Assembly (NCBI GenBank): GCA_021613535.1 | Contig: CP075494.1 | Span: forward strand, 8,308,001-8,372,000 | Origin: Adineta vaga | Lineage: Eukaryota > Animalia > Rotifera | Direction of reading: 5' to 3' | DNA length: 64,000 nt | Shown here: one piece after another, positions 1 to 64,000 of the stretch | Numbering within the stretch: position 1 is the first letter of the stretch | Layout of the letters: each line of letters starts with the position of its first letter | Notes under the pieces: model-generated | The model's input: only the letters and a program-made list of their open reading frames with translations | The model's database searches: none | Told to the model about the DNA's origin: nothing | Translations under genes and position numbers: made by a program

Positions 1-3000
1 CGAAATAATAATTCAAGTCGTTTTGGTAAATTTATTGAAGTACATTTTAATGAAAAAGTGTGTAATTTAACGTTCGAAAAATCATATTTAATCAATATAT
101 TTTTCTTATCTATAGTATCGTGTTGTGGGTGGTTATATTTCTCATTATCTATTGGAAAAATCTCGTATATGTGTTCAATCCAGAGATGAACGAAATTATC
201 ATATCTTCTATCGTTTATGTGCTGGTGCTCCGGAAAATATTCGTAGTGCTTTACGACTTGCATCGCCGGATTATTTTCATGTAGGAATGATTATAATATT
301 TCAATCAATGACAATTCATATTCCTATTCATTCTAGTATCTGAATCGAGGTTGTACTCAATATTTTTGTGGTACACAAACGGAAAAGAATCTCTCAAAGA
401 ATCGTTTAAGTCAAGATGTAAGTGTTTCTTATGAATAGATAGAAGATTATTGTTATCATTCGTCATGTATTTAGTTTGCTTCAAAAGGACCATTACGTGA
501 TCCTCAACTTGATGATGTGAAAGATTTTCTTGAATGTGATCAATCGATGGATCATATGGGATTGAGAAGTCAAGATAAAATCAATATTTATAGTACAGTT
601 GCAACTGTTCTTCATTTGGGAAATATCAATTTTGAAGATGATCCTGAGAGTACTAAAGGTGGTTGTAAAGTAATATCAACTCATGAACAATCATTGACTA
701 TAACATCAGAAATGTTGGGTCTTAATGTTCGAGAACTTTGTGATGGATTGATCACACGAATGATCATGACAAAAACAACAAGTAATACAAAAGATAATAT
801 CATTTCGTATGTATTTAGTCTTTTTTCAAATTAAATTTCTATGTTTCATTTGTTTTGAAGTGTTCCATTAAAAGCTCATGAAGCTCAAAATGCTCGTGAT
901 GCATTAGCAAAAACAATCTATGTCCGATTATTTGATTATATAGTTAGTGTAGTGAATAAATCCATTCCATTCAGTTCATCTATATCTTATATTGGTATTC
1001 TCGATATAGCTGGTTTTGAATATTTTCCAATTAATTCATTTGAACAATTCTGTATTAAGTATGTTAAGATATAAGAATATTTATTTGAAATATATTTATT
1101 TACGTTGTTTAGTTATTGCAATGAAAAATTACAACAATTTTTCAATGAACGAATTTTGAAAGAGGAGCAATTATTATATGAAAAAGAAGGTCTTGGTTTG
1201 AAGAAAATCCATTATATTGATAATCAAGATTGTATTGGTATGTTTTTCTATATTGATGAATATCTTAGGCATACCTTCTTTATTTCTTTAAAGTTATAAA
1301 TAGATATATGGTAGGCTTTGAAATCTCAGTGTGTATTTCGCATGACGTTAGTTTTCGTAGTTCAATTTGAAAGAAAATCGACTACATCAGAGAGGTTTAT
1401 ATCAGATCATTTGATTTCATCTAATGAGTAATTACTGAAAGTATTCGTTGAGATGCTATACAGAATCAGCATGATATTATCATTGGTTTGTGTTTCGCAT
1501 GACAAATAGTGATAGTGAGACTTTTCATGTGTATTTGTGTGAATGAAACGTTTGATTGATTATTTTAGATCTGATCGAAGCAAGAATTATTGGTTGCTTT
1601 GATCTATTAGATGAAGAAAGTAAATTACCGACGCCACGATTTGAACATTTTACCAGCGAAGTGCATAACCGCAATAAAGGTCATCCAAGACTCGATGTAA
1701 GAATCGAAAAATATGTTGTCGTCATTTTTCTAACGAAGTTTTCAATTTAGCTTCCACGAAAATCAAAATTACGTACATCACGTGATATTCGTGATGACGA
1801 AGGTTTTCTTATTCAACATTTTGCTGGTAGTGTTGTCTATTCAACTGTACGTTTCTTTGAAGAAAGTATATTTTATATTGTCTTTCGATATGGTTTATTT
1901 TAGGCACAATTTATCGAGAAAAACAATGATGCTTTACATGCTTCATTGCTTGTTCTTGTTCAAGAATGTAAAAATAGTTTCATTAAGAATTTATTTCCTA
2001 AAGCATCAGAACAAGAACCAGCAACCGGAAAATTAAATTTTATATCCGTTGGATCAAAATTTCGATCACAATTAACAGACCTAATGAACAAATTGCGAAG
2101 TACTGTGAGTATTCAGATTATGGCTCAAATTACCTTGTTGAATATTGTAAATTCTCTATGATTTTGTTTTCTAGGGCATTAGTTTCATTCGTTGTATCAA
2201 ACCAAATCTTAAAATGGTTCCAAATTTATTCGAAGGTGGTCAGATTCTCAGTCAATTACAATGCAGTGGTAATTGAGAAAAACAAACGAACTTCTTCGGT
2301 TTATATGGACAGTTTTCTTCTCTTTCAATAGGCATGGTATCTGTGTTAGATTTAATGCAACAAGGTTTTCCATCTCGTACGCAATTTGCTGAATTATACG
2401 CAATGTACAAATCCTATTTACCAGCTGAATTAGCTCGACTTGAACCACGCTTATTCTGTAAATGTTTATTTAAAGCATTAAATCTTCGTGATGCAGATTT
2501 TAAATTTGGTTTAACTAAAGTCTTTTTTCGTCCGGGAAAATTTGCTGAATTTGATGAAATTATGAAATCAGATCCACAAAATTTAGCTGTACTAATATCG
2601 AAAGTTAAAAAATGGCTTATTTGGACACGATGGAAAACAGCACAATGGTGTGCTTTATCTGTAATAAAACGTAAGTTCAAATGAATTGAGATTGCAATGA
2701 AATTCATCGATTGATTTTTAGTTAAAAATAAAATTCTTTATCGACGAAAATGTTACATGGATATTCAACGGCATACTCGAATGCATTTGGTTTATAAACG
2801 TTATGCACCACGGTAAGATTCATTCGAAATATGAATGCTATACAATGATGTTTGTTATTCTTTATTAGAATTCGAGGTTTAGTAAAAGCGAAAGCTTTAC
2901 ATGAACAAGTTGCTTCCATGGAAAATATTGCACAACAAATGAAAGTTAACAAAGAAAAAGTTTATCAAGAAATACATCAGTTGAAACAAAAAATCGATCA

Positions 3001-4644
3001 ATTAATTAATGATATTACCGTAAGTATATCTAACAAGTTGATCGATATTAGTTTATGAGAAGTAGACTTTACTTGTAATGAATAGATCTGTAAAACTTAA
3101 CTTTCTCTTTTAGAATACTCATATGACTGCATCACAAATTGATCATGCTTACAATGAACTTGTTTCTTCTATTGATCGTGAATTTCGTCGATTAAAACAG
3201 ACACTTGCTGAACAAGAAATGAAAGAAGAAGCAGAACGTTTGAAAAAAATTCAAGTAAACATTTCTTTTGACATTTTCTTCGATAAATTCAAAATTTGTA
3301 TTCTATAGAATGAATTAGAAAATGAAAAGAATAAGAAATTCAATGAAGATAGACAATTCGAACACGAAAAAGAAGAATTTCGACAGTAATATTTTCTTTT
3401 TGATCATGTTATAATCTGTTTTATTTTTGTTTTTTGTTTAGACGTTCAGTTTTAGCACAACGACAACGCGAAGAAGAACAATTAAAAGGCAAACTAACTA
3501 CTGAAGAAGCTCGACGTCAAGTACGAGTTGAAATTCATCAAATCTAAAAGTAACTTAACATGTATTTCTGTCTTCAGAAAGAACGTCAAGCTCAAGACTT
3601 TGCCGAAGAGGCTCGTTTATCAGAAATGAATGAACGAGAACGTCGTGACTATGATTTGGCACGACGTCTTGCATCAGAAATGGGTAGTGAAGCTGACTTA
3701 CCACGATTGGCACGAGCACGCCGTACAGCTACGAATCAAAAGTATGATTTAAACAAACATACATATGCACAATTACGAGATCTTATCAATACATCTTGTG
3801 GTAAGAATTCAACAAATTGAAATCTTTATTGATTAATTGATCGATGTGCACGGTTTAGATATTGAATTACTCGATGCATGTCGAGATGAATTTCATCGAC
3901 GTTTAAAAGTTTATCATGCATGGAAATTAAAAAATCGTCAATCAAAAAATCAATCGGCAGCAAGTGATCAAAATGATCTTGTGGATGAAGAAAGAGCACC
4001 AAAAGATATTTTAAACAATCGTAAATTGAATAACATATTTAATTATGTCAAATAAATCATTTTTTCGATTCTATTGTAGTTGTTTCAACCGCATTAACAG
4101 ATGGTGCTATGAAGACGAGCGGGCAAGGTGTAGCAGCAGCGGCTACTTCATCAAAAGGTGGCAGTGATAAAAAAGGCGAACAACGATATTTTCGGGTTCC
4201 ATTTGTTCGTCCTAATGAACAAAATCGTAATCCAAATGATGAACACAACAAGAAAGGTTGGTGGTATGCGCATTTTGATGGTAAGTTTCATACGTAGATT
4301 ATTTCACGAATACAATCTCTGTTCTTATTTTAGATAAATGGGTTGTTCGTCAAATGGAAATTCATCCCGATCGGAAAGCAACACTTTTCGTTGCAGGTTT
4401 AAAATTTATTTTTCATTTAGTTATTTAAATTATAGATTTCGTTTTTTTAATAGGTGTTGATGATACAAATATGTGTGAATTGAGTTTAGATGAAACAGGT
4501 TTAACTACGAAAAAAGGTGCTGAAATTCTTGAAAATGATTTTGAACAAGAATGGATCAAACATGGTGGCCAGGAACATTTAAAATCAAATAAAAATCGCA
4601 TAAGTTCAAAATATGTTCAAAAATTGATTCAAAATTATCGCTAA
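1..4644 (+). CDS. MYO6: Unconventional myosin VI (multi-exon; 5' part lies upstream of the window)
   Basis: Spliced exons encode [34 protein letters not shown] and [12 protein letters not shown], then insert-2 ([10 protein letters not shown]). A charged SAH-like tail follows, with cargo-binding motifs [13 protein letters not shown] and KGWWYAHFD. Stop TAA is at 4642-4644. Confidence 0.95.
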
Positions 4645-4919
4645 ATTAAACGAAATTTTCCTGTGGACAAATTACATTTCATTTTATTCTTTTTATGTCC
4701 AATTCTAATTGTGATGATCTTTACTAATTTTGCAATTTTTTTCTCGTTCATTTTTTCTTTAATCTGTTTTTTTTTGAGAATGGAAAGACACTTGAAAACT
4801 CGTTTTAGTTTCTCTTCACCGTTCAATTTTTGAATAATTTGACTTCTATTTAAACAATAATAAACCAATTTTATTTATTTTATTTCAGGTGCAATCATAG
4901 AAAAACAAAATATACAACG

Positions 4920-7900
4920 ATGGCTGGAATGAAATTTGAAGTTAGTAACATTTGATCTGATTTCGTTTTATTCCTGAATGAATTCTTTTTCAGTATGATG
5001 AAAGTGGCGGAAAGTTTTATTATTTTATACTCTCTGTCTATGGCTTAATTCTTGTACCAGCGACCTATTGGTTATGGCCCAAGATAGAAAAAAGAAGTAA
5101 GAATCAAGAAAGATGTATCTTGTCATATTTTATTTGTTTATTTATGAGTAGAAGCTGCACTACATCCTGAAGAAAGATCTAATTTTGGTCCGTGTCGTAG
5201 CAAACATCAGTTATTAGATGCAAATGAACCTAATCAAAGACGGCGAGCGATAATCACGTAAGGATTCATTGATGGTAGTTTATCTAGTTTTGCAAAGTAC
5301 AGAATAGATCAATGTCAAATTTAATTGTTCGTGTACTGACGGTTTTCTCTCTCTCTCTCTATTTCAGTAAGGTTGTTTTAGTCGTGGCATGGATTATTTT
5401 AATAGTTTTGGCTTATCGTGTTTCTTTAATTGAAACTGAACATAAAGAATATGATCCATTTGCTGTATTAAATGTTGATCGAGTATATAATTGAAATATT
5501 TGCTATCTCTCTTCTAATTTAAGTATTCAATCTTCTAGGAAGCATCTATTACTGAAATCAAACGAGCTTATCGTGATCTAAGTAAAAAACATCATCCAGA
5601 TCGTGGTGGAGATCCAGAAATGTTTGTAAGTGAACAGATTCGACTGCTACAATTGAACGAAACATGAAGAGCATCGTTTGTTTGTTTATTTAGAAAGAAA
5701 TTGCGAAAGCATACAAAACCTTGACAGATGAAGAAGCAAAAGAAAACTGGAAGAAATACGGCAATCCTGATGGGCCAGGAGGTTGGCATTTTTTGTTGCC
5801 AAATTTTTTGTTTTGATTCATTTAACGAATATGCTTTTTTAGTAACACATTTTGGTATTGCTTTGCCGAAATGGTTAGTCGATCATCAAAATTCTGTATT
5901 TGTTCTTTTGGTTTATGCTGGTATTTTCATGATTGTTCTACCAGTTATTATCGTAAGTTTATGATTGGAAAAAATGGAAGATAAATTCTGACTTTATTTT
6001 ACTCTTTGCAAATTATTAGTGTCTTTGGTGGCAGAAATCGGCTCGATATTCTGGTGATCAAATTTTAATTGATACAATTCAACTTTATTGGTTCTTTTTA
6101 AGCAGAACATCATCTATTATTGTTAAACGTAAGTTAATCGAGTGGGAATAGAGGAATGATATTTAAATGTACCCATGTTCAAATCTAACTAACGGTATAC
6201 AATGATGATTTCGTTTTCATTTATCTGTCAATCCTCTGAGATTAATTTCTTTTGATGTAAAGGAAACACTGAGTATACCGACAAGAAAAAAATTCAATTT
6301 CACAGTTTTTATCTGATGAATCGATGGTAATCTATGATGGTTTTTATTTCTAGGTGCAATTATGATTCTTAGTGCATCAAAAGAATTTGATCGTACTCGT
6401 AATCCACTCATTGTTGATCGATTAAGTGACAATGTTGAATTACCAAAAGTAAGTTTTCTTTCTATGAAAAATGCATTTTCTTACAATTGAGAAATGATTT
6501 ATTTTTAGTTATTTCGAGAATTACCTGATATTCAAGAGAAAACAAAAGAACGACCATTTCAAATGCCATATTGTTTAAAAGCACGTACACTTCTTCATGC
6601 TCATATTCAACGTCTCACTACATTAAGTCCTGATTTGGAAAATGATAAACGATATGTTGTAAAGAAATCTCCATATTTAATTAATGAAATGATCAATATC
6701 GAAGCTCAACTTGTTGCTATGGGACATACTGGACAATGTACGCAATTTTTGATTGATTTTGAATGAATATAATGTTTCTTTTTCTATTCAAGTGAAAAAT
6801 CCTCCGCGTCTTGATACACTTGAAAATACAATGAAACTATCACCAATGATTGTTCAAGCTTTATTGAATACAAAAAGTCCTTTACTTCAATTACCACATA
6901 TAACTGAAAGTCATTTACGATTCTTTGAAACAAAAAAAGTATGATATTCTTAAGAGATTAGTGAAATGTTTTTTTTGTAGAACTATGAGGATAAAGATTG
7001 AAATTATATTTATCTATTTATCTCTCTCTCTCTCTCTCTTTTAGCGTACAATCAAATCAATTCGACAATTTACTGACATGAATGGAGATGAACGTCGTTC
7101 TATGTTACGTAGTATTACTGATGAACAGTACGATGATATCATGAATGTCATTTCAATTTATCCATATATAACAATGAGCGTGTCATGTGGAGGTATTGTT
7201 TATTACTCGAAAATATTCACTAATATGTATTTTTTACATAAAAACATTCTATTTAGTTTTTGATGATGAAGATGAGCATATCATAACTACAGGCGCTGTT
7301 GTAACATTGACAATACATTTAAAACGTGAAAATATGTCAACGGTATTGAATAAAGAATTAGGATTGAATCAATCATCAAAGATCAATGCGATGGACGATG
7401 AAGCAAATGAGGAACGAGTCGATGATAAAGAAAATCGAGAAAAAGTAAAAAAAAGGTTTTCTTTTCGTTTGTCATTTATCTATCGGAGATTGGTTTTTGT
7501 AGACGGGAGAAGCATCGAAAGTAGCCGCAGCATCAAATACATCAAAAGGTTGGAATAATAAATCGGATAAGAAAAAGAAAACTAAAAAGAAAGGACAAGC
7601 CACAACATCGAAAGCAACTAACAATACATCTGCTAATAAACAATCAACACCGACAAATGTCAATAAAAAACAAGAAAAAGCCGATGAAAAAGATTCAAGT
7701 GGTTAGTAACATTCATAGTCTTATTCTATAGCGAAAATTATCGTATGAGAATTTACGTTGAGGGTGTGTGTGAACCATAACATACATTTACTGTATCGAT
7801 TTTGTTGATGATTAAAAAAATTTTGTTTTCTTTTTATCTATCTAGATGATGATTCATCAAAACATTCGGATGGTAAATTGAAAACTTTTTTGTTTTATTA

Positions 7901-8625
7901 GTTTGATTTTTATTTACATTAATTTTTTAGATTCACCATCGACATTACGTCAACGTCACCATGAACAATCAAAAGATGAAACAAATAATAGTGATAATGA
8001 AAATAATAATGATGAAGACAATCCACCAACTACACCAAAAAAATCACGAACAAATGCTGATAATGATGAAGATACATTTCTCGAACGTTTTCAACAACAA
8101 CAACGAAAACGTGAAAAACTTGAAACAAAAGAAAAAATAAGTCATCGTGTATTTTGTCCATTTTATCCCGAAGTATATTTACAAATATCGAATCTATTTT
8201 TCTCGTCTCTATTAAGAAAGTTTTCATGTTCTAGATTAAACAAGAATGTTGGTGGTTATATGTTGCTGATCGTAAACATTTTTCCTTGATTAGTGCGCCA
8301 GTTTATTTGTGCACATTGAAAGATAAAGAAGAAGTTGAAGTGAAATTTTCAGCTCCAAAAATAGCTGGACATTATGTTTATTCAGTTATTTTAAGATCTG
8401 ATTCATATTTTGACGTTGATGTTATGGAAAATCTTGCGGTAAAGAAATGAAAACAATCTGTGTCTTTGTTTTTCTATTATCAAATAATTTTAGTTCGATG
8501 TTCAAGCTGCGAAAGAAATGGATAATAATCATCCACAATGGAATTTTAGTGAAGATGAAGAAGCAGCAAATGCTAAAGCTGAAGATGAAGAATTTGCCAC
8601 CGAAAGTGAAAGTGATGAAGAATAA
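4920..8625 (+). CDS. SEC63: Translocation protein SEC63 (TM segments, J-domain, Sec63/Brl domain, acidic tail), multi-exon
   Basis: N-terminus is MAGMKFE|YDESGGKFYYF. J-domain reads EYDPFAVLNV...KKHHPDRGGD...YGNPDGP, followed by FGIALPKW. C-terminal Ig-like part has WWLYVADRK and SDSYFDVD, then an acidic tail. Stop TAA is at 8623-8625. Confidence 0.95.
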
Positions 8626-9733
8626 ATGTTCATTGTTGTTGTTGTTATTATTATGATTCCTATTCTCATTTCTTATTTATATTCTTTATTTTATTCCATT
8701 TCAATTTCAGTTTCTTTTCTCTCTCTCTCTCTCTCTTGCTATCTTTAAAACAAAACACAATATATAACGTTGTCGTGAAATCTTTGTTGTTCACAATAAA
8801 GAGACCTTACTAGTGCATTGACATTCTCAAAACAAAAAGAAGTACAAGAAGAAGAAAGTGAAGGTTTTTATAACAATACATAGAAAACAATAGACAGATT
8901 CTTGTGTTTTGCACTCGTGCGTGCATAGATTACAAGTAAAACTTGTGGTACATGATTTGTTACATATGAAAAGAGATTGATTAGAAATAAAAATTTGTTT
9001 TCATTTACACAATTTATTACACCATCTGTTTAATTACATTTTTGTTCCTTCATCATCGAACAACAAACACTTGAGTTTATTTCATTCATTTAATATCGCA
9101 TCATGTATATAACTACACGTGCTCTTTTTATCACCATCATTCCAAAGAATAGCATACATATATAATAAAAAAAAACAGTAACATATCCATTTTTCTTCTT
9201 CTCTTCTTTGTCTTAACTTGTTAATGTGCAAGTCAAAGACGCAAATAACATATGCATGACATGATTCGAATATCAAATTTATACATCGAATAGCATTATT
9301 TCATTTTAACAAACATATATATTTATCAGCCTATCTTATGGCGTACTTTTCACAAACGGCGAGAAAACGTTAATGATTTTTATCTGTACTTTATTATTTT
9401 ATTTTATGATCCTTTTGATGAAGAAAAGAGAAAAGGGCAAAATAAAAAAGAAATCTATTATTATCATTATCATTACATATTGTCTTGTTCGAAAAAGGCA
9501 ATCATTCGTATGCATACCAACATCGAAGAAAAGTCATTTATGATCTTTATCATCAACATTTCTTCTTTCGTTATTCCCTTTCTTTTTTATATCAAAATAA
9601 CCTATAAAGTTGTTCCACAGTGACGTGGTATTATTTGATTTTTCTTCTAGGTTTAAATATTTCTTTTTACTATTCAATATTCACAAAGTATTCAACTGTT
9701 TTCCTTATGTTCCGTCCAAACTAAATTCATAAT

Positions 9734-12700
9734 ATGTATCAAGGCAAACATAGCATCTTTCTTGTTATCATATTGGGTTTAATTGTTCATAAATATTATT
9801 GTAAAGAACAAACATACGATCATATACCAAACAAGCCAATACGTTTTCATGTTGCTGAATTCAATTTTGACCATGTGTCAGATGTTTATGCAATAACATT
9901 ATGGATTTTACTTGGTTCATTAGCTAAAGTTGGTACGTATTAATTGGATTGAATGAAAGCAATTTTCAAATCGAATTTCTTTTTAGGTTTTCATTTATCA
10001 CATCGTTTAACTGAAAAATTTCCGGAAAGTTGTCTTTTAATTATTCTTGGTTTAATTGTCGGTGCACTTCTTTATGTTACTCATTTAGCTGAACAAAAAG
10101 CTTATGTACTCAATAGTGAAACATTCTTTCTATTTCTTTTACCGGTAAATTTAAGTACACTGTAATTTTAAAGAAGATCATTTTGTTAGAAAAATGAAAA
10201 AGTATTCAAGTTTTATATAGACTTGTTTTTGAAAGTGATTTAGTCAAAAAACTCACATAAGGTGATATCATAAAGATATTTAGATAAGGTGTGATTTACT
10301 ATTTAAAGATTACGTATTATGTAACTACTAAAAAGTCGTTCTCTTCCTAAACATGAATCATAGAAATCAAATGATTTATAATAAAAAGTACTTTCTCCAC
10401 CTACCCTCAAGAAAATATCAGGAATTATCAAAATTTCTATCATAATGTTCTGATAAGCAAATCATCGATTAGTCTTGAAATAGAATGAATATAATTTTTA
10501 TCGAATTAAATACATCTTTTATGTTATTTTACAGCCCATTATTCTTGAAGCTGGTTATTTTATGCCCAATCGACCATTTTTTGATAATCTTGGTACAATT
10601 TTATTACTTGCTATAGTTAATACATTATTCAATACAATTTGTATTGGTCTTACACTATGGGGTTTTCAATTTACACCCATTTATGGTGGTACTCAATTCG
10701 ACATGTTACCTTGTCTTGTTTTTGCTGCACTTATCTCAGCTGTTGATCCAGTCGCTGTCTTAGCAACATTTACAGAAATTCATGTCAATGATATGCTCTA
10801 TATTGTAGTCTTTGGAGAATCATTGCTCAATGATGCCGTTTCTGTTGTTCTCTATCGTATGTTTGAATCATTTGCTAAAATTGGTCAAGCTAATATCATT
10901 GTAATGGATGTTGTTTTGGGTTGTTTATCATTTTTTGTGGTGGCACTCGGTGGTGTCTAATTGGTATCATATTTGGAGTTATCGCATGTTTCACAACGAA
11001 ATTTACTGAACATACACCTGTTTTAGAACCATTAATTATTCTTGTTTATGCTTATTTAGCTTATCTAACATCAGAAATGGTGTCTGTATCAGGTATATTA
11101 GCGTAAGTAGATCATTTTTCGAAAATCTCAATAGAATTAATGGAGAAATTATGTTGATTTTAGTATTACATTTTGTGGTATGGTTATGAAACAGTATGTT
11201 TCATTTAATATTTCCAAAAAATCGGATGCTACAACTGAATATGTTCTGAAAATGTTATCAAGTATTATGGAAACAATTATATTCATGTTTATGGGTTTAT
11301 CAACTGTTAGTGATAATCATTCGTGGAATACAGGTTTTGTTCTAATGACTCTTCTTCTTTGCCTTGTCTATCGAGTGATTGGTATGTAAAACTAGGTGAA
11401 AAGAAAAGTTTCAAATACAATTGATTTTTCAATTTGTAGGTGTTGCTATTTTTGCTAATATTGCAAATTGTTGGCGTTTACTTGAATTAACACGAATTGA
11501 TATGTTAATTATGTCTTATGGTGGTTTACGTGGCGCTATTGCATTTGCATTGGCTTTAGTTTTAGATGAAACAAAGATTGAACGAAAAAAAGAATTTGTT
11601 ACTGCAACCATTGCTGTCGTTTTCTTTACAGTTTTTCTACAAGTAAGAAAGAAGATATCATTCTTGAATTAAAGTACATGCTTTAAATAGGGTATTACTA
11701 TTGGTCCTTTGGTAAAATTATTGAATGTGCGACGAAAACAAATTGAAGAACCAACAATGTCTGCAAAATTAACAAATCGAGTAAAGAAAGAGTATCATTT
11801 TAGTTTTTAAGATTCTTATTGCTTTTTGTTATAAGATGATGGATCATGTGATGACTTGTCTCGAAGAAATATCTGGTAGTGGTGGTAGTCATTCATTACG
11901 TGATCGGTATGAGTTTACACACACAAAAAAACATACAACAAAATGATCGTCTTAAACTAATTTTTATTTAGAATTCGAAACTTCGATCGAAATTATTTTA
12001 AACGGTGGTTATTACGTGAAACACCACAAGAAAAAATGGATATTAAATTATTGCAAACATTTAAAAAGATCAGTACACAATCAGCAATGCGAGTTCATGA
12101 TACATCTCGAGGTCTTGTACCAGCAGCAACAGCTGCTGCGTATTCATCTGGATCATCAAATAATTTAAAATTAGATCGACGATTCGAAAATGTTTCCGAG
12201 TTAATTGCGGCAAAGTTTGTTTAACTAGTTAGTGAGAAAATATTGTATGTCATTTTGTTTGATTTGTTGTAGTCTACCTGAACATACTGTACCCGATTTG
12301 ATGTTTTTTGAAAATCGTGGCGGTGATCATCATCATGATGATGCACATATGCATCATTTTCTGGATTCGAATCTTTATAGTGCCAGGCCTAGGGTAAAAT
12401 AGAAAAGAAAGCATACCGTACTCTATCAGTAATCTACTATCACTGCCAAGATTGTTTCTTAATTCATGTTATTGAGAATTCTATATGAGAGAGTGCAAAG
12501 TTAGGTTATCATGTTTTGTAGTAAACTGTCTTTCTATGTGAGATACGATATATGAACATATTCTCAACTATTCTTTTCATTTTAGGCTGCTATTCATCTT
12601 CGAAATCAAGATGAAACTGTTAGTTCAGATGATGGAGCACAGAATCGTTTTGAAAAGTCTTATCATCATCGTGATCATAGATATTTACCATCACGACCTG

Positions 12701-13323
12701 AACGAGAACTATTACATGGTCCGAAAACGATTAGTAAAAGTGTTCATAATGGTCATCGATTATCACCAATACATGCTCATACGACTGCGCTTACACCTCG
12801 ACAAGCAAATTCTCGATCACGATCACGATCAATAACACAAGAAGAAAGTTCACCTAGTCCATCTCATTATCGAACAAAATCATTATCAAAAGAACCACAT
12901 AAAAGAACTCCTCCAATCTCTGTGCATGTAGAAAATGAAGGTAAGAAATAATACGAAAAATTAACGTTTAGTAATTCTTTTATTTTTATTTTTAAATTAG
13001 GTACTGGATCAACGGCAGCTGAACGTAGTCGTCCATGGCGTCATTTATCAGCTACAGAGGATGCAAAAACTAATAATTCAATATTAGCAAAAGGCAATGA
13101 TCCTCATCTTCATAATATATCTATAACAGGTGCAGATATCAGTGGTACATATCATAAATCACCTGAATCAATGGGTGAATATGCAACAACAACGAAACCA
13201 GAAGAAAGTTTCCTCCGACCAGATGTACGTGATTTATTTAATAAACGATCACTAAATGGCTCTGAAACACAAGATGATAATGATGATAATACTGATGCTG
13301 ATGAAAGTATTACTCGTTTGTGA
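9734..13323 (+). CDS. Plasma-membrane-type Na+/H+ exchanger (SLC9A/NHE2-3-like); apparent 1-nt frameshift at about 10957
   Basis: Motifs FPESCLLI, FFLFLLP|PIILEAGYFMP, ISAVDPVAVLA, VFGESLLNDAV and YGGLRGAIAF, then a long disordered cytosolic tail. Stop TGA is at 13321-13323. The frame breaks at GGV*/LIGIIFG inside an exon. Confidence 0.9.
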
Positions 13324-13760
13324 ACTTCATATCATTCCTTCTTTTTTTGTCTTTTTTACTATGTTTTATTAACCTTTTTTTCTATATTAGTAAACTAAAG
13401 ATATCTATTATGAAAACCTATTTCAACATTTAAGAATAAATTTGAGTGTTTATTGAATCGAGAATAAATATTACAAATCATTATTAGCTAGAAATTCAAT
13501 CTTATAATCAACAAAGATATACTCACTGCACTTCCTCTTTCGAATAACTTAATCATTGGAAGCCAAAATCTTTCGTAGTTATCACTATTTTCTTTGAATA
13601 ATATTTATTTATTACTTAACGAACTCGAAAGAAAGACTGTCACGTTGTCGAAGATAATAATCATTGTTCTTTAGATAAAGATTAAAGAGTAACCTTTACT
13701 TAATATCCTCTAGGATTCATTTATTTCGTCTTTTCTTCATTCTTGTAACAATCATTCAAT

Positions 13761-14345
13761 ATGGCACATGCAATGTTTGGTGGTGTATTACCTGTCGAAG
13801 ACAATTCGATTGTTCAGACACGTCGAAATTCTCGTACAGGTTCAATATCATTCATTCGTCGTGGATCAAGACAAGGAAGTATTACTCAAGCACATATAAA
13901 TGTGACATTTATGAATGAAGCCTTAGCTGAAGCACGAAGAAGTCTTGCTGAAGGTGGTATACCAAATGGATGTGTTCTTGTTCATAATGGTCAAATTGTT
14001 GCACGTGGACGAAATCGTCGTATACAACTTAGTTCACCTATATTACATGCTGAAATGACATGTATTGAGGCAGCTGGACGACAACCAGCATCATTTTATC
14101 ATAATTGTACACTTTATACAACTCTATCGCCATGTTCCATGTGTGCAGGAGCTATTCGTTTCTATGGCATACCACGTGTTGTTATTGGTGAAAATAAAAC
14201 TTATCATGGAGATGAAGCTTTACTTCGTGCAAGTAATGTTCAAGTTGATGTACTTGATTCACCTGAATGTCAAGAAATAATGGAACATTTTGTTCGAGAT
14301 CATCCACTCGTTTGGTATGAGTGTATTGCTCATAAAGCACATTGA
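13761..14345 (+). CDS. Intronless zinc-dependent cytosine/nucleoside deaminase (FCY1-like, microbial type) with N-terminal extension
   Basis: HAE and PCSMC zinc motifs, plus EGGIPxG, GxNRRIQ, AGRQPASFY, LYTTLSPC, YGIPRVVIGEN and a C-terminal W-x-E. These match the yeast FCY1/bacterial clade rather than ADAT2 or CDA. Single exon; AATAAA at about 14388. Confidence 0.88.
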   Translation: MAHAMFGGVLPVEDNSIVQTRRNSRTGSISFIRRGSRQGSITQAHINVTFMNEALAEARRSLAEGGIPNGCVLVHNGQIVARGRNRRIQLSSPILHAEMTCIEAAGRQPASFYHNCTLYTTLSPCSMCAGAIRFYGIPRVVIGENKTYHGDEALLRASNVQVDVLDSPECQEIMEHFVRDHPLVWYECIAHKAH

Positions 14346-14960
14346 TTGATTTATTTTTTTATGTATACGGGAGATCAGTTTTTATCAATAAACAAGATGA
14401 TTACATATACTCAAGTTTTTTACTTAGAAGCTTTCCGATTCTATATGCACTTTCTCTTATGCGTTACAAGTGATTATACAGACATGGGATAAATTCTTCA
14501 TGTTTCTGAGATTTTCTTTTAATTTGTTTGATTACACTAGTCCGTCCAAGATCGTCAAGTTTTAAATATGGCCAATCTCATTTCACATCTTCCTATAAAA
14601 AGTTCCATCATATAGTTACATTTACTACTAACTGAGTCAAACATGACTCACACTGGTAGTACTAGGGTTAATAACACTGCTTTTGCCTCTAAAACATAAA
14701 ATTTGTATAATAAGACAATAGTAGCAATGGGAGCAAGGCATATAATCACTTCGCCTTTTCCTTCAAGTAGGAGATTTTTGAAAATTCTCTCGTAACATTT
14801 ATAGTTTATTTAGCTAAATCTTACTTTTTTCTTTTTATACTATCGAAAATTCATGTTTATAGTCATCTAGGTATTAGATAATGTACAAGTTTGGTTTACA
14901 ATAAAAATTATGATTCTACTTTATGTGACACGTTTAAAAAAGAAACACACTCGAATTAAA

Positions 14961-17547
<2,587 letters not shown>

Positions 17548-18781
17548 TGTCGAACTATACAAAGAGATGAAGCATAAAATTTAATTCAAAATCTAGAAAT
17601 GTACTTTGGAATATATTTTGTCTGTTTCGTGTCTTTTCTGAAATTCATACTTCCATTTTCTTCGTCACTAACAATTACACAATCCATCTTTATGACTTAT
17701 ACTTTTAAAAATTTGATTTGATTTTAATCAATCGGACCAAGTGAATGAGTCATACATCACTTGAAACCAATAGTCTGAAGTATAGATATCACCGATAGAG
17801 AAAATATATATATACAGAAATTATCTGTTTTACAAAACTACTATATATTATAAGATTAAAAGGAAACAATGCAGTTTACGATTTTGATATTCGTTTTTTG
17901 GAGAAGTGAGTTTCTTTTCTGTAAAAAAAACTAGATTATAAACGTCTTGAAAATCGTATTTTGAATGTTTTAAGCGGAGAATTTCTTCAAAAGATGTTAT
18001 TCATCATACGAGCTCTTGCATGAATGTATCGAGCATATTCCCTGATAGATATATTGATAATACCGAGAAGACGGAAATTTTAAAACTTATCTACAAAAAC
18101 TGAGTTACAACGTTACGTTTAGACAAGTCAACGTATTATCGTTTCATATTGGATGAAAGAGCCAAGTTACATCAAAATCTATGCCTCTTTCTCAATACAT
18201 ATCTAAATTGAAATGATGATCACAGCAATAATATCAAAAAAGATGTAGAGATAACTAAATAAAGCATTTGTTGTGTAGAATCGAAGTAGGAAATATTCTT
18301 ATCAATAATAAGAATACATTCTATCGTGCGATGATAAGCATTCTAGAGTCAGTTTCATTTTATTTAGAAGCATAACTATTTCGTCCACAAGTACATCGTC
18401 AGTAATATCTTATCTGCTAGAATTTGAAAGAAGGAACAACATAATTTAGATGAATTCATTAAATTTCATTGCTGATTATTTGTATTTTCATTTAAAAGGA
18501 AAACAAAATCTACTTCATAGCACCGTCAACCAAAAAAACAATGAAAAAAAATGTAAAAGCAAAGGCAGAAAAATGTATCATGAAACAAAATTGAGAAAAA
18601 AACAAACATGCATTACGTACAGAGAACAAAGAGCCATGTCCAATGAGATTTTGACGTCAGACTTCAATTGCAATACAAAAAGACACGAAAAGTTTTATAC
18701 AAAGAAAACAAACAAACAATGCATTCAGTGTAAAGAAGATTAAAACCAAAGATTAGATGTATAAGATACTGTATAAATGAA

Positions 18782-20060
18782 TTATTTCTTACGTTGATCT
18801 CTTGTTGTCGATTCAAATTGAGCTAAATTTGATGGCCAATATCGATTTATATTCGATATTTGACGAGCATGAGTATGATGATGATCATCTGTTGTTGTTT
18901 CATGGCGTTTTTTCTTTTTATTAGCTGCTAAATCAGGATTTGATGCTTCAAGCATGGGTTGTAAAATACGTCGACGAGCATTTATAAACCAATTATTCAC
19001 TTGAAGTAATGATAAATTTGTTTTCGACGATATAGCTCGTTTTTCATCTTCAGTCGGATATGGATGAACCTTTGAAACAAGATAAAATCAAATAATCAGA
19101 ATTGAAGAAAAACAATGTAATTTACAATATGTTGAAAGAGCCAACTTCGCATGATTGATGTAGCACTTTTTGGAAGTACACCACGTTTTGACGATGAAGA
19201 TGATACAATTGCGGATTGTTTACGTCGTTTTGTACACAATGAATCAAGTAGAACTGATGATGATGGATCAGCAACTTGTGATGAACCACTTGAAATAATT
19301 TGTGATAGAGGTGTTTGACCAGTAAATTGTGTTGTATATGGCTGATAGATCGAATTAAAACTATTATTCGATAGAGATTGTTTCCTACAAAATGACAAGA
19401 ATACATTTTCGATATATCAAACTCTCAATTCTAGGAAAAGTTTAAACATTAGGGAGAAAAAGATTCTTACCCACAATGTTGATCTTTTAAAACATTTCTA
19501 TCATTGATCATATATTCTTCCTCATTATCATTACCATCATCGGATTCATACTCATCATTAATATTTAATTCGAAATCTTCATCTTCATCATTATCATCAT
19601 CGTCATCGTCATCATCTTCATCATCCGTAAATATATTATTTGCATTTAATTTCACTTTAAGGCAAGCAATATAACGTTGACAAAAATCTCGACATAAATC
19701 ATTCACTTTATCAAGTTCAAGTAAATGTATTCGAAGAACTTGCATTGCATCAATATAAAAACTATCAATAATTGTTGATGTTTCATCATCATCATGTTTT
19801 GAAGTTGTTAATATTTCCGGATTTTTCGAAAGAAAAATTTTTAAATTATGTTCAAATGATGTTGAAGAATAAGATTCATCATTATTCAATAATAATGATG
19901 GATTCATTGTTGCTTGTTCACATCGTTCAAGTACGTAAACAAGTACAGGAAATAATGGATGTTTATAAATTAAACTTTTTTGACTTGATAATAATTGACT
20001 ATCATTTGAATGAAAACGATTTTCATCATTGTCATCATCAGATGAAGACGTTGATGACAT
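18782..20060 (-). CDS. PKNOX: TALE homeobox protein, PREP/PKNOX class (MEINOX + homeodomain), 3 coding exons
   Basis: MEINOX region [21 protein letters not shown] and [29 protein letters not shown]. Homeodomain [21 protein letters not shown]|[10 protein letters not shown]...[18 protein letters not shown]. Confidence 0.92.
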
Positions 20061-20852
20061 GATATTGATTGCTTCTTTACAGCAGAAAAAAACAATTCCT
20101 CGACCTCTCAGCTCAGTATGTGAAGTGAAGAATTGTATAGATAAAAAGAAAAGGACAATCATTGATTGGTCAAAATCAAAATAATGAAAATGAAAATTGT
20201 TTTCTTCGATCAAAATACAAGATTTTATTTATCACAGAGAATTTTATTTAAATTTACTTTGTAGTAAATTTATATATAATACTTTGTAGAGGGTCGATGA
20301 TGATTTTTGATTGGTCGAAAAAAAAGCGTGCTAGTGCGGCTTTCGATTTTTCCTATGAATTTTGTTTGTTCTGTTATAAATGACGAGTACTCACGTTTTT
20401 CTTATCGAAATTAATAGTGAAAAACTGTGCATTTGAAAAGAACACACGAAGATACCAATCATTTGTTTCTCTGCTTATTATTCGTTTATGACATACATCT
20501 GTCTTGCAATCATAAAACTTGTTTCGCTATCACCGGGCTTATGTAGTACATTTGACAAACGAATTATGTACCACACTCGCTGACGGTGTATAATGAACAG
20601 AGATTCATTCATATTAATAGATATTTAGGAAAATAATCATTTCATATATTTTGTTTTTCTTGATTGGATATTCAAGATAAGAATCGAATTTAATCATAGA
20701 AAAAGTTTCGTTTTTTCTCAATCGAAATAGTAAAGTGCTCTTTTGTGACAATTTCATATTTTTCACATTTATAATCAACAGATTCAGATGGTACACACAT
20801 ATATCTATGACAAAGTTGGAGAGCAACAACAAATGCGTGTGTTTTTTATATT

Positions 20853-21011
20853 GGTAGTCGAGCTGACACTCCTTATACACAGATCGGAAGTATCATTGCA
20901 GTAACGGATAATAGTAAAGGCTGTCAGTTCCCCAGGGATGGAAAGAACTAAAAAACGCCCAAATTGCTGTTCTCTCCTTCAGACATCTGTCTCACAGGCT
21001 CGGTTATTTTT
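20853..21011 (+). ncRNA. Candidate structured non-coding RNA, unidentified
   Basis: Closing stem TAGTCGAGC/GCTCGGTTA followed by T5. Internal helices TGACA/TGTCA and AGTTC/GAACT, the latter enclosing a CCA-GGGA-TGG GNRA hairpin. Confidence 0.3.
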
Positions 21012-21359
21012 CATCTGTCTATCATAATAATCGGTTATGTACTGAATATCAATATTTATTAGATCAAGGAATTTAAACTCATACATAAACCATCGATTGA
21101 ATCACTGTCTATATCAAATAAATAATTTAATAATTTATCATATGTATTGTGTTAATATTTCAGTACTTGGATATTAAATACATCTGTTTTTTCTATTGAA
21201 ACTGATTTCATTTCTGTAAACTTGAAATTCGATATATTAGCAGTTGCAAGCTAATCGTGATCAATTGTTTCTACTAACAAGTATCATGAACGAATTTTTG
21301 AAAATTTATTTTTCTTAATATTCAATAGTTTTTATTGGAAACATAGAAATGAATACAAA

Positions 21360-22775
21360 TTAATTTTCAAAAACAATTTCATCACTATCAGTAGTAGCAG
21401 CATCAGGATTACAAGCGAATTCAGTATTTGTATTTGTCATAGCTGCAAATTCTGGATCACCTGTGTGTACACCATCATTGAGTGACAAAATACAACCATC
21501 CTAGAAATTTCTATATAAAATTAGTATCATTGTAAATGAAACAAACCTTCAACAATTGAACTGCTATTCGTGCAATGTTGATTGAATCATCAAGACCTGA
21601 ATGACGATGACCATCAAATGAAAGATTCAAATATTCTAACATTCTTACAATACCTAAAAACTCAACATTTATATAGTAGAAAATGATATCTAAATTCATC
21701 AATTCGTACCACATGAACGTATAGAATAAAATTGTGCAAATCTTTTGCGGATATTAACCCATTTGTTAGCCCATTCTGGATAAAGTATAGAACTAAGACG
21801 ACATTGTAATCGAAGGAATTTTGCAAAATCCCATGGACTACAGTAGTAAAATGTATGATTAGTAAAAGAACAAAGTGATGTTAATGACTATCATACCCAT
21901 CCGTTGCAAATGCCAATCTACTTTTATTCGAAGATGATAAAAGATTTCGTTCATTTAACCAACTTTCAACATTATGAAGAACTTCAACAAATATTGGCGC
22001 AGCATCTACTTGACGCTAAAGACAAAAAACGAATAGCAAGTGTAACAATTTAATTGTATTTGTTAATACATACTTGCTGGATGCCTGTCAAATCGGTACA
22101 AAACTTTGTTAGAATTGGATTTCGTACAGGTCGACAATATGATTGAAATTGATCGATCTAAGAAATAGAAAAATATATTTCAATCCACTAAAAATTCAAC
22201 TTTAGTAAAAAAGAATATTTTACAACAGCTTGTTGTTTAACATCGATCAATACAATTGGAAATTCGATGATTTCATGCAGGTAATTTTTTTGATTTTCAT
22301 CACATGTTGCTTCAAAATCGACGACAGCAATGTATTCAAACGGTTGTTCAATCAATGTTAATGGATTTTTACTATCAAATAGTAATTCATTTTTATAATG
22401 ATTTTTTAAACGTCCACGTTGAATATCGTCAGTACCTCTAAATATTTTACCAACAAAGTTTTTAAGTCTAAAATAGTTGAACTTTTTGTAAACAACCTGG
22501 TACATAATTTTTTTTTCGTAAGTTCTTCATCTAACATCGCCGGTGTCATTTGTCGAACAGTGTTATTTATTTTGGTCAATTGCTTCTGAGATAATGTCTT
22601 ACAAGTTCGTTTTCTTTCCAAGGAACGTTCAACGCTAAGTAGACGTTTCTCTTCAGCTGTGGACAAAGTAGAATAACATGTCTATTTTCGAGAATGATGA
22701 AATATTCAGATGTCTCAGGATAGATTTTACCTGATCTTGAGGTGAATCTGTAGTTATTCTTTTAGATGATGCCAT
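21360..22775 (-). CDS. ERI1: 3'-5' exoribonuclease ERI1 (SAP-like + DEDDh exonuclease)
   Basis: SAP-like LCTR|[15 protein letters not shown], then [21 protein letters not shown]|PWDFAKFL and [21 protein letters not shown] at 22775; stop TAA at 21360-21362. Confidence 0.88.
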
Positions 22776-25700
22776 TTTAATCAACTGAACCTAAAAAATA
22801 TTTTGGTAGATAGATACACAAACAAAATTCATATTATATATATATAAGTATTTTATTACGAAACTATAATGCGTCAAATTCATTCATGTTTGAAGATTGC
22901 AAAATAACATAACTGTGAGTCATAGGAATGATTGATATGACTTGCTCAAACATCGAGCAGGATTACAAGATGTCGCCTATTCGAAATTTCATAACAAAAT
23001 TCGACTAATTGAAAATATAGTTTCTTTCGTACTTTGCTCCATATGTAAAATCTTTTAAGAATAAATATTAGAGGAAATGATATCTTAATTCTCTTTGAAA
23101 CCATGCAGCAATGTTGAACAACATTTGGTATGATAAATAAATAGTAAAGAAAAAAGACATAAACCAAAGAAATGATGTTACGATGAATTGCTTTTCCGTT
23201 CTTATTTCAGTATGTCGCAGATGTAAAACGAACATTTATCATCTTTTCATTTGATTAATGACTTTTTTTTCTAAAAAATACAATGAAGAATACATTATTC
23301 AATAATAGAAACCAACATGCAACGCACAATTTATGTTAGAAAATGTCATCTTTATATCTTTTTTCGTTTTACAATTCGAATTCGTCTGTATTGATTATTT
23401 TTACTACGCTCATAAAAGAAAGATGAAGAGAATGATTGAATACTAAAAAAAAAACAACTCTTTCATCAAAGTATCTTTTGATTCTTTTTTATCCATAGTT
23501 ATATGAGAATTTCTGTTTGAATAATTTTCCGATATAAATGCACGATGTTTGTGTTTTTAATAATTAATTAGTATATTACGCATCCTTTAACCAAGACTAT
23601 TTATTTTGCAAATAGTTTAACGATTGTTTTTTCTACACAATATCTTTAATAAGTTAGTATATTTCTCTTTTCTTCATATTAACAAATGTGTGCTAAAAGC
23701 ATCGCATAGTTGATAGAAAACATGATCAAAAGCTTTTGCTCTATTATTTGACACTTCATAGAATATGTGAGTTCTCGGCATTTATATGGAGTTTAGTTAT
23801 TTGATTAAATAATGCAAAATAGTTGAGTTGCAGTTTGTTGAAGAATAATTGTGCTTTTCAGAATATATTTATTACCGAGATAGGGTCGTCGACATTTTAT
23901 ACGATTACTTCTACATTGTATGCTATTCTCAAAATTAACGGTAATCAATTATCTGCTTGTGACCTATATATATATATATATACTTTGTGTTTAGGAGAAA
24001 AATTCTCTCCAAATACGTTAATTATTCGATTTCTATCAGTAGAAAAGAATTTTTATTAATTAACAATCAATGAAATTTATTCATGGGTTATAGGTCGAAT
24101 TGTGTTTATAAGATTTGTTCTGTTTAGAAATTCTTTTCTTTTCTTGTTAATTACAATGTGTATAATGAGCTCAAATAGATATTATAAGGGACCTTGTTAT
24201 CAACACTTAATCTTGAAGTCAATCTCATTTGTCTTATTTTATCCGAAGGTTATCTATAAGCTAAAAGACTCTATTTCTTTGTATTACATTTAGTTCTGAT
24301 GACAGTTATTTGTCTACTTCATTAAATCAATTGATACAATCCGTAAAAAGATATTTTTATTTAGTTTAACTACGATCTAGAAACGTTGATTTGAACTAAT
24401 ATAAAATCTGTTGAAAAGGTATGTCTATCTGAATTATTCATTCGCCTTCACGATGTATAGGGAACAAAGAAAATTTTTTTGATAAATTGTTAGTTTGATT
24501 TAGTTGACCTTGACTTGTACTAATAATTTCTCGAAGGAAATCGAACAATACACCTGTTAGTCGTTTCCGTTTAGTTTGTGAACAAAAGTTGAAGAGTTAG
24601 AAAATAGATAGATGGAATATTTACGAGGAAATGCTCGATAAGATACAACCTTGGAAAAATTATATCTCGATATGTGAGAATCTACTTGACCTCGTAACTA
24701 AATGTTCTCTGACATGTGACAGACTTCTATGATTATTTTAAGTTGAGAAAAATAGTCTGATGTTTATCACGGAAATCAAGTTGTCTTTCATGTCTTTTTA
24801 AAATCCTATCACTTAATTAGAATTTCTGTTGATCGGATGTTTGTTGAAATCGACTTTTTTTATTCTCGGTTTGTTGTTAAAAAGAATTAAGAGTCTCTCA
24901 ATCATATAATTCCCTATATGTTCTTTAACACACAACAGCCAGTAAATTGACGCTGTAGAACACTGAAAAAAAGATGAAGAAGAAGAAGAAGAAGAAAAAA
25001 AGAGAAGAACATGTTACTATGCCATAGTATAATATATAAATGAAAAATGAAGGACAAAGAAAGGAAAAAATCACTGAACGATCTAGAGAGAAACGGAGAA
25101 AGAAGAAAAGTCTTCAATGCCACTTCATAGGTGATTCATGTATTGTATACTATACTTGAACGAAGCGCGAAGAGAAACAAAAGTTTTCTCTCCTGAGCAT
25201 TTAAGCAAAGAGAAGAAAAAAAAGATGCTTATTATGATTTCAGTATTCTCTGGAAGTTTTACGGATGCTTTGCTAAAAGAAAACATCTCGTTAAAGTAAG
25301 TTAACCGACTGTAATTAATATTTTCCCGTTTTTTTCCTAGCTTCCAAGGAAAATAAGACTGACGACTAAAACACGTTCGAAAATACTCGCGTTTCTCCTT
25401 CTTATTATTATTAATATATACGTATCACTATATAATTTCTTGTCTATATTAAACACATACGACAGATTACGTTATGTGAGACAGAGAGCACGTCGAACAA
25501 ATATAACATATCTATTTCTTTATAAGTAACCAGTATATATATTTATATATCTGACAAATAGAGAAAAGAAGGGCTGGATAAATGTATATGCACGCACACA
25601 GTTTGATGATGATGATGATGATGATTAAATAGTGTCATTTTGAGAGTTTTCTTTAATTAATAAGTTGTGACATATACTTTAAATATTGAAGTTATTCCTT

Positions 25701-26079
25701 CGTCTTTTTTTTTACTTTTCTTGATTACATGAGTGAGGGCGAGAGAGGGAGAGAGAAAGAAAATCTCCAAGTTGAATCAACAATGACTTCTCTCAGTAGT
25801 TTTACTATGGGTTTTTTTCTCTTAACATATTTCGTTACGAACAAATTAAAATACTATATATGAGCATGATTTTCTCTTCCTTTTAAATACTTGCTTCATC
25901 TATTAACTTAAGCTTGAGATAAAGTCTAGTTTATCTTAGATTATTTTCCTATTTTCGATGGAATCATTCCATCTGGCTTTCGTTCTTTCCTAGTGTCTTC
26001 TTTCAATTAAGAAAATGTCTGTTTTTCCAGTTTTTTTCTCTCTCCTGATGTTGTCGTCTTCATCAGCTCATACCAAGGA

Positions 26080-26106
26080 CATCATCATCATCATCATCAT
26101 CATCAT
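26080..26106. repeat. (CAT)n trinucleotide microsatellite
   Basis: About 9 CAT units. A (GAT)n tract is at about 25604-25625 and a (TA)n tract at 45061-45078. Confidence 0.9.
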
Positions 26107-26774
26107 TATCATCCCTCAAGAAAGAACAACAGAAAGCCATTTCCGGATGATAAAAAGAAAAACTTTTGCACTATTACTTCAATACACTAGTGTATCCCTA
26201 GATCAAACAAAGAAAGAGGTGCAGACAATGTCATTTGAAGTATGTATACCAATAAATCATATCTGTCAACGAGCGATGTTCTTTGGATTTCGTCCGTCTT
26301 CTTTTTAGTTTATCACAAAATTGATCATATTTTATATGATGTCCATGTAACAAGACATACTCGACGTATTTATACAATGTCAATCTGTTCTTTTTCTTAT
26401 GAATGATACAATAGTAGTGAACAGTATTCGGAAGAAGACGACCTTAGGGAATATTAGTAATCTTATTAGGTTGCTCAATATAGATAGACAACTGGAACTT
26501 GAATAGATTAGACTGAAAAAGAAACCTTGAATTTTTCTTTTAATCTTAATTATTATTGACGGTTAGAATAATTCTTTAGTGTATCTAAAAATGTACTAGT
26601 AATCTAAGAGTATACGTCTATACTTTGCCAGTATTATCCATTTGCCGCTTGTAGAACTATCAACATGTGCATGTTATGTTTATTTAAGCACAGACAGCAG
26701 AAGAAATGATTAGAATTTCTCTTTCATCTATACAAATGTCTTTTTTTTTCAGATTGATTTTGTCTTGAATAAAC

Positions 26775-28232
26775 ATGAAATTAAAAGATTATTTAAATTC
26801 TCTTGTATCACGGAGAAAAAGTAATCCAACAATAAAACCATCGAAATTTAAAGCACCTCAAGATTCAATATCAGCAACTGATTGTCATTATGAAATTTGT
26901 GATTCGAATGATTTAAAGAAATTTTCGAACAATGATCATCCTAACCGAACAGAAACTCTACTCAATCGTCATGCGCAATTAGTTAATACTATTGTTAATA
27001 TTCAATCACAAACAAATTCATGTCCACAATGTCGACTATTACATCAACAAGGACAACAAAGCATACTCTCCAATTGTCATTATTCAAATACATTATCTAC
27101 ATGTCATATTCATCAAGAATATCCTTATCAATCGATGATATCTTCAAGTAATAATTCTCTATGCATTAAAACGAGACAACGTTCAAAAATTCGAACTAAT
27201 CCATGGATTCATACGAATTTTCAATCACAATCAAAACAATCTTCTTCGAATCCACCGATGATAACATCTGGACTTATTCATTCCGAATCATTTCCACAAA
27301 CTCTTGCTAATGGAAATACACGTTTAACGAATCCGACGAATCGAATTCTACATCATAGTGATAGTGGACATGGTTTTTCTCTATCAAGTTCAAGAATAAT
27401 CGATTCATCATCACCGGATAATACAAGTAATGATGGCATTTTACTCGATGATAAACACAATGCACAATATTCTTCTCCGCAAACAATTCCATCGGATCAA
27501 AAACGAAAAAATAGAAAATCTTCTCATTCTCGTTATCAACGTCCATCTAATCTACGTGTATCTAGTCCAAAGAAGTCCTATAGCAATCGTAAACATCAGA
27601 TACGAAATTCTTCTCCTCGATTAATTAATGATCATTTTTCTATTCAATTTGAAGAAATTGTTGAAAATGAACGTTTACATAAACAACAACAACAACAACA
27701 ACGTTCACCAATGCGACAAAGTCCATTTATATTACCATTAGATGAGCCATATACGAATTCATCATCTTCAGTACCAACATTACGTTCAACAAATTTAAAA
27801 AAATCGGATTCTCGTACAATATTAAAACATATTGAAGAAATTGAAAATGAGATTCAATTAATTACAAATTTAAATATTGAACAAGAAGAACAAATGCTTT
27901 CATCGAATGATTTTACCAAAGAAAAGAGTCGACATTCAATTCACGAACAAATTGATCAATGGATTGAACAGTGTTTAACTATTCCACAAAGTAATCCAAC
28001 TACACGTTTACATACTGAATGTGATCTTTTATCAGATACAATCAAGGAATATGTGACATGTATATGTCCCAATGAAAAAACAAAATCAACAGAATTAATG
28101 ACAGCATTTTATTTAAGTGAAACAACATCTCCACCCAAACGAACAAAATCATTTGTTGATCAACCATTACAAATTTATCAAACTCAAATAAATGACAAAG
28201 ATTCAAAGTCAATTCATGAATGTCCTTTTTAA
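26775..28232 (+). CDS. Uncharacterized 485-aa single-coding-exon Ser/Gln-rich, largely disordered protein
   Basis: 1458-nt open frame in AT-rich DNA, preceded by a strong acceptor (T-run + CAG ending at 26752). Short motifs RQRSKIRTNPW and DSGHGFS, a short coiled segment, and C-terminal HECPF. No family recognised. Confidence 0.75.
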   Translation: MKLKDYLNSLVSRRKSNPTIKPSKFKAPQDSISATDCHYEICDSNDLKKFSNNDHPNRTETLLNRHAQLVNTIVNIQSQTNSCPQCRLLHQQGQQSILSNCHYSNTLSTCHIHQEYPYQSMISSSNNSLCIKTRQRSKIRTNPWIHTNFQSQSKQSSSNPPMITSGLIHSESFPQTLANGNTRLTNPTNRILHHSDSGHGFSLSSSRIIDSSSPDNTSNDGILLDDKHNAQYSSPQTIPSDQKRKNRKSSHSRYQRPSNLRVSSPKKSYSNRKHQIRNSSPRLINDHFSIQFEEIVENERLHKQQQQQQRSPMRQSPFILPLDEPYTNSSSSVPTLRSTNLKKSDSRTILKHIEEIENEIQLITNLNIEQEEQMLSSNDFTKEKSRHSIHEQIDQWIEQCLTIPQSNPTTRLHTECDLLSDTIKEYVTCICPNEKTKSTELMTAFYLSETTSPPKRTKSFVDQPLQIYQTQINDKDSKSIHECPF

Positions 28233-29835
28233 TACTATGAAATTGAACAGTAATTGATGACTTATTTTCTCACTCACTCTCTCTCTCTCTCTCCCGCTGT
28301 GTTTGTACAAGTGTGTGCGCGTGTTGTGGTATAACAACATATCAATAATGCAAACTCTCTAGATATATGTATTTATAATTATGCGTAGATAACAGTATGA
28401 ATATATAGATTCATTTGAATATTAATAGAACAAAGTGTATTGATAAAACTAAATAAAAAAATAATAGACAAATAGAATCTTTTTATTGGTAGATATATAT
28501 TTATTGAAAGACTTTATTTATCATATAGGATACAAATATGTTGATGATGCGAGAAAGATGATATCAATTGTTGATTTATACACTCGACTAGAGATTAGTT
28601 ATCACCAATCATATGAATAACAAAGAGGATGATCTTTCTCTTTCCAGACTGTATAAATATCGTTATTAAATATATTTGATCATTTCGAATTATTGTTTGC
28701 AACTAAATATGAAGATACGGTATGATTATCTCTTCTTTTCTTGAATAGACACTCTCTTCTCAATTGTTGTTACTATATTTAAAATGAATAAGAATAATTT
28801 TCTATAATGCAAAACACATCGATATTCTGATAACATATTACTGTTAAAGGTTATTCTCTGTTGTGTGAAATGATTGATATCAACTGTATCATTGCTTGTG
28901 ACTTAACGCAATCTGATCGTTCTCATAATCATCGATGTCATCGCGATGTCCTAGACATTCTTAGCGTAGTCATCGTCTGAGTAAAGAAATATGTGACATC
29001 GACAGATATTTCATTACAAATCTTTTATCGATTAAGTTAAGTCAAAAGTAGTGCGATAGTACAAAATATTAAATAACATTCATCTACTATGTATAGTTTA
29101 TCATTACAATTCTATTATATTTCTAAAATGATGTTCCACGTCATCAGTTTATCGAAAGGATTAAAACTATAGTCGATACTTTATATTACTAGCAGTCTAA
29201 ATCATAGAAATGATCACATATTTTTTTCATTTAAATTAAGAGATTGAATTATTTCTCACACATATGTGGTGTCAAAGTGCAAACTAGTATGAATCCTTTC
29301 AAATATATGGCTAAATGATTCATATAGATCATGACTACTGTGCATGCAAATTGGGTGATTCTTTGAGTGAAATATTTGTCGATCTATCACATAGCAAAGA
29401 CATGTTGCTTTTTTATCTTTCTCATATAAATTAAAAAAATGTGTAACATGATAAAATGTAAATGATTTTGTACGCTTAAAACAAATTTGCACGTATTTCT
29501 TACTTGTGGTTATGTCTTTCATAGTCAATTGATTATTTTTGACTCTAGTGACATCTAAAACTACCATCTTTCCGATTCGATTTTCTTTTTTAACCAATTG
29601 CTTAAGACTATTCATAATCAACATGCAATACCTACCACTCATAGAATTGTGAATTATTTATAAATCTTCTTTTTAGAGAAGCGAACATTTTCAATATTAA
29701 TAAACATTATGATTGGTATTTGATTGTCAAAGTAAGACTTTCAAAACGATACTTATTCATAAGAAAAACAAGAACAAACTTACTTTCAATTTTAGTAAAA
29801 CAAATATCAACTAGAATATATCTCTCGACTCGATC

Positions 29836-32629
29836 ATGCTCGAACTTGAACCATATTCATTTGATTTATTCTGGATTTTAATTTTTGGTTTTCTCGTTGC
29901 TTTTATACTAGCATTTGGTATTGGAGCAAATGATGTAGCTAATTCATTTGGTACAAGTGTAGGAAGTAAAGTCTTAACATTAAGACAAGCATGTATTCTA
30001 GCAACTATATTCGAAATCCTTGGATCGATATTAATTGGTATGAAAAAAAGAAATTCTTTTCATTGTACTTAAATTGAATATATAGGAGCGAAAGTGTCTG
30101 ATACAATAAGGAAAGGTATTATTGATCCAACATCATTTGAAAATCCAAAAGAATTAATGCTTGGTCAACTTGCTTCATTAATTGGTAAAGAAATGCTGTT
30201 CTATTATTTCAAAAAATAAAACTCTTATTTTTCTTCTAGGTTGTTGCATATGGTTATTGGTTGCAACTTTTTTCAATTTACCAGTATCGGGTACACATAG
30301 TATCGTCGGTGCAACAGTTGGTTTTGCACTTGTTGCCCAAGGTTCTCGTGGTATTAAATGGGGTGTATTTGGTACAATTGGTATGAAGAAAAACTAGTTA
30401 TTAAGATATTTATTTGTGAAAAATTTTCTATTAGGGGCTTCCTGGTTTATTTCACCTGCATTAGCAGGCATTATTTCTATTAGTTTCTTTATATTCATAC
30501 GAAAATTCATTCTTGAACGAGTAAATAAAATTTTATTTTCAATTAAGAAAGAAAAAAATCTAATTGATATTTTTTTTAATAGACGGATCATCTCACAATT
30601 GGTCTTGCTTGGTTACCTTTTTTCTATGGTGCTACAATAATGATCAATGTCTTTTCCATCATTCATTCAGCACCACCAAGTTTGTTTCGTTGATTTTCTT
30701 TTTGTACAACTAATCTTTTTATCGGTTGTCTTTAGTTCTATATTTCGATCGAATTCCTTTATGGGGAAATCTCATTATCACAACTAGTATTGGTTTGCTT
30801 GTAGGTATTTTTGTTATGGTTGTTGTTAAACCACGTTTAAAACATAGCATCGAAGGTAAACAATTATTTGATTCTTTTAAATTATAATTGAAGTAATTCG
30901 TTTGTATATCAGAAACGTTAAAGAAGAAACGTGACTTGGAAAATAGGGATGACCAACCACAATTAACAAAAACTGAAGGTCGATTTGAGACCTATACAGG
31001 TAAATAAAATGCTAATCTAATGTATAAATCTATTTTGAAGTGTATTTCAAAGCTTTTGAAACGATTCAAGTATGTATATGATTAAAGTTGATGTAACAAT
31101 TACTAATCTTAATAATACTTCAGAAAATTTGTTGGGAAAAAGAATATCTTGATTTAGAATAACTCATAAATCTTACTTGTGTTGATTGAAAGATCTTCTT
31201 TTCAAATAGTTTTTGAATAAATATTAAAGTTTTTCAGTCGAATTTAGTAACTCGTTTGGAAAATGTTAATACAAGTGACAAGGAAACACAAATTGATCAT
31301 ATATCAATGTTAAAAGAATACGATCTTATACGTTATCAACAACAACATCCCGATCAATTTCGTCCTTATGGTAAATCTATCTTGAATCATAGATGAGTTT
31401 TAAATAAGAAAACTTTATTTTCTAGTTGAAATGCAACGAATACGAAAGGATTCAGAAACCTTGTCGAATTCAGGTCATAGTGTAGTTTCACGTCCACGTC
31501 GAGAAAGTGACCGAATACGTTATGAGATTGTACCAACAGAAAATGCAAGTGTTGCCGGACATCGCACTAATCCAACACCATCAATAATTCGTGAAGTAAA
31601 GAAAATAAATGAGAGAAAATTTAATCATCTTTTCGATCATTTTAGAAAACAAAAATTTATCGTTTACCACAATATTCAAATTCGATTAGTATACCAGGTT
31701 CTGCAATTAATGAGAACAAAAGTTTAATACTAGCTTCAGGTAATGGAGATTCATTAGTTGAGAAGATTATTTCATGTAGAAATGAGTTACCCCATTCTTT
31801 TCTAGATGATGATAACATGTCAACAATATCCGCTAATCAAATGAGTTCAAATGAAGATTTAGATGAAGTGGAAGATAAAATGCCAGATATCTCAACGAAA
31901 AAAGTTTGTTTTTCATATTGTAGAATCGAATTTATAATCATGTAAAAGTTTTCTTTTAGAAAAAAGTTGATACAACTAATGATTCTTTAGAAATTGCTAG
32001 TATCTTTAAATATTTGCAAATTCTCACTGCCATATTTGGAGCATTTGCTCATGGTGGAAATGATGTCAGGTATATACTCAATCTACAATAATATACTAAT
32101 TGAAAAACAGTTCAAAGTTGAATTATTCCTGGATTTTTTTTCTCTAGTAATGCAATTGGTCCATTGATTGGTCTTTGGTTAATTTATGTCGATGGTTCGG
32201 TTGCTGCAAAATCAGCAACACCACTTTGGGTATTATTCTTTGGTGGTCTTGGTATATCAGTGGGTCTTTGGGTTTGGGGTCGTCGTGTTATTCGTACGAT
32301 TGGAGAAGATTTAACGAAAATAACACCATCAAGGTAATGTCGTAAGATTTTTGAAGACTACTTTGATAAATCAATATTGTCTTTTTAGTGGTTTTATTAT
32401 TGAAATTTCAACTGCATTTACAGTTCTTTTTGCATCAAATTTTTCAATTCCAATAAGTACCACGCATTGCAAAGTCGGAAGTGTCGTCGCTATTGGTCGT
32501 ATTCGTTCAAAACAAAGTGTTGATTGGTCTTTATTTCGAAATATAATCGTTGCTTGGATTGTTACAGTACCTGTAACTGGTGGAATAGCTGCTGGTGTTA
32601 TGGCTCTTCTCCGTCGTTTCTGTCTTTAG
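29836..32629 (+). CDS. Sodium-dependent phosphate transporter (SLC20/PiT, PHO4 family)
   Basis: [36 protein letters not shown]|NAIGPL and [12 protein letters not shown]. Large central loop. A cis 5'UTR intron is likely at about 29732-29795. Confidence 0.95.
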
Positions 32630-32877
32630 GAAAAACTCTTATTCATTCTTCTCCTTCTTCTTCCTGATACACAAAATGAATTTTGGAATGTTCTTATCTC
32701 TGACTTCGTTTACTTTGAATTTCTTTCTCGTTTTACATTACATTTTTGTTTTTTGAGATTGTCATTTTTTAGCTCTAGTACCTCTTTTGCGAAAATATAC
32801 ACAAATTAACTAGTCAGTACATATTTAGAACACTCTTTTAGATTTGAAAGAATATATTTTTCAACAATATTAATAAA

Positions 32878-35800
32878 ATGGCCTCCAATAAAGTAAATAT
32901 TGATTTCTATGTATTTTAATGTTGTATTTTGATTTTATTCATAGGAAGCATTAGCTCTTGTAGTTGATATTGGTGTTGGTATGTCTCAAGTCGCACCAGG
33001 ATTCGATTCACCATTACAAATCACAAGTGATATTCTACAAATGATCGTTCAGAGAAAAGTAATACAAAAATATTAGGTCTCATTTTCTTTCTACTACAAC
33101 GATTCTTCTTGTAAAATAGATGTTTCAACAGAGTAAAGATGAATTAGCATTAGTCTTGTATGGTGCTGACGAAACAAATAATGAATTAGCTGATGATGAT
33201 AATTATCAGAATGTCAGTGTTGCCTTTTCATTAGCACCTGCCAATTGGCATTTATTTGAAGAAATCCAAAAAATACGACCAGGCAACAATCCAGCTGATT
33301 GTAAGCATTTAAAAAGAACGGGATACAATGATAATTACAAGTTTAAAAAAATCGCTTTTTCTAGTAGTCGATGCTATCGTTGTTGCTGCCGATCATCTTC
33401 GTCGAGAAACAGAGTATGTTTTAAATAACTGATGTATGAAAAAGAAAACAAGTTGCTTTCATTTAGAGGAAAACGTGGTTATGCTGCTAAACGTGTTTTA
33501 CTATTTACAAATGCTGCTACACCATTCAGTGATCATAATCTTAAAATTATTCTTGAGTCACTTCGACGACAAGATATTATCGTTGATGCCATTGGACCGA
33601 CATGGGGTCAACAACAAGAGGAAGAAGAACAACAACAACAGCAGCAGCAAGAGAATGATGCACCGGAAAATTCAAGTGCCCATCCCGATTCACCGATGCA
33701 CACAAACGAACATAGTAAAGAAGAATCGGCTAGTGCTCGTCCAACCACCAATGGTCATGATCATCATCAACAGCATCGAAGTCCAAAAAAGCCATTGACT
33801 CAACAACAACAAACCGGTATTCGTGTTATTAGTGATATTGTCAATACAACAGATGGAACTCTATTTACATTCCGGTAAGATAATATCATTAGAGAAAAAA
33901 CAGAACTGCATTCTTTATTGTAGTGAAGCACTAGGTATTCTCAGTGTTCATCAATCCAAAGTTGTTAAACCAACAGCAACAAAATATGTGATGCAATTAG
34001 CTGATCTTAAACTACATATCTGTACTTATATACAAGTAAAGCTAGAGAGTTAAATATAGTCTTTCTCTGAATTTTCTTGTTTTATTATTTATTAGGTAAA
34101 AGATAATAAACCCGGAATATTTCGTTTGAAAAAAGTCTATGCACGTGATCCAACAACAGAAATTAAAGTTGATCGTAGTCGTTACACGAAAGATGAACAA
34201 GATGAAGAAATTGAAAAAGAAGAGCTGACAGATGGATTTCGTTATGGAACAACATTTGTACCTATTACAAAAGAAACATTAGAAGATATGAAATATCAAA
34301 GTGAAAAATGTTTTTCAATTATTGGATTTTCGGATGCAAAAACGGTTAGTCCTAATGAATATTTCTCTATTGAATTTAATTGCTCTTTTAGATGCAACGA
34401 AGTCTTTATCTAGGCGATACAGTTTATGAAGTTATTGCCGAACCAGCATATGAGGTAAATTTGTCTTTACTATTCCGATTGTGATATCTTTTTCTTCGAT
34501 TTTTCTTTCATTTCAGGAAGAAGCTCAAGTTTTCACCGGTCTTGTTCAAGCTATGTATGAAACAAATTCTGTCGCTATTGTTCGTAAATGTTTTAGTGAA
34601 AGAAGTTCACCTGAATTAGGATTTTTACGTCCACATATTGCTCATGATCATATTGTAAGTAGTAAATCAAGAATACTGTTTGTTTCGTCAAAGTAATGTT
34701 CGTCGATCTTTCTTTTTAGTGTATGTATTATGTAAAATTACCATTTGCAGAGGATGTACGTGGATTTGATTTTGACAATCTTGATGCGATAAAACGAAAT
34801 CAACCAAGCGAGGAACAATTAAAAACAATTGATAATTTAATCACAACAATGGATTTAACACACGCTGATCGAGGGTTTGCATAATTTGAATTTAGAAAAA
34901 AATCCAGTGAATAAGGAGAGAAATTTTCTAGAGGTGAAGAAGCATTTCAACCAGAACTAATGTCAAATCCATACATTCAACGAATGTTTCAAGTATGCAT
35001 TCCACTTACATGCTATTTATCTAGTTTAATCTAGAACATCTTTTTAGTCAATTGCTCGACGTGCTGTTACTCCTGAAGATCCATTATCATTATCGAATAC
35101 AATTATGGAAATGAATGAAACATTAATTCGATCAGTAGCGACGAAAAGTAAACGAACATTAGATGAACTTCATGATCAATTTGTCCTACAAGATACTAAT
35201 CGTCGACAGAAAATTACGACTGGTGATGCACTTTTTGGCAATAATGATATGTATGCTTAAGCAAACAAATTAAACACAAGACATTCTTCTTCTTTTAGTT
35301 CAGCAAAAAAAGTTCGCTATGAAGAGAATGGTGAAGAAGCGACAACTGATTCAACATCATTTGAAGCTCAAGCAGCTGCAAAAAAGAAAGCAGCATTAAA
35401 AACAGTTGGTACAGTGACACCAGTAGAAGATTTCAAGATTTTAATTGAACAAGGTTCACCATCGTTTACTGATGTATGTAAACAAATGTGTACACTTATT
35501 ATTGATCTTATCAATAATTCTCATGGTGATTCATTGTTCGAAAAAGCATTACAATGTGTTCAATGTTTACGTGAAGCATGTATTAACAAATTAGAACCAA
35601 AATTATTCAATGATTTCGAAGTTGTATTAAAAAAACAAGCAGCAGATATTGATGGAAGAAAAGATTTTTGGAAAAAACTTGTCGAAGGTATGTTATAAGA
35701 ATTACAAAATGAAGCTTTTATTATTAGGAGAAATATCTGAAACACTCCTATTTTCGTTTTCAGAAAAAATCAGTTTAATAACCAGTGAAGAATGTATTGA

Positions 35801-35988
35801 ATCCAATGTGATACCTATCGAAGCAAAGAAATTTCTTGAAGAAGAAACAGCAAATGAAGCAATGAATAATCTATCAATTGTCGGTGATCAGGATGATAAT
35901 GAAGAAGATCTTGTAAGTAGAATATATTATTCATTTTCGAAGAAAACAAAATCTCATTTTGCATTGATTATAGTTTGATCTCATCTAA
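32878..35988 (+). CDS. XRCC5: Ku80 (vWA, Ku core, C-terminal helical domain, DNA-PKcs-binding tail)
   Basis: MASNK|EALALVVDIGVGMS, SKDELALVLYG, GFRYGTTFVP, KCFSIIGF, YVKLPFAEDVR, NPYIQRMFQ, VGTVTPVEDF, and C-terminal EEDL|FDLI* resembling the PIKK-binding tail. Confidence 0.92.
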
Positions 35989-36689
35989 AAAATTTACAAA
36001 CACAGTGATCGACATTACAATTTTTAGTTTTTATTTTCGTTTAGAAAATTTCATATTTTGTATATAAAATCTCGTTTTTGTGTTGTGTTTTTATTGACAA
36101 ATAATATTGTAATAAGCGGTGATCAAAAGAATAACAATAAATAATATTTTTTCATAAATCAAATGCTTAAAATCATCATTATTTCTTTATTCTGTTGTTG
36201 CATATTGGCATATCGAAAACACAATGATCATCCCTATTCTATTCTAGGTTTCACAGATAATTCTAGTTTTATGTTCAAAATCAGGAAGGAACTGCTCAAC
36301 CATAACTCGAAAGCATTCAACTCAACACATTGAGATTTATTCCAGAATAATTTCTCATAAAACAAATTTCTTTCTCAACATATGAAGTTATTTTTGTGCT
36401 TTGATTTCCCCTACTCTGTTTCAATATCCGCCAAAAATATCATGTAAATAGCCTACTTAAATGCATGTTATAAACAAATGAATACCTATTTTGATAATTT
36501 CAAATAAGCACGTTGAAAACAAATTGCATTGTTTTTCTCCGTTAATTATCTTTGCGTCAATATTACTTGAATATAAATTACTTTACGTGATAAAACGATT
36601 TTCTTTATATTTAAAAAAAAATGAATATTTTATTATGATGTTTTTGAGTATTTAAACGTATTGTTAGTCTGTTTATTTCGATAAGAAAA

Positions 36690-37883
36690 ATGCAATTTTT
36701 CATCTATTTTCTTATATTCTCTTCAGTTCCAATTCTGATCACCGGTTTCTCTCAATATGGAATTATTCGTAATGCTTCGATCAAATTACCCTTTGGTGTT
36801 AATAATGATACTGGTTATGAGATAAAAAAAGCCAATTGTAATCAATGTCTTTGTCATGCAGTTCGTGATCCTACTGTTGTATTATTTACATGTACCCAAG
36901 ATCAACCAATGCAAGTTGTTTGTCAAACATATTATTTTATGCCAAAACGCGATGAAATTGAATATCCGAAGAACGATACAGATATATATTTGATACAAGC
37001 AAATAAAACATTTGAAAAGAAGGATGATTGTTGTAATACTACAAAACTTATCGAGAAAATCAAAGAACAATTGCAATTACCGACAATCAACCGAACGATT
37101 TATCCCTCAAATGTACGTTCACTAGCTGAAGGTGATAATGAAACAATCCTTACAGTTGTTGCTCATGATGAGAGACCTAAAAAGAAATTACTCAAATTCG
37201 ATAAAGTAAAATTTCTAAATCTTCCTGTACCAGATATTACTTCATCATTGATGTCGGTGGGTTATCATAAAGATAGATATTATTTTGGAACAGATGACTC
37301 TAATATAGGTATTTATGATAGTACCATGTCGCGTAACTACGGTCCGATTCTGAGCATACACGATGACGTGCCAAATATTCGCTTTCTCAAACAGACCGAC
37401 CAAATGCTTGCTGCTGCTTCATCAAGCGGCATATATTTATGTGAAAAAGATGGTGATGGACTATTAAAAAATTGTTCACAGATACCAAATATCGCTCCTG
37501 CAAAAAAACTACATGCTATTGGTGTTGTTCCGAATGAAACAGCATTTTATGTTGGTTCGAAGGATGCAGATCAGAATATTCATCTCTATAGACTTCAGGA
37601 AAATGGTACGTGGACAACTAATGACAATGATAAGATTAATCATACTTTACCTGTATCAGATCTTGTTGTTGATGATTGTCAAAGAATATGGGCAGTTGAA
37701 CCTCGAAGTGATCGAATAAGGATCTATGATCAAGATAAAACGTTTCTGGCTGAAATTGAATTAAACACTACTAACCTTAACAATCTGATGATTGTGGAAA
37801 ATTATAGAATGTTCATGACACATGATTCACTTTATGGTTTACAGACGATTTCACCATCTCTGAATTGTCGTCCAGTCCGATGA
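36690..37883 (+). CDS. Intronless secreted protein: signal peptide, Cys-rich N-terminal module, probable beta-propeller
   Basis: Hydrophobic N-terminus (MQFFIYFLIFSSVPILITG), a CNQCLC...C...C module and CC linker, repeated beta-strand-like segments (LVVDDCQRIWAVE, IRIYD) and many NxS/T sequons. The fold call is inference. Confidence 0.7.
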   Translation: MQFFIYFLIFSSVPILITGFSQYGIIRNASIKLPFGVNNDTGYEIKKANCNQCLCHAVRDPTVVLFTCTQDQPMQVVCQTYYFMPKRDEIEYPKNDTDIYLIQANKTFEKKDDCCNTTKLIEKIKEQLQLPTINRTIYPSNVRSLAEGDNETILTVVAHDERPKKKLLKFDKVKFLNLPVPDITSSLMSVGYHKDRYYFGTDDSNIGIYDSTMSRNYGPILSIHDDVPNIRFLKQTDQMLAAASSSGIYLCEKDGDGLLKNCSQIPNIAPAKKLHAIGVVPNETAFYVGSKDADQNIHLYRLQENGTWTTNDNDKINHTLPVSDLVVDDCQRIWAVEPRSDRIRIYDQDKTFLAEIELNTTNLNNLMIVENYRMFMTHDSLYGLQTISPSLNCRPVR

Positions 37884-38180
37884 AAAGAAAAACCAACTTT
37901 TCAGTTCTGTTTCATTGAACTACTTTACGTAAACCAAATAAACTGACTTTTTAGATATTATTTTAAAATTTCAACTTTTGTGTATGCAAGACTCTGTGCC
38001 ATAGTGAAATAAACAAGAGATTGATATCTTATCAGTAGAACTTTCACGATTAGTAGAGTATAGATTCGTTTTCGAACGAGCAATTAAAATAGAGGCGCAT
38101 CTAGAAAAAAAAGCATTTTCGTTCAAGTCTTCAGTATAACTTTGGTAATTTCAAAGAATTTATCTGAACTATTAATAAAT

Positions 38181-39010
38181 ATGTGCGAACAATCGAATTT
38201 TTTTAATTGTAATTCTTTCGATGATTGTATTGAAAATGATGATTGGCGACCAAGTCAAGAATTATTATTGACACGCTTTGCAGCGATTGAATATTCTGAT
38301 ATGTTTCGAACAATCAATCAAGATTGTAAGTCACATTAACTGAATGGTAATTTTCTCCTCAAGTTTTTTCGTACTAGATGGTTCATTTTACCATCGGCAA
38401 ACAACATCACCATGTATACCTGATAGACTTACAGAAAAAGTTCATCGACGACAAGAACGATTTATGGATTGGCTTTATACTCAAACTTCTCAGCAACTAT
38501 CATCAAATACATGTAGAAACAATCTCTTTTCAGAACAAAATATCGAAACATTGAAGTAAATCTTTCTTTGATTAATTACTTTACAGTCACTTGAAAAACT
38601 ATAAATTTAGAATTACTCATCGAAAGAAATTATCTGCATGTCATATTGATGATGTAGTAAGTATTTTGTTTTATCAAAAAATGATGAAAAATATTGTTTA
38701 ATTTATAAATTAGATTATTGACTTTCTTGTTAAACAAATTCAATATCGATTAAGAGATCTTATTGATCCGTGTGATGTATGTGACTAGCTGCATTGGTTC
38801 GAACTTTATTTTGTCTATATTTAGTATCCTGATGTACTCAATTGTGCTAGAATTCTTATTATAGATTTATTGAATCAGTATCCTTCGCTATGTACTGAAG
38901 ATGTGATCAATCGAGTGATTGGAATGATGAACACACCGTCTTGTTATCCAGTAACACCTCCATCTTCAAGTTTTTTTCCAGTGACGAATTCTACCACTTT
39001 GAATTATTAA
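38181..39010 (+). CDS. Uncharacterized multi-exon helical protein
   Basis: About five exons join in frame across short GT-AG introns, from MCEQSNFF... to ...YPDVLNCARILIIDLLNQYPSLC...STTLNY*. AATAAA at about 39096. No family recognised. Confidence 0.6.
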
Positions 39011-39287
39011 GTGAAAATGATCTTTACGAATGGCAGTAAAAGATTTCGATAGGCTATGTCTGAATTAAAAATCATAACTTTTATTGCTATGCAGAAATAA
39101 AATGTCATCAGTTCGAATAGACAAATAAACAAAAGAAGGAAAAATTAACAGTTGAAACAAAATCCAATAGACATATACAGACAAAAGATAATTTCGAGTT
39201 TTCAATTCTTCTGTACTGTCGGATAAATAAAAAAACAAACAAATGAATAGATATGTTCATGGTTTATATAGGATAGAACTAAATAAT

Positions 39288-42215
39288 TTACAAAGATTCA
39301 AGAATGAGTTGCTCTTGAGGATATAATTTTAACTGTTCGAATGTATCTGTTGGATCCAATGTTGTTAACTAAATACAGAAAAAGAAGATTAGAATATAAT
39401 AATTTCAATAGCATACATCTCGTTTAGGATAAGTCGTCAGAAGTTTATATTCGCCGAGCATTCGTCCTTCACTTGTCAGATAATCGAATAATACCTGAAG
39501 AAATAGGAAGATAGATTTGAGTTTGAATGTAATTTGAAGAGTTGTTTTCTAACTCACTTGAAGATTATCTTGTAAACGAAACCGTCTCATAAGTACACCT
39601 TCATTATCAGGTAAACGAATTTTCAAGCGACTAATATTCTTTTCCGTTTCATCGGGCTCATCTGGTAGACGAGCTTTTGATTCTTGTTTTTGTTGCTAGA
39701 AAGAAAAATCAAAGTGAGTTGTTTAGCCTTTTCCTTTTATGCAAAAATTTCTTACCGATCTCTTTTCAATTGATAATTTCGTTTCTTCTTCTTCTTTTTT
39801 TCGTGCTTCTTCTTTAGCTAGATCAGCTAGACGTGACTGTTCATATTCATCTTCTTGCTGTCTTTTAAGATTTTCACGTTTTTCTCTCATTACTTCTTCA
39901 TCCATATCACGTAATCGTTGTTGTTCGAATGAATCATGTGATTGAATAAGATTCAATAAAACTTCAGCTGGTGTACTTTTACCTTCAATAATGTTTATTA
40001 ATTCTAATAAACCACGAGAACGAATAACAATCAATAATAATGGAAAAGCATCCTTTTCCATTGAACCAACACGCTGCGCACATTGATTACCTACACATCG
40101 TCGTAGTGTTTCTAATAATCTAAAACAAATACGAATAAGAATAGAAAACAACTTTCAAAACATACCGAATTCGATTTACATCCGATGTCACATCCCAAGC
40201 CCAAAAAGTATAATTATTTGCTAAATATTCAATAATTGAATCAAGAGCTAAAACCTGAGAACAGAATACATTTGCACAAACAGAATGATCATTATGCAGA
40301 TAGATCGCTAATGGACGTCTCTAAAAGTGTAAATAAACGATGATGGATCCTTATTCGATATTGAATATTTACATTATGTATAGAGGTGTAGAGTGAATGT
40401 TGGATTGCTTGATCTAATGAACCCATATATAGTATTAGACCATTTGAACCATAACGTGAATGGAAAATACGTGAGAAATGTTCGAGAGCAAAATTTTCAT
40501 CTGTAAATTCATCGGGAACTAATGAAAAAGACAAATATTTATAAATCTCTTGATTAAATTAAAAGTCGATTGCTTTTCACATTACAAGTGATACGATAGT
40601 CTGAATGACCGAATCTTAACTTACTAAGTGATTGTCGACCTGTCATAAGTCCCGTATTGACTGTTGTTGCTGAAGTATTATGAGATAAAATAGTAATATC
40701 ATCATCTTCATAGTTTGTTGATCCTATATCACGATCAATTTCCATATCTTCATCTTCACTACGACTTGTGCCAAATATTAATTGCTAATTATAAAGAAAA
40801 GAAATTAAAATTTTCAAAATTGATTTTCTTATTCTTACATTTGAATCTCGTTGTGTAGTTGGTAGTTTTTGATTTGATGATGTATCTGAATGACGAACAA
40901 CTAATTGTCCATGTGGAGCAATCGATGTCTGACGTAATTCATCCTAAAAATTTCCAAATATGCATATCAAGTACTATCTGTTAATTATCTTACTGAATCT
41001 TTTGCACCTAATAAACCTTGCCATATTTGTTGTTTCAATGGTATATGCGCTGAAGTTTCAATTTGTTTTTTCATCTAAATATTGAAATAGATGTATATTC
41101 GTTCTTGTAAATAAACAACGATATACTTCATTAATCGTTGTGTTCGAATCTAAAACAAGTTTATATGGAATTACTGAACCAGTTTTATCTTCACATAGCA
41201 CCGTTAATGGAAAATCTTTTGAATTATGAGATGATGTAGTGGTATGATTTTGTTGTCGTCTAAAATCATTGAAAACGATATATTCAGATTAAGAAAATCA
41301 AATGGAATTTATTACTCGGTCGAACCATTTTCTATCGATGATAGATGAATAGTATTTTCTAATGGAAGATGAAGATCTCGTAGTTTCGTCTAGAAGGAAA
41401 AAAAGAGTTTCTTGTTATAAGAAGATTTTATGTGATATACATACTCGGTCATCGTAACTCTTCATTTTCCAGTTGAGAAAATCTTGTTTCTGAACAGGAA
41501 CATGAAGTTTTTCAGCTATTTTTTCACGTAATTCAACTAAAATACGATTCCTATAGGAAACAAAAAGAAAATGAATTCTAATACATACGAACTGTTTCAT
41601 TGTCAAATATATCGATTCTTTCGGTTTGATCACAATATTCAATTGTAAACTGTAAAGTACGTACTAGAAAGAAAAACAATTATCTTTTATTATCCATCTA
41701 AAAAGACACGCTGGTCTCTTTTTACTAACCTGGTCCATTGTTTATTATTGAAGTAGCTCCAGCTATTGTTCTTTGTCGTCCAGATATAGTTTTAATAATT
41801 TGTGGTTCATCTGAATCATCCAGATCATTTGCATCTGATTGACGTTTGTTTTTATTACTATTTTGATTCGTTGAAGTGTTTTCTACTGATGTCATCTGAT
41901 CATTGCTTGTTTGTTGAACTGGTACTGTTGATTCGTTTTCATTTCTATCACCAATTCCTTCATGAACTGCTTGAATAGCATTCTAGAATTTGCATTAATA
42001 AAAGATTAAGACCAAAGAATGATGATGATGATGATTAATTCATTCATTCTTACCATTAAATTCCATTCATGTTGTTGTAGAATATGAATACATTCCTCCA
42101 TATTTTCTAAACCCGTACAATCCTAGAACATACTGAATTTAGATAAGAAAAGAATTATAATTATGAAATTTACTTGAAAATCAGATAAGATTCGTTCACG
42201 TGATTCTTCACTCAT
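39288..42215 (-). CDS. FAF1: FAS-associated factor 1 (UBA, ubiquitin-like x2, UAS, coiled coil, UBX)
   Basis: UBA: MSEESRERILSDFQ|DCTGLENMEECIHILQQHEWNL. UAS: FCSQVL...FWAWDVT and FPLLLIVIRSR. Coil: QQEDEYEQSRLAD. UBX: LPDEP...RLKIRLP...RRFRLQD...LLTTYPKR...LYPQEQLILE. Confidence 0.92.
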
Positions 42216-42357
42216 CTCTTTTCTTTTATAAATAAACTGATATCTAAAAATATCACGTTTATTAATAATAAAGAAATAAAACAAATGATTTATTTTAATT
42301 ATTTTTTCTGTAGAATAAAAATAATGTTTATCACAGGTATCAACGAATTGAAATTCA

Positions 42358-43810
42358 TCATTTAAGAAATCTTGGTGGAGGACGATTAACAGTAGGCGTC
42401 TGTCCATCATCATCGTCATCATCATCAGTATCACTATCATCGGGATTCGTGTTCAATTGTCGGAATGTATTGGATAAATTATCTCCAATATTAGAAAATA
42501 AACTATTATCACCATGTTGTGAGTGTCGAAAACCATGAGGCAAATGTCTGTCAAATTCCATTAAAGGCATTAATCTTGTAGATCGTTGAAAATGATGATC
42601 ATGATCATATCTGCCTTTAGGAGTTGCACTATACATATCGTACGGATTTTGTTTCGCATCCATTTCCTCTTGTATTTTCTATTGAAATGAGACGAAAAAT
42701 CAAAGAAATTAAAGATAATCTTTTCTTTAAGTAAAACTTTACTTTCAATCTTGCGTATGCTTCCTCGCCATTGTCAAATTTATCTTTAGCTTCAATTAAA
42801 CGACATAGAAATTCATCCACAACTGGTTGTTTTGTTGAACCAACAATAATACGATCAAATAAGTAATTACCAGTATTAGATCTATATACAACAAGTAGTA
42901 ATGGATAATGTTCTGCAGATTCTGTACCAATTTGTTGTTCAATAGTTATTTGTGTGAATGCTTTTTTATACATTTCATTTAACCTGAAATAAATAATAAA
43001 AATATGTTTATTCATTATAATTGCTTGCAATTTTTCTATCAATCTGACGAAATTCAAAAATGCATCATCAAAACTACAACTAGTACTGTTGATGAGTGTG
43101 AAAATTGAATATTATTTAATTCTTCTTACATTTGTCCGTTGGATTCAAATGTGACATCCCATGCCCATAAAACATAATTCATTAATAAATAATCAATAAT
43201 TTTATCATTACATAAGAGTTGTCTACAAAATAAATTCGAATAAAGACTATTATCATTATTCACATAGATCATAAGTGGTCGACGCTAAACAGAAAGCAAT
43301 TCAAATAAAATGAAAAAAAGATAAAGATATATTTCATTTACTTCTTTAATATCATTCAAATCAAATGCTCCTTTTAAAGCATCAGAAAGTGAACCGATAA
43401 AAACGATTGGACATGAATTATATCGACGATTTAAACATGATTTTAAATGTTCAATACCAACTATTTCATCTTTACATCCATCGGGAACTAGAATATCAAA
43501 CTCAAAAGTAGATCGATTTTTCGATTCATTCTTACTTAAATGATCTTCATGTTCGGGTGGTGCATCCATCAATTCATTATAGAATTCATCATCGGTAATA
43601 TCATTACTTTTATTATCATCAGAATCAATGTCATCTTGTTCAATATCGGATTCAACCTGATAAAAAATAAATCAGATCGATAAGAAATTAATCGTTTATT
43701 TACTAATTCAACGGCATCAGTTTTGTTCTAAATAATATCAAAATTAAGCAATCGAATAGTTGAAACATTTGAAAACTTACCGATATCTCATTATCTGCTT
43801 TTTCGGCCAT
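42358..43810 (-). CDS. FAF1-like paralog retaining only the UAS domain, with a novel acidic/His-rich tail
   Basis: PDGCKDEIVGIEHLKSCLNRRY...FIGSL, RRPLMIYVNND...FCRQLLC...NYVLWAWDVT and YPLLLVVYRS parallel the UAS block of the adjacent FAF1. No UBA, UBL or UBX seen. ATG at 43810; stop TGA at 42358-42360. Confidence 0.75.
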
Positions 43811-43978
43811 TTTAAATCAATCTAGAAACAGAAGGTTGATTTATTACATGATAGTTGAGTTTCCTTTTCTTAATTTAATGATTTTATCAATATATGTATA
43901 TATATATATGAGGAAAAAGGAAAACAACTTTTTAAAAATAATAATAATAATAACAACAAACATATCAACATGCTGTTC

Positions 43979-44728
43979 TTATTCAAAGACAACGACCAAA
44001 TCTTCTTTATGAACAATCTTAATTTCTTCAAGTAATAAATGTGATAATTCTGCCGCTGTATGTGTGACAAAATGACATGTCTCTGATGAAATGGGTGGTC
44101 CCGAAAGTAATGAAGGAAGATTATTTACACCAGCATCTGGTAATGAAGGTATTGTAGTTGAAGATAGAGATTTACTTAAAGTTTGTCTTAAATGATCATT
44201 CTGAGAATTAAAACCGTTTGCATTTGCATTTGATGGATGAATACCACTGGCTCCACCATTGCCGACATCAATTAATTTCGATAACATACCTTCAACAATA
44301 AATGCCATTTTAGTTTCTGCAGTTTCAGTTGGTTGAACATCTAAATAAAACGAGAGAAGAAAATCAATGAGATGAATTAATTAAATCTTTATTATCACTA
44401 GTTGTTAGTGTGTCTGGTTTGGGTTCACTAATTGTGACTAATGGTGGAGGAAAAGGTGGATACGAAGATGATTCACCGAATGATTGTGAATTGGAAATTA
44501 CTGGTGTTACAGAAAGATTCTTGCGACTATTTGAATGACTCAAAAGTCTATTTAAATGATGAAAAATAATGAATAGAAGATAGAATAAGAATATTCGATT
44601 ACTTACGGTGTTCGATCAGTAATTTCTGATGAATGCTCTGAATTTCTTATGCCTGTATAATCACCAAGATTTCCATTTGTATGTAATTGATCTTGGCTTT
44701 TTAGACACCACGAACATATATTACCCAT
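43979..44728 (-). CDS. LAMTOR1: Ragulator subunit LAMTOR1/p18, 3 exons
   Basis: N-terminal MGNICSWC (myristoyl/palmitoyl-type), dileucine DRTP|LL, central KLIDV, and C-terminal IKIVHKEDLVVVF matching the p18 tail. Confidence 0.82.
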
Positions 44729-45116
44729 TGATTTAATTTAACCGAAAGATAATAAAAAAATAAAAAGAAAGATTATCGACTTATTCGATTCGTAAGACAA
44801 GACAAACAGCTGTAATAATAATAATAATAATTCAATTCAAGTAGGATTGTGTATGGCTACGATTTCCACGTGATAGTTGTTACGCAAGCAAAAGATGTCG
44901 GTAGAGATCGAATCAAGTGCGCATCAAATTATTTAAATCGAAGAAATTGTCTATATTTTTGTTTATAAATTTAATAAAAATATTTCATTCAAATTAAACA
45001 TCCCTTTTAGTTTCCAAATCGTATCAAATGAACAGTATCATCGTTTATAAACAAAGTTGCTATATATATATATATATATTACTCCGCATCAAGAACTTCT
45101 TCAGACCTGTAAATAC

Positions 45117-45187
45117 TAGCGGCACCACTGGTGGACTACAGAGGGCTCAGTCCCGGCTTTAGAATGAAAATCCTAGCGGTGCCTCTA
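45117..45187. mobile_element. Degenerate 71-bp MITE-like element
   Basis: GC-rich island. The left end TAGCGGCACCACTGG matches the reverse complement of the right end (TAGAGGCACCGCTAG) at 12/15 positions. Internal GGGCTCAGTCCC. No clear TSD. Confidence 0.5.
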
Positions 45188-45537
45188 CTTGCAAATAAAG
45201 ATATCTTTGATCGATATAGTATATATAATTTCAATAGAAGAAGGTGAAGATGAAGGTGAAGGTGTGTGCGTTAATCTTTAAAGATGAAGTCGTCCTCCAA
45301 TAGGCTTTACGAGAAGATTATGTACAACAACACTGAGGATGTACTGAAATTGTATTTCATGTTTTGAAGACAAATTTTGATATACTTTGTACTAGAGTCT
45401 TTTAGAAATAAAATCAAACTAATTCATTCTTTTATTATGTATATTGAATGAAAAGAAATAAAAAGAAAAGAATCGAGATTTGAAAATTAAAAAGTTTATA
45501 TTATTTCAATGTTATAATGCTTCGTTGTTTTTTTTAT

Positions 45538-45696
45538 CTATTTCGGTGCTTCCGTTTTTGATAGAGCAGCACTAGCACCTCGTGGACATTTACATCGGTC
45601 ATCGATAGGTACATCTTTTAATGCTTGTTCAATATGTTGTCCACAACCTTTCCATGTTGGTTTGCCACATGTATCGCAATCCGTTTTCATACACAT
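45538..45696 (-). CDS. 52-aa intronless Cys/His microprotein (CxxC-WxGCGxH-CxC, putative zinc-binding); not in the ORF track
   Basis: Translation is MCMKTDCDTCGKPTWKGCGQHIEQALKDVPIDDRCKCPRGASAALSKTEAPK*. A-rich start context (AACAATG), an upstream TATA element and a downstream minus-strand AATAAA-like tract. Confidence 0.8.
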   Translation of the reverse strand: MCMKTDCDTCGKPTWKGCGQHIEQALKDVPIDDRCKCPRGASAALSKTEAPK

Positions 45697-45807
45697 TGTT
45701 TAACGTAAGTAGTCGTAAGTGTTTGAATAAAATTTAAAATAAAACTTCTTCTTCTTCTTTTTTCTCTGATGCAGTAGTCAGCAGTATGCTCGTTTAGTTT
45801 ACGATGT

Positions 45808-45815
45808 TATATAAA
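45808..45815 (-). promoter_or_regulatory. TATA-like element upstream of the 52-aa microprotein
   Basis: Minus strand reads TTTATATAA about 110 nt upstream of the ATG at 45696. Confidence 0.4.
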
Positions 45816-46365
45816 GGATAGAAAGAAGAAAAGAACACAACATGTCAGTGCCCCATTTTTTCCATTCTTCTCTGCCGATAGGGGTAGTATGAAATGAGAC
45901 ATTACAAAGATGCAATTATTATAGAGGAGAAAAAAAGAGGTCGTTTACCCTTGGATTATGACTGACGACATAATAAATTTGTAGATTATATCTCGGAAAA
46001 TTACAGAACGAAAGTAAAATCTTTTTTCTCGGCTATTTTTTCTTCACTTAAAAACGATAGTAATAAACGATAATCATGCAAGGAAGGAATAAGAAAGAAT
46101 TATGGTTCGTTCAAATTTTCAATGGATTCATTATACCGAAGCAAAACTGATTAAGTCTTTCAGATCTATCACCGGTTGTTTTTCAAAAGCACAAAAAAGC
46201 AACTGTGGTTCTATTCACAAAGAGTTCCTCGTTTGTTTTTCTACACGATTCAATCAAAGAATATTTTAATTGAGAATGTTAAGAAAATTCTGAAGATTTG
46301 TTTATTTGAATAAAGATTAATATTAAGAAGAAAAAATACGAATGTATTGTGTACAAAACATTTGT

Positions 46366-46834
46366 TCAGAACCAATCAAGATCTGGTATATCAGCAAATG
46401 AGAAATTCTTATCACCTTTCCATGCCCAATAAGCAATACGTAAATGATAAAAGCCAGGCAAAAATACCAATGCTCCAATAACTATTAATGGCCATGTACG
46501 ATCGCTATACTAGAAAAAGAAAAAAAAAGATTTCTTATTCAATAACTAGAAACAAAAGATATACTTGTGTTTCAATTCGACCAGTTAACATTAGTGCACC
46601 TAATGTAATCATCACTGTTCCAATAAGAAATAGAGCTGTAGCTAAAATAATAGCATGTATAGGTATTTTTGCTGGTGTTTCTTTGAACTAAAAGATATAA
46701 ACAATAATAACGACATGCATAGTTATACATCTTCGATGGTTGATTTACCTGTAAATCTGTATATTGTTTCTCTTCTTGAAGTCGATAGTATGATGAAGCT
46801 GTTTCGTCATCTTTCTTCGGCTTAAAGATATGTC
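46366..46834 (-). CDS. TMEM230: Transmembrane protein 230 (start codon lies further upstream, unresolved)
   Basis: YTDLQ|[23 protein letters not shown]...[41 protein letters not shown]. Stop TGA at 46366-46368. One possible first exon starts at 46953. Confidence 0.88.
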
Positions 46835-48049
46835 TAAATAAGCATAATAGGATACATGCATATATGCGTGCTAGATTAGCTTATTATAAATTATTAGAAT
46901 GTTTTCCTATAACCAAATCGAGTAAGTTACAAAGCATGAATGCAGATGAGCATCGATAGCACAGCGTTTACCTTGTAAAACGATATACTGAGGTACTTTA
47001 AAGAGAATCAGTGATAGACTTTACATAGGCGGCTAGCAGTAGAAATTGATAAGTGAAATATTGATCTTACCTTATTGGACTTCTGAACCGCTAAAGTACA
47101 AAAAAACAACAAATGATATTTTCTTTAATAATCGAGAAAATCAAAAAGAAACTGAACAGATGGATCTTTATCTTCTTTTAAAATCCACTATCAGTAAATT
47201 TGGATCATTTGAACTTGCTTTGTTGATAAAAGTCTCAATATACTTTATTTTATTATTGAATTAGATGTATATATTGAACTCTGGTAAATAATTTTATCGA
47301 GAAAAACACGTATTGCAAATATACGGTATCATTTACAGGTATTTATTGGAAAAATGTAAGTTACTGACAGATACTTTTGACATGTCTATCGTAAGAAAAC
47401 ATACATGTACTATGTACGTAATATAATTTATCATAAACGATTGAATCTTACCGGTTTTTTCTTATCTTTATGAACATTTAAGTTAGAATTTTGTTTTTCT
47501 TCTAATTCAATATTTGCTGGCGAAATCACTTCTGTTGGTTGCATATTTACAGAAAATCTCGATGAACTTAATCACTTGTTTTACATACACATACAAATTA
47601 TAGATATCTAAAACAAAATTAGAATTGAAATTTTTTCTTCATAGAAACAAAAGAAAAAACAAAGATGATTCATTCTTCTGCTTTTCAAAAAGAAACAAGA
47701 AAAGAAAAAACTACTGCACACACGATAAAATTGAAGAAGGAAGAAAACACGCATTGAAGCAAAGCAAAAACGAAAAAAAGAATTGTTGTATGTTATCACA
47801 TCACAACGAAGAAATACATATGTTTGTTTGACTAGGAAATATAGAAGATATAAAGCACAACACCACACACACACACACGCATACAAATAAATGAATTGTT
47901 TCTCGGAAACACACAACGAATATCTGACAGTGAAGGGAGAAAAAGGGATGCAAAGCAAAAGAAAAGAAAAACGTCATTTGTTTATAAATGAGAGAAAGAG
48001 CAGAAATGACTTAATGAATATTGCCAAATATGACTTTAAAAAAACAAAT

Positions 48050-49349
48050 CTACATGAGCACACACATTCGTTTCCCACTACGTTTTCCACCTTGACCTCG
48101 ACCATCTTTTGCAGAAGATTTCCCACCACTTGTTGTATTTCCATTTTTATTCTTCCGACCTTTTCGATCTTTACGTGTACGTTCCTTCTACAAATGAAAG
48201 ATAAATTGTCATATCTTCATAAAAACACATTTTCTTATATCCTTACATATTTTCTTATTTCTCGTACAAGTGTATAGAAAGCGTCTTCAACACCTTGCCG
48301 AGTTTTTGCTGATGTCTGAACAAATGGCATTGATAATGATGCTGCAAAGTCTTTTGCGTAAGATAAATCAATTGTTCGTGTTGGTAGATCTATCTTGTTA
48401 CCCACCACTAAATGAATCGATTCTTTATTTACTTAATTTAATCATTTTCAATAATACTTACAAACCATTGGAATATCATCAGCATCTTTAACACGTTTGA
48501 TCTAAATAAATAAATGTATATATATATATATAAACATAGATTATAAATTCGAATTGTATTTGTTTATTAGTGATCATTTTGTTAAATTCTACTCAATCGA
48601 AGCGTAATTATTGATAAGCTAAAAGCTTAAAATAGAGCTAAGAAACGATTACTATTCATTTTATTGATTGATGCTCATACAAAATCTTGTATACCAACGA
48701 AATCCAAACGGATATTCAATATATATTATATATCAGATGTGAATTGTTCACCTGTTCACGATATTGTTTGATTTCTTCAAATGATTTCGCGCTATTAACG
48801 GCAAACACACATAAAAAACCTTCGCCACCACGCATATATTGATCACGCATAGCACTTAAATTAAACAGAAATGATTTGATCATGATTTCAAATCATATAC
48901 AAACCTATATTCTTCCTGACCGGCTGTGTCCTAATAAAAGAAAAGAAATTAATTTTCATCAAATATATTAATGTAAATTCTTCATACAAGAATATCAAGT
49001 AAACATGTTTCTCCATCTACAACAGCTTGCTTTCGATATGAATCCTCTAAATAAACCGACATACGTAGATGTATTAAAAACGATAAACTAAACACCAATT
49101 CATACCAATAGTTGGATCATACTCATCAATAAAGCTAAAGGAAAAAAAACAATAGTTAAATAATAAATTATGTGTTTTTATTCATAAAATATGAACGTAC
49201 TGATTTTGGATCAGTTGAATTGTCAGTGCACTTTTGCCCACGCCGCCAGCTTTTTTATAGAAAAAAAAAACAACAATAATAAGCAATTGTTTGCTTTTTT
49301 TATTCTTAGTAAATTTACCACCAACGACGACGAGCTTATATTCGGTCAT
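48050..49349 (-). CDS. RAS: Ras GTPase (KRAS/let-60-like), about 9 short exons
   Basis: [10 protein letters not shown]|[60 protein letters not shown], a polybasic tail and CaaX CVLM*. Confidence 0.96.
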
Positions 49350-50513
49350 GACCTGACTTCGTAAATGTTTTGTTGTCTTTTTTTTTTACAAGATCAAGAA
49401 AATATCGAACAGAACTATATGTATATAAATGAACACAGTATTGATTGCAAGCTGGATATATAGCGAGAGAAAGAACGAGAAGATGCACTAACACACTTCG
49501 ACTTCCCGGAAGAATGAAAAAAAAACGATAGATACATACATGCATCTAACAACAGGAAACTATTTTTAAGCGAAGCGCTACTTGCATCGAGTTTGACATA
49601 GAACAGGACATTACTCTTTTATTGTATTGGAAGATACGATTAGCATATGAAAAACAGGACAGATGTCACTCGTTTGTATTTGAATAATCATTGTCTGTCT
49701 TGTCTTCTACTTCCCACCTCCACAGTATGACCTTATATTTTGTTCGGAATCATTAAAAACTGCTCAAAACAAAATAAATATGCACATATCAATTATTAAT
49801 AAAAAATGGCACTTACCAGACGTGATGGATCATTATAGAAAAGAAATATTTTCTGCCGGATAATAGAGTACTAGTCATAAGATCGAATCGCACGAACAGT
49901 TTCATGAACAAATATACTACTAGAGCAGGTTCATATGAAATAGCGTACTATTCATCATCACCACCATTTTTATCAATTTGATTTCAAGAACAAATCGGCG
50001 ATATAAAATCCTCAAATATTTCTATACAATTGTCATCACGATAGTTAGATAGAGCGACATTATCAGTACCATATTTGATTTAATTCATATTTTCAACTAA
50101 TGAAAGTACATAGGTGTATTGATTAAACCTTTCTACAATGTAAAATCTACCTGTTGAAGACTGTATTTATGATAGGATTCAACTTTCCAAGATGGGAATG
50201 AAAACTAATGTGTTTTCGTTCGAGCATACGAATAATTGGTTCTTCAAGCGTATTTATTCAATCTTCTCGATCTGTCTCAACATTATCGAGTACAATTATA
50301 TTGACAGTCAGATACTAGATGTATTACATTTTGATGGAAAAGATTGTTTCATTGCTTCAAGCTAAGTCTTTTGATATTTATTTTAAAATAGAATCGAACG
50401 AAAGGTTGTTTTACATATTTGTTTCACAATAAAAGATCACTCTACAACATAAAATCTCATGATTAAAAGTGTATACTCTTGATAAAATCAATGAAAAGGA
50501 TAAGCTAATTTAA

Positions 50514-52724
50514 TTAAAGTACGCGATCAGCAATAAACATTTGACAAAGTGCTGGAATAGGACGACCTGTTGGTGAATGAGGTAATTCACCGCCACTACC
50601 AGCAATATCCAAATGTGTATAACGTAAAGGATTTGCAGAATTGCGACCGTGATTATCTAAACCAGATACTCTTGCAAGAAAAGCAGCAGGAAATTGATGA
50701 CCACGGGATGTAGCACTGCTTGCTTCATTGTTACATTGTAAAACGTCAGCTGTTTCACTTTCATCAGCAATAAATGCAAAGTCCTAAATAACAGAAAGAG
50801 ATGAACAGCAAGATAAACTAGAATAATAACACGAACTTCACGTCGGACAGTTGAAATTTCGAATGGATCTCCAACTTCATCACCAGCTGCTTGTAATTTT
50901 TGAGAGGTTTCATTATCTCGCGCAGGTCCATTATCAACTGCCGCCTAAATTCAAGTATCGAATTCTTCAAAACTTTTCTTTTCTTATCATTCAAATTACC
51001 GTATAATTGGTTCCATAGGCACGAATTACATGTCCCGTTAATGTTGCCATGGTGAATAAATGTGGATTCACTTCTTTGGCAGCAAGTTCTTTAATGTAGC
51101 ACAATGGATCAACCATAACCATGCGACCTAATAATCAATTTATAACTATGAACATTTGTCTTTTCTCTTTTTCTTGCTAATAGTTTACCTTCAGCATCTG
51201 TATTTCCAATTCGAACGCGAACACCACCTCTTGATGTTATGACTTCATCGGCTGTATATCCTTCTTCACCACAATTATTGCGTGCTACAGCTAAAACACC
51301 GATCGCTTTGAATTGTTTTGGTTTCAATTCAGAGAGAACTTTGAAAAAGCCAGTTACATTGGCAGCACCACACTTGTCATAAGACATTCCAGCCTATGAG
51401 ATTCAAGATTTATAGAAGAAAAATAAACACAGATATTTCATTTTACCATATGACCACCGGCTAAAACAAATGAACAAAAACCAGCATGTAAAAGTTTCCG
51501 CATACGAAGCAAATTCTTTCACATACCTTTGATATCAAGACCACCGGTATCAAAAGTAATTCCTTTACCAACTAATAATGCAGTTGTATTGATTTCACCT
51601 TCACCTTTATATTCAAGAAAAATCAAACGTCCATTATGACGATCAACAGCTAAAATAAATACAATATAAGTATACCGGATATAAATATAGGTTTTCTATC
51701 ACTTACAACTTGAAGCTCGATTAACAGCAGCAAATAAAGGAAAGTTTTTTTCAAATTCCTTTTTGTCTTTGACTACATCTACCTACAATGATTTGAATAA
51801 TATAAAACGAAAAAAAACAGTGAATCTTTGCTATTTACTTTAACACCAGATGATTTGCCAAATAATTCCTGGACATATTCAGCAACACGTGGTGGTGCCA
51901 TACGTTCTGGATCAGCTCCACCAATATCTCGACCAACTGCACGGCCAAATTCAATTGCTCGTGCATAATCAATTAATTTTTGATCAGCATCATGATTTGG
52001 TGATGCTTGACCAATAAAGAATCCTAATTTGTCAACTTTAGTTCTTCGCTCTGGTACTTCTTCACGAACTTGTAATGGCTAAAAAACAAAAATTTTTTTC
52101 CAATAAAACAAAAATGTATGTTTGTTCTTTGCTTCCTACCACATAAGTTGCTTCGAGTGCTGCAAGTAATGTTACTAAATTTGCTTGTCGGTACCGTTTT
52201 GATCCAAAACTAGCAATAAGAGGAGATCGAGCTCCAATTCCTATTGCTTTCTTTACACCAGCTAATGCAGCATCGGCAAACCGACGCACATCATCATGAT
52301 CTCGGTCAACTGCACCAGTTGGTGAAAAGATCTAGATAAGATATTATTTATCTAACTTTTATCTCGTCTTTTTATATACCCACCAAACGTTTGCCCGGAA
52401 CATTTTCATGGACAGAAACTGTTATATCATTGTTAAAACTATTATTTATCTAAAATATAATTCATGTTTTATTTTCAAAAAGAATTTTGTCTTTTCATTG
52501 TACTTCACGATGTGATTGAAGATGTCTTGTCACTGCATTATCAAGATATTCCGTGATTTCTTCCAATTGTGTTGCTACAACGACTAATGCATCGTAATCA
52601 TTCAAGGATGATGAAAGATTTTTTACTAATTGAACATCACTAGAAGGAAAAACACAAGCAATTTCGAAGATCAATTTTCAATTCCTCTTTCGTACACGGC
52701 AGTCGCTATTTGAATCGGAGCCAT
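50514..52724 (-). CDS. M17 leucine aminopeptidase (W07G4.4-like subgroup)
   Basis: DIGGADPERM, LVGKGITFDTGGLDIK|AGGHM|AGMSYDKCGAA, VRIGNTDAEGRM, ATLTGH, RGHQFPAAFL and YTHLDIAGS. TATAAA about 75 nt upstream of the ATG on the minus strand. Confidence 0.92.
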
Positions 52725-53251
52725 TTGTTAAAAGATCGTTACAATCTTCAAATATAAAATGGTGAAGTGCAAGTAAAGTTACATTTATTTAGGCGTATTT
52801 ATACCGTCCTAAAGAACGAAAGAAAGAGAGAAAAATAAATATACGAAGTAGTTTCTTTCTCTCGACCGTCTACAGAAAAACGTTATTTCTTTTCTAAAGT
52901 AAATAGAAATGAGAGGTTAAAATACAAACTTTTTTTTTATCATCATTGAAACTTATTATATTCATCATTATCGTGCATTAAAGCAAAGAAAAGATAAACG
53001 ACTATATGAGAAAGCATTATTTGGTTCATTTCAATTCGTACATGTGACATGGCCTAATATCTGTTTTTCTTTCATAAACAAATGACGTGGCCTGATACCT
53101 GTTTTTCTCTCAGAAACAAAGAACAGATCAATTTATATCTTGTATAAATATATATATATATATAAACGCATCATTTTCTTTTACGAAAAAAACAATTGTA
53201 ATAAACCTAATTTGAACAAAGGATGAAGAACAAAAAGACACAACTACCATT

Positions 53252-54544
53252 CTATGGTAAAAACACGCGTTGATAGGATTCAATAGGTGTACGACAAATT
53301 GGACATAATTCTTCTCTACGACTTCTTGATTGTAAAGTTTGAGCACATGAATAACATAAACCTAAATGTGAACATGGTTGAAGACTATATTTAATTTCAT
53401 TTTCCAAACAAATAATACAATGAAGTTGAGTCGTCGAGGGACGATCAATTTCAGCTGCATAATTAGGTCGTGGGCGACGTTGTCGAGTAGAATAATATTT
53501 GTATAATAAATAAGCACCTGTACCGAGAGCAGCAATGCCAAAACATATACTTAGAATTCGAGCTAATGAAGAACTATCTTTATAATCAGATATAATTTCT
53601 TCACGTGATGATCGTGTTAGTATTCCACCCCATTGTTCATGTGGAACAAGATGCCAAATACCATCCAAACGTTTTTCAAGACGGCCAACACCGGTTAATG
53701 GTAAATCAAGTAATAACATTTGTTCGGTCGTTTCAATTCCTAAAATTCCAAGTAAGTTTAATTATAAAATTGTTTTGTTTATTTCGTTTTTCTTTCTTTA
53801 CCCGCTGATAAATCTCCTAGAAACATATCAACAACTCGTCGAAATGACGAAGTTGTATTTGGTTCAAATTTAACATGAGTAACATCTAATTGTTCAAGAA
53901 CAGAATCAAATGCTAATGGTTTATCAATTCGAATATAATTTCCTGTTTGTGATGTTAATCGAAATGGTACATAACGTGTTAATTCACTGATTGTTTTATT
54001 TGTTTCTGCCCTGTATTTTCAAATAATTTATTAAATATAAAACATCTTTACTTAACATTATAGATTTACCAAATGCTTCGAAATTTTTCAAGTTTCTTTT
54101 CACGTATAGTTAAACGATGAATTACACCGAGACAATGTGGAAGAAATTGAGATGTTATGATTGAATTTGGTTTCGAGTCAATTCGTCGAACAAAACCATG
54201 AACAACAGCATAATCAATCGATGTTGTTGAAGCAGCATATTGTTTTAAATCATTGATATCAATATCAGGTGCGACCTAAATGATCATTAGGTTGAAAACT
54301 CCATCAAGCTACACGGTTTCTATTCGAGTCGAGTTCAGCTCTCATGAAATTCATATCTCCGTCTGTTCATATCAATACTTATCAAACGAAATCATTTCTT
54401 CATTTTATTTTCTACGAGAAACTAAAATGCACACGTATGTACCGCAAGAACAGCCAAAAATTTATCATCCGATTTCCACCATCGATAGAATCCATACGAT
54501 ATTCCAAGTTCTCCAACGACCCAAAGCCAATTCCAATCGATCAT
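53252..54544 (-). CDS. MUL1: Mitochondrial E3 ligase MUL1/MAPL (TM1, GIDE domain, TM2, C3HC4 RING)
   Basis: TM1 is MIDWNWLWVVGELGISYGFYRWW. GIDE-like IDYAVVHG...VPFRL...TEQMLLLDLPLTGVGRL, then TM2 and RING CIIC...CSHLGLCYSC...CPICR...RVFLP*. Confidence 0.85.
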
Positions 54545-54669
54545 TGTCTGCAATACATAGAGAGAGAAAATTGATGAAAAAATCCGTTTTTTTAACATCA
54601 CAAAACAAGACAACTGTGCTGTTTTATTTTTTACTCCAAACAAATAACAAAAACCAACGGAAAACTACA

Positions 54670-56529
54670 TTATTTCTTAGTTTTTTGGCGTTTAAGTTGT
54701 TTCTTTTGAAGAAATTCCTTGAGTTTAGCATCACGTATTTGAGTTTTACGTGCTAATCGTTTTCCAATCTTGCCTTTTTTCTTATCAGCACCGACAATTA
54801 ATTCTTTAGGTTTGACAAAATTGAATTCTTTCTGTTTTTCTTCTTGTTTTCGAACAAATGCTTTTCGATCAATTTCACTCAATACGGAATTATCCAAAGT
54901 GATGATTTCTGGTTGAATCTATAGAAACAAAACACAATAGAAAGAAATCGTGTAAAAAATGAAACTTATTGCTATTACTTTGTCAAGTAATTGTTTGACT
55001 TCTGCATGTTTACGTTGTTTTTTCGTTTGATATGGATTTGCTTCTAGTGCATCAAAATTTGGTTCACCAGCACCAGGCACAAGTAATGATATAAATCCAC
55101 GTTCATGGCCAACACCGAGAACATCTTCATAAGGACAAAACGCTAGAGATGATACAGATGAACCATTGGGAGATCGATGAAGAAGATATCGTGGTAGTTC
55201 ATTCGACGATGACGATTCTTCATCATACAAATCTTTGTATGTCTATAAAATAAGAAAAGTAGTTTGAATCTAATTGTAATCGTCAATGATGACAATAATA
55301 ATACCTCTACAACATCCCTATAACTTGCTGCTAGAAGTTTTTTCTGACTAAACGCTAATGTTGATGCACCACTCGATGATGTACGATATTCATTTAGACA
55401 TTTGTAATTTCTTAAATCCCAGATTTTTAATTTAGCATCAACACCACTGGTTGCCATATAACTGAAATTAGAAAATTTTCAGAAGAAGCTTCCCATCTTG
55501 TTTTCTCCCTCTCTCTTACGTTCCAGTATATTCGATTGCTATTGATCGTAATGTTGATTTATGTGCTAACATTTTCACTACTGGTTCACGTTGATTAGGT
55601 GACCAGAATGTGAGAACACCGCCTGCATGCCCAAGACCAACCAATGCATTCGATGGATTTTGACACATGACTGATGTACCGCATCTACCATTTCCATTTG
55701 CAATTCTTGTATTATAAGCTGCAACTTTTTTACCAATCGATACATCGATGTAAGATAAATATCCAGCTTCATTCTAAATGAAATTCTATACAAAAAATAG
55801 CTAGTAGAACATTGTTAATTACTGTAGCAGCAAGTAAGAAATGATATGGAAGAAATTCCAAATGTAATGAACGATCAAGTACTTTAAGACAATGAACTTC
55901 TACACCTTGATTATCATAAATATAAGTCCATTGTCGTTGTGCAACAGCATACATAGTTTCAATATGTAACCATCTAATGACCAAAACAAAACTTTCAGAA
56001 TTAATAAATATTTATTTCAATATTTTACTTGACATCATTAATTTGTTCCATCACATTCAATTCACAATGTAATTTCTTCGTTTGCCAATCAAATGCAGCA
56101 ACATGACCTTTTCGACCACCAAGTAACAAATGTCTAGAAGGAAACGAACACATTCTACAATTTGAATATGTGTGAAAAATACACTAACCGTCCATTTCGT
56201 GTATAATCAATATGATAAGGACCATATAATGGAAGTTGTAAATCAAAACGTTTTTGTGCACTGAATATATCGACTGAAGATTTAATGTCACCTTGAGTTA
56301 AATCATCAATTCGTTCGTCTTCATTATCCACTGTATCTGGAGCAATATAACTAAAAAATTGATATAAAATACATTGAAAAGAAAGAATTTAGTTTTCTAT
56401 TTCATATATGAAATATATTTACCCTTCTTCTTCGACATGTAAAATTTCTGAACGTGTTGCTTGACGTGTAGCAAACTTTGATTTACGTTCTTTAACATGA
56501 ATCCACTTTTTAGTACGACGTGTTGCCAT
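54670..56529 (-). CDS. WDR46: WD repeat protein 46 / UTP7 (SSU processome)
   Basis: [38 protein letters not shown] and [12 protein letters not shown]...[17 protein letters not shown]...EVKQLLDK. An in-frame TAA just upstream fixes the ATG at 56529. Confidence 0.94.
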
Positions 56530-56922
56530 TTGAAAATCTTTTTATTTCTCTTCTAAAAAGTATAAATTATTACTACTACGTTCTACGATCGATTTATTCA
56601 ATTCAATATTTGCAAAGATGAATCATTATTCGTTGAGAACCATCCAATACGATGAGATAGATGGCATACATAGACAGACAGTACGATATATTTTACTAAA
56701 GTCACTTCGCACTATTAAAATTTGTTATTTAGAGATAAGAATAGAGAGAATTATTTTATTCGTATTACAAGACAAGAAACATCAGACAATAGCACACTGA
56801 AGATTAAGAATAGGATACATGTATAATTTGGCAATCATTTCAACATAAAATGATTATACAACAAAAAAGAAAAAAACTTCAGATTCTTCAATAATCACGC
56901 AAAAAGAAGCAGTAGAGAACAT

Positions 56923-62786
<5,864 letters not shown>

Positions 62787-64000
62787 TATTGTTGCGTATG
62801 AAATGATTGCTCACTAAACAATGATTCAAATGATTATATGATCAGTGAACTTTTTCTTTCGATAATCTCTCTTCTTCGATCGGATTAATGATGATTGTAT
62901 GTTATGACAAAATCATATTGTTTTTTAATGAATCCACTGATTTGTCAATACAAATCTGAACGCGAAAGACCAATAAAACGATGATAGACGTCTCTATTCA
63001 AAAATTGACATTTTATCTCTCAAATAAACCATCAAATACTCAATTGAAGAACGAATGTTTCGTTTAGTATAAATATATGAAATGATTAAAAATCTTATAC
63101 TACAGTTATCTAAACAAATCTACTGAGAAAGTTAGTATATACTTTAACGATTTGACGAATTGTTCGCAAGATTCAAATCTGTCATTATCAGAAGAACTAA
63201 CATCAATACACTAACTGCTATGTTATACAAAATAATGACATGAAATCGAAAAGTATTTATAACTCGCGTCATATTTATTCTGTTCAATACAATATATCAT
63301 TATCATCTTCAATCAAACGATAGTGCCAGATGTTTCTCCGAGCAAGATACAACGATTATCACATATCAATATACAACCGATCATATTTTATTTAGATATT
63401 TTCAATATCTAGTAAAATTTCTCGTAATATGTGATAAATAACGTCAAGGGTCAATTTTTATGACTGTTCTGTTTTGTAAGAGAATAAAAACAGAAAAATA
63501 AGTTCGGATCCAGGCAATTTCCTATCGAGTAATTGAAGCGATGAATATCATAAGTTTGTATGCTGTTTGTCGTTATGTACAACGGCGTTTTGACGCAACG
63601 TACTTGGAAAATCTAATCAATATTAGCTGTTCTCTATTATATTAGGACTTTCCTAGTAAACTACAATTTATCTGGGTACATAAATAGTTGATTAATTATC
63701 AAAAAGTTTCACTATTCATTTCCATCTGTTGTTTTCAATATAATAATAATTGGAGAAATAACAAAGATATACAATTATCATCTAAACGACGCATTGTTTT
63801 TACGATCAGTCTATTTGACAGACAGAACTACGATGTCAAGAATTGTTTTTCTCAAGATACTTCCCTCGATAGATGATATATTTGGTAACAATCAATACAT
63901 TTCCTTTATTTTATAAAATAATACTTCAAAAAGAAGTTGTATCACAAGAGGAACAAAAAAAACAGACATTTTCAGTTCTTCTTCGTTTTTTGTGCATAAA

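What the first reader, a model, noticed from the sequence alone, without database searches (positions are those of the whole stretch)
42215..44728. Three-gene operon-like unit LAMTOR1 > UAS-only FAF1 paralog > FAF1, with poly(A) signal fused to an unpaired splice acceptor
Seen: the stop-to-ATG gaps are only about 170 and 140 nt, and both junctions have the same layout on the minus strand. Junction 1: AATAAA (43845-43840), 16 nt, YAG acceptor (43823-43822), ATG 43810. Junction 2: AATAAA (42263-42258), 12 nt, TTTTTAG (42245-42244), ATG 42215. I found no convincing GT donor at a normal intron distance and no room for a promoter. Established: 3' cleavage occurs about 10-30 nt after AATAAA; bdelloid rotifers use spliced-leader trans-splicing; C. 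elegans SL1-type and Oikopleura operons have near-zero intercistronic spacers. Inference: a polycistronic pre-mRNA in which upstream 3'-end formation coincides with, or competes with, trans-splicing of the next cistron. I do not know of a description of this arrangement in rotifers.
Basis: partly seen in the sequence, partly recalled or inferred. Interest (0 to 1): 0.85.

Follow-up and report, generated by a model that had tools for sequence, protein, structure and literature searches.

The report
Conserved spliced-leader operon in bdelloid rotifers
Three genes of the rotifer Adineta vaga sit head to tail, about 150 bases apart, and most likely share one promoter and are cut into separate mRNAs by spliced-leader trans-splicing, as in sea-squirt operons; the papers I could search report no operons in rotifers.

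Summary
All coordinates are correct. The genome is Adineta vaga. The unit is LAMTOR1-like > UAS-only FAF1 paralog > FAF1. Gene order, 70-257 nt stop-to-acceptor spacers and a pyrimidine-YAG|AT acceptor before each downstream ATG are kept in the homoeologous chromosome and in other bdelloid loci (23 of 24 junctions read AG|AT). Most spacers lack a credible donor. Promoter-like boxes are conserved only upstream of gene 1. The genome has 60 spliced-leader-RNA-like genes. Intron-free contigs from other bdelloids start with the leader tail at the gene-3 acceptor (CAAGAG) and, weakly, at the gene-2 acceptor (GAG, where the same species' genomic sequence has TAG). One 3.4-kb spliced contig carries genes 2 and 3. 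Upstream contigs run to about 4-14 nt of the next AG. The 'fused AATAAA' is not conserved (1/14, 4/10), and no poly(A) site was seen. Verdict: probable SL-resolved operon (0.78), possibly with no intercistronic DNA. This scan's notes already report similar operons elsewhere in this genome.

The parts
44853..44904 (-). Conserved promoter-like boxes upstream of gene 1 (CTACCGACATCT 44904-44893, CACGTGG 44872-44866, AGCCAT 44858-44853)
   Evidence: The CAC/TG(C/T)GG box and the GACATCT-type box align across 9 bdelloid loci; these boxes are absent from all 24 spacers. Promoter function is inferred.
43979..44728 (-). Gene 1, LAMTOR1-like (210 aa; introns 44606-44548 and 44398-44341); A. vaga I4U23_024551
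   Evidence: ESM Atlas features give LAMTOR clusters at 0.90; UniRef names two bdelloid orthologues LAMTOR; no Pfam hit, so the identity is likely, not proven.
43822..43978 (-). Junction 1: gene-1 3' UTR running into the gene-2 acceptor (157 nt stop-to-AG); hexamer AATAAA 43845-43840; acceptor AG 43823-43822, first exon base 43821
   Evidence: Orthologous site reads TAG|ATTTT in L059 and GAG|ATTTT in L010, same species.
42358..43810 (-). Gene 2, UAS-only FAF1 paralog (345 aa, 6 introns; lacks UBA, UBL and UBX); I4U23_024550
   Evidence: Tree places it as a duplicate of bdelloid FAF1 older than the A/B homoeolog split and the Didymodactylos split.
42244..42357 (-). Junction 2: gene-2 3' UTR running into the gene-3 acceptor (114 nt stop-to-AG); AATAAA 42263-42258; acceptor AG 42245-42244, first exon base 42243
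   Evidence: FAF1 contigs L051 and L052 start CAAGAG|ATT and AGAG|ATT; L010 spans this junction unprocessed.
39288..42215 (-). Gene 3, full-length FAF1 (681 aa, 15 introns; UBA-UBL-UAS-UBX); I4U23_024549
39080..39085 (-). AATAAA in the FAF1 3' UTR, candidate end of the unit
   Evidence: Read from the sequence; use not tested.

Best explanation
A spliced-leader-resolved operon. RNA polymerase II starts at a promoter upstream of the LAMTOR1-like gene and reads through all three genes (inferred). Each downstream gene gets a capped 5' end when the bdelloid leader is trans-spliced onto the unpaired pyrimidine-YAG|AT acceptor 9-39 nt before its ATG (shown in relatives for gene 3, weakly for gene 2; inferred for A. 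vaga). The upstream gene's 3' UTR runs over the polypyrimidine tract of that acceptor, so little or no intercistronic DNA is left (contigs reach to about 4-14 nt of the AG; exact poly(A) site not shown). The upstream 3' end is then made either by cleavage under a weak, variable hexamer (AATAAA, AATAAG, AATTAG), which removes the acceptor, or from the product released by trans-splicing. In that case the two events compete on each precursor, as proposed for Ciona and C. elegans SL1-type operons (inferred; about even odds against a short real spacer).
For: Order and short spacers are kept on the homoeologous chromosome and in the metagenomic loci wherever the contigs reach a junction. Acceptor AG|AT in 23/24 junctions against 12/79 cis introns; best donor at or below the 3rd percentile of true donors, or no GT at all, in 18/24 spacers; L037 J2 has no GT at intron-like distance. 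60 SL-RNA-like genes in the genome, control 0, leader ending CCAAGAG|GT. Leader-tail starts on intron-free contigs: L051 6/6 nt and L052 4/4 nt (gene 3), L010 3/3 nt and L011 (gene 2), L014 7/7 nt (gene 1). Same-species control L059 has genomic TAG at the site where L010 has GAG. Dicistronic spliced contig L010, and a second one inferred from a shared 3,485-nt contig length. Upstream contig ends near the AG. Conserved boxes only upstream of gene 1.
Against: No poly(A) tail in any contig. Gene-2 leader evidence rests on one discriminating base. Dicistronic contigs can be assembler joins of overlapping RNAs. Linkage is relaxed in Didymodactylos carnosus (no gene 1 within about 1 kb of gene 2; J2 about 1.1 kb), and the middle gene has decayed in one A. 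ricciae homoeolog. The loci are related, so counts are not independent. Gene 1 itself is trans-spliced in one relative (L014), so a leader alone does not prove polycistrony.
Confidence: 0.78

Rival explanations
1. Overlapping but independent (or hybrid) transcription units: genes 2 and 3 have their own promoters inside the upstream gene's last exon or 3' UTR, and the junction is an outron removed by SL trans-splicing.
For: It explains leader tails, unpaired acceptors and L059's 44-nt genomic 5' extension equally well. L010 could be an assembly join. A conserved ACATCTGT element sits about 35 nt before the J1 AG in many loci and resembles part of the gene-1 upstream box. Internal promoters feeding trans-splice sites are described in cestodes and tunicates (PMC12582326).
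Against: The gene-1 promoter-like boxes are absent from all 24 spacers. Spacers go down to 70 nt and are filled by 3' UTR. The ACATCTGT element is not kept in this window. Two dicistronic contigs in different samples.
Confidence: 0.14
2. The genes are cis-spliced into fusion mRNAs (LAMTOR1-UAS, or UAS-FAF1), as gene predictors modelled in A. steineri, Rotaria and Didymodactylos.
For: Annotated fusions P0314, P0319, P0320, P0322, P0324 and P0212 exist.
Against: The GTs in the last codons of gene 1 score -5 to -10, below every true donor. The fusions drop the near-invariant C-terminal residues of gene 1. Intron-free contigs show gene 1 with its own stop and 3' UTR and gene 2 with its own start. 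The Didymodactylos fusion uses an odd GTCGCA donor.
Confidence: 0.04
3. Ordinary compact neighbours: each gene has its own promoter and the AGs are chance or close a cis-spliced 5' UTR intron.
For: The genome is compact and AT-rich; a few spacers hold a passable GT (10th-37th percentile in 6 of 24).
Against: No donor position is conserved, the acceptor is, and leader tails are joined there.
Confidence: 0.04

Closest known systems
Ciona intestinalis operons (Satou et al. 2006, PMC1488885)
   Same: Co-oriented close genes, downstream genes receive the one general leader, upstream 3' end abuts the acceptor, unresolved dicistronic cDNAs occur, and AATAAA is mostly absent (16/18 there; 19/24 junctions here).
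   Different: Exact poly(A)/acceptor coincidence is mapped in Ciona but not here; different phylum and leader sequence.
C. elegans SL1-type operons (as described in PMC1488885 and PMC12582326; the Williams 1999 paper was not held)
   Same: Little or no intercistronic DNA, resolution by the general leader, AATAAA just upstream of the acceptor as in this window's two junctions.
   Different: AATAAA is not conserved across bdelloids; nematodes also have the SL2 class with a spacer of about 100 nt, for which I saw no sign here.
Chaetognath operons (Paraspadella gotoi, PMC12460157)
   Same: Related gnathiferan-side lineage; housekeeping genes under 250 bp apart; no operon-specific leader.
   Different: Junction architecture not described in the passages read; different leaders.
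Bdelloid SL trans-splicing (Pouchkina-Stantcheva and Tunnacliffe 2005, via PMC1925144 and PMC2481426)
   Same: Same 23-nt leader class, on more than half of transcripts.
   Different: Operons are listed as 'not determined' for Rotifera in PMC2481426 Table 4.

Membership tests
SL-resolved eukaryotic operon | Co-oriented genes with very short spacing | tested here: met
   168 and 142 nt stop-to-ATG; 70-257 nt stop-to-AG in 24 junctions.
SL-resolved eukaryotic operon | Organism has SL RNA genes | tested here: met
   60 matches, control 0, leader followed by a GT donor and a conserved body.
SL-resolved eukaryotic operon | Downstream cistrons are trans-spliced at an unpaired acceptor | tested here: met
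   In relatives only: gene 3 with 6/6 and 4/4 nt of leader tail, gene 2 with 3/3 nt and a same-species genomic control. Not shown in A. vaga.
SL-resolved eukaryotic operon | Polycistronic precursor exists | tested here: inconclusive
   L010 is a spliced contig with genes 2 and 3, but it is an assembly, not a single molecule.
SL-resolved eukaryotic operon | One promoter; no internal starts | not testable with these tools
   Only indirect: conserved boxes upstream of gene 1 and none in the spacers.
Ciona / SL1-type (no intercistronic DNA) | Upstream poly(A) site abuts the downstream acceptor | tested here: inconclusive
   Contig ends about 4 nt (L049) and 11-14 nt (L013) before the AG by cross-species alignment; no poly(A) tail seen.
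C. elegans SL1-type | Canonical AATAAA just upstream of the acceptor | tested here: not met
   Present in this window but conserved in only 1/14 J1 and 4/10 J2 loci; not enriched genome-wide over a control hexamer.
C. elegans SL2-type | Operon-specific second leader and spacer of about 100 nt after the poly(A) site | tested here: inconclusive
   The same leader tail is seen on genes 1, 2 and 3, and 3' UTRs fill the spacer, but only the last 3-7 nt of the leader are visible.

The most novel reading that the evidence does not exclude
[quoted passage not shown] This unit would be at least as old as the bdelloid genome doubling and would give a third animal lineage with this layout after tunicates and nematode SL1-type operons.
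Probability: 0.5. Interest if true: 0.75.

Novelty: new member of a known kind. Interest (0 to 1): 0.62.

Why it matters
Trans-splicing has been known in bdelloids since 2005, but the papers I could search show no operon for them. A conserved operon with named junctions makes three questions testable in a culturable animal: whether operons follow trans-splicing in each lineage, how an upstream 3' end and a downstream acceptor share one site, and whether operons help recovery from dormancy. It also has a practical side: public bdelloid annotations fuse these genes in at least five species, so other gene models are probably chimeric too.

Tried and rejected
Window genes were searched exon by exon by reference; I left out any search with a joined model of my own, and full-length proteins used were database entries returned by the tools. 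The 19-nt leader pattern came from memory; it was checked by 60 hits against 0 in the control and by the start of L014. The look-up of the A. vaga protein in the look-up of encoding contigs found nothing. Rfam found nothing in 38000-47000. Pfam and PDB sequence searches did not identify gene 1. The J1 element is not a genome-wide motif (1 match). AATAAA enrichment before acceptor-ATG sites was not found. The bacterial promoter scan is not informative here. Not held: the 2005 rotifer SL paper, Flot 2013, Williams 1999 and the 2017 Terminon paper; from memory the last describes multi-ORF co-oriented retroelements in bdelloids and may mention polycistronic processing. L012, L049 and L053 5' ends are uninformative (adapter or only AG/G). 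P0343/P0344 are a genomic gene-1 contig, not a dicistronic RNA.

Full report
Observation. The gaps are 168 and 142 nt from stop to ATG, or 157 and 114 nt from stop to the acceptor AG. The genome has 100.8 Mb in 6 contigs, and the genes match Adineta vaga I4U23_024551, 024550 and 024549. Aligning those database proteins to the window gives 2, 6 and 15 introns, median length 59 nt over the set. Gene 1 is LAMTOR1-like by language-model features and by the names of orthologues; Pfam does not detect it. Genes 2 and 3 carry the FAF1 UAS region. A tree places gene 2 as a duplicate of bdelloid FAF1 that predates the A/B homoeolog split (long branch, unnamed outgroups).

Unpaired acceptors. I built a donor matrix from 79 real introns. 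The best GT at intron-like distance in the window's spacers scores at about the 1st percentile of true donors. Across 14 J1 and 10 J2 loci, 18 of 24 have a best GT at or below the 3rd percentile or none at all, and no donor position is conserved. The acceptor is conserved: a pyrimidine tract, YAG, then AT in 23 of 24, against 12 of 79 cis introns. These loci are related, so this is conservation, not 24 independent trials.

Conservation of the unit. The homoeologous region on contig C2 has the same three genes in the same order with the same acceptors. The 14 metagenomic loci show the same order wherever the contigs reach a junction, and so does Rotaria sp. Silwood1. There are exceptions. In Didymodactylos carnosus gene 2 has no gene 1 within about 1 kb upstream and J2 is about 1.1 kb. 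In one A. ricciae homoeolog the middle gene has decayed while both acceptors remain.

The leader. A pattern recalled from memory finds 60 loci in this genome and none in the reversed control; the leader ends CCAAGAG and is followed by GT and a conserved body. Intron-free contigs from other bdelloids, which I take to be RNA-derived, begin with that tail: L051 (6 of 6 nt) and L052 (4 of 4) on FAF1, L014 (7 of 7) on gene 1, L010 (3 of 3) and L011 on gene 2. L059 and L010 are 99.8% identical in the gene-2 coding sequence; at the J1 acceptor L059 reads genomic TAG then ATTTT and L010 reads GAG then ATTTT. That is one discriminating base, so gene-2 evidence is weak. Gene-3 evidence is better, but I have no genome for the species of L051.

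Co-transcription. L010 is a 3,405-nt contig with the spliced gene-2 coding sequence, the 157-nt spacer and the spliced FAF1 coding sequence. A second contig of 3,485 nt appears to carry both proteins, judged from cluster records; I could not fetch it. Assemblers can join overlapping RNAs, so this suggests but does not prove a precursor. Upstream of gene 1, boxes are conserved in nine loci; they are absent from all spacers.

The 3' ends and the AATAAA. Gene-1 contigs L013/L014 end about 11-14 nt before the J1 AG, and gene-2 contig L049 ends about 4 nt before the J2 AG, by alignment to related species. The upstream 3' UTR therefore overlaps the acceptor region, unless these ends come from unprocessed RNA. 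No poly(A) tail was seen. AATAAA itself is present in 1 of 14 J1 and 4 of 10 J2 loci. At J1 a looser hexamer, AAT(A/T)A(A/G), is present in 10 of 14 against 5 of 79 cis introns; at J2 a CTAAY branch-like motif is present in 5 of 10 against 4 of 79. Genome-wide the AATAAA-acceptor-ATG pattern is barely more common than a control hexamer (644 and 592). The element may be a weak poly(A) signal, a branch site, or both.

Mechanism and rivals. The best reading is one promoter, a three-gene precursor, and leader addition at each internal AG, with the upstream 3' end made at or near that AG (0.78). The main rival is internal promoters with outrons (0.14), which only capped-start mapping can remove. 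Cis-spliced fusions, as annotated in several species, are unlikely: the needed donors score below all true donors and separate contigs exist.

What is known. Ciona operons lack intercistronic DNA and mostly lack AATAAA; C. elegans SL1-type operons have it (PMC1488885). [quoted passage not shown] An earlier table lists rotifer operons as not determined (PMC2481426). Several literature searches found no rotifer operon report, but four key papers were not held. Earlier notes of this scan report similar operons elsewhere in this genome, some citing poly(A) tails at the acceptor; I did not check them and do not count them as evidence.

I searched window genes exon by exon by reference and left out any search with a joined model of my own.

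Verdict. A real, conserved, probably SL-resolved three-gene operon; a known kind of system in a phylum where I found no report of it. Interest 0.62.

Noticed in passing
window 54670-54543, minus strand: WDR46/BING4-like gene and a GIDE/RING (MUL1-like) gene are about 125 nt apart with an acceptor just before the ATG; 123 nt in A. ricciae (L057). On C2 the WDR46-like gene is missing but a piece like its 3' UTR remains before the second gene. Second candidate operon.
   Followed up: partly
window about 32630-32880, plus strand: SLC20-like phosphate transporter and Ku80-like gene are about 250 nt apart with a TTTTAG|AT acceptor before the ATG in both homoeologs; C2 has AATAAA just before it. Third candidate operon junction.
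   Followed up: partly
window about 48050-47540, minus strand: Ras-like gene to TMEM230-like gene: long conserved 3' UTR ending at a TTTTAG|AT site, kept in A. ricciae. The whole stretch from about 57000 to 39300 is co-oriented, so larger units are possible.
   Followed up: partly
L015-L034 (G000, e.g. C5 9.88-9.93 Mb): SL-RNA-like genes occur mostly as divergent head-to-head pairs about 160 bp apart, some in arrays; 60 copies with small leader variants.
   Followed up: no
L057/L058 about 10750-12370: The UAS-only middle gene appears decayed in this A. ricciae homoeolog while both acceptors are kept.
   Followed up: partly
P0314, P0319, P0320, P0322, P0324, P0212: Public annotations fuse neighbouring genes of this unit in A. 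steineri, Rotaria spp. and Didymodactylos; probably prediction errors at operon junctions.
   Followed up: partly
window 45538-45696, minus strand: Small single-exon cysteine-rich ORF (52 aa) conserved at 70% on C2, no clear Pfam family.
   Followed up: no
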